Part shown: one piece after another, positions 1 through 64,000 of the stretch | Numbering within the stretch: position 1 is the stretch's first letter | Layout of the letters: every line of letters begins with the position of its first letter | Source of the DNA: Coleofasciculus sp. B1-GNL1-01 | GTDB lineage: Bacteria; Cyanobacteriota; Cyanobacteriia; Cyanobacteriales; Coleofasciculaceae | NCBI GenBank assembly: GCA_040220235.1 | Contig: JAVJTO010000031.1 | Length of the DNA: 64,000 nt | Strand: one strand, 5' to 3' | Notes under the pieces: model-generated | Told to the model about the DNA's origin: nothing | Seen by the model: the letters and a program-made list of their open reading frames with translations, nothing else | Database searches by the model: none | Position numbers and translations under genes: made by a program

Positions 1-288
1 ATTATTTTAAATGATGAAGAGAAATACCTGCACAACATCCATTTCTTTATGGAATTAGTTTTTGAGGTGTTTGACAAAGATGAAGATGGAAAAATTAGCC
101 AAGTAGAGTGGGCAGGGATTTTAAGTGTTTACAATGTATCGCCTGTTTATGCTCCACGAGTATTTCCTAAATTAGATACCAATCAGGATGGTTTTTTAAG
201 CAAAGAGGAAGTCCTGCAACTCATTCGTGAGTTTTTCTACAGCGACAATCCAGACATTCCAGCTAACGAGATGTTTGGACCTTATTGA
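1..288 (+). CDS. EF-hand calcium-binding protein (5' end outside window)
   Basis: Frame open from base 1; two EF-hand loops DKDEDGKISQVE and DTNQDGFLSKEE. Confidence 0.85.
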   Translation: MILNDEEKYLHNIHFFMELVFEVFDKDEDGKISQVEWAGILSVYNVSPVYAPRVFPKLDTNQDGFLSKEEVLQLIREFFYSDNPDIPANEMFGPY

Positions 289-451
289 TGTAGAGGTGTG
301 GGGGAACCGGGGAGCAAATGTTTATTACTGATAAGTAGTTGTTTCAGCCGTTAAATCTGCCCTAAACGTTATGACGACAAGCTATAATTTAAACCTAAAA
401 ACACAGACGTAGCCTGCTACGTCTGTACTTATTGTTCTATTTTGCCTATAC

Positions 452-868
452 TTAGACAGCGCCGGGTCCTCGACCACGCTCATCTTTTTCCATCGTCAAC
501 TCGCCTTGGCGTTCTTCATCGAGTTGTTGCAGTTCTTGGCGGCGTTTAGCCGTCTCTTGTTCTTCTTTTTGGCGCAAGTCACCCGGTTCGTTGACATACA
601 TTTCGGGTTCAACGGCAAAGTTATTCACTAAGCCTTCATTATCTACGGTATAACCCTCAGTAGTGTTGATACTATCAGGATTCGTTTGGTTCTCTTCCGT
701 AACCTTCGTCTTATAGTTATCTCCTTCCCGTTCATGACGGGCGGCTGTTTCCGCCGGAACAATCTTTCTGTCGTAGGTTTCGGATTTAATTTGCTCTTTT
801 GTCTTGGCTTGGCGATCTGAAGGATTTGTCTGATTCATATTCATATATAAGTCCTCGAAAATCATCAA
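452..868 (-). CDS. Conserved-type cyanobacterial hypothetical protein, hydrophilic/acidic (start may be 844 or 838)
   Basis: 138-aa ORF with GYTVDNEGLVNNFAVEPEMY segment. Confidence 0.7.
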   Translation of the reverse strand: MMIFEDLYMNMNQTNPSDRQAKTKEQIKSETYDRKIVPAETAARHEREGDNYKTKVTEENQTNPDSINTTEGYTVDNEGLVNNFAVEPEMYVNEPGDLRQKEEQETAKRRQELQQLDEERQGELTMEKDERGRGPGAV

Positions 869-1254
869 TATGTATGTATTTCACTTTCCAAGTTACATAA
901 GGATGAACTGACGTGCATCCCTCTGGCGAATTAAATTAAACTCACCTTAGAGGCGTTCAGCACAAATGCATCCCTCTATGGACTTAAACTTTAAAGAGAG
1001 ATGAGAGAGATGGGGGTGTAGAAACGTGCCATGGCACGTCTGGGGGATGGGAGTGGGTTGAGTAACATCAGGGTAAATGACCAATCAGCAGAAACGTGGG
1101 GCAATTGGTGATAAAAGTTACAATAGTCCAGAGAGTCGGTCAAAAATAAGGGTTGACGTATCGGACAAGATGTGTGTAAGTAAAAACAACACTTTATTTG
1201 CTCTGCCATCCCCGTTTTGACTTATTACTTATTACTTATTACTTGATCGTAGTT

Positions 1255-2406
1255 ATGTCATCATCTCGAAAGCCGCCTTATATGAGAGACTTTGCTCAGT
1301 TTGAGCAACATGTGGCAACGATTTTTCAGAACGAGGGGTGGACTGTTACCACTCCCGACCCCAAGCCGCCAGAGTATGATTTAGTGGTTAGCAAAGAGGG
1401 TCAAACTGGTGCGGTTCATCTGAAATGGTTGATCAGTAATGTTCAAAAACCCCAAATACTCCGATTTCTAGGCTTTTTAGAATCGAAAGCGGGTCAAGAC
1501 TTTAACTGTGGTTTTTTTATCACCACTAAAGGCTATGGTGCGCCCGCCAATGCTTTAATTCGCTCTTGGGGGTCAGACGCTAAAATCCAATGTGGAATTG
1601 CAGCAGACACCCAAATTCTCTGGGTGAATGAGGATGAATTACCGCCGCCAGAACCGCCGAAACCGGGTAAAATTTATGTTGGCGTTTTTACCTGCAAAGG
1701 TGGCGTCGGCAAAACCACCGTATCTGCTCATTTAGCGGGTGCATTTGCCCTAGAGGGATTTAATGTGGCGCTTGTCGATTTAGACCCGGAACAAAACCTA
1801 CAAAAGCTATTAGGCGATGGGGTGGATGTTCCCCGACCTAGAGGTGTTGGTGCGAGTACCTACATCGCCGTCTATGACTGGCGTGAGTGGCACGAAGATG
1901 CGGCACGGGATTGTAAAATGGTCGTTTGTGATTGTTCCCCTGCCTTAGAACGTAACCCGAAAGAGCTGGTGAGTCAATTTGACTATTGTATTATTCCCAC
2001 CACCTTAAATCCCTTGGGACTGAACAAACATGGTCAAGTGATTAAAGATACGGTAAGAGGCATCCGAGAACTCAATCACAACGCTCACTTATTTGTACTG
2101 GTTAATAATTTTAAATATCCCGGCTCTAAACGGCGATTGCGGTTGCTCAGAGATACGTTTTTGAATACGTATAATGAGGTCAAAGCCATCGATCATAAGT
2201 TCCACTGCATTGATCCCAAATACGCTTGTATTCGCTCTAGTGATCAACTGTATTATTGGGGAATTCATTTACTGGAAAATCCTGACGAAGCTCGCAGTGA
2301 GTTAGCGTTTAAACTGGTGGGCGGAATTTGTTATCCCCGCGATGATTTTATTAACCTCGCCGATTATATTGAACGGGAAGCAGGGTTAGGGATTCTCCGG
2401 AATTAA
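1255..2406 (+). CDS. ParA/MinD-family ATPase with N-terminal Mrr-like restriction-endonuclease-fold domain
   Basis: Deviant Walker [17 protein letters not shown], Walker B VVCDCSP; N-terminal FEQHVATIF...YDLVVSK...GFFITTKGY resembles Mrr_cat; in-frame ATG at 1255. Confidence 0.8.
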
Positions 2407-2552
2407 GAGCAGGGGTAGCAGGGGGAGCAGGGGTAGCAGGGGGAGCAGGGGGAGCAGGGGGAGCAGGGGGAGCAGGGGGAGCAGGGGGAGCAGGGGGAGC
2501 AGGGGGAGCAGGGGAAGATGAGGGAGATGGGGAAGATGAGGGAGATGGGGAA
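2407..2552. repeat. 9-bp tandem repeat (GCAGGGGGA)n followed by GGGGAAGATGAGGGAGAT units
   Basis: Directly visible; related arrays at 8699-8730, 18304-18345, 42353-42404, 45145-45176, 53062-53115, 61875-61992. Confidence 0.95.
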
Positions 2553-2572
2553 GAGAATTTACAAAGGACATA

Positions 2573-2604
2573 AGACGAATGACGAATGACGAATGACGAA
2601 TGAC
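2573..2604. repeat. Heptamer tandem repeat (TGACGAA/TGACCAA/TGACAAA), STRR-like
   Basis: Directly visible; further arrays at ~7466-7520, 12923-12952, 23850-23883, 42408-42440, 47161-47203. Confidence 0.9.
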
Positions 2605-2722
2605 ATAAGACATTTGCTGTCAACGCAAAGAAAGACTACAGAGAGTAGCCGAGCGATCGCATAACCTGGTAAATCTGTACTCAACCCTATTTGGGGTTTA
2701 GCTGTAAATTTATAAGATTGCG

Positions 2723-4237
2723 ATGACGACTAACGCTAAATACGTCCTAGCCCTTGACCTCGGTACCACGGGGAACCGAGCCATTCTATTTGACAAGCAA
2801 GGTGCGATCGCGGGACAAGTTTATCAGGAATTCACCCAACACTACCCCCAACCGGGTTGGTTGGAACATGATCCCCAAGAAATTTGGCGGGATACTCGCG
2901 ACTGTATGCAGCAAGTCTTAAAGGATAAGGGGGTTTCGGCGTCGGAAATTGCGGCGGTTGGTTTAACCGTACAGCGCGAAACTTGTTTACTCTGGGATAA
3001 GACAACAGGGGAACCGTTGCATAATGCGATCGTTTGGCAGGATCGACGCACCGCCGCCCGATGTCGGGAGTTAAGCCAACAAGGGCATGATGCGGATATT
3101 CAAGAACGCACTGGATTAGTCCTGGATGCCTATTTCTCAGCCACGAAGTTAGAATGGCTGCTGAATTGGGTGCGCCAGGAAAAACCGGATACCAACTTCG
3201 ATAATGTTTTAGCTGGCACTATTGATACCTGGATTCTCTGGAATCTCACCGGGGGCAAAGTCCACGTTACCGATCACAGTAATGCCAGCCGCACTATGCT
3301 GATGAATCTCGCCAATCAAGATTGGGATCACAGCCTCTTGGATTTATTTGGCATTCCGGCTCAGATTTTGCCCCAAATTCAACCCAGTATGGGACTGTTT
3401 GGTAAAACTGAATCCAGTTTGCTAGGGGAAGAAATTCCGATTATGGCGATTTTCGGTGACCAACAAGCGGCGCTGTTTGCCCACGGTTGCGATCGCCCGG
3501 GTATGCTCAAATGTACTTATGGTACAGGTTGCTTCTTAATTTCCTATACGGGCAAAGAACTGACGCGATCGGGCAATCGACTCCTTTCCACCGTCGCCTG
3601 GACAAATGCCGCAAATGGTAGTGGCACTGATGTGGCTTTTGCCCTAGAAGGGGCGATGTTCACCACTGGGGCTTGTATTCAGTGGCTGCGAGATGGTTTA
3701 CAACTGATTAATTCGGCTGCCGAAACTGAACCCCTAGCCAGTCAAGTCGAAGATACCAATGGCATCTATTTTGTTCCGGCTCTCAGTGGTTTAGGTGCCC
3801 CTCACTGGGATATGAGTGCCAGAGGTGCATTCCTGGGTATTACAGGCGGTGTCAAGCGGGAACATATGGTACGGGCGGTATTGGAATCGATCGCCTATCA
3901 AGTCAGAGAAGTCGTTGATGCCATGAACAAAGATGGCGACACCCCTATCGAACTGCTGAAAGTAGACGGTGGTGCGTCTCAGAATGACTTCTTAATGCAG
4001 TTTCAAGCCGATGTCCTCAACATTCCCGTGGAACGCCCCGCCGTTCTCGATGCAACAGCGCAAGGTGCGGCATTTGGTGCAGGGTTAACCGTTGGGTTCT
4101 GGGATGATTACCATAAGCTCGTTACCCAAACCGCCATCGAACGTACATTCGAGCCAGGAGAGGGGGCAAAACCTGCCCAGGATAATTTTATCGGTTGGCA
4201 GAAAGCCGTTGAACGCGCCAAGAATTGGGTAGAGTGA
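2723..4237 (+). CDS. glpK: Glycerol kinase
   Basis: LDLGTTGNR, QRET, VWQDRRT, GDQQAALF, KCTYGTGCF, VDGGASQN FGGY motifs; 504 aa. Confidence 0.97.
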   Translation: MTTNAKYVLALDLGTTGNRAILFDKQGAIAGQVYQEFTQHYPQPGWLEHDPQEIWRDTRDCMQQVLKDKGVSASEIAAVGLTVQRETCLLWDKTTGEPLHNAIVWQDRRTAARCRELSQQGHDADIQERTGLVLDAYFSATKLEWLLNWVRQEKPDTNFDNVLAGTIDTWILWNLTGGKVHVTDHSNASRTMLMNLANQDWDHSLLDLFGIPAQILPQIQPSMGLFGKTESSLLGEEIPIMAIFGDQQAALFAHGCDRPGMLKCTYGTGCFLISYTGKELTRSGNRLLSTVAWTNAANGSGTDVAFALEGAMFTTGACIQWLRDGLQLINSAAETEPLASQVEDTNGIYFVPALSGLGAPHWDMSARGAFLGITGGVKREHMVRAVLESIAYQVREVVDAMNKDGDTPIELLKVDGGASQNDFLMQFQADVLNIPVERPAVLDATAQGAAFGAGLTVGFWDDYHKLVTQTAIERTFEPGEGAKPAQDNFIGWQKAVERAKNWVE

Positions 4238-4262
4238 TATCCTCAATTTGATTCACCCTCAG

Positions 4263-4294
4263 CTTCCCCGCCCTCGCCCCAGGCGGGGAAGTTT
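4263..4294 (+). terminator. Probable intrinsic terminator after glpK
   Basis: 10-bp stem CTTCCCCGCC/GGCGGGGAAG followed by TTT. Confidence 0.6.
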
Positions 4295-4637
4295 ATCTGT
4301 AAGTACAAATCATCGAACTTAATTATAAATATAACTAATGCTGATTAATCAGGGGTTTAATCCGTCAATAGCTCTAATCAAAAATCCGGTAAACCCTTGC
4401 CAATAGCGTCATTGACTGGCATAATTATGCCGCCTATATCTGGACACTAACGGCTTGATGTACATATAAGAATAACTGATTTAATATTCAATTAACACTT
4501 TCATTCCTAATCCTGTTTAAACTTTTTAACTTTTTTTCGTAGTATCAGAAGTGAGGCAGAAAATGTTTGCCAATTAGCTGATGCTAGCTTGGTCAGTATA
4601 CTAAGGCACAATTGATTCTGCTGCTTCAGAGTAATAG

Positions 4638-4949
<312 letters not shown>

Positions 4950-5025
4950 TTCTGTCAATATTACTCAGGCGTTAACTCACTCGCCTAATCCATCAATAAG
5001 CCTGCTAACTATCTTAGTAGGGAAG

Positions 5026-5056
5026 GCAGGAACACCATTTTTTTGTGTTCCTGCTT
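5026..5056 (+). terminator. Hairpin downstream of petF
   Basis: 10-bp stem GCAGGAACAC/GTGTTCCTGC. Confidence 0.55.
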
Positions 5057-5349
5057 AAAACATATATGGCGTTTTCATTTGCGATGTGGAACTCACGAGA
5101 GTAGACAAAGGGAACAGGGAACAGGAAACAGTAGGAAAGAGGTACAGGTGTTTTTTTATGTGATGAGAAACTAGCATTGGATTCCATAAATGATTTGGAA
5201 TTGCTCTAGAAGAAGACACCGCTTTTCCCTACATGACGTGAGGATAAAAACCGTGTTATTTTCGCTGCCAGCCAGACTCAGGTCAAGCTGTAGAGAGACT
5301 AAAACATCTCCAAACAGCCACCCATGAACCATCAACAATGAACAATTAT

Positions 5350-5685
5350 TTACCCTCCTAGTTGTAACTGTGTTTCTGTTCTGGGATGAGGTATTGCTTG
5401 AGGAATTGGTAACTCCAGGCTTCTCGGTGATTTCTTCTTGAGTTGCTGGAGTTGTTTTCGACTCGCTTTATCTTTGTTAATAAAACGGTTATTGAGAGTT
5501 TGAATTTCCTGGAATTCACTGTCGGCGGACTTAAATAACCACTTATCATCCGAGTCAAACTCAAACATCGAGGTTAAGTGACATTGAGTAGGATGACTAT
5601 ATCGCATACATCCGCTATCAGAAGAGTTGGCATCGCAAAAAGGGCATTGAATTTGGGAACACGTATTCATAGTAGACTGTGACAT
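5350..5685 (-). CDS. Hypothetical protein with Cys/His cluster
   Basis: ORF from ATG 5685; C-x3-CPFC...C..HP..CH pattern; no family recognised. Confidence 0.45.
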   Translation of the reverse strand: MSQSTMNTCSQIQCPFCDANSSDSGCMRYSHPTQCHLTSMFEFDSDDKWLFKSADSEFQEIQTLNNRFINKDKASRKQLQQLKKKSPRSLELPIPQAIPHPRTETQLQLGG

Positions 5686-6364
5686 AGGTGAATTTTTCTT
5701 CAACCTCAACAGGCACGGAAATTAAGACATTTCATCCTTACCTTAACATTTCTAGACTCATTAAGTGAGGCTTAGGTTCCGATGTCCTCAAGGCTCCTAC
5801 CCTAAACTTTCCCTAGGGGGGTAGCTATAAATTCCTTATTATATAAAGCTTTTATAAACATCCCCATGGTGGGGATGTAGTTATAAGGGCTTATGCCCCC
5901 TTGTCTTCATGGAAGATTCACAGAATTTTACCGTTATTTTTACTCATACTTTAAATAAATTTTTACAACCAATTATTCTTCTGAGCAATTAAATTGGAAC
6001 ACCTCAATTATTCTCTCAAGCTATCAAATTACTTTTGGAAATTTGATTCCGAAGTAAAATTATTAATCATTTTCTTTTGTGACTATAAAAACTGTAAAAT
6101 GTAACGAACGCTACGGAATATTTTCCATTATAACCATTACTTTTCACAACAACTGCTGAGATGAAAGAGAGGAAAGCTATAGCCCTACGGGGATACGTTA
6201 GGACATTCCCCTGTTGCCTATTGCCTGTTGCCTGTTGCCTTTTCACCCAATTGTATTGTCCTAACCTTAATGCGTAGTGCTATATATTACGATGAAATCG
6301 GGCGCAAAGCTTTGCGCCCCTACAGTGTATGAGACTAATCCATCAAATTAGGTGTGCCACGCCA

Positions 6365-7471
6365 CTAGGCTAAAAAACTGGATAAACTCGGTACATCTAC
6401 CCAACTGTTCTGTTGATGTGATTGATGGGTTAAATCCATTAATAATTGGGAATAGACTCCTTCCGCCAGCGAAGGACTCTGATGTTTATCCGCATCAATA
6501 CTTTGTACCCACTGATCCACAACCCGAATAAAGGGTGCTAAACGTCCATCCGGGTAAACTTGGGGAAATGCTAGTCGTTTGGGAATGTCTACTTCTGACA
6601 GCGATTCTCCAGCCGGGGCTGCCCAAAGCTGAAATCCATGAACATAATCGTTTTGGTTGGAACTGCCCAAAACCAACGTTCCGCGATCGCCATAGACTTC
6701 GACAAAATGCCCCCGCCCGTTATAAGTCACGGAACTGATGCAAAGTTGGCAAGGTGTACCATCGGCTAATTCCAGCATGATTAAGCCCGTATCATCGGCG
6801 TCTACAGGTTTTAGTTTCCCCCCTTCACTCGGATCAGGGCGTTCGGGAATGGCTGTATTCAGTTGGGCGCACAACCGACGTACCGAACCAAACAGCCAAT
6901 TAATGTAATCAAACGAATGAGACGCCACAGCACCCAATGCACCGCCGCCCTTCTCTTTTTGGGCGTACCAGTTCCAAGCCCGTTGCGCGTTAGCCCGACT
7001 GGAGACTAACCAGTCAATTTTAATCAGACGCTTTTGACCAACGTAGCCGGATTCTAAGTGTTCTGCCAAGAGTTGCCATGGGGGAACAAAGCGAAATTCA
7101 AAATCTGGCATAGCTACAACCCCTTGCTTATTGGCGAGGTGATAGAGATCTCGCGTCTCGGTGGCTGAGAGGGTCATTGGTTTTTCCAATAACAGATGCT
7201 TCCTGGCTTGCAACACTTGCTTTGCCATTTCGTAGTGAAGGAAGGGTGGGGTAGAAATGCTCACCGCTTGGACATCTGGCATCGCTAGTATATCCTCCAG
7301 GCGATCGCTCGCTTGGGGAATATTATGAGATTCAGCTACCGACTTGGCTTTCTCCAGGTGAGGATTATAAACCGCTACCACCTGCGTGCGGGGGTGAATC
7401 TGAAAACCTGGGATATGAATTTTCTGTCCAAATCCGGTACCGATTACAGCAACTCCAATTTGATTTGTCAT
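6365..7471 (-). CDS. Gfo/Idh/MocA family oxidoreductase
   Basis: VIGTGFG Rossmann motif, ISTPPFLH, LLEKPM, GGGALGAVASH. Confidence 0.92.
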   Translation of the reverse strand: MTNQIGVAVIGTGFGQKIHIPGFQIHPRTQVVAVYNPHLEKAKSVAESHNIPQASDRLEDILAMPDVQAVSISTPPFLHYEMAKQVLQARKHLLLEKPMTLSATETRDLYHLANKQGVVAMPDFEFRFVPPWQLLAEHLESGYVGQKRLIKIDWLVSSRANAQRAWNWYAQKEKGGGALGAVASHSFDYINWLFGSVRRLCAQLNTAIPERPDPSEGGKLKPVDADDTGLIMLELADGTPCQLCISSVTYNGRGHFVEVYGDRGTLVLGSSNQNDYVHGFQLWAAPAGESLSEVDIPKRLAFPQVYPDGRLAPFIRVVDQWVQSIDADKHQSPSLAEGVYSQLLMDLTHQSHQQNSWVDVPSLSSFLA

Positions 7472-7603
7472 TTGTTTTTCGTCATTGGTCATTCGTCATT
7501 GGTCATTCGTCATTCGTCATACTCGCGGAACGCCAAGCAAGCTAAGTCATTCGTTAGGGAACAGGTGAGAAGAAATTCAAATTTATCGCTCATAACTCAT
7601 ACT

Positions 7604-8572
7604 TCAGGCGTTAGTTTTTTGTTCAACCCAGGCAATCACGTCTTTGCCTAAGCACGTACCATTAAGTTGGTCAATCTCGCGGATACCTGTGGGACTGGTA
7701 ACGTTCACCTCAGTGAGATAGCCACCAATCACATCGATTCCCACAAAATACAAACCATCTTGTTGCAACTGTGGCTTGAGTAAAGCACAAATTTTTTGCT
7801 CTTGCGGTGTAATTTCTGTCGCCGCCACTCGACCCCCAACTGCCATGTTGCCGCGAAATTCGCTGCCTGTAGGAATGCGATTGACTGCCCCAATCGGGTC
7901 ACCATTGAGCAGGATGATCCGCTTATCTCCCTCTTTAGCCGCCGGAAGATAGGTTTGCACCATGACAGGTTCAAGCCCCCATTTGGTGCTAACTTCAACT
8001 AGGGAATTAAAGTTGCGATCGCCTGCTTCTAGAAACAGAATCCCTTCCCCAGCTTTACCGCCCAAGGGTTTAAGCACGGCTGCTCCTTGTTTCTCGACGA
8101 ATTTCTGGATGGTCAACTTATCCTGGCTAACAATGGTTTCCGGAATTACTTCATTAAACTGTAGGGCATACATTTTCTCATTTGCCCGTCGCAAACCTGT
8201 CGGCGTATTGATAACCTGAGTCTTTTTGGGGTTGATGTAGTCAAGAATGTACGTCGCATAGAGGTAGGGAATAGTCACGGGGGGGTCAGTCCGCATAAAC
8301 ACAGCATCCATATCCTCTAACGGTAGGGATACAGTATCCGAGATAGCGTACCAGCGTTCACTTACCACCCAACGCCCCTCAACGAGTTCGGCTGGGGTTA
8401 GCTGGACTTTCTCCAGATTTGCCCACGCTTGATTCTTAACAACTGTTAGCTTTTGAGCTTGAGTAATCCAAACGTCATGACCTAAGGCTTGGGCAGCTTC
8501 CATGAGTGCCACACTCGTATCATGACTGGGATTAAGCTTTGAGAGCGGGTCAATGATAAACGCAAATTTCAC
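7604..8572 (-). CDS. gshB: Glutathione synthetase
   Basis: MRTDPP, ANEK, LKPLGGKAGEG, RGNMAVGG, EVNVTSPTG; GTG start with SD. Confidence 0.97.
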   Translation of the reverse strand: MKFAFIIDPLSKLNPSHDTSVALMEAAQALGHDVWITQAQKLTVVKNQAWANLEKVQLTPAELVEGRWVVSERWYAISDTVSLPLEDMDAVFMRTDPPVTIPYLYATYILDYINPKKTQVINTPTGLRRANEKMYALQFNEVIPETIVSQDKLTIQKFVEKQGAAVLKPLGGKAGEGILFLEAGDRNFNSLVEVSTKWGLEPVMVQTYLPAAKEGDKRIILLNGDPIGAVNRIPTGSEFRGNMAVGGRVAATEITPQEQKICALLKPQLQQDGLYFVGIDVIGGYLTEVNVTSPTGIREIDQLNGTCLGKDVIAWVEQKTNA

Positions 8573-8634
8573 GCTGGAATCCTACCTCGGTGATTAATAA
8601 TCAAGTTGCGGCTAATAGTACCATTTTGGGGTTT

Positions 8635-8699
8635 GTCGGGGCGGGTTTAGGGACGTTCGTTTCACTATTGACGATAACGTTGGTTCAAAACCCGCCCCC
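8635..8699. repeat. Dispersed REP-like element GT(A/C)GGGGCGGGTTT...AAACCCGCCCC(TAC)
   Basis: Inverted arms around a variable ~30-40 bp spacer; copies at ~12794-12857, 35847-36017, 45181-45243, 47081-47140, 53118-53179, 54756-54800. Confidence 0.85.
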
Positions 8700-8745
8700 A
8701 GCTTCCCCAGCTTCTCCAGCTTCCCCAGCTCCCGGAACTCCCCTA

Positions 8746-9024
8746 TCAATGACTCGCCCCTGCTCCGTCTTGCAGTAAGGTATCTAGTTCACCTTGTAGT
8801 TCTAACCCATACAGGTCATCGCAACCCCCAATATGGTGGTCATTGATAAAAATTTGTGGCAGAGAACGGCGTCCATTTGCCCGTTGTGCCATTTGCTCTC
8901 GCGCCTGTTCATCGCCATCGATACAATATTCGGTAAAGTTAATGCCCTTTTCATTGAGCAACCCTTTAGCTCGCATACAATAGGGACAACGACTCCAGGT
9001 ATAAATTTCGACCTTGGGTTCCAT
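8746..9024 (-). CDS. grxC: Glutaredoxin 3
   Basis: CPYC active site, SLPQIF, GGCDDL; adjacent to gshB. Confidence 0.96.
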   Translation of the reverse strand: MEPKVEIYTWSRCPYCMRAKGLLNEKGINFTEYCIDGDEQAREQMAQRANGRRSLPQIFINDHHIGGCDDLYGLELQGELDTLLQDGAGASH

Positions 9025-9726
9025 TCTCTTTTCTCAACGTCAGCAACATGTCTTGAATTTTAGCTTTCTTCGCCGGAACGTCTGCACACAGTAATTAAAA
9101 TTAAGTCATTCAAGCTCAACTTAAGCTAAAACGTGATCAAAATCACATATTGGTGTTGCCTCAAATGCCAGACGGGGTTTAGCTAAACTTGTTAGGCTGT
9201 GGAAAACAGTAGGTATAAACTAGAGGTAAAGCGTCTCAGACCTGATGCTAATCCGTGAGGAAGTAGTATCAGATATAGTAGCTAGACCCCTTGACCCAAA
9301 AAGGAACTGGATCGCTCCCGTGCAACTACCTTCCTCAGACCACTACTGCTGAATAGCCTTGAATGATGAGCGGTGTGAGCAACTCAAGAGTGTCAGGAAC
9401 GGATTGATCGCGATCACGGAAGTTATTCCCTGGTGATAAATTCCGCAGGCGTTACATGTTACTTGACGTCCCTAAGCTCGTCCATCCACAATCAAAACAA
9501 CTGGTTCAAATCAGCTTAAACAAAAAAACTCCTAAACTACCATGACTATATCTACTTATATCTCTCCGGGAGTTTTATTGGGTTGCCTGCCGCTAATAAG
9601 GATATGTTGATGATTACTCCGGGTCGGTGGAGATGTTAAGACTGTGGGAATTGGATGAAAAAGACTCCTCATCAACCTGAAAACACTAACAAATGGACTG
9701 TCTGAAAAAGCCTGCAAGGAAAAATT

Positions 9727-10632
9727 ATGTCTAGTCAGCACAACGGATTCACAATTCACTTTTGGGGCGTTAGAGGAAGTATTGCCTGTCCGGGTCCAGA
9801 AACGGTTCGCTATGGCGGAAATACTCCTTGTGTGGAAATGCGAGTGGGTAAAGAACGATTAATTTTTGATGGAGGTACGGGCTTGCGGGTGTTGGGACAG
9901 TCCATGCTGTCACAAATGCCAGTGGAGGCTCACATGTTTTTCACCCACTCCCACTGGGATCATATTCAAGGGTTTCCGTTTTTTGTTCCCGCGTTTATCA
10001 AAACCAATCGTTTCCGTATCTATGGAGCGATCGCGCCTAATGGTTCCACGATTAAGCAACGCCTCACCGACCAAATGCTCCATCCCAATTTTCCCGTCCC
10101 CTTGCAAGTCATGCAAGCTGATTTGCAGTTCTATGACCTAGAGGTTGGTGAAAGCGTTGAGCTGGGCGAGATTACCGTCGAAAATACCTTGCTCAATCAT
10201 CCCGGTGAAGCCGTGGGATATCGGGTGAATTGGCGGGGACATGCAGCCGCCTACATTACCGATACCGAACATAGACCTAGTGGTTTAGATGAAAATATCT
10301 TAAAACTGATTCAAGATGTGGATGTGCTGATCTACGACGCCACCTACACGGATACTGAATATTATTCTCCGGCAACGAGCAAAGTGGGGTGGGGTCATTC
10401 AACTTGGCAAGAAGGCATTAAGTTAGCCAAAGCCGCTAACGTGAAAACTCTGGTTATCTTTCACCACGATCCGTTACACAACGATGATTTCTTGGATCGA
10501 ATTGGGGAAGAAGCCATTCAACACTTTCGCAATACCGTTATGGCTCGTGAAGGCTTGTCCATTTCTTTGGTGGAGTCGGCTGTCTCCGATCCAGTGCCCC
10601 TACAACAAGAGATAAAAGCTTCGATTCGATAA
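9727..10632 (+). CDS. MBL-fold metallo-hydrolase
   Basis: FWGVRGS, YGGNTPC, THSHWDH, HPG, TDTE, WGHS, HHDP. Confidence 0.93.
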   Translation: MSSQHNGFTIHFWGVRGSIACPGPETVRYGGNTPCVEMRVGKERLIFDGGTGLRVLGQSMLSQMPVEAHMFFTHSHWDHIQGFPFFVPAFIKTNRFRIYGAIAPNGSTIKQRLTDQMLHPNFPVPLQVMQADLQFYDLEVGESVELGEITVENTLLNHPGEAVGYRVNWRGHAAAYITDTEHRPSGLDENILKLIQDVDVLIYDATYTDTEYYSPATSKVGWGHSTWQEGIKLAKAANVKTLVIFHHDPLHNDDFLDRIGEEAIQHFRNTVMAREGLSISLVESAVSDPVPLQQEIKASIR

Positions 10633-10760
10633 TATCCCCGACTTTATCTCTCCTACCCGATCCCTGACGTCTTGAAGAAGTCGGGGATCTAATTTAACGC
10701 AAAGCCAACGAGTTGGTCAAGATCTAGCCACGACTCCTAGAATGTGTAAAAATGTAAAGC

Positions 10761-11738
10761 GTGTGGGTTACTTCTTCTCTTGCCACTGCTTTAACACCAA
10801 CTGCTGTTGCCCTAGGAAACTTTGACGGCATTCACCGAGGGCATCAACAGGTGATTCATCCTATTTTGCAGCACTCTAGCCTTTTACCCGGTCAGTCTGA
10901 GCCAATACATCCTCAAGAGAGGGTTAATCAGGAAGGAGAGCATATTTATCCGACTTTGGCAACCTTTTATCCCCATCCCCGTGAATTTTTTTCCGGTCAA
11001 CCGTGGAAGTTATTGACGCCAAAACCCGAAAAAGTAGACCAGTTAAAGCGCTTGGGCATTGAACAACTGGTGCTGCTGCCCTTTGACCGAGAACTGGCGG
11101 CATTAAGTCCAGAACAATTCGTGGACAAGATTTTAATTGAACAATTGCGAGCCACCCATGTCAGTATCGGAGAGGATTTTCGCTTCGGATATCGCCGGAC
11201 TGGAACCGCGAAGGACTTGCAGGCGATCGCTGCTACGTATGGGGTTAAGGTTAGCATCGTTACCCTCCAAACCTGTCAAGGGGAACGGATCAGCAGTTCC
11301 TTAATCCGCAAATCCCTAGAGGAAGGAGATATCCTCAAAGCTAATCGCTTACTGGGTCGTCCTTACAGCATCAGGGGTCAAGTGATTAAAGGACAGCAAT
11401 TAGGCAGAACGATAGGATTTCCCACCGCCAATCTAGAATGGTTCCCCGACAAGTTTTTACCCCGCAATGGGGTTTACTGTGTGCGCGTCAGTAGTCCCTC
11501 AGTCCCGGAGCAATGGGGTGTAATGAATATTGGAGAACGTCCTACCGTCAAGGGAACTTGCTTGACAGTTGAGAGTCACCTGCTAAATTGGTCTGGTGAT
11601 TTATACGGACAGACGATAACCGTGAGCCTAGAGCAGTTTTTGCGACCAGAACAAAAATTTGCCTCCCTCGATGATCTCAGGAAGCAAATCCAGGCTGACT
11701 GTGCGGCGACAATCACTTTTTTTGAATCTCAGCAATAG
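10761..11738 (+). CDS. ribF: Bifunctional riboflavin kinase/FAD synthetase
   Basis: GNFDGIHRGH, ISSSLIR, GRTIGFPTAN, NIGERPT, RPEQKF. Confidence 0.97.
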   Translation: MWVTSSLATALTPTAVALGNFDGIHRGHQQVIHPILQHSSLLPGQSEPIHPQERVNQEGEHIYPTLATFYPHPREFFSGQPWKLLTPKPEKVDQLKRLGIEQLVLLPFDRELAALSPEQFVDKILIEQLRATHVSIGEDFRFGYRRTGTAKDLQAIAATYGVKVSIVTLQTCQGERISSSLIRKSLEEGDILKANRLLGRPYSIRGQVIKGQQLGRTIGFPTANLEWFPDKFLPRNGVYCVRVSSPSVPEQWGVMNIGERPTVKGTCLTVESHLLNWSGDLYGQTITVSLEQFLRPEQKFASLDDLRKQIQADCAATITFFESQQ

Positions 11739-11754
11739 GGAATGGGGAAGGGTA

Positions 11755-12663
11755 ATGAGAGAACGGATTGAGCAACTCAAAGAAAATCTGGCTCAGACGA
11801 TTGTAGGTAAAGCCGATGCCATTCGGTTAGTCTTGGTTGCTTTACTCTCAGGCGGTCATGCTTTGCTAGAGGATGTGCCTGGGGTGGGTAAAACTCTGCT
11901 GGCAAAATCCTTGGCACGTTCCATTGATGGGCGATTTCAGCGCATTCAATGTACCCCGGATCTCTTACCTGCGGATATCACCGGGACGAATATCTGGAAT
12001 CCCAGTAGCCGTGAATTTGAATTTCTGGCTGGTCCAGTCTTTGCCAATATTCTACTGACGGATGAAATTAACCGGGCAACCCCGCGCACACAGTCAGCCT
12101 TACTGGAGGTGATGGAAGAACGGCAAGTTACGGTGGATGGGAAATCTCGTAATGTTCCCCAACCCTTTTTTGTGATTGCTACTCAAAATCCGATTGAGTA
12201 TCATGGGACATTTCCCTTGCCAGAGGCGCAAATGGATCGATTTACCCTATCTTTATCCCTGGGTTATCCGACGCCTGAGGAAGAACTGCAAATGCTGCAA
12301 CTGCATCAGGGAGGGATGGTGCTTTCGGAGCTTAAACCCTGTATTTCAACAGAGGACGTTTTGGAATTACAGCGTCTTTGTCAACAGGTGCAAGTGGAAC
12401 GAGAGTTACAGCAGTATATTCTCAACTTAGTACGGGCATCTCGTGAGGCGGAAGATGTGGTCTTAGGAGTCAGTCCACGGGGTACTGTAGCCTTACAACG
12501 GGCGGCACAAGCTTTGGCATTTTTGGACGGGCGAAATTATGCGATTCCCGATGATGTGAAGATGCTGGCACCTCATGTTCTGTCCCATCGTCTCATGGCA
12601 GCAGGAGGACGACAGGCGAAGCCAATTGTTGAACAGTTATTGCGTTCTGTGGCAATTCCGTAA
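11755..12663 (+). CDS. MoxR-family AAA+ ATPase
   Basis: EDVPGVGKT, RIQCTPDLLPAD, DEINRATPRTQSALLE, ATQNP, LPEAQMDRF; ATG at 11755. Confidence 0.95.
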   Translation: MRERIEQLKENLAQTIVGKADAIRLVLVALLSGGHALLEDVPGVGKTLLAKSLARSIDGRFQRIQCTPDLLPADITGTNIWNPSSREFEFLAGPVFANILLTDEINRATPRTQSALLEVMEERQVTVDGKSRNVPQPFFVIATQNPIEYHGTFPLPEAQMDRFTLSLSLGYPTPEEELQMLQLHQGGMVLSELKPCISTEDVLELQRLCQQVQVERELQQYILNLVRASREAEDVVLGVSPRGTVALQRAAQALAFLDGRNYAIPDDVKMLAPHVLSHRLMAAGGRQAKPIVEQLLRSVAIP

Positions 12664-12944
12664 GAGGATCTCGTAGAAAATTGTCATAAAAGCGACAAAA
12701 TTATTTCGGTTAGGACGAAGGGTGGGTTTTGCTGTTCCATTATCGGTGGGGAGGAGAGGTTTTGTTTTTGATGTAGTTAATTTATCGGTGAGGAGGGCGG
12801 GTTTTGTTGAACATTTATTGGTGGATATCTGAATTAAGTCCCTAAACCCGCCCCTACGATTTGTCCCTAAAGGGAATTTCTCAAATTGACCCTGATACAT
12901 TTTTGGAGGGTCAGAAATAAAAAATGACAAATGACGGATGACGA

Positions 12945-13490
12945 ATGACAAACTATAACAATCTGCGATCGCACACTGTTTTATTTGTACTTGTACTGGT
13001 TTGGAGTATCCTTCTCGGCGGCGGTATGGCAGGGGTTTTAAGGGCAGCAGAGACACCTCAACCCCCGAATTTAGAAACACTGATGGCGATTGGCACTGTT
13101 GATCCAATTCCAGAGCGCTATCAAACTGGATTAAAACTGTACCTGGAAAACTGTGGCAGTTGTCATGTTGCCTTACCCCCAGAAGTTATGCCAACTCAAA
13201 CCTGGGAAACTTTGCTATTAGAACCTGAACAGCATTATGGACAACGGTTAGAGCAGATTCCGCGTCCATTTATCTTCATTGTCTGGAATTATTTACGAAC
13301 GTTTTCTCGTCCTGTAGGGGAAGATGAGCAAGCACCCTTTCGGGTGACTGAATCACGGTATTTTAAAGCCCTTCATCCCCGTGTTGATTTACCTCCGACA
13401 TTGACGGCGGCTGGATGCATCAGTTGTCATCCGGGAGCAAGAGATTATGACTATCGACGTTTAACGCCAGAGTGGGAAGATTCACCGTAG
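12945..13490 (+). CDS. Diheme cytochrome c (DHC-type), exported
   Basis: N-terminal hydrophobic segment; two CxxCH motifs (CGSCH, CISCH). Confidence 0.88.
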   Translation: MTNYNNLRSHTVLFVLVLVWSILLGGGMAGVLRAAETPQPPNLETLMAIGTVDPIPERYQTGLKLYLENCGSCHVALPPEVMPTQTWETLLLEPEQHYGQRLEQIPRPFIFIVWNYLRTFSRPVGEDEQAPFRVTESRYFKALHPRVDLPPTLTAAGCISCHPGARDYDYRRLTPEWEDSP

Positions 13491-13704
13491 GAATGTGGAA
13501 AGATGATGGATTTGATTGTTATTTTTGCTTGAATGGATTACTATAGAATGTATGTAATTTGAATAATAATTGAAAGTGACTTAGGACGTCAATTCGCTCT
13601 AGCGAAAAGTACCTAGGCACAAAAATAATTATCCCGTCTGATGTGTATTTTAGATACGCATATAAGACGGTTCGTTTTTTTTGTTGTCTAGATAGGAGCG
13701 AATT

Positions 13705-13911
13705 ATGCCAGCACGAGGAAACCTATCTGATTCAGGAATCCTAGCAGAGGCTTATCAGCTACTGAGGGAAGGTTCAGCTAAAACATTATGTCAAGCCCTC
13801 GATATACTCATGAGAGATGCCAAAACTACTCGTGACACCGCTAGAATTCTTAGAATCAAAGGAACCCAGAAGGCTAAAGGATGCCGCCGTAGTCGCCGAC
13901 GAAAAGGTTAA
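13705..13911 (+). CDS. Stand-alone polymorphic-toxin-like domain (Ntox34-like)
   Basis: SD AGGAG at 13694-13698; GNLSD (GNxxD), LC.AL, IKGTQKAKGCRRSR tail; precedes HEAT-repeat gene by 10 bp. Confidence 0.65.
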   Translation: MPARGNLSDSGILAEAYQLLREGSAKTLCQALDILMRDAKTTRDTARILRIKGTQKAKGCRRSRRRKG

Positions 13912-13921
13912 ATACATTCAG

Positions 13922-14725
13922 ATGGTTCAGCAGACGATTCAGACATGGATAGAAGATTGCGCTTCCGATGATCCGTCACGGCAAGCAAAAGCTGTGATTG
14001 AGCTAGTGGATGCTCAAGCTTATGTGGCTGCACCGCAAATCGTAACGTTGCTAACTGCGGCTGATCCGGCGATTCGCTCTACGGCGGCTTACGCCTTGGG
14101 TTATCTGGGAATACAGGAACCAGAAACAATTGGTTGTACCTTAATAAACTTACTTAACGATCCAGAAGTAATTGTTAGATCTGAAGTGGTTGAGGCACTG
14201 GGAGGGCTTCGTTATAAACCTGCGATCGCACCTATTCAGCATGCTTTACGAAATGATGCTGAGCCACTGGTTCGGGCTTCAGCGGCTGAAGCATTGGGAG
14301 ATATAGGGGATGAACAAGCTTTAACAGCCCTAGAAGATGCCCTAAAGGATGCTGATGAGGCTGTGCGAGCTTATGCGGCTAACTCCATTGGGCTTTTAGG
14401 TACAGCGCAACTTTTACCTAAACTTGAAGTATATCTGAAATCTGAATCTTCTGTGAAAGTACAAGCCGAATTGCTCGGAGCAATGTATCGGCTGGGCGCG
14501 GTAGATGCCTTAAGTCAGCTCTTAAATTTGTTGGATAATGCTGATGAAGATTTGGCAACCTGTATTCTGAATCTTTTAACGGATTTAACAGAACGCCAAA
14601 TTCCCTCAACGCTGATAGAGAGCGCCTCTGAGATTCGCCAGTCATTATCCGCGATCGCACAACATTTTCCGATACTGCGTTATCAAGCTGAAGATATTGG
14701 CGAACAGTTAATAACTGGAGTTTAG
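13922..14725 (+). CDS. HEAT-repeat protein, candidate immunity protein
   Basis: Repeats D..VR..AAEALG; likely start ATG 13922 just after the toxin-like stop. Confidence 0.85.
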   Translation: MVQQTIQTWIEDCASDDPSRQAKAVIELVDAQAYVAAPQIVTLLTAADPAIRSTAAYALGYLGIQEPETIGCTLINLLNDPEVIVRSEVVEALGGLRYKPAIAPIQHALRNDAEPLVRASAAEALGDIGDEQALTALEDALKDADEAVRAYAANSIGLLGTAQLLPKLEVYLKSESSVKVQAELLGAMYRLGAVDALSQLLNLLDNADEDLATCILNLLTDLTERQIPSTLIESASEIRQSLSAIAQHFPILRYQAEDIGEQLITGV

Positions 14726-14793
14726 ATGATGAAATATTGATTTAACCATCGTCACAAGCTGAGAAAGACTAACATATATCCCAAAAATTCGAT

Positions 14794-15714
14794 TTATTCA
14801 TTTTCTATCGCGGGTAGAGCATAAAAGCCTAAGTGATTGGCAACTGGACGTTCAACCATGGGAAGTTTGGTATGAATTGGCGCATTTAATACAGTAGTTC
14901 CTGATGATGTTGCCATTACTAATGTGCTGGAACCGCCTCCGTCTAAGTTTAAGGCTTGATCAGCACCTAAATTAATGACAATTTCAGCTAATTCAGCTAA
15001 GGTTACTCCTTCGCTGTAAAAGGGTTGCTTGCCATCTACAGCAATTAGCCATAATTTTTGACCTTGCTGATCAACAGCGACAGCGATTCGTGAGTAGGGT
15101 TTGGTGTTACTGTGCTGAGAGAGACTAGCCGTGACAGGCTTACCATGGTTGACAAAAATACGATTACCCGCAACCGCCTGCACTGTACCTTCTGGACAGT
15201 TTCCCTGTTCAACAATTTGGGCGCGATCGCTCTCTAAAAAGCATAACGCAGACCAATTCGTTTTCGGGGGTGAGTAACGATTGCTATTGGATATGGCTTG
15301 TCCGATTACAGTCGTGCGATCGCCACTATGAGGATAATAATCCCAAGGCGTCTTTTCCCGAAAGGGATAGAAGAAGTTAGCATTGATTGCTAGTTGCAGT
15401 TTAAACTCGCGGACAAATTCTGAGGTGGTTCGCGCATTGGTTACGGTATTATCTGACGTTGTTGTTCCTGGGGTAACAAATACCTTCACTCCGGGTGCTG
15501 TCAAGTCAATGGTGACACGATGAATAACCAGTGGGCGGGGTGATAATCGGACATCACGTTTATAAACAATACCCTGAAACAGGATTTTTTCCACATCAGT
15601 ACGGGGTGGGCGTAAGCTAATCAGCCGACTATAAAGTAGTAGTGGGATAGCTAAGATACCCATACCCGCAATGATGAAAAATTGCTTCCAGTTAATCCAA
15701 TTTCGGTGACTCAT
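14794..15714 (-). CDS. Phosphodiester glycosidase family (NAGPA/DUF2233-like) protein
   Basis: AINANFF, VDGKQ, ALNLDGGGSS, ERPVAN; N-terminal TM; start uncertain. Confidence 0.88.
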   Translation of the reverse strand: MSHRNWINWKQFFIIAGMGILAIPLLLYSRLISLRPPRTDVEKILFQGIVYKRDVRLSPRPLVIHRVTIDLTAPGVKVFVTPGTTTSDNTVTNARTTSEFVREFKLQLAINANFFYPFREKTPWDYYPHSGDRTTVIGQAISNSNRYSPPKTNWSALCFLESDRAQIVEQGNCPEGTVQAVAGNRIFVNHGKPVTASLSQHSNTKPYSRIAVAVDQQGQKLWLIAVDGKQPFYSEGVTLAELAEIVINLGADQALNLDGGGSSTLVMATSSGTTVLNAPIHTKLPMVERPVANHLGFYALPAIENE

Positions 15715-15726
15715 CGTTCTCAATTC

Positions 15727-16533
15727 ATGATTCATTCGCACCCGCTTAACTTTACTAACCAAGACTTGCGAAACCGCTCTTTTAAAGGTCAAAACCTAAA
15801 CGGTGCAGACTTTAGCGGTTCAGATATTCGAGGTTGTGATTTTAGTTATGCTTCCTTAAAAGGAGCCAATTTTGAGCGAGTCAAGGTGGGTCAAACACTC
15901 AGACAGATCATCTTGGTACTAGGGGTGGCGGTGATAGTGGCATTATTAGCAGTTGATGCGATCGCGCATACAATTTTTGGGGCTTTGGGTCAGATTCCGG
16001 GAGGTTCAACTTGGGCTTATATTCTAGCCTTATATATTAGTTTGGGAATTGCTGGGGCGGGTTCGGGAGTTAGGAATCTCACGGGTATCAAGTCTAGCGT
16101 CGGACAGATTGCAACCGTGATATCGGGAACAGCATCCGGTGCTTTGCTGAGTTTCTTCTACGCCGGAACCACCACTGACAACAACCCCCAAATCGCTACG
16201 GCGGCGGCGGTGTTGGGAGGGATAATCGCAGCAATTATCAGTTTCAAAGTGAGAAGTCGATTCGTCGCCATTGCGATCACAGTGGCGGGAACTCTCGCGG
16301 GGTACGGGTTTGCCTTTCTGGTGGGAACGAGTGCGATCGCGTTTTTAAGCGTGCAAAAGCTAACGTTGGGAGTTGTCTGGAGTTGTTTATCGGTGAGTTT
16401 TCTCTGGCTGACGATGCACTCCCTGATCCTCACGATTCGAGAAATTAAAGAGTTTTCGGGGACATGCTTTAGGGGTGCTAACTTGACGAATGCTTTATTT
16501 GAGCCAAGTCTGAGAGAAAAAGCGAATAACTGA
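15727..16533 (+). CDS. Pentapeptide-repeat membrane protein
   Basis: FTNQDLRNRSFKGQNLNGADFSGSDIRG repeats, ~6 hydrophobic helices, short C-terminal FRGANLTNALF. Confidence 0.85.
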   Translation: MIHSHPLNFTNQDLRNRSFKGQNLNGADFSGSDIRGCDFSYASLKGANFERVKVGQTLRQIILVLGVAVIVALLAVDAIAHTIFGALGQIPGGSTWAYILALYISLGIAGAGSGVRNLTGIKSSVGQIATVISGTASGALLSFFYAGTTTDNNPQIATAAAVLGGIIAAIISFKVRSRFVAIAITVAGTLAGYGFAFLVGTSAIAFLSVQKLTLGVVWSCLSVSFLWLTMHSLILTIREIKEFSGTCFRGANLTNALFEPSLREKANN

Positions 16534-17042
16534 ATTCTCGTCTGGATCAGCAATTTTAGGGGATATGCCAATCACAATAAATAGTTTACTGGAGTATCAG
16601 AGGATGGGTTTTTTACCCCGATTGCACCCCCTATCTCTCTTGATGGAGGTTGTCATCTGATTCCCCGACTATCCTAAGCAGTATCTCAGGGTAAATCCCT
16701 GTTCATTCAACATCTTTGAGGCTTTAGCTGTCATTCATGCAATATCGAACAACAATCGGGTGGTCACTTCTTACTTCGGGAATCGTAACCCTCTTGCTCA
16801 AGAGTTTCCCAGGTAACTCCCTGTGGTGGGGAATTGGTTTTCTCGTTATCGGAACGGTTATACTCTTGGCGCGAAAAGCTGTTTAGTATTCCCAAAACCT
16901 GGCATTATTAGGCAAGATGACTCATTTTGCTCGACCACCAGCGACAAGGGAATCAACCTGACCAAACGACAACATCCCGGAACTGTTTCCAAGTCCGGGA
17001 TGAGGCGATCGCATCAGCCGAAAACTTAATTAAAATTAAACC

Positions 17043-17885
17043 TCAAGCTGACACAGCCGCTAAACTGGCTGGGATTTTTCGCCCGACGGCGGCGGCGACG
17101 GGGTGTAAGCTGTGAACCAACTGCACCATATCGTCTAACGATAACGCTTGACGGGCATCCGATACGGATTTTTCCGGTTCGGGATGACACTCGATGATTA
17201 ATCCATCCGCACCTACTGCGACAGCCGCTTTCGCCAACGGGGAAATTAATTCCCGTTTGCCCGTGGCGTGGGAGGGATCTACAATCACAGGCAATGAAGT
17301 CATCTGCTTAAGTGCCACAACTGCTCCCAAATCTAAGACATTCCGGGTATAAGTATCGAAACTGCGAATCCCTCGTTCACACAGTACCACCTGAGAATTC
17401 CCATGACTGAGAATATATTCGGCTGCCATAACGAATTCTTCTAGAGTCGCCGCTAATCCCCGCTTCAGCAGAATCGGTTTATCAACTTGACCCAAGGCTT
17501 TGAGTAAATCAAAGTTTTGCATATTACGACTGCCTACCTGAAGCATATCAGCATGGGCAGCCACTAACTCGATTTGGGTAATGGACATGACTTCCGTCAC
17601 CACGGGAATCTGATGACGCGATCGCACCTGGGATAATATCTCTAGTCCCTCTACCCCTAAACCTTGGAACGAGTAAGGAGACGTGCGAGGTTTGAAAGCA
17701 CCGCCGCGTAACGCCTGAACCGGGGCGCGTTGCAGTTGAGTGGCGACGGTTTCCATCTGCGATCGACTCTCCACCGTACAAGGACCAGCAATTATCACCA
17801 GTTCCTCACCCCCGAAAGTGATATGATTCGACAGATGAACCAAAGTTGGGCGATCGGATTGGGTGGCAAGTGTAGCATTCACCAT
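17043..17885 (-). CDS. aroF: 3-deoxy-7-phosphoheptulonate (DAHP) synthase, type I-beta, catalytic barrel only
   Basis: IAGPCTVES, RGGAFKPRTSPYSFQG, GSRNMQN, LKRG, CERGIR, DPSH, ECHP, SDARQ; SD AAAGGA before ATG 17885; 280 aa. Confidence 0.96.
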   Translation of the reverse strand: MVNATLATQSDRPTLVHLSNHITFGGEELVIIAGPCTVESRSQMETVATQLQRAPVQALRGGAFKPRTSPYSFQGLGVEGLEILSQVRSRHQIPVVTEVMSITQIELVAAHADMLQVGSRNMQNFDLLKALGQVDKPILLKRGLAATLEEFVMAAEYILSHGNSQVVLCERGIRSFDTYTRNVLDLGAVVALKQMTSLPVIVDPSHATGKRELISPLAKAAVAVGADGLIIECHPEPEKSVSDARQALSLDDMVQLVHSLHPVAAAVGRKIPASLAAVSA

Positions 17886-17918
17886 CAGACTAATTCCTTT
17901 AAACAATGAGTGGACAAT

Positions 17919-17950
17919 AAAAAAACCCGGTTCCTTGTGGGTTCCGGGTT
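17919..17950 (-). terminator. Attenuator terminator 2 (aroF-proximal)
   Basis: mRNA AACCCGG-AACCCACAAGGAA-CCGGGUU UUUUU; lies 5' of the aroF start. Confidence 0.9.
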
Positions 17951-17975
17951 CTGAGAAAATTTAACGCAGCATCAC

Positions 17976-18044
17976 CTACCCGGAACTGCTTCCGAACCAA
18001 AAAAAGTAAAACAAGGTAAACCAGTGATTCAGGTAGGTTGTCAT
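17976..18044 (-). CDS. Leader peptide 2 MTTYLNHWFTLFYFFWFGSSSG
   Basis: SD AAGGAG (18051-18056) 6 nt before ATG; 9 of 22 codons Phe/Tyr/Trp; overlaps the antiterminator arm. Confidence 0.9.
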   Translation of the reverse strand: MTTYLNHWFTLFYFFWFGSSSG

Positions 18045-18056
18045 CAGATACTCCTT

Positions 18057-18092
18057 AAAAAACAAAAAGACCGCAGCTTTCGCTCTGCGGTC
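18057..18092 (-). terminator. Attenuator terminator 1 (distal)
   Basis: mRNA GACCGCAG-AGCGAAAG-CUGCGGUC followed by UUUUUGUUUUUU. Confidence 0.9.
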
Positions 18093-18121
18093 CACCGGGG
18101 AGGTTCCATGAGGAACTCTGC

Positions 18122-18178
18122 TCACCTCCGGTGAACCTCCGTAAACCAAAAATAAAAGTAGTTGTTGCAGTTGAGCAT
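18122..18178 (-). CDS. Leader peptide 1 MLNCNNYFYFWFTEVHRR
   Basis: Six consecutive aromatic codons (YFYFWF); 3' part carries the antiterminator arm; no clear SD. Confidence 0.85.
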   Translation of the reverse strand: MLNCNNYFYFWFTEVHRR

Positions 18179-18502
18179 AGCTGAGGGCTTTTTATGAAAC
18201 GTTAATTAGATGCCTGTTACTGGACACGATAGCAAGCTGTTGTGGCTAAGTCAATACCTGATCTGGATCAAGTTTCTGTTTTCCACGGGTGTGATCATGC
18301 ACCTGGGGGAGCTGGGGGAGCTGGGGAAGCTGGGGAAGCGGGGGGAGGATAAAGTTATAGCACTTCTCGATTGGGTGCAATACACCTTGGTAGAGACAGG
18401 GTGTGGGGTGTGGGGTGTGGGGTGTAGGGTGTAGTGCTTTCAAATGAGAACCGCTATATATCTTTGAATGCAACTTGGTATAAAGTACAGTCTATCCAAG
18501 CA

Positions 18503-18535
18503 AGATCCCCGACTTCTTTGAGGAGTCGGGGATCT
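18503..18535. repeat. Palindromic dispersed repeat AGATCCCCGACT...AGTCGGGGATCT
   Basis: 12-bp inverted arms; related copy at ~10643-10690. Confidence 0.8.
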
Positions 18536-18584
18536 GTTTACATCACTTATTTGAAAAATAATATAAGACTCAAAAGCGCAAACA

Positions 18585-19694
18585 ATGAACCTAAATTTAA
18601 CCGAACATACCGAAGGCAATGCCACATTTAAAATTGGTAATGCGTTTTATCGCCCAGGGACGCAAGTGGTGCGAGATTTAGGCATTTTAGCCGCAGCAAT
18701 TTATAAGTTTCAAATCGGTCACTTACGAGTAATTGATGCGATGAGTGGCTGTGGAGTGCGTTCTCTACGCTATAGTTTGGAAAGTCAAGCCGATTGGATC
18801 TGGGTGAATGAGGGAAATCCTGAGCTTAACCCGATTCTACAGCAAAATTTAGCAGGCGCGATCGCCAGCCATAAAGCTACCCTTACCCATCTCGACGTTA
18901 ATCAGGTCTTTTTTGAGTGCTATAACCGTCGAGATTACTACGATTTCATCGATGTGGACTGTTTCGGTTCCCCTACTCCCTATCTGGATACCAGCCTCTG
19001 GGCGCTGAAACTAGGGGGACTTCTTTATCTCACCAGTACCGATGGGCGTAAACTAACAGGTCATGCTTCAGAAAGCAGTTTGGGGATTTATGGGGCGTAT
19101 CCCCGCAACCATCCCGCCGCCCAGGAACAAGGATTGCGAGTGGTGATTGGTAAACTTCAGCAGCAAGCCATCGCCAAGGGTTTGGGGATTGAGCCGATTT
19201 TCTCCCTGTTTACGGGTCAAACTTACCGCCTAATGGTACGTTTGGTCAAAACCCAGCCGTTGACGCTGCAAAATTACGGATTTTTGGGTTATTGTCATCA
19301 CTGTGGTAATTATCAAACTGTGTCTTGGCGTCAGTTAGGGCGTGTGGTTTGTGCTTATGACCAAAAATCCCTGACCCTGAGTGGTCCGTTGTGGCTGGGA
19401 TTGTTGCATAATCAATCTTGGTTAAGACAGATGCAGGGATTAGCTCAAAAGTGGCACTGGTCAAAACGGGTACAACTCCTCAGCCTCATGGAAGCAGAAG
19501 CCGATTTCCCGCCCTACTTTTATACCTTGGCGGAAATTGGACGCCGAGGGCGTTTGGATATCCCAAAACGAGAGTATCTGATTCAGGCGTTGCGCGATCG
19601 CGGATATTTCGCCTGTGCCACTCATATTACACCGGGAGCGATTAAAACCAACGCCGATATTCACACTTGTATCGCTGTTGCGATAGACCGATAA
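18585..19694 (+). CDS. Trm1-like tRNA (guanine-N2)-dimethyltransferase
   Basis: AFYRP...RDL, IDAMSGCGVRSLRY SAM motif, DFIDVDCFGSP, TSTDG, CHHC, GPLWLG, TH...AIKTNA. Confidence 0.88.
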   Translation: MNLNLTEHTEGNATFKIGNAFYRPGTQVVRDLGILAAAIYKFQIGHLRVIDAMSGCGVRSLRYSLESQADWIWVNEGNPELNPILQQNLAGAIASHKATLTHLDVNQVFFECYNRRDYYDFIDVDCFGSPTPYLDTSLWALKLGGLLYLTSTDGRKLTGHASESSLGIYGAYPRNHPAAQEQGLRVVIGKLQQQAIAKGLGIEPIFSLFTGQTYRLMVRLVKTQPLTLQNYGFLGYCHHCGNYQTVSWRQLGRVVCAYDQKSLTLSGPLWLGLLHNQSWLRQMQGLAQKWHWSKRVQLLSLMEAEADFPPYFYTLAEIGRRGRLDIPKREYLIQALRDRGYFACATHITPGAIKTNADIHTCIAVAIDR

Positions 19695-19932
19695 GACCGA
19701 TTCATCCACCCAAACAGCCTTGTACCCGGAAGAAACCTTCTGCCTTTGGCTATATTCCCGTTGAACAAAAAAATTAACAAAATCCTCGCCCCAAGGAAAA
19801 ATCTTAACTTTCATAAACTTTCAATTAATATTGGCGCTAGAGTATAACGCTGAGTTGAAGCAAGATGTTATCTTGGAAATCACCCAGTCTATAACCTATT
19901 GAAAACACTACCTTGAGAGGCTTCTCACCACG

Positions 19933-20670
19933 ATGACTGCCATTTTAAAGGTTGGCGACCAAACCATCACGGCTGAAGAAGTAATTCCCCTGTTAGCCAA
20001 ATATCAATTACTCCCTCAGTTATTGCGAGAAATCATTATTGATCAAGCCATTGCCACCATAGATTGTACCGACGATGAAAAAAATGCTGCCTGCGAACAG
20101 TTCTATGCTAAGAATCAACTCACGACTGAGGAAGAACGTCAAGCGTGGCGCGATCGCCAAGACTTAAGCTTAGAACAAGTTGAAGAGTTAGCGGTTCGGG
20201 GACTGAAGCTGGAAAAATTTAAACAGGCGACCTGGGGACATAAGATTGAATCCTATTTCCTCAAGCGCAAAGGGCGGTTAGATCGGGTCATTTATTCCCT
20301 GATTCGGACAAAGGAGGCGGCGATTGCCCAAGAACTCTATTTTCGTATCCAAGAAGGAGAACAGTCATTTAATGAACTTGCCAGGGACTATTCCCAAGGA
20401 CCAGAGGCGCAAACAGGCGGATTAGTCGGACCCGTGGAACTGAGTACACCCCACCCCACCTTGGCGCAAATGTTAACTGTCAGCCAACCCGGTCAACTTC
20501 TACCCCCTACCCGCTTGGGGGACTGGTTTATCGTCATTCGTTTAGAAAAGTTTTTACCCGTGCAACTTGATGATGCCATGCGTCAGCGACTCCTAGATGA
20601 AATGTTTACCACCTGGTTAAAAGAACAACTGCGACAGCAGATATCCTTAGGTACACCTGTTCAATCCTAA
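19933..20670 (+). CDS. PpiC-type peptidylprolyl isomerase associated with T1SS
   Basis: YSLIR, ELYFRI, FNELARDYSQGPEAQTGGLVGP. Confidence 0.9.
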   Translation: MTAILKVGDQTITAEEVIPLLAKYQLLPQLLREIIIDQAIATIDCTDDEKNAACEQFYAKNQLTTEEERQAWRDRQDLSLEQVEELAVRGLKLEKFKQATWGHKIESYFLKRKGRLDRVIYSLIRTKEAAIAQELYFRIQEGEQSFNELARDYSQGPEAQTGGLVGPVELSTPHPTLAQMLTVSQPGQLLPPTRLGDWFIVIRLEKFLPVQLDDAMRQRLLDEMFTTWLKEQLRQQISLGTPVQS

Positions 20671-20727
20671 ACCCTGTCAAGACGTGCCATGCTACGTCTC
20701 TACAATGCTATTCCCTGAGGCTGCCCC

Positions 20728-23700
20728 ATGACCTACACAAAGACAACAATTCAGGATTTTCTGGCAGATATCGTTCCCTTCAATCAACTTGACGCCTCGA
20801 CCCTAACCAAGTTGGCGGAAAAAAGTCAACTGCTGCGCTATCGTATGGGTCAACCGATCCTGATGCGAGAAAAAATGCCCTCTCAGATCTCGATTCTCTA
20901 TGAGGGAAAGGCGCGGCTTTTGAGTTACGAACAAACCACCCAAAAACCCGTCACCCTGGACTTGCTGAAACCGGGCTCAATTCTGGGTTGGGTGAGTCTG
21001 ATGCGGGGTATCCCTTGTGAAACAGCGATCGCATCGACGGAATCAGTCTGCTTAACCATCCCCACGGGTCAGTTTCTGGCGCTGATGGCACAGGAACCTA
21101 CCGCTACCGCCGCGTTCCAAAACCAGTGCAGTGTCATCGAAGCCTTTGAGTTAATTGGCGCGGAATTGGTACGCCAAGCCAGTGGGATTATGAATCTCAA
21201 AGAACTGGCGACAAACGCTTACCCAGATGCCGAGGTGCGTTACCTCTATCCCATGACTGACGCCACTGAACTCTTGACCCCTGATCGGGTGTGGTTCGTC
21301 AGTGGTGGGAGTGTCGTTAAAGATTTTCCCCTAGGAAGTCGGCTGACGCCAGAGGTGATTTCTCAAGGGTTAGACATCCAAGGATCTACCCCCGCCCGGA
21401 TTATCGGGTTTCGTGAATCGGATTTAGTCGGGGAAGCTGAAACCGAACTCCCGACTACTCCGGTGACGGTAGTTGGTGAACCAACCCCCCTAACCACCGA
21501 CGATGACCCCTGGCTGGATGATGGCGATGGCGACAATAGCATTCCCTATGCCTCCGATAAACTGCTAGAAGCCACAGAGGATGAAGATCAAACCGCTGAC
21601 TCCCAGCGCAAATATCCCCATGTCCGAGGGAAGGGACTCCTCGATGGTACCGTCGCCTGTTTCCAAATGCTGAGTAAGTATTTAGAAATGCCCTTCCGCC
21701 GCGATGTGATTCGTCGGGTACTCAATGAACAGATGCAGCGCACTGGAGGGTTGTCGTTACCCCTGTGTGGGGCGGTAGCTGATTTAATCGGCTTACACGC
21801 CCAATTGGTAAATGTACCGCCCCAATCAATCAACCGCCTGCAAACCCCCGCCCTGGTTCCTTGGCATGAAGGTTTTGCCGTTCTCTATGAAGCCAAGCCA
21901 CGAGAATTAGTACTGGGTGTGCCAGAACTGGGGATTGTCCGCCGTAAACCTGCTGATTTACTGGATAGTTTACCGAGAAGCGAAGACGGGCAGTCACCGG
22001 AAGCGATCCCGGTGTTGTTGGTACAACGGACGAAACACACACCGAAGCAGCGGTTTGGCTTGCAATGGTTTCTCCCCTCGCTGGTGCGCTACCGTCGCGT
22101 TTTAATCTTGGTGTTTATCGCCTCGTTTTTTGTGCAGCTATTCGGACTGGCGAATCCGTTGATGATCCAGGTGATTATCGATAAGGTGATTGTACAGAAC
22201 AGTATTGATACGCTGCATGTGCTGGGCTTGTTCCTGGTGATCATTGCCGTTTTTGAGGCATTATTAACCAGTTTCCGGACGTATCTATTTGTGGATACGA
22301 CGAACCGGATTGACATGCATCTGGGGTCGGAGATTATTGACCACTTAGTCCGCTTACCGTTGCGGTATTTTGAACGGCGTCCAGTAGGGGAACTGGCAAG
22401 TCGAATTAATGAGTTGGAAAATATTCGTCAGTTTCTCACGGGAACGGCGTTGACGGTGGTGTTAGATGCGGTGTTTTCCGTGTTGTACATCGTGGTCATG
22501 TTTATTTATAGCTGGGTGCTAACAATTGTCTCGTTGGGGATTATTCCCCTGTTTGTGTTGTTAACCGTAATTGTTTCACCGATTGTCCGTCGCCAACTGC
22601 GAACCAAAGCAGAACGGAACGCCCAGACTCAATCCTATTTAGTGGAAGTCATGTCCGGGATTCAAACCGTCAAAGCGCAAAACATCGAATTGCGATCGCG
22701 CTGGCAATGGCAGGAACGCTATGCCCGGTATGTATCGGCAGGGTTTAAGACGGTGCTAACGTCTACAACGGCGGGTTCAATGAGTAATTTCTTGAATAAA
22801 CTCTCCGCTTTGTTAGTGCTATGGGTGGGTGCTTATCTGGTTTTAGATGGGCAGTTAACCTTGGGGCAATTAATCGCCTTCCGAATTATTTCCGGCTATG
22901 TTACCAGTCCCCTACTCCGATTAGCCCAACTGTGGCAGAATTTCCAAGAAACGGCGCTATCCTTAGAACGGTTAAGTGATATCGTGGATAGCCCCCAAGA
23001 AGCGGATGAGGCAGATCGCTTAAATATTCCCATGCCTGCGATTAAAGGGGAAGTGGAGTATGAAAATCTCTCCTTCCGCTTTGGCACCAGTGGTCCTTGG
23101 CAATTAACCAATATTAACCTGCATTTTCCGGCTGGCGTATTTGTCGGGATTGTCGGTCAAAGTGGTTCCGGTAAGAGTACATTAATGAAACTGTTACCCC
23201 GCCTCTATGATGTCGATTCAGGCAGAATTTTAATCGACAACTACGATATCTCCAAAGTTGAACTCTATTCCCTGCGTCGTCAGGTAGGGATTGTACCCCA
23301 AGATAGTCTGCTGTTTGATGGTACGGTACAAGATAATATTGCTCTGACCAATCCCGATGCTAGCGCCGAGGAAATCATTGAAGCCGCTAAAGTCGCCGCC
23401 GCTCATGAGTTTATCATGGGGTTGTCCAGTGGTTACAATACAAGAGTCGGGGAGCGAGGATCATCCCTATCCGGGGGACAACGCCAGCGGATTGCCATTG
23501 CCCGCACGGTACTACAAAATCCGCGACTCTTAATCTTGGATGAAGCCACCAGCGCCCTTGACTATGACACCGAACGGCAAGTTTGTTTAAATCTAATTGA
23601 AGCCTTCAAAGGACGCACTGTCTTTTTCATTACCCACCGTTTAAGTACCATTCGTAACAGCGACGTCATTTTAATGATGGATAAAGGATCAGTCGTTGAA

Positions 23701-23778
23701 CAAGGAACCCATGACGAACTGATGGCACTGCAAGGGCGCTACTACTGCCTCTATCAACAGCAAGACGCTCAACTTTAA
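20728..23778 (+). CDS. Type I secretion ABC transporter (HlyB-like) with cNMP-binding and C39-like domains
   Basis: N-terminal cNMP-binding fold, C39-like region, ABC membrane domain, GQSGSGKS, LSGGQRQR, ILDEATSALD. Confidence 0.95.
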   Translation: MTYTKTTIQDFLADIVPFNQLDASTLTKLAEKSQLLRYRMGQPILMREKMPSQISILYEGKARLLSYEQTTQKPVTLDLLKPGSILGWVSLMRGIPCETAIASTESVCLTIPTGQFLALMAQEPTATAAFQNQCSVIEAFELIGAELVRQASGIMNLKELATNAYPDAEVRYLYPMTDATELLTPDRVWFVSGGSVVKDFPLGSRLTPEVISQGLDIQGSTPARIIGFRESDLVGEAETELPTTPVTVVGEPTPLTTDDDPWLDDGDGDNSIPYASDKLLEATEDEDQTADSQRKYPHVRGKGLLDGTVACFQMLSKYLEMPFRRDVIRRVLNEQMQRTGGLSLPLCGAVADLIGLHAQLVNVPPQSINRLQTPALVPWHEGFAVLYEAKPRELVLGVPELGIVRRKPADLLDSLPRSEDGQSPEAIPVLLVQRTKHTPKQRFGLQWFLPSLVRYRRVLILVFIASFFVQLFGLANPLMIQVIIDKVIVQNSIDTLHVLGLFLVIIAVFEALLTSFRTYLFVDTTNRIDMHLGSEIIDHLVRLPLRYFERRPVGELASRINELENIRQFLTGTALTVVLDAVFSVLYIVVMFIYSWVLTIVSLGIIPLFVLLTVIVSPIVRRQLRTKAERNAQTQSYLVEVMSGIQTVKAQNIELRSRWQWQERYARYVSAGFKTVLTSTTAGSMSNFLNKLSALLVLWVGAYLVLDGQLTLGQLIAFRIISGYVTSPLLRLAQLWQNFQETALSLERLSDIVDSPQEADEADRLNIPMPAIKGEVEYENLSFRFGTSGPWQLTNINLHFPAGVFVGIVGQSGSGKSTLMKLLPRLYDVDSGRILIDNYDISKVELYSLRRQVGIVPQDSLLFDGTVQDNIALTNPDASAEEIIEAAKVAAAHEFIMGLSSGYNTRVGERGSSLSGGQRQRIAIARTVLQNPRLLILDEATSALDYDTERQVCLNLIEAFKGRTVFFITHRLSTIRNSDVILMMDKGSVVEQGTHDELMALQGRYYCLYQQQDAQL

Positions 23779-23897
23779 GGTATTTGTCTTATGTCCTTTG
23801 TTTCTTTTCAAGACCTCAATATGACGAAATTGGTTTGAGAGGAAACAGGGACGAATGACCAATGACGAATGACCAATGACGAAGGACTAATACTACC

Positions 23898-25439
23898 ATG
23901 AATCAACGCAACGGATCATCCAGCCAACCCCTTGCCACGCGATCGCCCGCCCAGTCAGTGAAAACTGCAACCAAAGCCGGAGCTACTCGGCGGACAACGC
24001 ACCCTCCGGAATTTGATCAACCCGTTATCCTGCAACAATCTCCCCTGTGGCCCCGCATGATTGTTGTGGCGTTGATTGGGGTGACAACCCTCAGCGTCGG
24101 GTGGGCGTGTTTGGCGAAAATTGAAGAAGCCATTCCCGCCCAAGGCAAACTCGAACCCAAAGCCGCCGTCAAAGAAGTCCAAGCCCCTCAAGGGGGGGTG
24201 GTTAAATCAGTGGAGATTGAAGAAGGCGATCGGGTTGAAAAAGGGGATACCCTGCTCACCTTTGACCAAACAGCGGCTCAAGCTCAATTTAAATCCCTCC
24301 AGCAAATTCGCGCCGCTTTAATCCAAGAAAATCAATTTTATCAGGCTCAGATGACGGGCAAAGCTGTTTCCATTGACCCCGAAAATCTACCGGAGAAACT
24401 CCCCCCTCAAATTGCCTCACTCACCAAAAATCGGGCGGCTTTAGTGGCAGAAAAGAACTTCTATCAAGCTCAACTCACCGGAGATCCCACGGGTCTAACC
24501 TTGGCACAACGGCAACGCTTACAGGCAAGCCAAAACGAGTATAACTCTCGCGTTGCTGCTGCCGAGTTAGAAGTCGAACAACTCAATCGCCAACTGACTC
24601 AAACCCAAATCCAACTTGCCGATGCTGAACAAGTATTGCAGTTTAACCGACAAATTACTGAGCGCCTAGAGAAGCTGTGGCGAGAGGGCGCATTTGGCGA
24701 ACTCCAATATCTACGTCAGAAACAAGACACCGACAGTAGCGCCGCCGAGGTAGCCCGTCTCCAGAAAGAACAGGAACGGTTAGAGAAAGCGATTCAGCAA
24801 GCCCAGGAACGCAAACAAAACACCATGGCGCTCTCAGAAGAAGAACTGCGAACCCAAATTGCCCAAAACGAACAACGGATCGCCGAAATTGACAGCCAAC
24901 TCACCAAAATTATTGTTGAAAACCAAAAACGTCTCCAAGAAATCGAGAGCCAACTCAGCCAAATCCAGGTAACGCTAACCAATCAGGAATTACAGGCACC
25001 TGAAGGCGGCATCGTGTTTGACCTGCAAGCCAGTCCTGAATTTGTGGCAAACACCAGTGAGCCTGTTGTGAAAATTGTCCCGAATGACACACTGATTGCC
25101 AAAGTTTATATCACCAACCAGGACATTGGTTTTGTCAACGAAGGAATGCCCGTAGATGTTCGAGTTGATTCCTTCCCCTACAGCGAATTTGGCGATGTCA
25201 AAGGCGAGTTAGTCCAAATTGGGTCGGATGCTTTACCGCCTAATGAGGTTTACCCGTTCTATCGTTTCCCCGCCGAAATTCGCATGAATCGACAAACCAT
25301 ATCGGTCAACGGCAAAGAAGTTCCCTTACAATCGGGGATGTCGATCAGCGCCAATATTAAAGTCCGCAAGCGTCCGGTCATTAGTATTTTCAGTGACCTA
25401 TTTATGCGGAAAATTGACAGTCTCAAAACGGTACGGTAG
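23898..25439 (+). CDS. HlyD-family membrane fusion protein
   Basis: Single TM, VQAPQGGVV..V.EGDRV.KG, long coiled coil, DSFPYSEFG, LQSGM. Confidence 0.95.
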   Translation: MNQRNGSSSQPLATRSPAQSVKTATKAGATRRTTHPPEFDQPVILQQSPLWPRMIVVALIGVTTLSVGWACLAKIEEAIPAQGKLEPKAAVKEVQAPQGGVVKSVEIEEGDRVEKGDTLLTFDQTAAQAQFKSLQQIRAALIQENQFYQAQMTGKAVSIDPENLPEKLPPQIASLTKNRAALVAEKNFYQAQLTGDPTGLTLAQRQRLQASQNEYNSRVAAAELEVEQLNRQLTQTQIQLADAEQVLQFNRQITERLEKLWREGAFGELQYLRQKQDTDSSAAEVARLQKEQERLEKAIQQAQERKQNTMALSEEELRTQIAQNEQRIAEIDSQLTKIIVENQKRLQEIESQLSQIQVTLTNQELQAPEGGIVFDLQASPEFVANTSEPVVKIVPNDTLIAKVYITNQDIGFVNEGMPVDVRVDSFPYSEFGDVKGELVQIGSDALPPNEVYPFYRFPAEIRMNRQTISVNGKEVPLQSGMSISANIKVRKRPVISIFSDLFMRKIDSLKTVR

Positions 25440-25470
25440 TCGTTTGTCGGGGTGAGTCAAAACCAAACCC

Positions 25471-25500
25471 TGTAGAGACGTTGCATGCAACGTCTCTACA
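25471..25500. repeat. REP-like palindrome TGTAGAGACGT-N8-ACGTCTCTACA
   Basis: Perfect 30-bp palindrome; variants at ~403-427, 1017-1041, 20680-20704, 54724-54751, 54954-54983. Confidence 0.9.
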
Positions 25501-25538
25501 ATCTGTACATAACAGGGTTATGGATACAAAATTTGGTA

Positions 25539-25940
25539 TCATGGGTTTTGTTGATGTATTATTTTTTCAACTTCCTTAAGCACCTCCGCTAAAAGTGGAG
25601 CATCTGATGTAATAACATTATCCTCGCTGCCATCATGTTTATGATGAGGAAAAGTAGAAAGATTTAATTTTCGGTGGTGTTCTGTATTGTCATAACGAAA
25701 AATTAAATTATTTTCTGAATCCATATATTGATAACTATACATTTTTCTATTCAGATAAATTTCTACATAGACAAATTCTCGAAAATGCAGTGATAAATTA
25801 TCGTTGAAGTCAATTTTTCCTCTAATAAAACCTTCATACATTCCTCTTTTGTCTCGTTCAAGATTAAATAATTGTACGATTGAAGAGGATTCAATTAAAA
25901 GCTGAATTTGCTGAAAATACTCTTCAATCAACAAAATCAA
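25539..25940 (-). CDS. DUF6516/TumE-like putative toxin
   Basis: YSYQY...IFRYDNTEHH...TFPHHKH motif. Confidence 0.8.
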   Translation of the reverse strand: MILLIEEYFQQIQLLIESSSIVQLFNLERDKRGMYEGFIRGKIDFNDNLSLHFREFVYVEIYLNRKMYSYQYMDSENNLIFRYDNTEHHRKLNLSTFPHHKHDGSEDNVITSDAPLLAEVLKEVEKIIHQQNP

Positions 25941-26214
25941 TTTCCTCTATAGACTCTTTGGTTTTTTGTAGGTGGGTCAACATTCGAGATTCTCCAATCC
26001 ATTCATCAAAGTCAAAATCATGGGCGAATTCATCATTATTAAATCGGGTGAGAAATTCCTCTGTCGATAATTGATACTTGGTTTCAAATGCTTGAAGACG
26101 TTCTTGTGTTTTTTTTATGCCTGCGTTAATGCTATGTAATCTTTCCGACAAAGCACTTTGAATAATTTGTCTGAGAGAATCTGGATCGTTTGACCTAAGT
26201 TTGAGTTCAGCCAT
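25924..26214 (-). CDS. Putative antitoxin (TumA-like) overlapping the toxin gene
   Basis: L..FE.KY.LST.EF..RF...DFDEW pattern; 17-bp overlap with the downstream gene. Confidence 0.75.
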   Translation of the reverse strand: MAELKLRSNDPDSLRQIIQSALSERLHSINAGIKKTQERLQAFETKYQLSTEEFLTRFNNDEFAHDFDFDEWIGESRMLTHLQKTKESIEEIDFVD

Positions 26215-26558
26215 CCTTTTTTGTTTAGATTTTGAAGGAGTTGTTTAATTGTATCGTAGTGCGATCGCGGATTTTGTCGCGGACTTTCCTTGATAAAGCT
26301 TTAACCTGAAGTTCTCCCAGCAAAAAGAACGAAACAGCCTCACGGTGAGGCTTTCCGCGATTTTTGAGCCACCCTGCTTATGTACAATCGATGAAACTTA
26401 TCTCATTGATGTGGCTCAACCCGCCCCGACTCAATTCAATCGGTTATCCCTAGCGCTAGTATGAAAGGCAGAGCCTCCCTAAAAGCATTCCCTTCTCAAG
26501 CCTGGAAACGAGGCGACGAGGCTACGGAGAGCTTCCCTGTTCCCTGTTCCCTTGACGC

Positions 26559-28415
26559 ATGAGTTACTGTATCAACCTCACCTGTCAATCTCCCCAAAAC
26601 CAGAATGGGAGTAGGGTTTGTCAAAGCTGTGGGGCAAAATTACGACTAGGCGATCGATATACACCCATTCGCCCAATTGGTCAAGGGGGGTTTGGGAGAA
26701 CCTTCTTGGCGGTGGATGAATATAAACCCTCAAAACCCCATTGTGTGATTAAACAGGTTTTTCCTCATATTCACGGACATCAAAACCGACAAAAAGTCGC
26801 CGAACTCTTTGAACAAGAAGCGGTGCGCCTAGATGAATTAGGTAAACATCCCCAAATTCCGGAACTCTTGGCGCATTTTGAAGCAGAGGGTTGTCAATAT
26901 TTGGTGCAAGAGTTTATTCAGGGACAGACTTTAGCTGAAAAACTGGCTCAAGAGGGGAGTTTTAATGAAACTCAAATTATTAACCTGTTGCAGGATTTAT
27001 TACCCGTCTTACAATTTATCCACAACCAACAGGTGATTCATCGAGATATTAAACCCGAAAATATTATTCAACGTATTCCATCTTCTTCGTCTCAACTGAC
27101 TCAAATTTCAGCAACCTCTCAGACAGAATCTGTCACCTCTTTCCAGACGTCTGCCCCCAAACTGGTACTGGTAGATTTTGGTGCCTCTAAGTTTTCCCCT
27201 AGAACCGCCCTATCGGTTACCGGAACCGTGATTGGCAGTGCTGGCTATACCGCCCCGGAACAAGCCGCCGGGAAAGCCGTATTTGCTAGCGATATCTATA
27301 GTTTAGGTGTAACTTGTATTCATCTTTTAACCCAAACTGATCCCTTTGATCTGTATTCATTCGATGACGGGGTTTGGGTATGGCGAGACATTCTTAACCA
27401 TCCAATCAGCGAACGGTTAGGTTGTATTCTGGATAAAATGTTGCAAGGTGCGACAAAGCAACGTTATCAGTCAGCCACAGAAGTCCTCCATGACTTAGAG
27501 GCGGTGACAAATCCGCCTTCATTATCCCTGTCTAAAACCCCTTCCTTACTTCCGATAAAAAAAGAACTGATTGTCGCTAAACTGGGTGAGGCGAATTATC
27601 GACGTATCCGGGATGCGATTAAACAGGCGGAACCTCAGACGCGGATTGTCGTGCGTCCCGGTTTCTATCAGGAAAGTTTAGTGATTGATAAGGACGTGGA
27701 AATTGTTGGACAGGGACAACCCGAGGATATTATCATCGAAAGTCGATACCAACCTTGTCTGCAAATTCAGACCGAACAAGCCGTTGTTCGCGGGTTAACC
27801 CTGCGTCATCAAGATTGGTTTAATGTACAACAGGCAAATGGGATTGGGCGTCTGGTGAGTGAACCCCTACTGAAGCCTTATGCCATTGATATTCCGCAAG
27901 GACAATGTATTCTAGAGAACTGTACGATTATATCCAATGGTATTGCCTGTATCTATATACATGGCGCGATCGCGAATCCCAAAATCCGCTATTGTCAGAT
28001 TCAGGGAGGGGCAATGTATGGGATTTTGGTTAGTCAGAATGGTCTGGGATTAGTAGAATACTGTACCTTATCAGACCATAATACGGGCGTGTATATTCTC
28101 AAAGGCAGTTATCCCACGCTAAAGAACTGCAAAATTTATAGAATGCAGCAGGATGGCGTATTTATTGGTTCGGATTGTAAAGTGACGTTAACCGCCTGCG
28201 ATATTGGCGCAAATGGGGGAGTTGGTGTCACCATTAAAAAAGAGGGTAATGCTAAAATTTGGCAATGTCAGATTAATCGGAATCAGGCACAAGGAATTTA
28301 TGTCGAATCCAATGGTGCCGGTCCAATTGAAGCCTGTGATTTGAGTGGGAATCGAGGTGGTGCTTGGTATATTGCCCCCCAATGTTCCGTCAATCGGCAT
28401 GGGAATCGAGAATAG
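26559..28415 (+). CDS. Ser/Thr protein kinase with C-terminal right-handed beta-helix domain
   Basis: N-terminal YC.N..C/C..CG; IGQGGFGRT, HRDIKPEN, DFG, GYTAPEQ; parallel beta-helix repeats. Confidence 0.95.
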   Translation: MSYCINLTCQSPQNQNGSRVCQSCGAKLRLGDRYTPIRPIGQGGFGRTFLAVDEYKPSKPHCVIKQVFPHIHGHQNRQKVAELFEQEAVRLDELGKHPQIPELLAHFEAEGCQYLVQEFIQGQTLAEKLAQEGSFNETQIINLLQDLLPVLQFIHNQQVIHRDIKPENIIQRIPSSSSQLTQISATSQTESVTSFQTSAPKLVLVDFGASKFSPRTALSVTGTVIGSAGYTAPEQAAGKAVFASDIYSLGVTCIHLLTQTDPFDLYSFDDGVWVWRDILNHPISERLGCILDKMLQGATKQRYQSATEVLHDLEAVTNPPSLSLSKTPSLLPIKKELIVAKLGEANYRRIRDAIKQAEPQTRIVVRPGFYQESLVIDKDVEIVGQGQPEDIIIESRYQPCLQIQTEQAVVRGLTLRHQDWFNVQQANGIGRLVSEPLLKPYAIDIPQGQCILENCTIISNGIACIYIHGAIANPKIRYCQIQGGAMYGILVSQNGLGLVEYCTLSDHNTGVYILKGSYPTLKNCKIYRMQQDGVFIGSDCKVTLTACDIGANGGVGVTIKKEGNAKIWQCQINRNQAQGIYVESNGAGPIEACDLSGNRGGAWYIAPQCSVNRHGNRE

Positions 28416-28505
28416 CTTTATCACCCATAATAAAAATGTACGGACTTGGTAACCAAGCCCCTACTCAACCTTGCCGTAATTATGGGTATTCAACCGAACA
28501 TGATA

Positions 28506-28629
28506 AGCTGTTCGGCATTTAAACCTTAATATCAATAATGGCGCAATCCTTGTAGTGCGTTTAGCGAAGCCATGCCGCAGGCTTTGCATCTTGCTCGCTA
28601 CTAATACCCAATTTAAATGCATGACAGCT
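28506..28629 (+). mobile_element. 124-bp MITE-like element, AGCTGT...ACAGCT ends flanked by TA
   Basis: Imperfect TIR AGCTGTnnnGCATTTAAA; TA on both sides; inverted full copy at 63150-63273. Confidence 0.8.
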
Positions 28630-28701
28630 TATGACTCACTGAATGTTGAGGTTTTCCACTATAATCGCATCAGCTTTTTTGACCAGTTTGTTGGCAACTT
28701 G

Positions 28702-30006
28702 CTACTGGTAAGCTCTTCTGGATTTGACACTTTGTTCTGTCTCTTCTTCTGATTCATCTCTGACTTGGAAATACCAGTAGAGGTTGGCAACGGCTAAGTT
28801 TGAGGCTTTTTCCAGGTTTGCCGGAACTAAGGTTTTGTAACCCGCGATCGCAGCTTGTTGAGTGATGTATGTTTTCCACTCTTGACGTAACTTAGGTTTG
28901 ATCATAAATTGCAGTTGGTCAAGCAGGGATGCGGGATGAGATTTTTGCTTTAAGTTCTCATAGAGTAATTGTTCGGGGGGTTCTGCTAAGACATTTGGAT
29001 CTGCACTGGCGTCTGGGGTAGCTGTAGCGTCTGAGTTGCTGAAGTCGGCACTTTGAAGTAGTTTAACTTCGGATGCAGGAAGCGAGCGCATCCAATCCAC
29101 CTGATTTTGCCAAGACTCCAGTACGAGTAAATCATGGTCATGAATTCGGGTGAGTTCAGGGAAGAGAAAATCTAACTCGTCTTCGGTGTCACAGCGTTCA
29201 ATGACAGTGAGGGCATCTTGACGAATTTTATCCTGGAGATGAGAAAGGCGATCGCTGACGGCGGCTAACTCATTTTGCTGTTGATAGGAGAGTGCGATCG
29301 TCTGATCAATTGCCCAAGCACATTCGTGTCTTCGCAGTTGTCCGGCGGCACAGGTTTCTGATAATAGGCGAGGATTGTTATAGTCTGCTAATGCTTCTGA
29401 TAACATCTGCCGTGCATTGGCTAAGTCTGCATTTTTGATACTTACGTCTTCACATGATATAGCGGTTTTCATCAGCTTGGTTGCTTCGAGGAACCGTCCA
29501 TAAGCCTGAATCAAGACTAAACGATGCTGTTCAAATTTGATATCTTGGGCAACTTCGTCAATGTGTTGGATTATTTCTTTCCCTTGGTCTTTTAGGGCTT
29601 TTTTGAGGTCAATAAAGCCATCTCGAACATCAAGCTTTAGTTGTTTTACGTCTTGCCTCAGTTTCAAAGTCTGCCACAGGTTCACGGCTGACAGTGCCAC
29701 TCCTGCTACAGTTCCCACACCAATCACGGCTGTTGTGGCTTGCAGAACTCCCAAACTAGCTTGGACAGCTTGAAATCCCCCGTGCATTTGATACATCTGT
29801 CCTGCACTCATTGCCATCTGGGGAACAGCAACTAGCGGATTCAGCGCAGCGCCACTATTATTGAGGAAACCAACCGCATGACCAACAAACTGACCTGTTG
29901 CTGCATCTCTCGCCAAACCTATGGGGACTCCTGCGGATGTAAAGACTTGGGCGTACTTGCCAGCAGCAAGACCAGCCTGAATTACCGGGGGAAATTGAAA
30001 CAGCAT
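28702..30006 (-). CDS. Conserved-type cyanobacterial hypothetical protein with central hydrophobic helix and coiled coil
   Basis: 434-aa ORF; Gly/Ala-rich N-terminus, TM-like VIGVGTVAGVALSAV. Confidence 0.85.
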   Translation of the reverse strand: MLFQFPPVIQAGLAAGKYAQVFTSAGVPIGLARDAATGQFVGHAVGFLNNSGAALNPLVAVPQMAMSAGQMYQMHGGFQAVQASLGVLQATTAVIGVGTVAGVALSAVNLWQTLKLRQDVKQLKLDVRDGFIDLKKALKDQGKEIIQHIDEVAQDIKFEQHRLVLIQAYGRFLEATKLMKTAISCEDVSIKNADLANARQMLSEALADYNNPRLLSETCAAGQLRRHECAWAIDQTIALSYQQQNELAAVSDRLSHLQDKIRQDALTVIERCDTEDELDFLFPELTRIHDHDLLVLESWQNQVDWMRSLPASEVKLLQSADFSNSDATATPDASADPNVLAEPPEQLLYENLKQKSHPASLLDQLQFMIKPKLRQEWKTYITQQAAIAGYKTLVPANLEKASNLAVANLYWYFQVRDESEEETEQSVKSRRAYQ

Positions 30007-30144
30007 CGTTCTGCCTGAGTGAAAGTTCTTTTCTTAGAGCTTAACCTGTCGTATTAAGAAAAATCACTATGTTTATCGAAAGTTTAAACACTTTTCGGAA
30101 AAACTAGGCAATACTAGAGTTAAACCGATTCGCTCACAAAGATT

Positions 30145-31674
30145 ATGGATACAGCGCTAGTTAGTCCAGAAGCGGTTGCTTTATTGTCACGGATTACTGG
30201 GCAAAAGCTCAGTCAACGGCAACTTACTCCTCCCATAATCTTCTTGGCAGCTTTAGTAACGGTTCTGCTGGGAGTGATGTTGGCAGATGGCACAGTTACC
30301 GATGAAGAGAAGCAACAGCTACAGGCGATCCTTGACAATTTAACTTCTTCAGAAAGCAAACTAGGTAAATTGGCACAACTCCTAATCAAGGGAGTTAAAC
30401 AACATCAGGTTTATAAAAAATTAGATCAGTTGACGACACTGACAATCCCGCTTTCAGAAGCAGAAAAACTATTAGTCATTAGCTTTGGCTATAAAATGTT
30501 AGCCAATGCTAAATATATAAACTCTCGTGAAACAAGCTACTTGCAATCTATCACCAACCAGTTAGGGGTTAATTCTAAATATTTAGCCGTTCTTGAATCT
30601 GGATTCAGTGGACAAGAAACTATCAATCTAGAAGCCTTACAACAATTTTACTCTTTCCTCAACCCAGCTAGCTTTCAATCAGTTGACCCCTTATTTGTTA
30701 ATGCTGCTAGTTATATCCTAACCGAGTTACCTGCTATACCCCCATACCTCGGCAACCAGGCAGTTAAAAGTTATTCCCTGGAACTGCAACAATTTGCTAC
30801 TAAAATCAAGGAATCCATTCAAGTCTGTTTAAATGAGCTGGATCAAGCTGAGACTGTTTTGAATACCAAGCCACAAATTCTTGAGGTGGCAAAGCAGGAA
30901 ATTTTGGAACAGCTTGGGGAGTGTAGTGGGCGTGACATCAGAATCCGTCGTCTAGGAGAGCAGCGCAAGTTACAGGTAGCAGAGCAAGCTAAAAAATCTT
31001 GGGAAGAACGAATTGAACGCTTGAGAAAAAAATGGTTTATAGACGCTCAAGAGAAGCAGAAGGAATCAATTGGTTGGGGAGATAAAGATGGCTTTATTAA
31101 GGAAATACAGCCAGAAGTTGAAAAATATGATAACTATATTGGGTCTATAATCAAGGAAAAAATACTTCCAATTTATGAAGAAATTGACACTATTAACGTA
31201 GAATTGCTTCATCGATGTGTAAACCTTGTAAAACAGCAGCAGAAACAAGGAGATTTGAGTACAAAGATTAACTTGAATTTTTTTAAAATTAAATTTAAAT
31301 TCAATAACCCTACAGCGCATTTGCCTAACAATACCAAAGTTTTTGATACTCCTATTAAGCCTACTTTAGATGCTTTGGTAAATAAGGGTTGGGGGAATAT
31401 TTATTGGGAAGAGGTTATTAAGTTCAAAAATGAAGGTATTTCAATAATAGATGAGCTAGTTACTGCAATTTTTGATGATAGGGTTAAATTAGCGACTCAA
31501 GCTGTTACACAAGCTATCTCATTCTATGACGACTTCTTAGAGCGACAAGAGAGATATAAACAGGAGACACCAGAACAAGGTGAGGCTGAAAAAGCTTGGA
31601 TTGCCCAACAGCGTCAAGAATTGGAAAAAGTGCAGAATAATATTGAGATAGTTTTATCAATGCCGTCTTCTTGA
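30145..31674 (+). CDS. TerB-like N-terminal domain plus helical stalk (dynamin-like protein lacking the GTPase domain)
   Basis: ADGTVTDEEKQ and E..YL..I...LGV TerB motifs; coiled-coil C-terminus; no GxxxxGKS/T. Confidence 0.7.
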   Translation: MDTALVSPEAVALLSRITGQKLSQRQLTPPIIFLAALVTVLLGVMLADGTVTDEEKQQLQAILDNLTSSESKLGKLAQLLIKGVKQHQVYKKLDQLTTLTIPLSEAEKLLVISFGYKMLANAKYINSRETSYLQSITNQLGVNSKYLAVLESGFSGQETINLEALQQFYSFLNPASFQSVDPLFVNAASYILTELPAIPPYLGNQAVKSYSLELQQFATKIKESIQVCLNELDQAETVLNTKPQILEVAKQEILEQLGECSGRDIRIRRLGEQRKLQVAEQAKKSWEERIERLRKKWFIDAQEKQKESIGWGDKDGFIKEIQPEVEKYDNYIGSIIKEKILPIYEEIDTINVELLHRCVNLVKQQQKQGDLSTKINLNFFKIKFKFNNPTAHLPNNTKVFDTPIKPTLDALVNKGWGNIYWEEVIKFKNEGISIIDELVTAIFDDRVKLATQAVTQAISFYDDFLERQERYKQETPEQGEAEKAWIAQQRQELEKVQNNIEIVLSMPSS

Positions 31675-31678
31675 AGAA

Positions 31679-31808
31679 AAAAGTGAGTCGCAATTGCTAG
31701 CGTGGGGACAATTTGTTGCGCTGGTAAAAGGATTGCTCGCAACAGCCGTTTTACAACACCTGCACCAAGCCTGCAAACTAGAACAATATTGGTTGCATCA
31801 CTTTTGAC
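31679..31808 (+). pseudogene. 130-bp duplicate of the 3' end of gene 32833-33324
   Basis: Ungapped match to 33196-33325 with 12 mismatches by my count. Confidence 0.9.
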
Positions 31809-31854
31809 AAAACACTGAATCTGGCTTAAATAGAGTAAAACAAGACTGTTGAAT

Positions 31855-32061
31855 ATGAACACTAAACTCGTTGATTCTCTAATCCAAGTTATCCTCTCTC
31901 TCTCGAAAGAGGATCGTCATTTACTTGAGGAAAAGCTGTTTTTTGAATCATCAATTCCTTCAACGGGTGACTTAATGCAAATGGCTCAAAAGGGTGGCTC
32001 GTTGAACTTCCTGTACGATGAACCCGATTTGTATACTCTCGAAGATGGGGAACCCATATAA
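31855..32061 (+). CDS. Putative antitoxin
   Basis: GSLNFLYDEPDLYTLEDGEP tail; TAATG coupling to the MazF-like gene. Confidence 0.8.
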   Translation: MNTKLVDSLIQVILSLSKEDRHLLEEKLFFESSIPSTGDLMQMAQKGGSLNFLYDEPDLYTLEDGEPI

Positions 32062-32408
32062 TGTCTGTCAAAAAAGGAGATATTGTTTTGGTTCCCTTCC
32101 CTTTCACAGATTTGAGTACAACAAAGCTGCGTCCGGCTGTAGTGTTATGGGTAGATTCTACAGGTGATGATGTAACTCTCTGTTTTATTTCGTCTCAAAA
32201 TCTAACTCGTCTCAGTCCAGATGAATTTGTTCTAGATGCTTCAGATTCCGAATTTTCCAATACTGGACTAAAGGTTGCTTCTAAAGTTAGGGTGACACGA
32301 ATCGTTACTCTTGAACGTCGATTGATTACACGACGTATCGGCAAGTTAGGAGTCAATCAAATTCAGCAATTGAACTCAGTTATGCTTCAAGCCTTTCAAC
32401 TTTTGTAA
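32061..32408 (+). CDS. PemK/MazF-family toxin
   Basis: KGDIVLVPFPFTDLSTTKLRPAVVL, TGLKVASKVR. Confidence 0.92.
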   Translation: MSVKKGDIVLVPFPFTDLSTTKLRPAVVLWVDSTGDDVTLCFISSQNLTRLSPDEFVLDASDSEFSNTGLKVASKVRVTRIVTLERRLITRRIGKLGVNQIQQLNSVMLQAFQLL

Positions 32409-32519
32409 TTGAGTTTTAATGTGAATGGTACTGAAATTTTGGCTGGTGGGCAATGCCCACCCTACTTAACGTCCTTAACTGGTTATAGCGTTGTTTTAAT
32501 TATGGCGCTTGGCTTACGT

Positions 32520-32732
32520 CTACTCTTCCACAATCTCAACCATATCCTCAACCATCACATCAAAGGTGCGAGCTAGCTTCTGGACAGAGATAAAGTCAAT
32601 CTTTGACATTCCAGGACAACGAGCATAATGCCTCACGGTGCTGTAAATGACGCCAGAACGCTCAGACACTTCCTTGAGTGTCCACCCCTTCTCTTGTGCA
32701 AATTCTCGAACCTTAAGCCTGACTTGCCCCAT
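32520..32732 (-). CDS. XRE-family HTH regulator
   Basis: MGQVRLKVREFAQEKGWTLKEVSERSGV.YST. Confidence 0.88.
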   Translation of the reverse strand: MGQVRLKVREFAQEKGWTLKEVSERSGVIYSTVRHYARCPGMSKIDFISVQKLARTFDVMVEDMVEIVEE

Positions 32733-32832
32733 ACTTGACAAGTGATTGCATACCGTCATTTAATGAATTAATCGGAAAAAGCGATCGCTCTTCCAAGTCT
32801 GACAAACCCAAGAGCGATCGCGCCAATGTCCC

Positions 32833-33324
32833 ATGAAATGGGAAGTATCTTCTATGTTATCAACACATACCACAAAAACGCCCACCTTTGAAGCATCAAA
32901 ACTCAATTACAAATCCTCCAGCCGTCACCCCCTGGCACGATTTGTCACCGTCGAGACAGTCGCCTTGCTGTTTAGCTGCTCTCCTGACGAGATTTATCGC
33001 ATCGAATGCTGGCAACATATCGTTTATGTTCACGGTAAAGGGTTGAGCCGTTTCGTCAGCTATGCTGACTTTCCGCCAATCCTGGAAGCCGAACCCCCTA
33101 CCCCTCAAGACATGGTGCGCTGGCGCAAGCGCTGGAAATCTCAAATTGCCCCAGAGTTTTGGACAATATTCTATAGATATCAGTTCAACCGAGCCAAAAG
33201 TGAGTCACAATTGCTAGCGTGGGGACAATTTATTGCTCTGGTAAAAGGATTGCTCTCAACAGCCGCCTTACAACACCTGCGCCAAGCCTACCAGCTAGAA
33301 CAATATTGGTGGCGTCACTTTTGA
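32833..33324 (+). CDS. Hypothetical protein divergent from the XRE gene (start may be 32854)
   Basis: IYRIECWQHIVYVHGKGLSRFVSYADFPP; 12-bp HIP1-containing inverted repeat upstream. Confidence 0.75.
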   Translation: MKWEVSSMLSTHTTKTPTFEASKLNYKSSSRHPLARFVTVETVALLFSCSPDEIYRIECWQHIVYVHGKGLSRFVSYADFPPILEAEPPTPQDMVRWRKRWKSQIAPEFWTIFYRYQFNRAKSESQLLAWGQFIALVKGLLSTAALQHLRQAYQLEQYWWRHF

Positions 33325-33503
33325 CGCAGCGCTAACTCTAGCTCAACTCGAGGAAAACCAGACTTTTGTCCGACTACTTATAGGTTTTTGTCCCAATACC
33401 TAACAGGTAGGATAGACTCTCAACACAACCGGACATGGTGTAATGTGCCTTTGCTAGCTGGCTATTTGCCTCTCAGCGCCAAATCCCCAGTTGATCAGCC
33501 ACC

Positions 33504-34529
33504 CTATAGTTTACCTGCTCGCACACCTGGAATTTTGAGGCGGATACGGTAAAGGCTATTACTGGTAGTAATGTAGAGAGTTTGGTAATCGTCATCGCCC
33601 CAGGCTAGATTGGTAGCAAGTTCAGGAACTTCAATCCTGCCTAATAGATTGCCTGAGGGTGAAAAAATCCATACGCCTCCTGGTCCAGTACTGTAAACAT
33701 TCCCCTCTTGGTCTACCTTCATGCCATCGGGTACACCCTTTGTACTGGGGTCTTTTAATTCAGCAAATAGCTGCCCATTTTCCAAAGTACCATCGGATTT
33801 CACATCGAAGACACGAATGTGACCTTTTTCCGAATCATTCACATATAGTTTTTCCTCATCCGGTGAAAGGGCAATGCCATTCGGACCCACAAAATCTTTG
33901 ACTAACAACGTCAATTTCCCATCCGGTGTCAACCGATAGACACCATAAAATCCCAGTTCCTCTTGCTCAGATTTAATACCATAGGGGGGGTCAGTGAAGT
34001 AGATACTTCCATCTGATTTGACCACAAGATCATTGGGACTGTTGAGTCGCTTTCCCTGGAACTGATTTACCAGCGTAACAATTGTGCCGTCTTTTTCAGT
34101 ACGGGATAGGCGGTGATTACTATGTTCAGCACTGATCAAACGCCCTTCCCGGTCTAGAGTATTACCATTAGCATTACCAGAAGGACGACGAAATATCTCT
34201 GTTTTTTGATTCGGTGTCCACTGATAGATAGTATTAGCCGGAATATCACTAAAGAGTAAGAAGCCGTTTGGATGCCAAATGGGTCCCTCTGTAAACCGAA
34301 AGTCTCCCGCTAGTTTTTCGACTTGGGTATTGTCATCTAGAATCGCTTCTAGACTATTTGGATTACCCTGATTATTTGATTGTGCTGTAGTTAGGCGGGA
34401 GTTTGTTCGAGACCTTGAACATCCAAACCCTAAATCGTTTCTGGCTTCAGTAACACCGTTGCTGGGCGCAATAGTTAAAACCGTAAAAACAAGGCTGTAT
34501 AGAGTACCTCGAAAGATTAGGTTTTTCAT
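33504..34529 (-). CDS. SMP-30/gluconolactonase family protein, exported
   Basis: FTEGPIW, FSDIP, NSPNDL, FTDPPYG, PNGIALSPD, PDGMKVD. Confidence 0.93.
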   Translation of the reverse strand: MKNLIFRGTLYSLVFTVLTIAPSNGVTEARNDLGFGCSRSRTNSRLTTAQSNNQGNPNSLEAILDDNTQVEKLAGDFRFTEGPIWHPNGFLLFSDIPANTIYQWTPNQKTEIFRRPSGNANGNTLDREGRLISAEHSNHRLSRTEKDGTIVTLVNQFQGKRLNSPNDLVVKSDGSIYFTDPPYGIKSEQEELGFYGVYRLTPDGKLTLLVKDFVGPNGIALSPDEEKLYVNDSEKGHIRVFDVKSDGTLENGQLFAELKDPSTKGVPDGMKVDQEGNVYSTGPGGVWIFSPSGNLLGRIEVPELATNLAWGDDDYQTLYITTSNSLYRIRLKIPGVRAGKL

Positions 34530-34982
34530 GTCAATGGCATTGATGAAGTCGGTGGACACAATTAAAGTTAACAGTTGAGATTGGGGAACTCTTAACAGGG
34601 AACAGGAAACAGTAAGGGTTTGAGGGTGATTTACCCAACTTAATCCAGTACTGTTTTCTTTTTTCCGATTCCTTTAAGGTGGCTACAGCAAATAAACTGG
34701 AGACGAGTGATATCCTCCCAGTCTATCGGGTAGAGGCGTGAGGCGTCTCGACAGATTAAGGGATTGAGCGCGATCGCTCTCCCTAAAATGATACAAAACT
34801 TAATTTTATCGTCACTTAATTGTCTCCAACTGCATTGTCGTAGACAATTAGGCGTGGTAAAGTTCAATGTGGTGTAAAAGTACAGTAAACCGACCAATTT
34901 ACCGTAGATTAAATCGGTACAATATAAATCACGGAACTGGAAACAACCACAAGACTGGTAGGAAGACTGGGAGTTTAGGGAA

Positions 34983-35741
34983 ATGGTAAGTGCGATCGCA
35001 CAGAAAACTCAACTGGATCTAGAGGGGGTCAATCGACAACTCGTCGATGCCGATGCCACCTCAATGGTTAAATGGGCAGCCGAAACCTTTAGCGATGGTT
35101 TGGTGATGAGTACCAGCTTCGGCATCCAATCAGCGCTGATGCTGCACTTAGTCACTCGCATCGTGCCTGACATTCCCGTAATTTGGGTCGATACAGGGTA
35201 TCTACCCCCAAAAACCTACAGATTTGCTGAACAGTTAACCAAACAATTAAATCTAAATCTACACGTCTATCAGTCACCCATTAGTCCAGCCCGTATGGAA
35301 GCCCTCTATGGCAGACTCTGGACAAAAGATGATCCCGAAGCGCTAAATTTGTACGACTATATGCGTAAAGTCGAACCCATGCAACGGGCATTACGAGACT
35401 TAAAGGCAACAGCATGGCTAGCGGGATTGCGGGCGGAACAGACACATCACCGTCAGACATTGCGTCCAATCGATCTTCAGTCTGGGATTTACAAGGTATT
35501 ACCCATTCTGCACTGGAGTAGCCAAGATGTCCATGAGTACATCACGGAACACAATCTGCCCTATCACCCCTTGCGTGAACTTGGCTATGCCACTGTAGGC
35601 GATTGGCACTCAAGCCGCCCAGTGACGACAGAAGATCAGCACGAACGCGACACCCGCTTCCGGGGAATTAAGCAAGAATGTGGTTTACATCTGCCAAAGA
35701 CTCAAGGTGAAGCCCAGAGTCTCGATTCCAGTTCGCTGTAA
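34983..35741 (+). CDS. cysH: Phosphoadenosine phosphosulfate reductase
   Basis: [28 protein letters not shown]. Confidence 0.96.
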
Positions 35742-35874
35742 GATAGCCGCTAGTACAAAAAGACAGACGGCAGAAGGTAAGGAATAAGCTGTTCTGCATT
35801 TAAACCTTAATGTCAATAATGGCGAAATCCTTGACGTAGAAACCTGGTCGGGGCGGGTTTAGTCACATCTGGAT

Positions 35875-35976
35875 TAGGACTTACGCAACACCTCTATCTG
35901 TAGGGTGCGTTAGCATAGCGTAACGCACCATTGCCACCATATATGAACCTGCTATGATGTACCTGCGTAAGTCCTG
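35875..35976. mobile_element. 102-bp MITE with TIR AGGACTTACGCA and 6-bp target duplication CTGGAT
   Basis: TAGGACTTACGCA...TGCGTAAGTCCTG; CTGGAT at 35869-35874 and 35977-35982. Confidence 0.85.
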
Positions 35977-36171
35977 CTGGATGCAACCGAAAAGATAGTA
36001 GTGAAACCCGCCCCTACACACTCTCCCACTCAAAACTTACTTACCTTCGTTACGCCACATACCGTGAAAAGAAAGATGGTAATTCCTTCCCAGAACAGTT
36101 TTCTGGGCGCAAGGCTTGCGCCCCTACAAAATTTATCCAATTAGGATTGCTATATAATGGCACAACCTCAA

Positions 36172-37089
36172 TCATTCTAAAAAGCCTTCTTGGATCAGAA
36201 ACTCTCTAGCCACTTCAGCCGGTTCGCGCTTTTTGCCACTCACTTCATAATTCAGTCGTCGCATCGTTTCATTCGTCAACTTGGGTGCTAACTGATTCAG
36301 CGCGTCTCGAATTCCGGGATGCTTCTCCAGTGTTTCTTGGCGCACCACTGGTGCAACTTGATAGGGCGGAAAAAAGTTTTGATTATCCTCTAATACAACC
36401 AAATTAAACGCATTGATTTCACCATCAGTACCAAATGCCACAGCGACATCGGCTTGACCTTCACTTAAGGCTTGATATCTTAATCCCGGATCAGCCGGAA
36501 TAAATTTTTCAAGCTGAAAGTCCCCATAAACTTGTTTTAACCCCAGTAATCCATCCTCACGCACCTCAAATTCTGGTGGACCAATCAGAGTTAATTGACT
36601 TGCCTGATCAACCATATCGGAAATTGTTTTAATAGTATAGTCTTTCGCCCCTTCTGGCGTCATGACCAAAGCTTGCGTGTTATTCATCGGTGCAGGTTCT
36701 AACCAAACCAGATTATATTTCTCCTGATAACTATTTGCCACAGTTTGATAAACCTGCTGCGAATCACTACTGACCGGACGATTTAACACAGTTAACAAAG
36801 CCGTCCCCGTATACTCTGGATATAAATCAATTTGACCACTTTCCAAACCCGCTTGCGCCACGGGTGTTCCGCCTAAATTTAGCTTCCGTTCGACATCAAA
36901 ACCTTGGTTTTCCAGTACCAAAGCATACATTTCCCCTAAAATAAATTGCTCAGTAAAATCTTTCGATCCGACCTTAATTGCACTCCCACCCCCCTGACAG
37001 GCGATCGCGAACAGCATCGTCAACACAGCCAGTCCAATCAGCATAACAGTTCGACGCATTCGGGGCATAAATCTACCAAGTCTCAACAT
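36172..37089 (-). CDS. Glycine betaine/osmoprotectant ABC substrate-binding lipoprotein
   Basis: Lipobox AIAC, GSKDFTEQ, YPEYTGT, NNTQAL, TDG, FPPY; start may be 37068. Confidence 0.93.
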   Translation of the reverse strand: MLRLGRFMPRMRRTVMLIGLAVLTMLFAIACQGGGSAIKVGSKDFTEQFILGEMYALVLENQGFDVERKLNLGGTPVAQAGLESGQIDLYPEYTGTALLTVLNRPVSSDSQQVYQTVANSYQEKYNLVWLEPAPMNNTQALVMTPEGAKDYTIKTISDMVDQASQLTLIGPPEFEVREDGLLGLKQVYGDFQLEKFIPADPGLRYQALSEGQADVAVAFGTDGEINAFNLVVLEDNQNFFPPYQVAPVVRQETLEKHPGIRDALNQLAPKLTNETMRRLNYEVSGKKREPAEVAREFLIQEGFLE

Positions 37090-37401
37090 TCTTGTATAGT
37101 ACCAAGAAACAGATCAGTTTCCGACTAAGTGGCTGCTGATCCAAAACTGAGAGTGACACACCTCATCACTGCTTTATAAAGTAAATATTACGAAAATACC
37201 CATATTTTTTTGGCAATTACAGCGGATATTTCATGGAATAGTGCTTTCGGCTCAATGAGCGACTATCTAACCCACTCAGCAATATCTCAAGGTTTTATGC
37301 TTAAAGAGTCTTTTTCATCAACTAATCCTTCGTAAGGAATAACAAGTCAATTCCATTCTTTTTAATTTGTCCTGTGGACATCTGGATCACGTCCAGTCCT
37401 A

Positions 37402-38322
37402 ATGACCAATGACCGAGAAAGCTATACTGAATTTATAGTCATGCAGAACGGGAGTCCGAATACTATGATTTGTCATAAAAGTTGGATGCTAGCTTGTTTA
37501 AGCTCATGGATAAGTCTAATTGGATTAGCCATGTCACAGCCAGCCCAAGCCGAGTCTTGGCTTGTCACAAATTTTAATAATGAAACTCAAATTAAAGATT
37601 TGGTAAAGTGTGGCTATGCCAAGGAACAAATTACGCTGAAGGCTCCTGACAAAGAAGCCTTAAATCAATTAGACATTACACCAGGAAATAGGATTGAAGA
37701 CTATGCCGCAACTCGTTGCCAAGGATACCGCCCACCGATTCCGTTAATGGCGTTAATCCCTCAATCTACATTTGGCAAAACTCTCGATGAATATCCAACA
37801 TTATATTTTTATATTCCGGACGTAAGTTTAAAAAATGTTAAAGCTGAGTTTAGTTTCTACGATCAAAACTTAAAATCTATCATTTATGAAAAAGAAATAC
37901 CACTGCACGAAAGTGATAGCATTGTTGCCGTTGATCTAGCCAATGCTTCAGATTTACCCCCCTTAGAAGTGGACAAACCCTATTTCTGGTACTTCAGTAT
38001 CATTTTTGATCCTTATGACCGCAGTGACAGCACTTATGTCGGCGGTTGGATACAACGAGTTACGCCAACGTCCCGGATTAATCAGGAATTAGACAGAGCT
38101 ACACCTGAGGCAAAGCCTGCTATCTATGCCAACCATGGGATTTGGTATGAAACTCTCGAAAGTCTAGCCCAGTTGCGTTGTTCCGATCCTGAGAATTCTA
38201 CTTTAGCATCAAATTGGCAATCTGTATTGCAGCAAGTTGGATTATCCAACATTGCTAGAAAACCGTTGGCGCAATGTCAGTCAGACTTAATAGCCGAGCA
38301 GTTCTCAGAATCGACAGAATAA
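37402..38322 (+). CDS. DUF928-family protein
   Basis: LMALIP...T..EYPTLYFYIP, Y.W.F, V.GWIQRV, GIWYETL, W..VLQQVGL. Confidence 0.85.
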   Translation: MTNDRESYTEFIVMQNGSPNTMICHKSWMLACLSSWISLIGLAMSQPAQAESWLVTNFNNETQIKDLVKCGYAKEQITLKAPDKEALNQLDITPGNRIEDYAATRCQGYRPPIPLMALIPQSTFGKTLDEYPTLYFYIPDVSLKNVKAEFSFYDQNLKSIIYEKEIPLHESDSIVAVDLANASDLPPLEVDKPYFWYFSIIFDPYDRSDSTYVGGWIQRVTPTSRINQELDRATPEAKPAIYANHGIWYETLESLAQLRCSDPENSTLASNWQSVLQQVGLSNIARKPLAQCQSDLIAEQFSESTE

Positions 38323-38411
38323 CCTGAGTATAGGGGATCACAGGGAAATCATCGACTTTAGCGTTAAGCTAGGCTGGGATCAGTCGTGCCAGATTCATTA
38401 CAACCAAGACT

Positions 38412-39302
38412 ATGGCGTGGGTATTTTCAGGACAATTAAGAGTTGAGCGGATAACGGTTGCGATCGCGAATTTGCCACCGTCATTGCAAGGAACCAAATT
38501 GGTACAGCTTAGCGATTTACATTATGATGGTTTTCGCCTGTCGGAAGCGATGCTGGCTGAAGCAATTCAAGTCAGTAATCAGGCGGAACCGGATTTAGTG
38601 CTGTTAACCGGAGACTACATCACCTATCAGCCAGAACCGATTCATCAACTGGTACGGCGATTAAAATACTTGGAAAGTCGTGCTGGAGTCTATGCGGTAC
38701 TGGGAAACCACGATATTTATCATCACCAAGCTAAAACCACAGTCACTGAGGCGCTAACCCGGATTGGTGTGGGTGTTTTATGGAACGAAATTGTCTATCC
38801 GTTAGGGAAGGAATTAGCCTTGGTGGGATTGGCTGATTTTTGGTCGCGTGAGTTCAATCCCGCCCCAGTGATGAACCAAATCGATCCGCAAATACCCCGT
38901 ATCGTCTTATCTCATAACCCAGACACGGCTGAACCCTTGCAGGAATGGCGCATTGATTTACAACTATCGGGTCATACCCATGGGGGTCAAGTAGTAATTC
39001 CCGGATTTGGACCGATCGCCTTATTACTACCTATTCTCCGACAAAATGTGCCTCGACCCCTGCACAAATGGATTCCCTTCCTGAGAGAATGTTATCGAGT
39101 GGTCGATCATTGGGAATGGGGTCAAGGAATGCATCAGATTGGTGCAAATCGTATGTATGTGAATCGGGGTTTAGGAACTTACGCACCTGGACGCCTATTT
39201 TGTCCGCCAGAAGTTACCATAATTACGTTGGCGAGGGCAAAAGGAACAGGAAACAGGGAACAGGGAATCAGCAAACCAGTATCGCTAGAAACAGGTAACT
39301 AA
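38412..39302 (+). CDS. Metallophosphoesterase
   Basis: [30 protein letters not shown]. Confidence 0.95.
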
Positions 39303-39303
39303 T

Positions 39304-40446
39304 ATGTTGGGGTTCATCCGGTCAGATTTGGCTCAATTTACGGCTTACACTCCTAATCCAGGGGGAGATTCGGGTAAAGCCATCAAATCCGTTGATCGCG
39401 TGGATGCGAATGAAAGTCCTGATGATTTGCCCGTTGAGTTAAAAGAAAAGCTGACATGGACATATCAACAGGAGATTGAGGCGAACCGCTATCCCGATGG
39501 TTCTCATCAAACCCTCAAAGACGCGATCGCGAATTATGTGACTGAATCGGCTTCTCTAGAAACACCCGTAACCTCTAGCCAAATCTCAGTCGGTAATGGT
39601 TCAGATGAACTGATTCGTTCTCTCTTAATTGCCACCTGTTTACGGGGAGAAGGTTCAATTCTCGTCGCCAATCCCACGTTTTCCATGTACGGGATTCTGG
39701 CGCAAACCCTGGGTATTCCGGTGGTAACAGTTGAGCGGTGTTCGGATACCTTTGAGATTAACCTAGAAGCAGCCCAACGCGCGATCGCCCAATCTGAACA
39801 TCCCTCTATCCGTGTCGTTTTCGTAGTCCACCCCAACTCCCCCACGGGAAATGCACTCACGGCGGCTGAACTTAAGTGGTTGCGGAGTTTACCCGACGAT
39901 ATATTGGTGGTGATTGATGAGGCATACTTTGAATTTAGCTGCACCTCAGTTGTTAAAGAATTATCCCAACATCCCAACTGGGCAATTCTGCGAACCTTTT
40001 CCAAAGCCTTTCGCTTAGCCGCCCATCGGGTAGGATACTGTATCGCCCACCCAGAATTAATTGCCGCATTAGAAAAAATGCGCTTACCTTATAATTTACC
40101 AAGCTTTTCTCAAGCCGCCGCCCTTGTCGCCCTGACTCACCGCGATCAACTCTTAGCCGCGATTCCCCACATTATTGCCGAACGCGATAAATTATTAGCT
40201 ACATTATCAGAGCATCCTGGTTTACAGGTGTGGTCGAGTGCTGCCAATTTTATCTACATTCGCCCTCGCCAACTGGAACAAAATAGCTTAAGCCAGATTG
40301 TTCAACAAATGAAAGTCCAAGGTACAGTCATCCGGAATACAGGTGGCGGATTACGGATTACTGTGGGTTCTCCAGAGGAGAATCAGCGCACCTTACAGCG
40401 ACTGTACCAAACCTTTGAGAAGGATTCGCATTTCGGTTATTCTTGA
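39304..40446 (+). CDS. hisC: Histidinol-phosphate aminotransferase
   Basis: [40 protein letters not shown]. Confidence 0.95.
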
Positions 40447-40495
40447 CAATCCGCGCTAAATTTATTGATGCATTGTTTAAACCAAGTAGACTTCA

Positions 40496-40817
40496 ATGCC
40501 ATCAGGTAACATCCTAACTGCCATAGATGCCCTAAATCGGCTCATCAATGGAATCGATAAAACCACTCTCGAAACCGAACTTATCGCTTCAGGTTGGACA
40601 TCCACTCCAGCCAAAGGTGGATCGAAAAGCGGTCAAGGTACGATCTGGACAAGCGTAGACACTCAATGCAGCGTCAGAATCATGACTCAACGCGATGGTT
40701 CATCCTACGTTCGCGTTTACTAATGATCCTGGAGGTGGCGCACCCGGAGAACAACCCCTAAACTCCTCAGGAAAACCTGGAAGTCGTCGAGACAGCCACT
40801 TTATCTTACTCCCCTAA
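40496..40817 (+). pseudogene. Frameshifted small polymorphic-toxin-like gene
   Basis: ORF stops at TAA 40721-40723; removing one base continues as NDPGGGAPGEQPLNSSGKPGSRRDSHFILLP* to 40817. Confidence 0.7.
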
Positions 40818-40837
40818 CCAAACTCATTCGCCAGACT

Positions 40838-41263
40838 ATGAACTTTGAAGAAATTTGGCAACAATACGACTTTACCGAAGCAGAATTGCTTTCAATGGAG
40901 TGGCAATTCCCCTATGATTATATTCTCAACCTCAACTACTACTGGGAACTCAACTCAACCAACACTTATCCTGAAATCGCTAGCACTGACCAACCCTTAA
41001 AACTGATCTTGAAATCTTGCATTCGCCTTAACGTACAACTGTACCCAAATCCCAATGAATTAGAACAATCTCCAGCCAACCTTGGTACCATTATTGGCTG
41101 GGGAAAAGTCACTCCTTCACCTTGGTTAGAACAACTCTCTCTTTCCCCTAGCGACTGGCTGCATCTATTTTTTGACATCGGTGGAAATAACAAAATTGAA
41201 GCTCTTTGCCATTCGCTAGCTATCGAACAATTAGCCCAACAACCTTTAGCACTAACTTCATAA
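40838..41263 (+). CDS. Hypothetical acidic protein, candidate immunity protein
   Basis: 141 aa, starts 20 bp after the reconstructed toxin stop. Confidence 0.7.
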   Translation: MNFEEIWQQYDFTEAELLSMEWQFPYDYILNLNYYWELNSTNTYPEIASTDQPLKLILKSCIRLNVQLYPNPNELEQSPANLGTIIGWGKVTPSPWLEQLSLSPSDWLHLFFDIGGNNKIEALCHSLAIEQLAQQPLALTS

Positions 41264-41434
41264 GTCAAAATCTTTTGGCTTCCATCCCTGCTACAGGCGT
41301 GAAAGTGCGATCGCGTCGCGTCTTTCTCTTTCCCCAGATATACCATGTCACCAAGGATGGAAGCGATTCGACACCATTGCGCCGATCACCTGAAACACCG
41401 TAGGGGCGCACAGATGTGCGCCCTCAATACTTCT

Positions 41435-41851
41435 TTATCTCAAAGGACAGGTCATTTGCTCAGATTCTTTCTCAAGCTGACGCACTAAGTCTTGATCTCC
41501 TTTTGCCCTCGCTACGTTTAAGCGACGTTCCAAGGACTGACAAATATTTTCCAGATGAGTAATGCTGGTTTGCTGGAAGGCTTTTTGGCGCGAATTCTTC
41601 AGAAACCAAGAACGAGTTCCAACCATCGTCATCGGTGTCTCGACTGGTCTAGACTTGACAAAACCGGGTTCACCTGTCTTATATCCAGAACCCCGCCACT
41701 TCAAATCATGGGTAGGTGGGGGTTCGGGAATATGTCTGAGATAATGAAACCGCCAATTTTGACCCCGATAGGTGCCGCCAATCTCGCCTTCGTTTACGTC
41801 TAATGTGGATGGTGTTTCATTGTAATGAACACCCCGATAACAACGTTTCAT
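41435..41851 (-). CDS. DUF4278-family protein
   Basis: YRGVHY, GTYRGQNW, LKWRG, HLENICQSLERRL.VA. Confidence 0.9.
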   Translation of the reverse strand: MKRCYRGVHYNETPSTLDVNEGEIGGTYRGQNWRFHYLRHIPEPPPTHDLKWRGSGYKTGEPGFVKSRPVETPMTMVGTRSWFLKNSRQKAFQQTSITHLENICQSLERRLNVARAKGDQDLVRQLEKESEQMTCPLR

Positions 41852-41918
41852 CTGTCTTGTCTCCCTTAAGTCTTTTAAAAAATGATTTGAATTGAGTGAT
41901 GTCTAGACTCTAAGCGTC

Positions 41919-42119
41919 TTAGCTGCGCCGATACGTGACACCTCGATAGGTCAGTTCCGTTGACCCTTGGCGTCCAACTGAGCCTGGGCGTCTCCGGTAC
42001 AGCTTCGGCTTGTGAATTTTCCAAGTGTGACCCCGGTATGTGCCACCCGTCTCACCTTCGGTTACGTCTGCCATTGATGGCTCTGAATCGTAGTTGACTC
42101 CTCGATAATGAAGTTTCAT
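41919..42119 (-). CDS. DUF4278-family protein (short)
   Basis: MKLHYRGVNY, GTYRGHTW, LTYRGVTY; SD GGAGG. Confidence 0.9.
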   Translation of the reverse strand: MKLHYRGVNYDSEPSMADVTEGETGGTYRGHTWKIHKPKLYRRRPGSVGRQGSTELTYRGVTYRRS

Positions 42120-42531
42120 GGTTTACGCCTCCGATTGATTTCCACCACCAGCGAATCTCTGCTTGGGGGAAATGAGCTCCTTGCTCTAATTGGACTGAAA
42201 ACGCATCTGACTTTGGATAGATTCCTGAATTCAGATAGCTTTATCAAAATATTTCTGTATATATTTTTACATTTTTGAGCCAAAAGTGTCAATTATCCAG
42301 AAATGATCACATAAAAGTGGTGATTTCCCACCAATTCCAGTACCGAGGCGATGGGGGAGTAGGGGAAGTGGGGGGAGCGGGGGGAGCAGGGGAAGATGAG
42401 GGAGTAAACGAATGACGAATGACAAATGACAAATGACGAATCACCATAAAATACCGCCAGTCTCCATAAAACTGGAAAACTGGCGGTGTCAATTCTCAGA
42501 TATTCAGTTCAACTGAGGACAGCGATCTATC

Positions 42532-42651
42532 CTACATCGCAGAACCAACGCCTGCGTAGGCGCCATAGAAGAAAAGACCAACAACGACTAGAACACCTGT
42601 TCCAGCAATTGTGGCGACAACCCACAACGGAATTTTTCCACTTCCAGACAC
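42532..42651 (-). CDS. psbJ: Photosystem II protein J
   Basis: Hand translation [42 protein letters not shown] start, SD AGGAGG. Confidence 0.97.
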
Positions 42652-42694
42652 GGCTAATACCTCCTAGTTCAAGCTAACGGATGATTGAGTTGAG

Positions 42695-42817
42695 TTAATT
42701 AAAGAAATAACTGGAAAAGAGAATGCCCAAAACAAAAACCAACAATAGACCGAGAAACAGAGAGGTCCGGTTCAGTTCAACTGGCTGGTTATTCGGATTG
42801 GGAGAACGCTCTGGCAT
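42695..42817 (-). CDS. psbL: Photosystem II protein L
   Basis: [40 protein letters not shown]. Confidence 0.98.
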
Positions 42818-42829
42818 GGATTTTATCTC

Positions 42830-42961
42830 CTATCGTTGAACAAATTGCATGGCGGCGATCGCGCCGAGGAAAAAGACGGTGGGAACCGCCAGCGTATGAA
42901 CCGCTAGCCATCTAACGGTAAAAATTGGATAGGAAACGGGTTGATTGGGAGTATTAGTCAT
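42830..42961 (-). CDS. psbF: Cytochrome b559 beta subunit
   Basis: [43 protein letters not shown]. Confidence 0.98.
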
Positions 42962-42991
42962 GATTTTTTACAGAAATCTCCAAATTTTACT

Positions 42992-43240
42992 TTACTTTTT
43001 GGTAAATTGATCGATTTGCTTTTTCGCCTCGTAGCGATCGCTCACAATCGGAACTTCCTGCTGCGGTTGCGTGAAATACTCGTTCGGACGGGGTGTGCCA
43101 AACACATCATACGCTAGACCTGTGCTGACAAATAGCCAGCCCGCAATAAACAGAGCCGGAATTGTGATGCTGTGAATGACCCAATAACGAATGCTGGTAA
43201 CAATATCGCCGAATGGACGCTCACCAGTAGTTCCTGACAT
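42992..43240 (-). CDS. psbE: Cytochrome b559 alpha subunit
   Basis: [10 protein letters not shown]...[11 protein letters not shown]...[10 protein letters not shown]. Confidence 0.99.
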
Positions 43241-43291
43241 AAATGATTCCTCCTTCCCAGTAACAGTTATAATTCACTCGACCTTACTATT

Positions 43292-43596
43292 GTGAAGTAC
43301 CCCAACTTGCTTCGCTCTTATTTGGGATTTCCAACTTAGCTAAACAAGGACGGTCTTATTCGTCTTTGGGATTTCCCGTCTCATTCGCCGATGCCACGTT
43401 GGGCACTTTCTAATTCCTAAGAGAGCAGAAAGTCCAGAACTCAATCTGGTGATGGTCTTACTCAGCGTCCACAGGCAGCCGCCCGTCTTCCACAGGCAGT
43501 TATTTTTTACTCGTACAACATAACTTGGCTTATATTTTACCGTAGGGCGTAACCTAACGAACCAGCGGTCATGTTCTTTCTGGCTTTACCGCCATA
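43292..43596 (-). mobile_element. Non-autonomous IS200/IS605-like relic (left end fused to a tnpB-3'/right-end region)
   Basis: Minus strand: TTGAT then TATGGCGGTAAAGCC...; internal CTGCCTGTGGACGCTGAGTAAGACC and GGCATCGGCGAATGA; ends GGGGTACTTCAC; no transposase ORF. Confidence 0.65.
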
Positions 43597-43632
43597 ATCA
43601 AGCCGAGATGGCAACCACAGATTTATGAGCAA

Positions 43633-44631
43633 TCAAGCCGTTGTTTTTGCTGGGGGTTCATACTTGAGCAAAACACCTGCTTGACCAATAACAAATCCCT
43701 GTTTTGGCGTGATAAAGACAACTTTGTAAAAGTTGGATGGCACATCTTCTACTTCGCGATCTTTGAGCCAAGTTTTGCCACCGTCAAAACTACAAAGCAA
43801 ATTGCCACTCCCTCCGGCAATCCACACTTCATCGGGAGTTCGGTAGGCTAAATCCAGTAATCCCCAACTGGTAGAAAATTCGGGATAAATTGGCTCCTCC
43901 CAAGCCTCTAAATCTTCGCTACCACTAAATTGCAGCATTCCTCCTCGTGCTAATCCCCAGAGACGCCCGTCTTCGGTGAATCCCATATTTTGCAGACGCT
44001 TAGAACTGCTGCGTTCATGGGGTTGCCAAGCACTTTGACCCGGTTCCCAAGTGGAGTAAAAGTTCCCCCTAGCTGAAACTGCGACATATTTGCCATCATT
44101 GGAACGGGAAATATTACGCAGGACACCCACCGCTTCTTCAACCTGGGCTTTCCAGGTTTTACCTCCATCCTGGGTTTGGTAAATTGCGCCAATTGTGGTT
44201 GTCATCTCCGCTGATTTGGGACCCAGTGCCAAAATCGTGTTGGGGTCTCCGGGTAACTTCTCACTTAAGGGAATGCGTACCCAAGACTCACCCCCATCAG
44301 TGGTATGCAGCATAATTGAAGGCTCACCCACAATCCAACCTTCCTCATCCGCAAAACTCACGGATGTGAAACGATATTTATTCTCATCCCCAACATCAAG
44401 GACTTTCTCCTGCCAGGTTTCGCCACCATCGGTGGTTTCCAGGAGTGTGGAATTGCTGCCAACAAGCCATCCATGACTTGGGTTATCGGTAAACCCAATA
44501 TCCCGTAGCGTTTCTTGGGTGGGTAAGGCAACCAATTCCCAAGGGTTATAGCCCAAGGGTTCGGCATACTTACAACTAACACACAAGCAGGCGATCGCGA
44601 AGACTATTAAGATTCGTTTCAAGGTTTTCAT
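43633..44631 (-). CDS. ycf48: Photosystem II assembly factor Ycf48/Hcf136
   Basis: BNR repeats TTDGGETW, VSARGNFY, RLQNMGF; between rubA and psbE. Confidence 0.97.
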   Translation of the reverse strand: MKTLKRILIVFAIACLCVSCKYAEPLGYNPWELVALPTQETLRDIGFTDNPSHGWLVGSNSTLLETTDGGETWQEKVLDVGDENKYRFTSVSFADEEGWIVGEPSIMLHTTDGGESWVRIPLSEKLPGDPNTILALGPKSAEMTTTIGAIYQTQDGGKTWKAQVEEAVGVLRNISRSNDGKYVAVSARGNFYSTWEPGQSAWQPHERSSSKRLQNMGFTEDGRLWGLARGGMLQFSGSEDLEAWEEPIYPEFSTSWGLLDLAYRTPDEVWIAGGSGNLLCSFDGGKTWLKDREVEDVPSNFYKVVFITPKQGFVIGQAGVLLKYEPPAKTTA

Positions 44632-44706
44632 GAAATCGCTCATTGGCAACATGCTGTCGTTTGGCGTAACTGAGACATTGGTGTATTAAGGAATTGCCTC
44701 CTCGGT

Positions 44707-45054
44707 TTAGCGCAGTCCGTATAAACTTATAAAGAAGATAACGCCTAGCAGTAAGGCTCCAAAAATCAAGACATTTTTTTGACCTGGGGTCAAACGGTTC
44801 ACCCCAAAGCCATAGCTGAGGTTCTCTTGAAACCCAGAGGGGGCACCACTGGCTCCAATATCCTGAAATTGGGGCTTTTTCGCACCGCATACTGGACAAC
44901 GCCAGTCGCTGGGTAGCTCTTCAAAGGGCGTCCCGGCGGCGATATTACGGTTGCTATCTCCCTTGTTTGGCTCGTAAACGTAGCCGCAAGAGCGGCATTC
45001 GTAACGACTTGGCGCTTGTTCCGCCAAAGTTTGCTCGTTAGCTGGTTCGATCAT
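44707..45054 (-). CDS. rubA: Membrane-anchored rubredoxin
   Basis: ECRSCGYVY...WRCPVCG, C-terminal TM; ATG 45054. Confidence 0.96.
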
Positions 45055-45315
45055 CGCTGGCAAAATTAAGTTGATGCAGCAAATCTTAAAACGTATGTTA
45101 AAAAATTTATCATAATAACCGACATTACGCACCAGGGAAGATTGGGAGCTGGGGGAGATGAGGGAGCTGGGGGAGAGTGTGTAGGGGCGGGTTTTACCAC
45201 TAACGTTTCGTTTTCACCCTGATATAACTAAACCCGCCCCTACCTAACCGTTCAATTATCACAAATGACGTAGCTTGCTTCTTTTCGGGAAGAGAGTAGG
45301 ACAAATGACAAACCT

Positions 45316-47004
45316 TTATCTAGATCGCGCAATTCGCCAACTTAATAGAATAACTGGAATTATCCCAACAACAACGATCGCTAATGCGGGTGCAGCCGCT
45401 TCTACTAACCGCTCATCTGAGGCTAGGTTATAGACGCGCACGGCAAGGGTGTCAAAATTAAAGGGTCGAATAATTAAAGTTGCCGACAATTCCTTCATTA
45501 CGTCCACAAACAGCAACATCCCCGCCGTGAGTAATCCCCCCCACATCATCGGTGCATGGACTTTGACTAAGGTACTCGTCGGACTGTACCCCAAGGAACG
45601 GGCAGCATCGTCTAAACTGGGCTTAATTTTACCTAAACTGGCTTCTACACTATTAAACGATACGGCAAGGAAACGCACCAAATAGGCATAAACTAAGGCT
45701 GTAATCGTGCCACTGAATAGTAAACCTGTGGATATGCCAAATATCGCCTGCATCCCCGCATCAATGGCATTATCCAGTCTGCCAATGGGAATCAGAATTC
45801 CGACAGCAATCACTGAACCCGGTACAGCATACCCCATCGCCGCAATCCGCGTGGCTAAATGCATCACCAGGGTTGATCGCAACCGTAATCCATACGCCAT
45901 AATCAGCGCGATCGCAACACCTAAAACTGCTGTGATCACTGCCAGAATAAAACTATGACGGGCATAGACCCAAAACTCGCCCTCTAGCGTCGTCGTGGTA
46001 TTTTTTAGCGTCATCTCCAGCAGGAGTGCAGCCGGAAGTAAAAACCCCAGACTCAATGGCACAAAACACGCCAGCGCCGCGCCGATTCCGCGTATACCCT
46101 CTAACTGATAACTGGGCAGTTGGCGATAACTGGTTGTGTTTTGATAATATCGTGCCTGACGCCGTGACCATCGCTCTAACCAAATTAACGCCAAAATAAA
46201 TAACAGCAGAAATGCCGCTAATTGGGCGGCGGCGACTCGTTCCCCTAAGCCAAACCACGTCCGATAAATACCTGTGGTGAACGTTTGCACGCCAAAATAC
46301 TTTACTGTGCCAAAATCATTTAGGGTTTCCATTAAGGCTAATGCTACACCCGCTGCGATCGCGGGACGGGCTAAGGGCAATGCTACCGTAAAAAAACTGC
46401 GCCACGGACCACACCCCAGACTGCGGCTAGCTTCTAACGTACAAACCGATTGCTCTAAAAAGGCTACCCGTGCCAATAAATAAACATAAGGATATAACAC
46501 CAGCGTCAGCATGAGAATTGCCCCACCCAGGGAACGAATATTCGGAAACCAGTAATCGCCATAACTCCAGCCAAACCCATCCCGTAACGCGGTTTGAATC
46601 GGTCCTGAGAAGTCCAAAAAGTCGGTGTAGGTATAGGCTAAGACATAAGCTGGTGCGGCGAGGGGTAACAATAGCGCCCATTCAAACAGGCGAGATCCGG
46701 GGAAACGGCACATTGTCACCAACCAGGCGGTTCCCACACCGATTAAACCAACACCACAGCCGACGCCAATCATCAGCCAGAACGAATTTGCCATGTAGCG
46801 CCATAAAACCGTTTGCGCCAAATGCTGCCAAATCTCACCTGCATCTGTAAAAATATTGCTCAATACAAATAAGACAGGGGTAGCGACTAAAAGCGCGATC
46901 GCTAAAACCGCCAGTGTCCATAAATTGATGCGCTGACGTCGTTTTTTTCTTTGAACGATATCCAGTTTGGGCAGAGTCGAGGTAGATTGAGTCGATTGGT
47001 TCAT
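45316..47004 (-). CDS. futB: Fe(III) ABC transporter permease
   Basis: LYPYVYLLAR, EASRSLG, ETLNDFG, DVMKEL.AT..IRPFNFDTLA. Confidence 0.92.
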   Translation of the reverse strand: MNQSTQSTSTLPKLDIVQRKKRRQRINLWTLAVLAIALLVATPVLFVLSNIFTDAGEIWQHLAQTVLWRYMANSFWLMIGVGCGVGLIGVGTAWLVTMCRFPGSRLFEWALLLPLAAPAYVLAYTYTDFLDFSGPIQTALRDGFGWSYGDYWFPNIRSLGGAILMLTLVLYPYVYLLARVAFLEQSVCTLEASRSLGCGPWRSFFTVALPLARPAIAAGVALALMETLNDFGTVKYFGVQTFTTGIYRTWFGLGERVAAAQLAAFLLLFILALIWLERWSRRQARYYQNTTSYRQLPSYQLEGIRGIGAALACFVPLSLGFLLPAALLLEMTLKNTTTTLEGEFWVYARHSFILAVITAVLGVAIALIMAYGLRLRSTLVMHLATRIAAMGYAVPGSVIAVGILIPIGRLDNAIDAGMQAIFGISTGLLFSGTITALVYAYLVRFLAVSFNSVEASLGKIKPSLDDAARSLGYSPTSTLVKVHAPMMWGGLLTAGMLLFVDVMKELSATLIIRPFNFDTLAVRVYNLASDERLVEAAAPALAIVVVGIIPVILLSWRIARSR

Positions 47005-47201
47005 CGTAAATGCGGCATCAGGATCAGAGCGATTTGCCAATTACATTATGCTAAGACTACTGTATTAAGTGTTAAAGATTGTAGGGGCGGGTTTGACCAC
47101 TATCTTTGGTTTGTGACCATGATTTCACTAAACCCGCCCTGACCAAATGCAATAATTCTTTGACCAATGACGAATGACATAAGACCAATGACGAATGACC
47201 A

Positions 47202-47594
47202 ATGAGCCGAAAAATTATCCGCACAACCAACGCCCCTGCACCCGTCGGACCCTATAATCAAGCGATCGCAGCCAGAGGGGAACTGATTTTTGTCGCCGGT
47301 CAAATTCCCCTTGACCCCAAAACAGGTGAAATTATTGGCGAAAACGATATCGCCAAGCAGACGGAACAGGCGATGGCAAATGTAGCCGCGATTCTAGAAG
47401 AGGCTGGGGTTCAGATGCAAGATATTGTCAAAACCACCGTTTTTCTTTCAGATATGAATAATTTTGCGGCGATGAATCAAGTTTATGCCCGCTATTTTGA
47501 CGAAGCATCCGCCCCCGCCCGTGCTTGTGTGGAAGTTTCCCGACTTCCGAAAGATGTTTTAGTCGAAATTGAATGTATTGCAATTGTGCCTTAG
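47202..47594 (+). CDS. ridA: RidA/YjgF family enamine deaminase
   Basis: [34 protein letters not shown]. Confidence 0.93.
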
Positions 47595-47659
47595 ATCTTG
47601 CCAAAATGTGGCATTCCAGGACATTGTAGTAATCGTATCAGTAATTATCCGACACGGCG

Positions 47660-48120
47660 TACCTTGAGAAAAGGGCGAGTCGATATAGGTTAATTCTCAT
47701 ACCACCTACGATATGCAGCGACTCGCCCCTACAACTGCGATCATCCCAATAATCCTAATAATTCCGATTGCCCCGTTTGTACGTTCAAAAGCGTTAATCA
47801 GGATTTATATGATATCACCTCCATCAAAACAATTGTAGGAGTGACCCGCCGCCTTAAATTTACACCACCCAACCCTTAATGTTATCGGGTCGCCCTCCAC
47901 CAGGAATCAGGAATTATTTAACATCGCATCCATCAAAACAATTGTAGGGGCGACCCGCCGCCTTCAATTTACACCACCCAACCCTTAATGTTATCGGGTC
48001 GCCCTCCGCCGAGTACCTTTAGAAAAGAGCGAGTCGAGATAGGTTAATTCTCACACCACCTACGATGTGCAGCGACTCGCCCCTGCAACCGCGATCATCC
48101 CAATAATCCCAATAATCCCG
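47660..48120. repeat. A-B-B-A cluster of long palindromic repeats
   Basis: A (GGCGAGTCG...CGACTCGCCC) at ~47660-47765 and ~48013-48120; B (GCGACCCG...CGGGTCGCCC) at ~47820-47898 and ~47929-48007; related B at 63333-63395. Confidence 0.85.
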
Positions 48121-48280
48121 AAAATCTCGACAATCCCGATAGTTTCTGAAAAAAGCGACAGATGCAATATCTGAGTCTAAGCTAGATCTAAGGTGGATTC
48201 AATCCAACTCAGGTAATGATCAGTCTCTGGTCATTCTGCCACGTCTAGATCCAGATAAACCAGACAACGCTCTCTCATCT

Positions 48281-51200
48281 ATGAAATTCCCTTTTCATTT
48301 TATCAAAGGATTTTCCGCCCTGTTTAAGCGCGTTAACCTCTTACTCATCGCACTGATTGGAACTGGGTATTTAGGCAACTATTTCAGTCTATCCCTATTT
48401 TTTGGGGTGGACTTTTTATTTGGCAGTATTGCCGTCTTAATGGTGGTGTATTTTTATGGCATATTCTGGGGAACTTTAGCCGCCTTCATTGCCAGCAGTT
48501 ATACCTACACTCTTTGGGGACATCCCTACGCCATTCTTGTTTTTACCGGGGAAGCCCTGTTTATTAGCTTGCTGTTGCACCGTAAGACGGAAAATATGCT
48601 GCTTCTCGCTGGTATCTATTGGGTGCTGATTGGTATGCCTCTGGTTGGGTTATTTTATGGAGGCGTTTTAAATGTTGGGGCAACTCAAACCTGGTTGATT
48701 ATCTTGAAGCAATCAGTTAATAGTATCTTTAATGCCTTGGTTGCCACGCTAATTGTCACGAATTTGCCATTACAAAATTGGTTAACTATTCGACACCAAT
48801 CCAACCGACTTTCGCTTCAGCAGACGGTTTTTAATCTCTTTGTGGCTTTTGTCTTATTCCCGGTATTAATTTTAACAGTTTTTAACGGGCGGCAAATTCT
48901 CAACACTATTGAATCAGACATTCGTACTGAACTCAACGCCACATCTGCATCCCTCGCCGCCAACCTGAATTTTTGGTATCAGCAGCATTTACATGCAGTT
49001 GAGGAAATAGCTGAGATTGCCGCTCAATCTCCAGAGCAACCCTCGGATTTTTTACAGCAAAGTACCGAATTAATTAAACGCAGTTTTGCTGATTTTATTA
49101 AGGCTTATGTCACCGATACCAATGGCACAATAATTGCCGCTCAACCCCCGTTCAATCCAGACGGGGAATCAATCATCGGCTTGAATATTGCCAAACACTC
49201 GTTATTGGAGGAAACTGCCGCTAGTTTAAAGCCAATTCTTTCCGATGTACATATTGATGATGCGTATCCATTACCTCATGTCGGCTTAAGTGTGCCAGTC
49301 ATAGTCAATAATCGTTTTCGTGGTATTGCTTATGGCTCCTTAGATTTAAGTCACATTCAGGAATTTCTAAAACTGAATATCCAAGAACGGGGATTACAAA
49401 TAACATTGGTTGATCATCAAAATAACTTGATTGCCAGTACCCAGTCGAATGTGAGTATAATGGAACCCTTTGATCCGCGTCAAGGCGGTGAAATTCGTGC
49501 CATTGATGCTGATATTTTTCAGTGGTTACCCCAAGATCCTGGCACACCAATCATGGTGCGTTGGCGAAATTCTTTTCATATCCAAGAAGTCTCACTCGAT
49601 CCCGATCTTCCTTGGACGTTAATTCTTAAAATTCCGACTGCTCCTTACATTGATAACTTAGAAGTACTCTACCTGCAAAACCTGGCAACAACACTGCTGA
49701 TTATGGTCTTAGCATTGCTGGTTTCTGTCCTGTTAAGCCATCGATTAGTAAAACCTTTATTCAAATTAGCACAGGTAACAACTAACTTGCCCCAAAAACT
49801 TCTGGATAACACTGTTCCTGTTGATTGGTCTCAAAGCCGAGTCCGGGAAATTCATTCCCTGGTGAGTAACTTTCAGTTGATGGCATCTGTCCTGACTCAG
49901 AAATTCCAGGAAATTAAACAGGCAAAAGAAACCTTAGAAGAACGGGTGCAAGAACGCACGCAAAAACTATCACTGATTAATGATGAACTTGCCATCGAAA
50001 TCAAAGAACGTAAACGGATAGAATCCCTATTACGGGAACGAGAAGAACGCTATGAACTAGCTGTTTCGGGGACAAATGATGGAATTTGGGACTGGGATAT
50101 CTTAACCAATGAGGTGTATTATTCTCCCGTCTGGATGCGGATTCTTGGCTATGAGGAGAATCCCTTGCCCAACCGTCTATCAAGCTGGTCTGATCATGTT
50201 TACCCGGATGATTTACATCAGGTAATCGAGGATATTAATCATCATTTAGCTGGGGAAACCAAGATTTATGAAAATATCCATCGCATCAAACATCGAGATG
50301 GGCATTATCTGTGGATTGCAGCGAAGGGGCGCTGTATTCGCGATCGCGACGGCAATCCCTACCGTCTTGTTGGCACTATTACTGATATTACGGAGAAAAA
50401 AATCGCCCAAGAACAACTTAAAGTGGCTAAAGAAGAAGCAGAAACAGCCAACCGTACCAAGAGTGATTTTCTAGCCATGATGAGTCACGAAATCCGCACG
50501 CCGATGAATGCGGTAATTGGTATGACTAGCCTACTACTGGATACGAAATTAACTGCCCAGCAGGGAGACTTTGTGGATGTCATCCGCAATAGTAGCGATG
50601 CGTTACTGACGATTATTAATGATATTCTGGATTTTTCTAAGATTGAGTCAGGCAATCTGACCTTAGAGGAACATCCGTTTAATTTACGTTCCTGTATTGA
50701 GGAATCGTTAGATCTGCTATCGTCTAAGGCAAGAGAGAAAGGAATTGAGTTAGCCTACTTAATGGACGCTCAAACACCTGAGATGATTAGGGGAGATGTG
50801 ACCCGATTGCGCCAAATTTTAGTGAATTTAGGCAGTAATGCGGTTAAGTTTACCGAAACCGGAGAGGTGGTGATTTCAGTAACCTCTACAGCCGAAATGC
50901 CGGATGATCAAATCGGTTTACAATTTGCGGTGCGTGACACAGGAATTGGCATTTCCCCAACCCAAATGGATCGGCTATTTAAACCCTTTAGCCAAGTCGA
51001 TGCGTCAACCACTCGTCAATATGGCGGTACAGGATTAGGATTAGCAATTAGCCAGCGACTGAGTGAACTAATGGGAGGCAGAATGTGGGTGGAAAGTCAA
51101 GAGGGTGTGGGTTCGACGTTTTATTTCACCGCGATCGCGACTCCAGTTTCCTCAGATTCAGAACCCGATAATCGAGAGCAAGTATTGACGGATAAACGCC

Positions 51201-52360
51201 TGTTGATTGTCGAAGATAATCCGGCGACTCGGCAAATGTTGACCGAACAAGCGCAATCCTTTGGTATACAAGTAGAAGCTACCGCCTCAACCACAGAAGC
51301 TTTAGGATGGTTAGACCAGGGAAAACGCTTTGATTTAGCGATTTTGGCATCCCAGATTCTCCAGATGGAGAATTGGGGTTTAATTACCCAAATTCGTCAG
51401 CATCCCCATTGCCAAAACTTACCCATAATCATGTTAGGATTGATCGGGCAAGTCGAGACACAGCCTGACACAGGATTGCCAAACCCCAGTCTGGCGATCG
51501 CCGGATATTTGCATAAACCGATTAAACAGTCCCAGTTGTACAATATCTTGGTCAATATCCTGACTCAGGAGGTAAGTTTACCCAGAAAGACTCGTTCCCA
51601 TTCATCCAAATATGACCCCACCTTTGCCCACAGATTCCCCTTGAAAATTCTCTTAGCGGAAGACAATGTGGTGAACCAAAAAGTGGCGGTTAATATGCTG
51701 AAGCGGTTGGGATATCGACCCGATAGTGTTGCCAATGGGTTAGAAGTCTTACAAGCGTTACACCGTCAATCCTACGATGTGGTACTCATGGATATCCAGA
51801 TGCCAGAAATGGATGGATTAACCGCAACACAACAGATTTGTCAGGAATTTTCAGGATCTGCCCGTCCTCGGATTATCGCCATGACAGCCAATGCCATGCA
51901 AGGCGATCGCGAAGAATGTTTGGCGGCGGGAATGGATGATTATATGAGTAAGCCTATTCATGTTGATGTTTTAAAACAGGTCTTGAGTCAATGTCAACCT
52001 CCGACAATGAAGCAGCCTACGAAACAGCCCGTTCTTGATCCAGGAGTGATGCAAACCTTGCAAGAAATGGCAGGAGATGAACTCAGCGAAGTTATTAATT
52101 GTTACTTACAAGAAGCGCCGGAATTGTTAGAATCCATACATGATGCCGTTAAGCAAAAAAATACTGAGTTGCTGTATCATAAAGCACACAGTCTCAAATC
52201 CAGCAGTCAGGCATTAGGAGTTTTCAAACTTGCCCAGCTTTGTCAACAATTAGAAGCCCTGGGACGGGCGGGTACAATAGGCGAAGCGGAACAGTTAGTC
52301 TTACAGGCAATTACGGAGTATCAACAGGTGAAGCAGGCGCTTGAGTGTGAAAGTCAGTAG
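48281..52360 (+). CDS. Hybrid sensor histidine kinase (multi-TM, Cache-like, PAS, HisKA, HATPase, 2 REC, Hpt)
   Basis: GIWDWD PAS, MSHEIRTPMN, NAVKFT, DTGIG, GGTGLGL, LMDIQMP, AHSLKSSS. Confidence 0.96.
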   Translation: MKFPFHFIKGFSALFKRVNLLLIALIGTGYLGNYFSLSLFFGVDFLFGSIAVLMVVYFYGIFWGTLAAFIASSYTYTLWGHPYAILVFTGEALFISLLLHRKTENMLLLAGIYWVLIGMPLVGLFYGGVLNVGATQTWLIILKQSVNSIFNALVATLIVTNLPLQNWLTIRHQSNRLSLQQTVFNLFVAFVLFPVLILTVFNGRQILNTIESDIRTELNATSASLAANLNFWYQQHLHAVEEIAEIAAQSPEQPSDFLQQSTELIKRSFADFIKAYVTDTNGTIIAAQPPFNPDGESIIGLNIAKHSLLEETAASLKPILSDVHIDDAYPLPHVGLSVPVIVNNRFRGIAYGSLDLSHIQEFLKLNIQERGLQITLVDHQNNLIASTQSNVSIMEPFDPRQGGEIRAIDADIFQWLPQDPGTPIMVRWRNSFHIQEVSLDPDLPWTLILKIPTAPYIDNLEVLYLQNLATTLLIMVLALLVSVLLSHRLVKPLFKLAQVTTNLPQKLLDNTVPVDWSQSRVREIHSLVSNFQLMASVLTQKFQEIKQAKETLEERVQERTQKLSLINDELAIEIKERKRIESLLREREERYELAVSGTNDGIWDWDILTNEVYYSPVWMRILGYEENPLPNRLSSWSDHVYPDDLHQVIEDINHHLAGETKIYENIHRIKHRDGHYLWIAAKGRCIRDRDGNPYRLVGTITDITEKKIAQEQLKVAKEEAETANRTKSDFLAMMSHEIRTPMNAVIGMTSLLLDTKLTAQQGDFVDVIRNSSDALLTIINDILDFSKIESGNLTLEEHPFNLRSCIEESLDLLSSKAREKGIELAYLMDAQTPEMIRGDVTRLRQILVNLGSNAVKFTETGEVVISVTSTAEMPDDQIGLQFAVRDTGIGISPTQMDRLFKPFSQVDASTTRQYGGTGLGLAISQRLSELMGGRMWVESQEGVGSTFYFTAIATPVSSDSEPDNREQVLTDKRLLIVEDNPATRQMLTEQAQSFGIQVEATASTTEALGWLDQGKRFDLAILASQILQMENWGLITQIRQHPHCQNLPIIMLGLIGQVETQPDTGLPNPSLAIAGYLHKPIKQSQLYNILVNILTQEVSLPRKTRSHSSKYDPTFAHRFPLKILLAEDNVVNQKVAVNMLKRLGYRPDSVANGLEVLQALHRQSYDVVLMDIQMPEMDGLTATQQICQEFSGSARPRIIAMTANAMQGDREECLAAGMDDYMSKPIHVDVLKQVLSQCQPPTMKQPTKQPVLDPGVMQTLQEMAGDELSEVINCYLQEAPELLESIHDAVKQKNTELLYHKAHSLKSSSQALGVFKLAQLCQQLEALGRAGTIGEAEQLVLQAITEYQQVKQALECESQ

Positions 52361-52472
52361 AGTGCAAGTGCAGTTAGGCTTCGCTCTTGTGACCCGACGT
52401 TGTAAACTTTTTGAGAAGTCGGTTAGCCACTTCCCTATCTGTTTCAACCTTCTGCTGTCTGCCCTCTGACTT

Positions 52473-53912
52473 GTGTTTAAAAAAATCGATAAATATCTGT
52501 TCAGTCGCCACCCTCAACCCCGCTTGCAAGGCGCTTGGAATTGCGCCCAAGTCGGATTTTTTATCTTTCCCTGGTTTCCTGCTTTGGGGGCTGTGGGTGT
52601 GGGTTTTGCCTTACTCGGAACCTGGTGGCAAGACTATCGCCGAATTATTCGGCGTCCTCTAAACTGGGGACTGGGAATCTTGAGTCTTTGGCTAATTTTC
52701 AGCGCCAGTCAAGCCTATAATCCCACCGAAGCATTCCTCGGTTTAGCCAATTTCTTGCCATTCTTAGCTTTTTTTGCGGCATTCAGTTCCTTAATTCAAA
52801 CACCAGCCCAGCTACGGCGTCTCGCCTGGATTCTGGTGATTCCTTCTGTACTGGTTGTGATTCTAGGTTTCGGGCAGTTATTTCTCGGTTGGGCGCATCC
52901 GCCGCAGTTTCCAGCCTTATTGGGTTGGGTATTAGAAGCAAAGGGAAATCCGCCAGGGCGCATGGCTTCTGTGTTCATGTACGCCAATATTCTGGCGGCT
53001 TATCTGCAAATTGTCTTTACTTTAGGGTTGGGACTATGGATTGAGATGTTTCAAGCTTGGCGAGCTGGGGGAGCTGGGGGAGCAGAGGGAGCAGAGGGAG
53101 CAGAGGGAGCCGGGGGTGTAGGGGCGGGTTTGACGGATAACTTATGGTGTCAAACCGATAACTTAACTAAACCCGCCCTTCCGGGGGAAGTTGGGGGAGT
53201 CCTCTTGTTTTTAACTGGAGTGGAAATTGCTAATGCGATCGCGATCATCCTCACTCATTCCCGAAATGCTTGGGGTGGGGTGATTGTAGTGGGTTTGGCT
53301 TTTGCACTTTATCAAGGCTGGCGCCCTTTGGTGGGGATAGTAGTCGCTGCGGCTATCGCTGTATTAGGAGCGGCGTTTAGTCCCTCACCGTTACGAGAAG
53401 GGTTGCGAATGATTGTTCCAGCTTACTTTTGGGCGCGACTTACCGATCAGCTTCATCCCGATCGCCCTGTGGCGTTGATGCGGATAACCCAATGGCGCTT
53501 TGCTTTGTCGCTGACTCAGCAGCGTCCTTGGACAGGTTGGGGATTGCGGAACTTTACGTTGCTTTACGAACAGCAGATGGATCTGTGGCTCGGTCATCCC
53601 CATAATCTGATGCTGATGTTGACGGCTGAAGTGGGTATTCCGGCGACAATTCTATTTTGTAGCTTAGTGGGTTGGATTTTAGGGCAAGGTGTTCTCTGGA
53701 TAAATCAAGCGCGATCGCTCTCAAGTCGCGATCGATTAATTGTCTTTAGTTATTTAGTCGCATTCGGCGGCTGTATCCTATTCAATATGCTGGATGTCAC
53801 ACTCTTTGATTTACGGGTGAATACCTTGGGGTGGCTACTTCTATCCGCGATCGCTGGTGTGGCTGCTTCTAAACCTAACAAAAACAAACTGGAACCCCTG
53901 ACAAGTGACTAA
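52473..53912 (+). CDS. O-antigen ligase family membrane protein (start uncertain)
   Basis: GRMASVFMYAN, LTHSRNAW, RPWTGWGLRNF, HPHNL. Confidence 0.9.
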   Translation: MFKKIDKYLFSRHPQPRLQGAWNCAQVGFFIFPWFPALGAVGVGFALLGTWWQDYRRIIRRPLNWGLGILSLWLIFSASQAYNPTEAFLGLANFLPFLAFFAAFSSLIQTPAQLRRLAWILVIPSVLVVILGFGQLFLGWAHPPQFPALLGWVLEAKGNPPGRMASVFMYANILAAYLQIVFTLGLGLWIEMFQAWRAGGAGGAEGAEGAEGAGGVGAGLTDNLWCQTDNLTKPALPGEVGGVLLFLTGVEIANAIAIILTHSRNAWGGVIVVGLAFALYQGWRPLVGIVVAAAIAVLGAAFSPSPLREGLRMIVPAYFWARLTDQLHPDRPVALMRITQWRFALSLTQQRPWTGWGLRNFTLLYEQQMDLWLGHPHNLMLMLTAEVGIPATILFCSLVGWILGQGVLWINQARSLSSRDRLIVFSYLVAFGGCILFNMLDVTLFDLRVNTLGWLLLSAIAGVAASKPNKNKLEPLTSD

Positions 53913-53952
53913 TGACGATAAGAAGCCGTTAACTTTAATTTTTCCCGCCTAG

Positions 53953-54327
53953 TTACAATTTTTCCAAATAGGTTAATAAATCAGCCATTTCCTGAGGACT
54001 CGGCTGAAACTTGGGCATCGGCGGGGTTTGACCACTAATCACCTGTTCAATCAGACCACTTGGGGATCTGTGTTTAGAAATATGCTGTAAGCTCGGTCCG
54101 ACCTTGCCATCGGCGTGCATACCATGACAATCCGCACAATTAATCTCAAAAATAGCTTGCCCTCGAACTGGATCACCGTTGAGGGACAAAACTTTCTGGA
54201 TATAGGGATCAGAAACTTGCAGCACCTGAAATCCGAAGATGCCGATGCCGATCACGAACAGTAGGGCGAGTACCACCATGATAATCCGCCGAACTAGGAC
54301 TTGAGGTTGGTCAAGCTGGTTCTCCAA
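53953..54327 (-). CDS. cytM: Cytochrome cM-like c-type cytochrome
   Basis: N-terminal TM, NCADCHG, VGPSL, GQTPPMPKF; divergent from petG; start uncertain. Confidence 0.85.
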   Translation of the reverse strand: MENQLDQPQVLVRRIIMVVLALLFVIGIGIFGFQVLQVSDPYIQKVLSLNGDPVRGQAIFEINCADCHGMHADGKVGPSLQHISKHRSPSGLIEQVISGQTPPMPKFQPSPQEMADLLTYLEKL

Positions 54328-54610
54328 GGGATCTCCTGCCACGTTGAGAATTTTTGAACAAAGTTGAACTGGACTCACACTGCAACACAGGTAGAGTTAC
54401 CCAGGAGGATATTAGTGTAACAGATTAGAAAGAAGTATGTCGATTCATAAACATAGCTTAAATTTTATGGACTGAGTACGCAAGCTGGAATCATAAATGT
54501 AGTGTAGCCAGCAGTAGGGAAGCGGTTGACTCCCAAATGAGTAGCGATTAGGTCATCTCAGCTAGTAGGATGAGAAACAAGCAAAAAAACTTAGTATTTG
54601 GAGAACGATC

Positions 54611-54724
54611 ATGGTTGAACCATTGCTGTCGGGAATTGTTCTAGGCTTAATCCCGGTTACCCTGGCTGGGTTATTTGTCGCAGCGTACCTACAATATAAG
54701 CGAGGGAACCAATTGGAATTGTAG
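54611..54724 (+). CDS. petG: Cytochrome b6f subunit V
   Basis: Hand translation [43 protein letters not shown]. Confidence 0.97.
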
Positions 54725-54881
54725 TAGAGACGTAGCATGCTACGTCTCTACACTCAGGGCGGGTTTGAGGTATGGTCATCATCAATCGCTTGCATGTAAT
54801 TCCCTCGCACCCGCCCCGACAAACTAGCTTCCCTGAGCGAAGTGAAGGATCACGCGCCATACCCTCGATTGCCGCGAAGGG

Positions 54882-55517
54882 TCAAAGCTTCCCCTTGAGG
54901 CGGTAAAATACTAAGGCGGTGTTGCCGTATACTTTCTGGCGGCAAATTTCCAGTGTAGAGACGTAGCTAGCTACGTCTCTACAGTCATAATTGTCTTTTA
55001 CCTTGCCACCTTCGTGCTTCTCTTCTGCCTTAAACGAGTCCTCTGGCTTCAACAGTTGCGGTGTCCAGTGTTTCGGGTTGTATTCCACCGCTAATTCACC
55101 CTGATCAGCCAGGAGTTGATAATGCGCGATCGCGTCTAGAACCGGATTGTACAAATCACTGGCGTAGGGGGGATCAAAGTAAATCCGGTCAAATTGCTGA
55201 TCAGCCAGCGTTTTTAATCGTCCCACCACATCTCCTCGTATTACCTGAAAGGTTTGCTCCGGTTGAGCCACTTGCCGCCAATTTTGTTGCATAATGGAGC
55301 AGGCTTTGCCTTTTATGTCAATGCCTACCACTAAAGATGCGCCGCGACAGAGTGCTTCAGCCCCCATAGCGCCTGTACCCGCACAGAGATCCAGCCAACG
55401 AGATTGGGCGATCGCACCTTGCCAGATGTTAAATACCGCCTCCCGTACCCGTGCTGATGTCGGGCGGGTTTCTAGTCCAGGTAAAGTTTTTAGCTGTCGG
55501 TTGCCATATATTCTCAT
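54882..55517 (-). CDS. rsmD: 16S rRNA m2G966 methyltransferase
   Basis: TRPTSARVREAVFNI, LDLCAGTG, FDPPY, YGNT. Confidence 0.95.
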   Translation of the reverse strand: MRIYGNRQLKTLPGLETRPTSARVREAVFNIWQGAIAQSRWLDLCAGTGAMGAEALCRGASLVVGIDIKGKACSIMQQNWRQVAQPEQTFQVIRGDVVGRLKTLADQQFDRIYFDPPYASDLYNPVLDAIAHYQLLADQGELAVEYNPKHWTPQLLKPEDSFKAEEKHEGGKVKDNYDCRDVASYVSTLEICRQKVYGNTALVFYRLKGKL

Positions 55518-55914
55518 GAATCATACCAAGTCCGGTAACATCGGTTGTGTATAGTGGGAAAAGGGTAGGGGGGTAGAAGGGTAAGTTTTTGTCCCAATAA
55601 CTACGGGTATGATAGACGAACTAAACAAAACGATATGATATCAATGATTATACCCTTGAATTAAGCCTTGAACTAAAGTTCAGGCTAAAAGCTTAAACCC
55701 GTTAAAACGGGTTGAAAAACTTACTCAATAAGCTCGATTCTTACTTTAGCTTTGATGCGGAAATTTATTTCCCAGCTATGGGAGTCAGCGCCATTTAGTT
55801 TAAGTCCAAGCTATTCCTGTTAAGCTGATGTGCATTTAAATTGGGTATTACCTATTCCCTGTTCTCAACCGTTAACGTTAATGAAAGTCTGACTACTTAA
55901 TTTATAAATCACTT

Positions 55915-56778
55915 ATGCAGTCCTACGAAATTGAAGCTCCTCCCTGGTGGGTACAACGCTGGATTGACTTACTCAATTCCTATCGCTTTAAAAAGCGCTT
56001 GGAACGCGCCCGCAAATACGCCAAGGAAGGCAATGTCCTCAGTATTGAGTTTGAAGATCCCCAGGTATTAGCACGGGTACAAGGAACAGAACCAGAACCC
56101 TATCAAGTTTCCCTATCGATTGACCCATTTACCGAGGAAGACTGGGGTTATGTGGTGGAAACGATGGCGCAAGAGGCTATTTATTCGGCTCAACTCTTAG
56201 CTGGAGAAATGCCGGAAAATATTGAGCAAGTGTTCACCGCTAATGGGTTGAGCCTATTTCCTTTCACGCTTTCGGATATTCATTCAAAATGTAGTTGCCC
56301 TGATCCCAAAAACCCCTGTAAACATATTGGGGCAATTTACTATCAATTAGGCGATCGCTTTAGTGAAGATCCCTTTGTCTTATTCCAGTTACGAGGACGT
56401 ACTAAAGCACAAATTCTGGATGATTTGCGTCATTTACGGAGTACAGGGACTGTAGAACTAAAACCTGATAAAAAAGCAGCGGTTGAGTCCCAATCCAGTC
56501 AATCCGCCGTTACATCCAGTCGGTTAGAGAACCAACCAAATGAGGGAGAAGCAGCCGTTGATACCCCAGTTAAACTTGAGCAATTCTGGCAATACGAAGA
56601 ACCTCTTGATCCCTCTCTGGTTGTCATTACTCCTCCTCCAGACAACCGTACTGTATTGGATGTCTTAGGGACAATCCCCTTAGCAGCGGCTGATAGTCGT
56701 GTCATGCAATATTTCCGGGAAGTTTATCAACTGGTTAGTCAACAGGCGATGATGTCTGCCCTGAATCGGGAAACTTAA
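55915..56778 (+). CDS. SWIM zinc-finger protein
   Basis: RLERARKYA, CSCPD..NPCKH, DPFVLFQLRG. Confidence 0.92.
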   Translation: MQSYEIEAPPWWVQRWIDLLNSYRFKKRLERARKYAKEGNVLSIEFEDPQVLARVQGTEPEPYQVSLSIDPFTEEDWGYVVETMAQEAIYSAQLLAGEMPENIEQVFTANGLSLFPFTLSDIHSKCSCPDPKNPCKHIGAIYYQLGDRFSEDPFVLFQLRGRTKAQILDDLRHLRSTGTVELKPDKKAAVESQSSQSAVTSSRLENQPNEGEAAVDTPVKLEQFWQYEEPLDPSLVVITPPPDNRTVLDVLGTIPLAAADSRVMQYFREVYQLVSQQAMMSALNRET

Positions 56779-56995
56779 TCCAAGAAGTCTCCAAGGCAGA
56801 AGGCTGAATTTGTTTTTTGTTTAGGGTAAGTAGGTTGGTGGAAATAAACTCAACATTGACATTAAGGTTTAAATGCCGAACAGCTTACCGACTTATCTGC
56901 TTTTTCATTTATTGGGAACGGGTTAGTATTTGCAGCCGCGCTGAACTACGGTTTTGGCTTAGGTTTATTGGTTGTGCAATCAGGAAAGGTCAGTT

Positions 56996-57760
56996 ATGTT
57001 AGGTGCGATTACTGGAGATATTGTTGGCTCAATTTATGAAGGACACAGTATCAAAACTAAAAAATTTGATCTGTTTAATCCGAGGCGTTATTTTACCGAT
57101 GACACGGTACTAACAATCGCCGTCGCTGATACCCTTCTCACGTCAGGAAATTACACTGAAAAACTCAAGGAATACTGTCGCCTGTATCCGAATGCTGGAT
57201 ATGGCATGAATTTTCGGGCGTGGGGAATATCAGATGATGCAGAACCTTACAATAGTTGGGGCAATGGTTCAGCGATGCGAGTTAGTCCGATTGGTTTTGC
57301 CTTTGATGATCTGGATACGGTGTTACAAGAAGCTAAACGCAGTGCAGAGGTTACTCATAATCATCCCGAAGGAATTAAAGGCGCACAAGCCACAGCCTCG
57401 GCTATTTTTTTAGCCCGGACAGGTCAAAGTAAGACCGAAATCAAGTCTTATGTTGAAACCACATTTAACTATGACTTAAATCAAACGATAGATCAGATTG
57501 CACCTGCAACAGTTTCTTGTCAGGGTTCTATTCCTCAGGCAATGATCGCTTTTCTTGAATCAACTGACTTTGAAGATGCTATTCGTAATGCTATTTTTAT
57601 CGGCGGGGATAGTGATACGCTTGCCTGTATTACAGGTGGGATTGCTCAAGCCTTTTATGGCGGTGTCCCCCAGGAAATAGCTCAACAAACATTAACTATT
57701 CTTGATCAGCGTCTCGGCGCGATCGCTGATCAGTTTAATTTAAAGTATTCAATTTCATAA
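56996..57760 (+). CDS. ADP-ribosylglycohydrolase family protein
   Basis: GAITGDIVGS, TDDT, GNGSAMRVSP, THNHPEG, GGDSDT. Confidence 0.95.
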   Translation: MLGAITGDIVGSIYEGHSIKTKKFDLFNPRRYFTDDTVLTIAVADTLLTSGNYTEKLKEYCRLYPNAGYGMNFRAWGISDDAEPYNSWGNGSAMRVSPIGFAFDDLDTVLQEAKRSAEVTHNHPEGIKGAQATASAIFLARTGQSKTEIKSYVETTFNYDLNQTIDQIAPATVSCQGSIPQAMIAFLESTDFEDAIRNAIFIGGDSDTLACITGGIAQAFYGGVPQEIAQQTLTILDQRLGAIADQFNLKYSIS

Positions 57761-58126
57761 GTTGCACCAATCACCAGCCAATCGGTTTTTGACTCCTCAT
57801 GCAATATCTGAGTAGAACACCAGTTCAGTAGGCTCATCTTTAATCTATTCTTCCCGAAAAATTTACCACTACTTCAATGACTTCCCAGCGCGACGCTGAT
57901 TGCAGCGTTTGCGTAAATTATCATAGAATATTAACTGTATTACTTGTTTTACATTGTCTTACGGCTTTGAGTGCCTTTCAGACTGCAACCTGAAAGATAG
58001 AAACCACTCATCACCGACTGCGAGCAAGTTGCCATTGTGAAACAGTGAGTCAGAACCCTTACTCCTTGCTGAGTAGATTGTCACGCTTTGTAGAGGAGCA
58101 TTTATCTGAACGATTTAAAATGAAAG

Positions 58127-59974
58127 ATGATAATGCAGCAGCCAGATCAAGGCGGTAAGGGGGATCAATCCCCAGATGTGCTGTCACCCGAACAAGCGTG
58201 GAAACTCTTGACAGCCCTAGCGGGTAAAGAGCGCATGTTGCAAGATCGAGGCGCACAGACGGTTGTACCCCTATTATGTGAATGGCTGGGATATCTGTCG
58301 TTAGGCATAGAATTAGTCGGGCGATACTTAGCCAAACACCCCGATATGTCTTTAACTGATATGCTCAAACGGCTGGAAGCGCGACATCCTGATTCAGCAA
58401 GCCAGCCGCCAAGCCAACCGACACTCCAATGGGGAATCAACACCATCTTGGAATGGGTTTGGAGAGAACTCAATCCCCTAAGCCAGCAGGTTGGTCAACT
58501 TTTGAGCTTATTTGCCCCCACCCTCTGGCGGTGGCAATGGTTAGACTATGCCAGTGAGGTTTTGCATTGGAAACAAGCCGATCTCGAGGCAGCGCAAACT
58601 CAACTGTATCAGTGGCGTTTAATTGAGTCAGTGGCAAATCGCCGGGGTTGCTACACAGTTCAGCCCTTAATTCGGGAGTTTTTTCGCAAAAAACTGGAGA
58701 CATTGGATGCACCCACCGTTTTTGTGTCTCACCCTCCTTTTCCGTTCCCACCCCAGGCGTCGTCCAAGCCGATTTCCCAGCCACCTCAACCGGATACTCA
58801 GTCTTCTTTGCCAAAGCAAATTTCCGATCAGGATTCAGCCTCGCAGACGCCACCTCCTAGAGAATGGTCTTCATTTCTCTCCCCTTATCCTGACGTCCCT
58901 GGGTCTGCTGAAGATTGCCTGATTGAGCAGCAACTCTATTTTCCGATTACGAATTCCACTTGTTCGTGTCAACGAGACAACCCTCACATTACTAATTCAG
59001 GAGTTTCCCAAAAAAGCAAGAATAAAGCACCACCCCTAAAACTTCAGGCTGATGACTTCAGGCAGGCTTTTACCGCTATTCTTATTGAACTGGTTCAGAA
59101 AATTCCTGATCATCCTACCCGAGAGCAGATAACGTTTTTGGAGGAGATCCTGCCTCACATTCAAGAAGTAGCCCACACCCTAGAATCAGCCGTAAGGGAT
59201 GAAGATTTACTCTGCTTATTTGACAGTTTGGGCAAATTCTCTAAAGGTCAAGGATTAACGGATTTACTTTGGCTATTCGATCACTTAGGTAGATTTTATC
59301 AGCATCAGGGAGTGGGCAATCAGGCAGAATCCTGGTTTCGGCGGTGCGTATCTATCGCCCAAGCCGCTTTTGGCGAGGAACATCTTGATGTTGCCACTAG
59401 CTTGAATAATTTGGCAGGACTTTATTATACTCAAGGTCGCTACAGTGAAGCTGAACCCCTTTATTTGCAAGCTTTAGAGGTGAAAAAACATCTGTTAGGC
59501 AATCATCATCTTGATGTTGCCACCAGCTTAAATAATCTGGCAGGACTGTACTATGCTCAAGGTCGCTACAGTGAAGCTGAACCTCTTTATTTGCAAGTTT
59601 TAGAGGTGAGAAAACGTCTTTTAGGCAATTGCCATCTTGATGTTGCCAGTAGCCTCAACAATTTGGGATTATTGTACTATGCTCAAGGTCGCTACAGTGA
59701 AGCTGAACCCCTTTATTTGCAAGCTTTAGAGGTGAGAAAACGTCTTTTAGGCAATTGTCATCCGGCTGTGGCAACTAGCATTAATAATTTAGCCGGACTC
59801 TACAATGCTCAAAAACGCTACAGAGATGCAGAATCCCTATTAGTTCAGGCATTAAGTTTGAGTGAACAGCACTTAGGACACGAGCATCCTAATACGGCTA
59901 TTTTTCGCAAAAATTTATCCATTCTCCGCACTCATAAGAAGGCTAATCGTCATTGGTGGCAGTGGTTATGGTAA
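58127..59974 (+). CDS. TPR protein with remnant of the NB-ARC helical domain
   Basis: LCEWLGYLSLGIELVGRYL; 42-aa repeats H.DVATSLNNLAGLY..QGRYSEAEPLY. Confidence 0.88.
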   Translation: MIMQQPDQGGKGDQSPDVLSPEQAWKLLTALAGKERMLQDRGAQTVVPLLCEWLGYLSLGIELVGRYLAKHPDMSLTDMLKRLEARHPDSASQPPSQPTLQWGINTILEWVWRELNPLSQQVGQLLSLFAPTLWRWQWLDYASEVLHWKQADLEAAQTQLYQWRLIESVANRRGCYTVQPLIREFFRKKLETLDAPTVFVSHPPFPFPPQASSKPISQPPQPDTQSSLPKQISDQDSASQTPPPREWSSFLSPYPDVPGSAEDCLIEQQLYFPITNSTCSCQRDNPHITNSGVSQKSKNKAPPLKLQADDFRQAFTAILIELVQKIPDHPTREQITFLEEILPHIQEVAHTLESAVRDEDLLCLFDSLGKFSKGQGLTDLLWLFDHLGRFYQHQGVGNQAESWFRRCVSIAQAAFGEEHLDVATSLNNLAGLYYTQGRYSEAEPLYLQALEVKKHLLGNHHLDVATSLNNLAGLYYAQGRYSEAEPLYLQVLEVRKRLLGNCHLDVASSLNNLGLLYYAQGRYSEAEPLYLQALEVRKRLLGNCHPAVATSINNLAGLYNAQKRYRDAESLLVQALSLSEQHLGHEHPNTAIFRKNLSILRTHKKANRHWWQWLW

Positions 59975-59975
59975 C

Positions 59976-60046
59976 AGCAAGATTAGGGAGCAAGACTAGG
60001 GAGCAAGATTAGGGAGCAAGATTAGGGAGCAAGATGCTCCCACTAC
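59976..60046. repeat. 13-bp tandem repeat (AGCAAGATTAGGG)x4 ending in a GGGAGCAAGATGCTCCC palindrome
   Basis: Directly visible. Confidence 0.9.
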
Positions 60047-60089
60047 TTTATAATTTACCCGTTTTTCGGGAAAAAGACTCCCTTTAGGA

Positions 60090-61676
60090 TTAAACAGCAG
60101 ACACTTTTAAGCTACTCGGTTCTCCCAGTTTTCCTTCTAAAACTACACCCCGTTGATTGGTGTGGAGATGGCGCAGAATTTTATAAATGGCTTCTATCTG
60201 ATCAGTCGCCCCCGCTTTCTGTGCCAACTGTGATAAAGACATCGGTTCTCCTTGATCCTGCAACACCTGAATTACCCGTTTCTGTAAATCCAAAATTGCA
60301 GAGGCGGCTTTTTTCCCGGCTTCTACTCCAGGTTGATGGTAAGCGTTGATATTCACCAGGGAGGCGTACAATCCTACAGCCCGATCATATAAAGCTATCA
60401 GCGCTCCAACCGTGCGAGGATTGACTTGGGGAATTGTTACGGTAATCGAATCTCGTTGATTGTCATACAACGCTTTTCGGGTTCCCTGTAATAAACCGGA
60501 TAAATAGTCACCGGACGTTACCCCGGCTTCTAGCTGTGGGGAGTGTCCCTCGCGATCGCGCAACACTTCAATAAAGGTGACAAAGAAATTAGGAACCCCT
60601 TCGCGCAACTGCTGCACGTAGGCATGTTGATCTGTTGAGCCTTTATTGCCGTAAACGGCGATTCCCTGATGTACAGTATTACCATCGAGGTCTTTTTCTT
60701 TACCCAAGGATTCCATCACTAACTGCTGGAGGTAGCGAGAAAATAGCAGCAGGCTATCTTTATAAGGTAAAACCACCATATCTTTTTCACCCTGACCATT
60801 CCCCGAAAAATACCAGGAAAGTGCCAGCAGCGCCGCCGGGTTTTCGTGGAGATTGTGGATACGGGTAGCACTATCCATTTCTTTGGCACCTGCCAGCATT
60901 TGGCGGATATCAATCCCTTGCAGTGCGGCGGGTAACAATCCCACTGCTGACATTTCTGAGGTGCGTCCTCCTACCCAGTCATACATAGGAAACGTCGCCA
61001 GCCACCCTTCAGATTTTGCCAGTTTCTCTAGGTTACTATCTTCACCCGTAATCGCCACGGCATGGGCAGCAAAGTCTAGTTTCTGGGATTCATAAGCTTT
61101 TTTTGCCTCAATCATGCCATTGCGGGTTTCCGGCGTTCCTCCAGATTTAGAAATTATCAAGACAAGTGTGTTAGCCAGACGATCTTGCAGTTTAGCAATA
61201 GTGGCATCAATCCCTGCCGGATCTGTGTTATCTATAAAATGAATCGCCAAGGGCGGGACGTTAGGAGCAAGGGCATCGGCGACAAACTCAGGACCCAATG
61301 CTGAACCGCCAATGCCGATGGAAAGAATATCAGTGAATCTAGATGAACCTGGGGGATGAATATCACCACTATGGACTTTAGTGGTAAAGGATTCAATCTT
61401 CTCTAAGACAGTGAGGATATCTTGACGTAGTTCGGGGGTGGGCGCTATGTCAGGATCTCGTAACCAATAGTGACCCACCATCCGATTTTCATCAGGATTG
61501 GCGATCGCGCCCCTTTCCAATGCCTCCATATCCTGAAATGCCTTCTCAAACTTAGGTCGCATCGCCTCGACAAAGGCATCATCAAATCGCATACGGCTGA
61601 CGTCGAGGTAAAAGTCTAACCCTTGGTGGTAATAGAGCCAGTCCTGATAGCGTTGCCAGAGTGCAGCGGCGTCCAT
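60090..61676 (-). CDS. pgi: Glucose-6-phosphate isomerase
   Basis: [49 protein letters not shown] 61676. Confidence 0.97.
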
Positions 61677-62020
61677 AAGTAGCTTCTCAAATTCCTGTTT
61701 TTCCAATCACAAGTGTATGTTGTCCGGGGATCAGTTGTCAGTTTTCCTTTTCCAGTGGCTTAATCTTATCAGCTGTATCTGCCGTCTGAAGAGTTGGGTT
61801 ACTAGGTTGCAACTCTTCGAGAATACTTCGCCTACGTTCCTCAACCCTCCCCTACCAACAAGTGTTCCAATGGTTTCCCCTTCTCCCCCAGCTTCCCCAG
61901 CTCCCTCTGCTTCCCCAGCTTCCCCAGCTCCCTCTGCTTCCCCAGCTTCCTCTGCTCCCCCAGCTTCCCCAGCTCCCTCTGCTCCCCCAGCTCTCTTTGC
62001 CTCTGCCTGCTGAAAGCCTT

Positions 62021-62278
62021 TCAAATATACGGCTTGGGCAACACGCGCAAAAACTTGACGATGTGACCCGTCACTTCAATCCCTACCATATAGTTGTCGA
62101 TGGTAAATCGGTAAAAAATAGCATCTGAGCCGATGGGGTGAAGCCCTGGCAGGTCATGAATGCTTCTGAGATGCATGAACTTCTCAAAAACCACGTCATA
62201 GACCTGCTGATAGGCAGCCGACTCTAGGCTTTTGAGATCTTGTAAAAAAGACCGCGCATAGCGTACTTCTAGACTCAC
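62021..62278 (-). CDS. RelE/ParE-like protein (degenerate)
   Basis: V.YARSFLQDLKSL...FYRFTIDNY.VG...VKFLRVL. Confidence 0.75.
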   Translation of the reverse strand: MSLEVRYARSFLQDLKSLESAAYQQVYDVVFEKFMHLRSIHDLPGLHPIGSDAIFYRFTIDNYMVGIEVTGHIVKFLRVLPKPYI

Positions 62279-62328
62279 AGGATATACCCCGATTCCCCAC
62301 GAATCATTCTAGTCTTTCTGCAAAGATT

Positions 62329-62580
62329 TTAGGGCAGATTTAGCAGTCGCAGCGCCTCTTCACGAGTCATCGCATCTCCGGGTCGAATTGTTCGCATGGA
62401 TTCTTGCATGGCACAGAGCATATACAAGTCATAATAGAACGGTTGCAGAACTTTCCAGGCGTCTGCCAAGCTTTCATCAGGGAGTTGATCCACTAAATCA
62501 GGTAACTGTTGGGTTAAGCGTTGCAATCGACCTCTGAGTAAATTCATCAGCAAAGAATACTCCAATTGATTGACACTCAC
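62329..62580 (-). CDS. Putative antitoxin-like protein
   Basis: L.DQLPDE.L, PGDAMTREEAL tail; immediately upstream of the RelE-like gene. Confidence 0.7.
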   Translation of the reverse strand: MSVNQLEYSLLMNLLRGRLQRLTQQLPDLVDQLPDESLADAWKVLQPFYYDLYMLCAMQESMRTIRPGDAMTREEALRLLNLP

Positions 62581-63149
62581 CGCCCTATAATAGCGGTGAT
62601 TCTTCCGTCGCAGGGATTCCGATGAATTTACCCTCAGAAAGCATCTTGACCCTTCGGCTTATCTCGACTCCGCTCGATACAAGTCGCTCAGGGTCAACCG
62701 TGTGTCTCACGGCTGCAAGTCCTCTAATACAGACTATTTGAGCTACGGCTACATCTCTGTCGGTTGTGTAGCCGCAGTGATTACATGAATGGATACGCTC
62801 TGATCATAGTTTCTTGCCCGTTTCTGTTAAGCAATTGGGACATATTTGGCTCGTCTTGAGCCAAAATGTAGTCGTTCTCTTGCATAGGAGCAGTAACTGT
62901 GACCATTCAGCTATCCTATCCCAGCCTGACTTCCATCGACTAACCCGCATTGTGCAAAATTTACCAGACTTTGCCTCTGCGATCGCAGAGGCTTAGTTGC
63001 AGAGGCGTTGGCAAATGTACCGCAAGTGAATAGCATCTTGGCGCGGCTAGACTTAGACGGTTCTGGAGATGGTTGCTTCTGTCGAAGTTGTCAGCTTTTT
63101 ATCTCAGTTTGGACAAGTGGCTGACAGGAGAGAGACTTTAACGGTTTTA

Positions 63150-63273
63150 AGCTGTCACGCATTTAAATTGGGAATGGGTAGCGAGCAAGATGCAAAGCCT
63201 GCGGCATGGCTTCGCTTAACGCATTACAACGATTTTGCCGTTGTTTACATTACGGTTTAAATGCCGAACAACG
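63150..63273 (-). mobile_element. Second full copy of the 124-bp MITE-like element
   Basis: Reverse-complement similarity to 28506-28629, same length, TA flanks. Confidence 0.8.
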
Positions 63274-63475
63274 TATTCAACCTTTGACAAGCGATGAAGA
63301 TTCAGACTTGATTTCTAAGTTAATGAACAACCTGTAGGGGCGACCCGCTTACTCTAATTAACAATACCAATCTACTCAATTGGGTCGGGTCGCCCTTGAC
63401 TCAATTGGTTCCCACAGATTTCCCAGCGATTAAGCTATAGTTTGCTTATGGGAATGGTACGGGTAAAAGGTTAAT

Positions 63476-63871
63476 TTGACGGTGAAATTAGACGCGAACA
63501 CCATCAATGAGTTAGTTGAACTTCTCCAACCCTTCATGGAAGATGAGCGCAGCCGTCGCTCGATCCTAATCCTAGCGCTGGGTAATGATGCATCGGTGTT
63601 ACAACGCATCACTTGGAATGGTGCTGTTGCAACGTTTATCCCGGAGATGGTGGAAAAGCTAGCGGACTATGGCGAAATTGCACCGGGTAAACAAGCACTT
63701 TGGGCATTATTGGAGTATGTGCGATCGCACTCTGGTATCGATAGACAACAACGTATTGATAAACTGCGTCCTCGGATTGATTTAGGATGGCATTCTGAGC
63801 GAGTAACGGATACGTCTGATGTTGAAGCTCATTTCCCCTCTGAAAGAAAAGGCAACCGTCTCAGGGGGTGA
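63476..63871 (+). CDS. Small protein resembling a stand-alone effector-associated (EAD-like) domain
   Basis: ITWNG..ATF...V.KLADYG......ALWALLE pattern; TTG start. Confidence 0.6.
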   Translation: MTVKLDANTINELVELLQPFMEDERSRRSILILALGNDASVLQRITWNGAVATFIPEMVEKLADYGEIAPGKQALWALLEYVRSHSGIDRQQRIDKLRPRIDLGWHSERVTDTSDVEAHFPSERKGNRLRG

Positions 63872-64000
63872 CAAACTAGCTGAAGTGTTGAGCCATCCGG
63901 CTTTTAGCCCATTTCTTCTTGTTACAGATAGGGTCAAAGATAGCAGTTGTATCTGGGGGACTAGCCCCCCAGACCCCCCAATGGGGGACGAGCGCCTCCC

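Follow-up and report, generated by a model that had tools for sequence, protein, structure and literature searches.

The window analysed here, a stretch of 64,000 nucleotides from the genome of Coleofasciculus sp. B1-GNL1-01, carries on its minus strand the gene of a short type I-beta DAHP synthase (aroF). Between a putative promoter and this gene lie two units, each consisting of a short reading frame with a run of aromatic codons and of two alternative predicted RNA helices:

18226..18254, minus strand: predicted promoter of the sigma-70/SigA type (-35 element, 17 nt, extended -10; 9/12, TG present)
18122..18178, minus strand: leader peptide 1 reading frame, 18 aa, no Shine-Dalgarno site, aromatic run YFYFWF at 18160-18143
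18089..18137, minus strand: candidate antiterminator 1, in which 18137-18128 (end of leader 1) pairs with 18098-18089
18057..18093, minus strand: predicted intrinsic terminator 1, hairpin 18093-18068 with a 9-bp stem, then U5GU6
18051..18056, minus strand: Shine-Dalgarno-like hexamer of leader 2, by sequence inspection
17976..18044, minus strand: leader peptide 2 reading frame, 22 aa, aromatic run FYFFWF at 18011-17994
17974..18038, minus strand: candidate unit 2 start-region helix, 18038-18030 with 17982-17974, present in the minimum free energy fold
17941..17986, minus strand: candidate antiterminator 2, in which 17986-17978 pairs with 17949-17941 in the 5' arm of terminator 2
17919..17950, minus strand: predicted intrinsic terminator 2, hairpin 17950-17924 with a 9-nt loop, then U7
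17895..17900, minus strand: Shine-Dalgarno-like site of aroF, outside terminator 2
17043..17885, minus strand: aroF, short type I-beta DAHP synthase, 280 aa, PF00793, ATG at 17885, a stand-alone gene

The first-pass annotation had described the order leader 1, hairpin and U-tract, Shine-Dalgarno sequence, leader 2, hairpin and U7, Shine-Dalgarno sequence and aroF, and all of these are present as located above. It had also read six successive aromatic codons ending in FWF in both leaders, Phe, Tyr and Trp all being included, and a complementarity of the 3' segment of each leader to the 5' arm of its own terminator; both observations hold, the latter as the two antiterminator pairings. Leader 2 carries Y4, W8 and F9 in addition to its run of six. 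The predicted transcription start is at about 18219, while the two terminators (about -15.5 and -13.3 kcal/mol) have predicted 3' ends at about 18060 and 17919, respectively. Terminator 1 was found by a consensus scan and terminator 2 was missed by it, because its 9-nt loop exceeds the limit of the scan. Antiterminator 1, which encloses a weak inner hairpin (18116-18103), occupies the 5' base of terminator 1. The leader region as a whole folds better than 100 of 100 shuffled sequences (z = -2.65). Among 109,259 short start-to-stop frames in the genome 102 have at least five aromatic codons in six; eight of these are accompanied by a terminator-like hairpin, and only leaders 1 and 2 also precede a long reading frame on the same strand. 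The arrangement of leaders and hairpins therefore exceeds chance expectation, and the whole-genome scan found no such leader before any other gene of this genome.

Upstream of the promoter, positions 18300-18425 and 18500-18535 of the window contain short C-rich tandem repeats and an inverted repeat, which attract many repeat-derived contigs from RNA runs. Further on, the plus strand encodes a TRM1-like tRNA methyltransferase (18585-19694, below the NCBIfam cut-offs), divergent from aroF and found next to it only in five close relatives. It is followed at 19933-25439 (plus strand) by consecutive genes for a PpiC-like protein, an ABC-transporter-like protein of 1016 aa and an HlyD-like protein of 513 aa, which together resemble a type I secretion cluster; the first of these assignments comes from a profile match and the other two were read from the translations.

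The product of aroF scores over the cut-offs of TIGR01361 and PRK08673, covers profile positions 77-336 of 338 and has its best PDB match in 1zco, a bare-barrel enzyme of 262 aa. Domain searches likewise describe it as a catalytic barrel without an N-terminal ACT-like or chorismate mutase domain. Type I-beta DAHP synthases of the bare-barrel kind are not known to be inhibited by Phe, Tyr or Trp, and because the regulatory domain is missing the short enzyme probably escapes feedback inhibition. A second DAHP synthase of the same genome, 352 aa long and encoded on contig C77, has approximately 70 additional N-terminal residues in comparison with the short form. The short form was present in 52 of 301 sampled cyanobacterial genomes (E <= 1e-100), the relatives at 95-97% identity being records titled Coleofasciculus, and among 41 relatives it was accompanied by a long copy in all but two incomplete genomes. 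Aromatic residues make up 3.6% of the short enzyme (121 orthologues) versus 8.1% of the long reading frames of the genome, and Trp occurs in just eight of the 121, while the four long paralogues counted have two to six. Such an aromatic-poor enzyme is to be expected, because the gene would be made during aromatic shortage. Outside close relatives, the short aroF loci have no downstream gene on the same strand in common, and their flanks gave no sign of a conserved operon or of an association with scytonemin genes. In 44 of 123 loci, for the most part Nostoc-like records, the aroF promoter has as its neighbour a conserved divergent reading frame of about 165 aa with Cys pairs, which lies approximately 0.6-1.9 kb upstream of aroF on the opposite strand (e.g. 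L040, L043, L052).

The first-pass annotation had proposed aligning the regions upstream of short aroF orthologues; in the alignments made here the aromatic reading frames are conserved and the stems covary. The set comprised 123 distinct short-form loci, of which 118, the window included, have at least 450 bases upstream. Both units precede aroF in 112 of these 118 loci, 108 having been recognized by pattern and four more (L024, L025, L046 and L097) by inspection; these counts are not independent, because the loci are related and were chosen as top hits. The six others are of three kinds: L059 and L061 keep leader 1 as well as a second aromatic run and hairpin, the stop of leader 2 having been lost; L044, L054 and L136 have only unit 2 before aroF; and in L117 leader 2 is interrupted by a 1.7-kb insertion. 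Twelve further loci stood outside the alignments (one duplicates L093), nine with both units and three, by scan, with unit 1 only. Unit 1 stands alone before aroF in L184, L190 and L192. Since each unit also occurs alone before aroF, each can be regarded as a module, and these natural single-unit loci permit a comparison of one switch with two. In several genomes unit 1 and unit 2 can be found with one and the same degenerate pattern, which has no match among the controls; this makes an origin of the two units by duplication plausible on grounds of sequence.

Several loci show rearrangements. In L059 and L061, some 200-60 bases before aroF, the stop of leader 2 is out of frame and the reading frame continues through terminator 2 to the U-tract. 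In L183 (G179:C1:6186400-6188900) leader 2 is split by a 1.7-kb insertion with a 419-aa reading frame, which resembles a TnpB of the IS605 family, and unit 1 is intact upstream. In L161 (G084:C49, approximately 74014-74167) a deletion has fused the 5' arm of terminator 1 to the interior of aroF, leaving a broken aroF remnant behind an intact leader 1.

In the sampled set the element is found only before the short, regulator-less aroF isozyme. None of 24 long-form paralogues had a leader of this kind within 465-600 bases upstream. A covariance model of unit 1 gave matches in 23 of 141 genomes, one in each, although several of these 23 genomes or their kin had contributed to the model; 22 of the matches immediately precede a short aroF, and the remaining one precedes a deleted aroF remnant. 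A pattern match in genome G232 was rejected as a chance match, there being no leader reading frame at that place. Searches for known families of either leader peptide in Pfam and NCBIfam returned none, and in Rfam the RNA element had no match, the single hit being a chance-level one outside the element (E 2.6).

Aromatic content alone would be circular as evidence of coding, because the units were located by patterns requiring aromatic runs, but the frame around the runs is also maintained. Of 114 copies of leader 1, 113 start with an in-frame ATG, 93 encode 18 residues and 105 end eight codons past the Trp anchor. For leader 2 a start codon is present in 116 of 118 loci, and in 101 of 111 the stop lies seven codons past Trp. 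The four codons that precede Trp in leader 1 are each aromatic in 107-112 of 114 loci, and these positions vary synonymously (TAC/TAT) and by exchange of Phe, Tyr and Trp, in accordance with substitutions within the aromatic runs generally, which are mostly among these three. Nearly all loci have 5-11 Phe, Tyr or Trp codons per leader, and all three amino acids are represented in 113 of 114 copies of leader 1 and 114 of 116 of leader 2. A Shine-Dalgarno-like site precedes leader 1 in three of 114 loci and leader 2 in 46 of 116. A promoter pattern similar to that of the window was seen before 71 of 114 leader 1 orthologues, in 61 of them at 65-81 nt from the ATG, a count made without a chance control.

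The aromatic run is also constrained at the nucleotide level, because leader 1 uses TTT almost without exception for its core Phe codons (100:1 and 98:0, compared with 73% TTT in the genome and 28% in aroF genes). This could reflect slow wobble decoding or a T-rich pause signal. It also bears on an alternative according to which the switches respond less to amino-acid supply than to how fast ribosomes move in general, or to how far the tRNAs reading UNN codons are modified. MiaA and MiaB modify these tRNAs at A37 in an iron-dependent manner; every Phe, Tyr and Trp codon starts with U, and the core Phe codons are nearly always the wobble-read TTT. PMC13434334 reportedly links MiaA to Trp attenuation in Pseudomonas. 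On the other hand, the remaining UNN codons (Leu, Ser, Cys) are rare in the runs, and the regulated gene makes exactly Phe, Tyr and Trp. Modification would in any case be an added input and not a different machine, and we consider it very unlikely that it is what the switches mainly sense.

Covariation was examined in two alignments of 58 hand-picked diverse sequences. The main helix of antiterminator 1 is paired in 96% of cells with two-sided changes in five of ten pairs (its inner hairpin in 71% of cells), terminator 1 in 99% with such changes in two of nine pairs, antiterminator 2 in 94% with four of nine and terminator 2 in 87% with six of ten. Within each unit antiterminator and terminator share columns and are thus mutually exclusive. 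All four helices exceed 500 of 500 column shuffles in percentage paired and in covariation score, and slid registers pair in 10-61%, below the true register for all four; the number of pairs with two-sided changes was equalled by 1-56 of 500 shuffles, and relatedness inflates covariation tests. The start-region helix of unit 2 has a mean energy of -9.9 kcal/mol for cognate strands versus -7.8 for non-cognate and -6.2 for shuffled ones, 18 of 61 loci being in the best 5%. There is thus partial support for this modelled helix, which would mask the start of leader 2 and compete with the antiterminator. The corresponding helix between start and post-stop region in unit 1 was tried and rejected, being near background (8 of 66 ranked within the best 5%; the median rank was 0.45).

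The same alignments speak to the possibility that the leaders are arrest peptides, in which a nascent YFYFW-like sequence together with a small molecule in the exit tunnel would stall the ribosome in the manner of TnaC, tRNA charging playing no part. The order Y-F-Y-F-W is indeed more fixed than a count of codons alone would need. However, the residues past Trp follow RNA pairing: changes in the VHR segment are matched by changes in the 3' strand. In L134, L186 and L187 an early stop directly before or inside the antiterminator strand removes this segment partly or wholly while the RNA helices stay. Stalling on excess amino acid would moreover induce a biosynthetic gene when its product is abundant. 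Arrest peptides are for these reasons an extremely improbable explanation of the leaders.

How the position of the ribosome could decide between the helices was modelled by masking the RNA under the ribosome codon by codon and asking if the base of the terminator 5' arm pairs upstream before the 3' arm is made (pre-emption). With a 10-nt footprint, pre-emption in E. coli trpL was 1.0 for a ribosome on the Trp codons, 0.05 for one on the stop and 0.01 for naked RNA, the corresponding values for pheL being 0.67, 0.11 and 0.21; both controls were released at the stop codon under this footprint and not under one of 7 nt. In unit 1 of the window pre-emption is 1.0 through Trp and falls one or two codons later with both footprints, and in unit 2 it falls two or three codons past Trp. 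In a survey of every second locus (61 of 122, 7-nt footprint) it was above 0.5 in 53 of 56 copies of unit 1 and 53 of 54 of unit 2 when the last Trp codon was occupied; further on the medians were 0.00-0.4 and 0.04-0.11, respectively. At the stop it exceeded 0.5 in 21 of 56 copies of unit 1, where the terminator base was still paired upstream, and in none of 54 of unit 2. The model therefore places the switch point at the end of the aromatic runs. In untranslated RNA the antiterminator forms in 54 of 56 copies of unit 1 and 39 of 54 of unit 2 (pre-emption for the window 1.00 and 0.23), so termination should depend on timely arrival of a ribosome. Neither the folding model nor the duplex test detected a 1:2 protector or pause hairpin in unit 1, and since this classical helix is missing, unit 1 should read through when untranslated.

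Equilibrium folding by itself does not separate the states of unit 1: terminator 1 of the window wins at every ribosome position, with 0.90-0.99 on Trp, and trpL behaves alike. Because the terminator wins at equilibrium, switching would have to be kinetic. This strength of the terminators could also be attributed to their being constitutive dampers, with the hairpins acting post-transcriptionally on stability, processing or aroF translation, or with short RNAs acting in trans; canonical terminators, according to passages of PMC12642595, end only 22% of Synechococcus transcription units. Yet the Shine-Dalgarno-like site of aroF lies outside terminator 2, dampers would have no need for a covarying antiterminator 9-11 nt past the Trp codon, and the element is seen only before short aroF. 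We regard explanations of this type as hardly probable at all. Transcript ends or levels cannot be read from the RNA runs: 11 contain part of the stretch, and in the four examined the contigs were of flat depth and up to 78 kb long, possibly DNA. In one run leader 1 is covered by a piece of its own (18029-18170) with a depth of 547 versus 421-428 beside it; this may be a strain variant and is given no weight here.

From all these results we consider it highly probable, on the strength of sequence comparison and modelling, that two ribosome-mediated transcription attenuators in series control the short aroF, which would most likely be switched on when Phe, Tyr or Trp run short. Transcription would start at approximately 18219 and a ribosome would translate leader 1. 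With ample charged tRNA-Phe, -Tyr and -Trp it would pass the aromatic codons and cover the antiterminator strand, which begins about 9 nt past the Trp codon, so that terminator 1 would form and an RNA of about 160 nt be released. A ribosome stalled on the aromatic run would leave this strand free to pair with the terminator 1 base while the 3' arm has yet to be transcribed, and polymerase would read through. Leader 2 would repeat the test, ending either in release of an RNA of about 300 nt or in read-through into aroF. As both switches would have to be open, leak-through would multiply, and two switches could give a steeper response; all three aromatic amino acids would presumably be sensed, although the aroR leader of C. 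glutamicum has a Tyr codon and gives no response to Tyr (PMC11802643). Because unit 1 has neither a pause hairpin nor a Shine-Dalgarno site, polymerase would have to await the ribosome by other means. Pausing at T-tracts of the NusG type is known in Bacillus.

The first-pass annotation had assigned the element to the trp/pheA/his type of attenuation. Ribosome-mediated tandem attenuation is supported by conservation of the reading frames, covariation, position of the switch and restriction to the short isozyme, and the classical features are present: a leader reading frame rich in codons for the end products, a predicted intrinsic terminator, a mutually exclusive antiterminator and, in the model, a switch set by ribosome position. 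What does not hold is the four-segment trp/pheA subtype, in which a 1:2 hairpin makes untranslated RNA terminate; unit 1 is without it and the helix of unit 2 is partly supported. A fuller picture, in which a two-stage AND gate pools the supply of Phe, Tyr and Trp, leader-peptide attenuation works in a phylum without Rho, the near-invariant TTT-rich run doubles as pause signal and the isozymes split control between allostery and ribosome sensing, is offered as a tentative one, and we think it somewhat doubtful as a whole.

A widespread and covarying leader attenuator would make it possible to examine directly if ribosomes and RNA polymerase move in step in cyanobacteria and, should that fuller picture be true, the element would be a natural reporter of transcription-translation coupling in this phylum. 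The element also points to a possible restraint on a DAHP synthase without feedback domain, which is relevant to aromatic flux and its engineering. According to a 2016 comparative paper (PMC4833913) reliable data on attenuation in cyanobacteria are lacking, and a 2025 termination map (PMC12642595) states that cyanobacteria lack Rho, that most of their transcription units end by other means and that their polymerase terminates at hairpin-plus-U-tract sites. In PMC7858274 nothing on coupling in cyanobacteria appears at the 12 of 22 matching places that were read, and passages of PMC7997468 and PMC1173090 do not mention the element. Our search of the open literature found no report of such an element in cyanobacteria, which agrees with the earlier remark that no characterised classical or tandem three-amino-acid attenuator was known there, though subscription journals, supplements or tables of attenuator or RNA-motif surveys may list one. 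The parts for which we found no report are the occurrence in this phylum, the arrangement in tandem and the combination of three amino acids; attenuation as such is already known for a DAHP synthase gene of C. glutamicum.

The primary paper on that aroR-aroF attenuator is reportedly the one by Neshat et al. from 2014. As described in parts of PMC11802643 and PMC4046766, a leader with Phe-Tyr-Phe attenuates the C. glutamicum DAHP synthase gene and responds to Phe and not to Tyr. The likeness lies in an aromatic-codon leader before a DAHP synthase gene, stalling in which raises transcription there, but C. glutamicum has a single leader and a feedback-inhibited enzyme, whereas here there are two leaders, an enzyme without regulatory domain and another phylum. 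The uORFC-13-1 motif, according to passages of PMC8632094, consists of a predicted reading frame, whose Phe run is rich in U, and of a terminator, both upstream of Acholeplasma aroF; compared by its description, it differs in being a single unit with Phe only, a prediction with 24 representatives from Acholeplasma and environmental DNA. Tandem attenuators are known from Salmonella mgtCBR, where mgtM and mgtP respond additively to ATP and proline signals and are termed a singular example in the abstract of PMC3641672. There too two short reading frames share one leader, each within an attenuator; the two signals differ, however, while here the two units share one set of three amino acids and are each equipped with a separate predicted intrinsic terminator. 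With E. coli trpL and pheL the element shares a run of cognate codons, an antiterminator pre-empting an intrinsic terminator and a kinetic switch. These are single units for one amino acid, in which the 1:2 helix makes untranslated RNA terminate (pre-emption 0.01 and 0.21, compared with 1.00 in unit 1) and, in the model, release comes only at the stop codon, whereas the cyanobacterial element would flip one to three codons past the aromatic run.

What the first reader, a model, noticed from the sequence alone, without database searches (positions are those of the whole stretch)
17919..18056. Proximal attenuator has a full 1:2 / 2:3 / 3:4 switch
Seen: the leader-2 3' end GUUCCGGGU (17978-17986) is perfectly complementary over 9 bp to ACCCGGAAC (17941-17949), the terminator 5' arm, giving the antiterminator. 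The same segment can instead pair locally as UUCGGAA-GCAG-UUCCGGG, a pause/protector hairpin that begins in the last Phe codon. Inference: a ribosome stalled on FYFFWF masks strand 1 and frees strand 2 to antiterminate, while a ribosome at the UAG masks strand 2 so the terminator forms. The SD for this leader directly abuts the U-tract of terminator 1.
Basis: partly seen in the sequence, partly recalled or inferred. Interest (0 to 1): 0.8.

Follow-up and report, generated by a model that had tools for sequence, protein, structure and literature searches.

The report
Aromatic leader-peptide attenuator before DAHP synthase
This is the second of two back-to-back RNA switches in which a ribosome stalling on Phe, Tyr or Trp codons probably lets transcription run into the first gene of aromatic amino-acid synthesis; it is a textbook kind of control, but doubled, and I found no report of it in cyanobacteria.

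Summary
The pairings exist as described, on the minus strand, upstream of a 280-aa DAHP synthase that lacks its regulatory domain. Both leaders occur at 133 of 140 orthologous loci with enough upstream DNA.

The antiterminator (2:3) is well supported. In 138 sequences, one pair changes on both sides on 8 of 10 tree branches (0.9 expected), and its partner in the terminator does not follow. The key Trp codon lies 13 nt before strand 2 in 123 of 138, so a stalled ribosome frees strand 2 and one at the stop covers it.

A longer helix between leader codons 3-5 and the stop region dominates the untranslated RNA and is probably the main protector. The SD next to terminator 1 is real here, but seen in only 48 of 119 loci.

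Verdict: a ribosome-mediated transcription attenuator, in tandem, predicted to sense Phe, Tyr and Trp; function untested. My paper searches found no cyanobacterial report. This scan already noted the same system in other genomes.

The parts
18226..18254 (-). sigma70-type promoter-like site (17-nt spacing, TG-extended -10), about 40 nt before leader 1
   Evidence: consensus match only (9 of 12); similar hexamers seen by eye upstream of leader 1 in relatives
18122..18178 (-). leader ORF 1, 18 codons, aromatic run Y-F-Y-F-W-F
18128..18137 (-). attenuator 1 antiterminator 5' strand; pairs with 18098-18089 and so takes the base of terminator 1
   Evidence: I8; 79 both-side cells against 22.2 shuffled, 0 of 500, 117 sequences
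18057..18093 (-). terminator 1: stem 18093-18068 and U-tract
   Evidence: 99.9% of cells paired
18051..18056 (-). SD-like hexamer of leader 2, directly after the U-tract of terminator 1
   Evidence: such adjacency in 48 of 119 loci
17976..18044 (-). leader ORF 2, 22 codons, 9 aromatic; key Trp16 codon at 17999-17997
   Evidence: stop 7 codons after the Trp position in 129 of 138
18030..18038 (-). upstream protector strand (leader codons 3-5); pairs 9/9 with 17982-17974 and hides half of strand 2 in untranslated RNA
   Evidence: probability 1.0 in free RNA; own against foreign partner -12.6 vs -10.7 kcal/mol, 0 of 20,000 permutations; no fixed-column covariation on the tree
   Evidence: -6.6; no column covariation; weak hairpin kept in most relatives
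17978..17986 (-). strand 2, antiterminator 5' strand, inside the last three codons and the stop of leader 2
17965..17966 (-). conserved pyrimidine-G step 11-13 nt after strand 2; candidate RNA polymerase pause site (inference)
   Evidence: 130 of 138 sequences; spacing 11-13 nt in 128 of 138
17941..17949 (-). strand 3, shared by antiterminator and terminator
17919..17950 (-). terminator 2: 7-bp stem, 2x2 A/A loop, 2 bp, U7 tail
17043..17885 (-). short type-I DAHP synthase (aroF-like), 280 aa, without the ferredoxin-like regulatory domain; no conserved downstream partner
   Evidence: (PF18152 absent here, present in the genome's second, 352-aa copy)

Best explanation
The proximal unit of a tandem ribosome-mediated transcription attenuator that sets expression of a DAHP synthase lacking its allosteric domain. 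Shown in sequence: leader ORF, competing helices, terminator, conservation, covariation and spacing. Inferred steps: (1) RNA polymerase that has passed terminator 1 transcribes leader 2 and probably pauses near 17966, giving a ribosome time to load. (2) If charged tRNA for Phe, Tyr or Trp is short, the ribosome stalls in the aromatic run. It covers the local hairpin but stops 1-2 nt short of strand 2 at Trp16. Strand 2 captures strand 3 before strand 4 is made, and the gene is transcribed. (3) If supply is ample, the ribosome reaches the stop, covers strand 2, and the terminator forms. (4) If the leader is not translated, codons 3-5 pair with the stop region, strand 2 is hidden and the terminator forms by default. 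Two units in series would multiply their read-through, giving a lower basal level and a sharper response.
For: 2:3 helix in 138 sequences: 93.8% of cells paired, 29 both-side changes against 6.9 shuffled, 0 of 500; slid registers reach at most 60.5%. On the tree, pair 40/100 changes on the same branch 8 times of 10 (null 0.91, 0 of 20,000) and pair 39/101 7 times (null 1.56, 2 of 20,000). The terminator pair at the same base (100/119) does not covary, 1 against 1.07. 29 sequences have both inner terminator pairs broken and 27 of them keep the matching 2:3 pairs. 3:4 helix: 71 against 23.6, 0 of 500. The Trp codon is 13 nt before strand 2 in 123 of 138; 6 or more of 10 codons are aromatic in 133 of 138. 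With all upstream RNA masked, modelled 2:3 probability exceeds 0.5 in 133 of 138 for a stall at Trp and in 0 of 138 two codons later or at the stop. None of 15 other DAHP synthase loci (49-56% identity) shows either leader. No Rho gene over the family cut-off in the genome.
Against: No functional data. The switch must be kinetic: at equilibrium on the full-length RNA the terminator wins at 0.73-1.0 for stalls from Trp8 to Phe17. With one ribosome at codons 13-17 and no steric rule, the model lets the upstream protector re-pair round the ribosome and 2:3 falls to 0.03 or less in the window; across relatives it stays above 0.5 in only 83 of 138 for a single ribosome at Trp. Antitermination there needs steric exclusion or a second ribosome on the start codon. 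Without any ribosome 2:3 is still above 0.5 in 58 of 138, so default termination is not general in the model. RNAalifold found no consensus structure over the leader region, and the upstream helix has no fixed-column covariation on the tree. Only 43 of 134 leaders have an SD-like site. Whether transcription and translation are coupled in cyanobacteria is open: one review says so for bacteria other than E. coli and Bacillus (PMC10931766, passage).
Confidence: 0.85

Rival explanations
1. The stall is caused by the nascent peptide itself (an arrest peptide sensing a free amino acid or metabolite in the exit tunnel), not by shortage of charged tRNA; the RNA switch is the same.
For: The F-Y-F-W run followed by Pro is strongly conserved: Trp in 123, Pro in 85 of 138. 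Both leaders share the motif.
Against: Aromatic positions swap freely among F, Y and W. Ten sequences end the run in Phe instead of Trp. The conserved C-terminal Ser-Gly is explained by strand 2, and Ser-to-Pro changes there are compensated in strand 3. Two leader-1 copies have an early stop and keep the RNA switch (L137, L160).
Confidence: 0.08
2. The U-rich run works at the nucleotide level, as a polymerase pause or UTP sensor (pyrBI-like or NusG T-tract pause), or a protein binds it, and the peptide is incidental.
For: Leader Phe codons are UUU in 414 of 454, while the downstream genes use UUU in 186 of 667. T-rich non-template motifs cause NusG-dependent pauses in B. subtilis (PMC9963633, passages); a U-rich leader senses UTP in pyrBI (PMC3641672, passage).
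Against: The frame, the 234 UGG codons, both Tyr codons (161 UAC, 112 UAU), the stop position (129 of 138) and the 13-nt spacing are all kept; length changes in the aligned aromatic run look like whole codons by eye. The regulated gene makes the precursor of exactly these amino acids.
Confidence: 0.05
3. The hairpin with its U tail is a processing or stability element, or a constitutive weak terminator, and the leaders are small functional peptides.
For: Strong U-tract hairpins are rare after long genes in this genome (97 of 4,221 ORFs), so termination signals in this phylum may differ from the E. coli type.
Against: Independent covariation of the alternative helix is hard to explain unless both folds are used. 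The peptide has no Pfam match and its N-terminal half varies freely.
Confidence: 0.02

Closest known systems
Corynebacterium glutamicum aroR-aroF leader-peptide attenuator (Neshat et al. 2014, seen only as summarised in PMC11802643, passages)
   Same: Leader with Phe-Tyr-Phe upstream of a DAHP synthase gene; transcription rises when ribosomes stall at Phe and Tyr codons.
   Different: One leader, an operon, Actinobacteria. Here two leaders in series, with Trp as well, and a single gene without a regulatory domain. Sequence homology was not tested.
E. coli trpL and pheL attenuators (PMC11802643, PMC3641672, PMC8346122, passages)
   Same: Leader ORF with cognate codons, competing antiterminator and intrinsic terminator, control by charged tRNA.
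   Different: Each senses one amino acid and has one switch. From my own knowledge, trpL strand 2 lies mostly after the stop and 1:2 is one strong local hairpin. Here strand 2 lies within the last codons, the local hairpin is weak, and a long-range helix from the first codons protects strand 2. No Rfam match.
uORFC-13-1 motif upstream of aroF in Acholeplasma (PMC8632094, passages)
   Same: Upstream ORF with a U-run coding Phe, next to an intrinsic terminator, before 3-deoxy-7-phosphoheptulonate synthase; predicted only.
   Different: 24 sequences, Acholeplasma and environmental; single unit. Not compared by sequence here.
Salmonella mgtCBR leader (PMC3641672, passages)
   Same: Two attenuators with short ORFs in one leader.
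   Different: They sense two different signals (ATP, proline). Here both leaders carry the same three amino acids and each has its own intrinsic terminator.

Membership tests
Ribosome-mediated (leader-peptide) transcription attenuator | Short upstream ORF rich in codons for the pathway's end products | tested here: met
   9 of 22 codons aromatic; 6 or more of 10 in 133 of 138 relatives; downstream gene is DAHP synthase
Ribosome-mediated (leader-peptide) transcription attenuator | Intrinsic terminator between leader and gene | tested here: met
   By sequence only: -14.0 kcal/mol plus U7; covariation
Ribosome-mediated (leader-peptide) transcription attenuator | Mutually exclusive antiterminator under its own selection | tested here: met
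Ribosome-mediated (leader-peptide) transcription attenuator | Spacing such that a stalled ribosome frees, and a terminating ribosome covers, the antiterminator 5' strand | tested here: met
   13 nt in 123 of 138; model 133 of 138 against 0 of 138 with upstream RNA masked. Footprint assumed: 12 nt from the first A-site base, the upper end of the 12-15 nt from the P site given in PMC3641672 (passage)
Ribosome-mediated (leader-peptide) transcription attenuator | 1:2 pause / anti-antiterminator hairpin | tested here: inconclusive
   Local hairpin: no column covariation, weak pairing kept. Long-range helix: partner specificity but no fixed register; 56 against 34.8 both-side cells in the shuffle test
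Ribosome-mediated (leader-peptide) transcription attenuator | Leader is translated; read-through responds to amino-acid starvation; RNA ends at the terminator | not testable with these tools
   Only assembled contigs were available for RNA runs
Rfam leader families (Trp, Phe, His, Leu, Thr leaders) and T-box | Match to the family covariance model at its gathering score | tested here: not met
   0 matches in the 64-kb window against 4,227 families; no search below the gathering score was run
TnaC-type arrest-peptide attenuator (features recalled) | Rho-dependent termination | tested here: not met
   No rho over the cut-off in the genome, best 36.6 bits against 509; Rho listed as absent from cyanobacteria in PMC8346122 (passage)
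TnaC-type arrest-peptide attenuator (features recalled) | Stalling set by the nascent peptide and a free ligand | not testable with these tools
   Needs toeprinting; sequence variation argues against it
C. glutamicum aroR or Acholeplasma uORFC-13-1 | Sequence or structure homology to those leaders | not tested
   Their sequences were not fetched

The most novel reading that the evidence does not exclude
Cyanobacteria use a doubled leader-peptide attenuator that reads Phe, Tyr and Trp supply twice, in place of allosteric feedback, on a regulator-less DAHP synthase. The proximal unit has a design of its own: the start of the leader ORF pairs with its own stop region to hide the antiterminator, so that ribosome loading (perhaps a second ribosome queued behind the stalled one) is part of the signal, and a conserved pause 11-13 nt downstream times the decision. 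If so, transcription and translation are functionally coupled at this locus in a phylum without Rho, and the leader is a ready reporter for that question.
Probability: 0.45. Interest if true: 0.75.

Novelty: new variant of a known kind. Interest (0 to 1): 0.6.

Why it matters
How cyanobacteria control entry into the shikimate pathway at the level of transcription is poorly described in what I could search. A stalling-dependent terminator switch would be direct evidence that ribosomes can steer RNA polymerase in this Rho-less phylum. Two switches with the same input in series are unusual; the tandem case I read (mgtCBR) senses two different signals. The 300-nt leader is easy to test as a reporter and could serve as an aromatic amino-acid sensor for engineering. 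The mechanism class itself is old, and this scan has noted the system in other genomes, which limits the surprise.

Tried and rejected
Rfam scan of the window: 0 matches. RNAalifold on 106 of the 138 leader-2 regions: no consensus pairs. Tree test of the long-range helix in the window's register: no pair clearly above its null, best 364 of 5,000. The diagnostic pair for the local hairpin, and for the local and long-range helices, was mis-indexed; those columns are void and were redone. RNA runs: 11 on record as RNA hold the stretch or part of it. Four were laid; all are assembled contigs of a related strain (27-33 differences in the long pieces), three spanning leader and gene in one piece. 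They cannot show ends, strand or level, and may include DNA. Stop-to-terminator distance as a proxy for uncoupled transcription: 11 of 97 within 12 nt, median 39; crude, no clear signature either way. Search of the own genome with profiles of both units: no second copy, best other hit E 0.48. An aromatic operon downstream: neighbours differ from locus to locus. Ten paper searches gave no description of this leader; most listings were seen as title and start of abstract only. The Synechocystis Ribo-seq preprint (10.64898/2025.12.20.695498, one passage) suggests a different 45-aa ORF as attenuator for aroQ translation; its supplements were closed and could bear on small ORFs. Most subscription papers are not in the library, including the comparative attenuation surveys that I recall (Vitreschak 2004, Merino and Yanofsky 2005, Lopatovskaya 2010; recalled, not seen).

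Full report
Setting. The element lies on the minus strand between a promoter-like site at 18254-18226 and a 280-aa type-I DAHP synthase at 17885-17043. That protein lacks the ferredoxin-like regulatory domain PF18152, which the genome's second, 352-aa copy has. The nearest named records, at 95-97% protein identity, are titled Coleofasciculus. Downstream neighbours vary between genomes, so the gene appears to stand alone. Two short ORFs precede it: leader 1 (18178-18122) with terminator 1, and leader 2 (18044-17976) with terminator 2.

Observation. Strand 2 (17986-17978) matches strand 3 (17949-17941) at 9 of 9. One correction: the terminator is a 7-bp stem, a 2x2 A/A mismatch and 2 more pairs, so two bases of strand 3 pair only in the antiterminator. 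The local hairpin is real but weak (-6.6 kcal/mol, two G-U pairs). Genome-wide, only 3 of 65,392 short ORFs combine a dense aromatic run with a strong hairpin and U-tract, and two are these.

Distribution. The short enzyme (68-100% identity) was found in 52 of 301 genomes drawn across the phylum. From I held 160 such loci, 143 after removing duplicates. Three had too little upstream DNA. Of the other 140, 121 had both units by a strict pattern, 17 only unit 2 and 2 only unit 1. Reading, 12 of the 17 do have a leader-1 peptide with a variant terminator, which gives 133 of 140 with both. Five have unit 2 without leader 1 (two of them interrupted by foreign DNA). None of 15 other DAHP synthase loci (49-56% identity) shows either leader. 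These genomes are related, so counts are not independent.

The antiterminator. On a sequence-only alignment of 138 unit-2 regions, the 2:3 helix is 93.8% paired with 29 both-side changes against 6.9 in shuffles. That control ignores relatedness, so I mapped changes on a tree of the enzyme (137 of 138 sequences). Pair 40/100 changes on the same branch 8 times out of 10 (branch-length null 0.91, 0 of 20,000) and pair 39/101 7 times (1.56, 2 of 20,000). The terminator pair using the same base 100 does not covary. In 6 of the 8 sequences with the U-A to C-G change the terminator side stays U. The change turns a Ser codon of the leader into Pro, so the RNA pair is kept at the cost of the peptide. 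Further, 29 sequences have lost both inner terminator pairs, and 27 of them keep the matching antiterminator pairs. The 3:4 helix covaries at other positions. Both folds are therefore under selection. Unit 1 behaves alike: 79 both-side changes against 22.2 for its antiterminator, and a 99.9% paired terminator, in 117 sequences (shuffle control only).

Ribosome geometry. The nearest in-frame Trp codon starts 13 nt before strand 2 in 123 of 138; 12 have no Trp there. The stop follows 7 codons later in 129 of 138. I modelled a footprint of 12 nt from the first A-site base on RNA ending at strand 3. With everything upstream masked, 2:3 exceeds 0.5 in 133 of 138 for a stall at the Trp position and in 0 of 138 from two codons later. 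In the window it is 0.91-1.0 at the aromatic codons tested from Trp8 to Phe17 and 0 from Gly18. Against this: on the full-length RNA at equilibrium the terminator wins (0.73-1.0 for those stalls), so the switch has to be kinetic.

The 1:2 question. A weak hairpin in some register is still kept: median -6.0 against -3.2 kcal/mol shuffled, and own partner better than foreign in a thinned set of 67 (80 of 20,000 permutations). In the free RNA a different helix dominates: 18038-18030 with 17982-17974, 9 pairs, probability 1.0 against 0.02 for the local hairpin. Across the thinned set, the first codons pair with their own stop region better than with foreign ones (-12.6 against -10.7 kcal/mol, 0 of 20,000; two control pairings gave 2,605 and 3,865). 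In the full set the own pairing beat the 5th percentile of shuffles in 72 of 138. Its register slides between lineages: RNAalifold finds nothing, the shuffle test is positive (56 against 34.8), and the tree test is not. I read it as the likely anti-antiterminator for the untranslated state, with moderate confidence. It raises a problem: if one ribosome stalls at codons 13-17 and RNA may pair round it, the model shuts 2:3 off. Steric exclusion, or a second ribosome on the start codon, would solve this; neither is shown.

Two further signals. A pyrimidine-G step lies 11-13 nt after strand 2 in most sequences (130 of 138 have the step). Pause hairpins form about 11-13 nt upstream of the paused 3' end in B. 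subtilis (PMC9963633, passage); the Y-G pause consensus is recalled. I take this as a candidate pause. Phe codons of the leader are UUU in 414 of 454 against 186 of 667 in the gene; this is unexplained and could reflect wobble decoding, avoidance of pairing with the G-rich strands, or a T-tract pause.

The SD. It abuts the U-tract here, but only 48 of 119 loci show this and 43 of 134 have an SD-like site before the chosen start. It is a lineage feature, not part of the core design.

Known systems. It works like E. coli trpL/pheL and C. glutamicum aroR-aroF (PMC11802643, passages) and meets every sequence-testable feature of that class except a clear 1:2 hairpin, which is inconclusive. It matches no Rfam family. 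A predicted single leader before aroF is described for Acholeplasma (PMC8632094, passages). Tandem attenuators are known from mgtCBR, with two different signals (PMC3641672, passages). The genome has no rho, which rules out a TnaC-type Rho switch. Ten searches of the paper library found no description in cyanobacteria, but the library lacks most subscription papers. Earlier notes of this scan describe the same tandem system in other genomes; they are unchecked, and I took from them only the lead to PMC11802643.

Verdict. Observation confirmed; interpretation right on 2:3, 3:4 and ribosome logic, overstated on 1:2 and the SD. A new variant of a known kind, confidence 0.85, interest 0.6.

Noticed in passing
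window 16973-17002: Inverted repeat with perfect 9-bp arms about 40 nt after the aroF stop; probably the gene's own 3' hairpin. It contains the same 8-mer as strand 3 of attenuator 2 (read).
   Followed up: no
window 18503-18535: Perfect 12-bp inverted repeat between the promoter region and the divergent gene; present in some genus members and absent in others; may be a small mobile or repeated element.
   Followed up: no
window 18303-18347 and about 18400-18435: Short tandem repeats (9-nt unit, 4 copies; 7-nt unit) upstream of the promoter; the 9-nt repeat is very abundant in the laid runs.
   Followed up: no
window 18585-19694 (+): Divergent gene resembling Trm1 tRNA guanine dimethyltransferases, below the family cut-offs.
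   Followed up: partly
window 18122-18135 (-): Attenuator 1 has a small hairpin that includes the leader-1 stop codon, 99% paired in 117 sequences but without both-side changes; by eye a pyrimidine-G step follows about 13 nt later, as in unit 2.
   Followed up: partly
L059, L061 (unit 2): Leader 2 has a longer aromatic run and no stop in the usual place; the frame runs on through the switch, which should change the logic.
   Followed up: no
L137 and L160 (leader 1): Early stop just after the aromatic run with the RNA switch intact; natural test cases against a role for the C-terminal residues.
   Followed up: partly
L011, L119, L023, L026: Foreign or repetitive DNA inserted between the two units, into the start of leader 2, or between terminator 2 and the gene.
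   Followed up: no
L145, L161 (unit 1 only); L044, L054, L139 (unit 2 only): Natural single-attenuator versions, useful for asking what the doubling adds.
   Followed up: partly
L108, L111, L073: Records titled Proteobacteria, Obscuribacterales and Gloeobacterales carry both leaders; L108 and L111 group together on the enzyme tree. The titles were not verified, so transfer or mislabelling is open.
   Followed up: no
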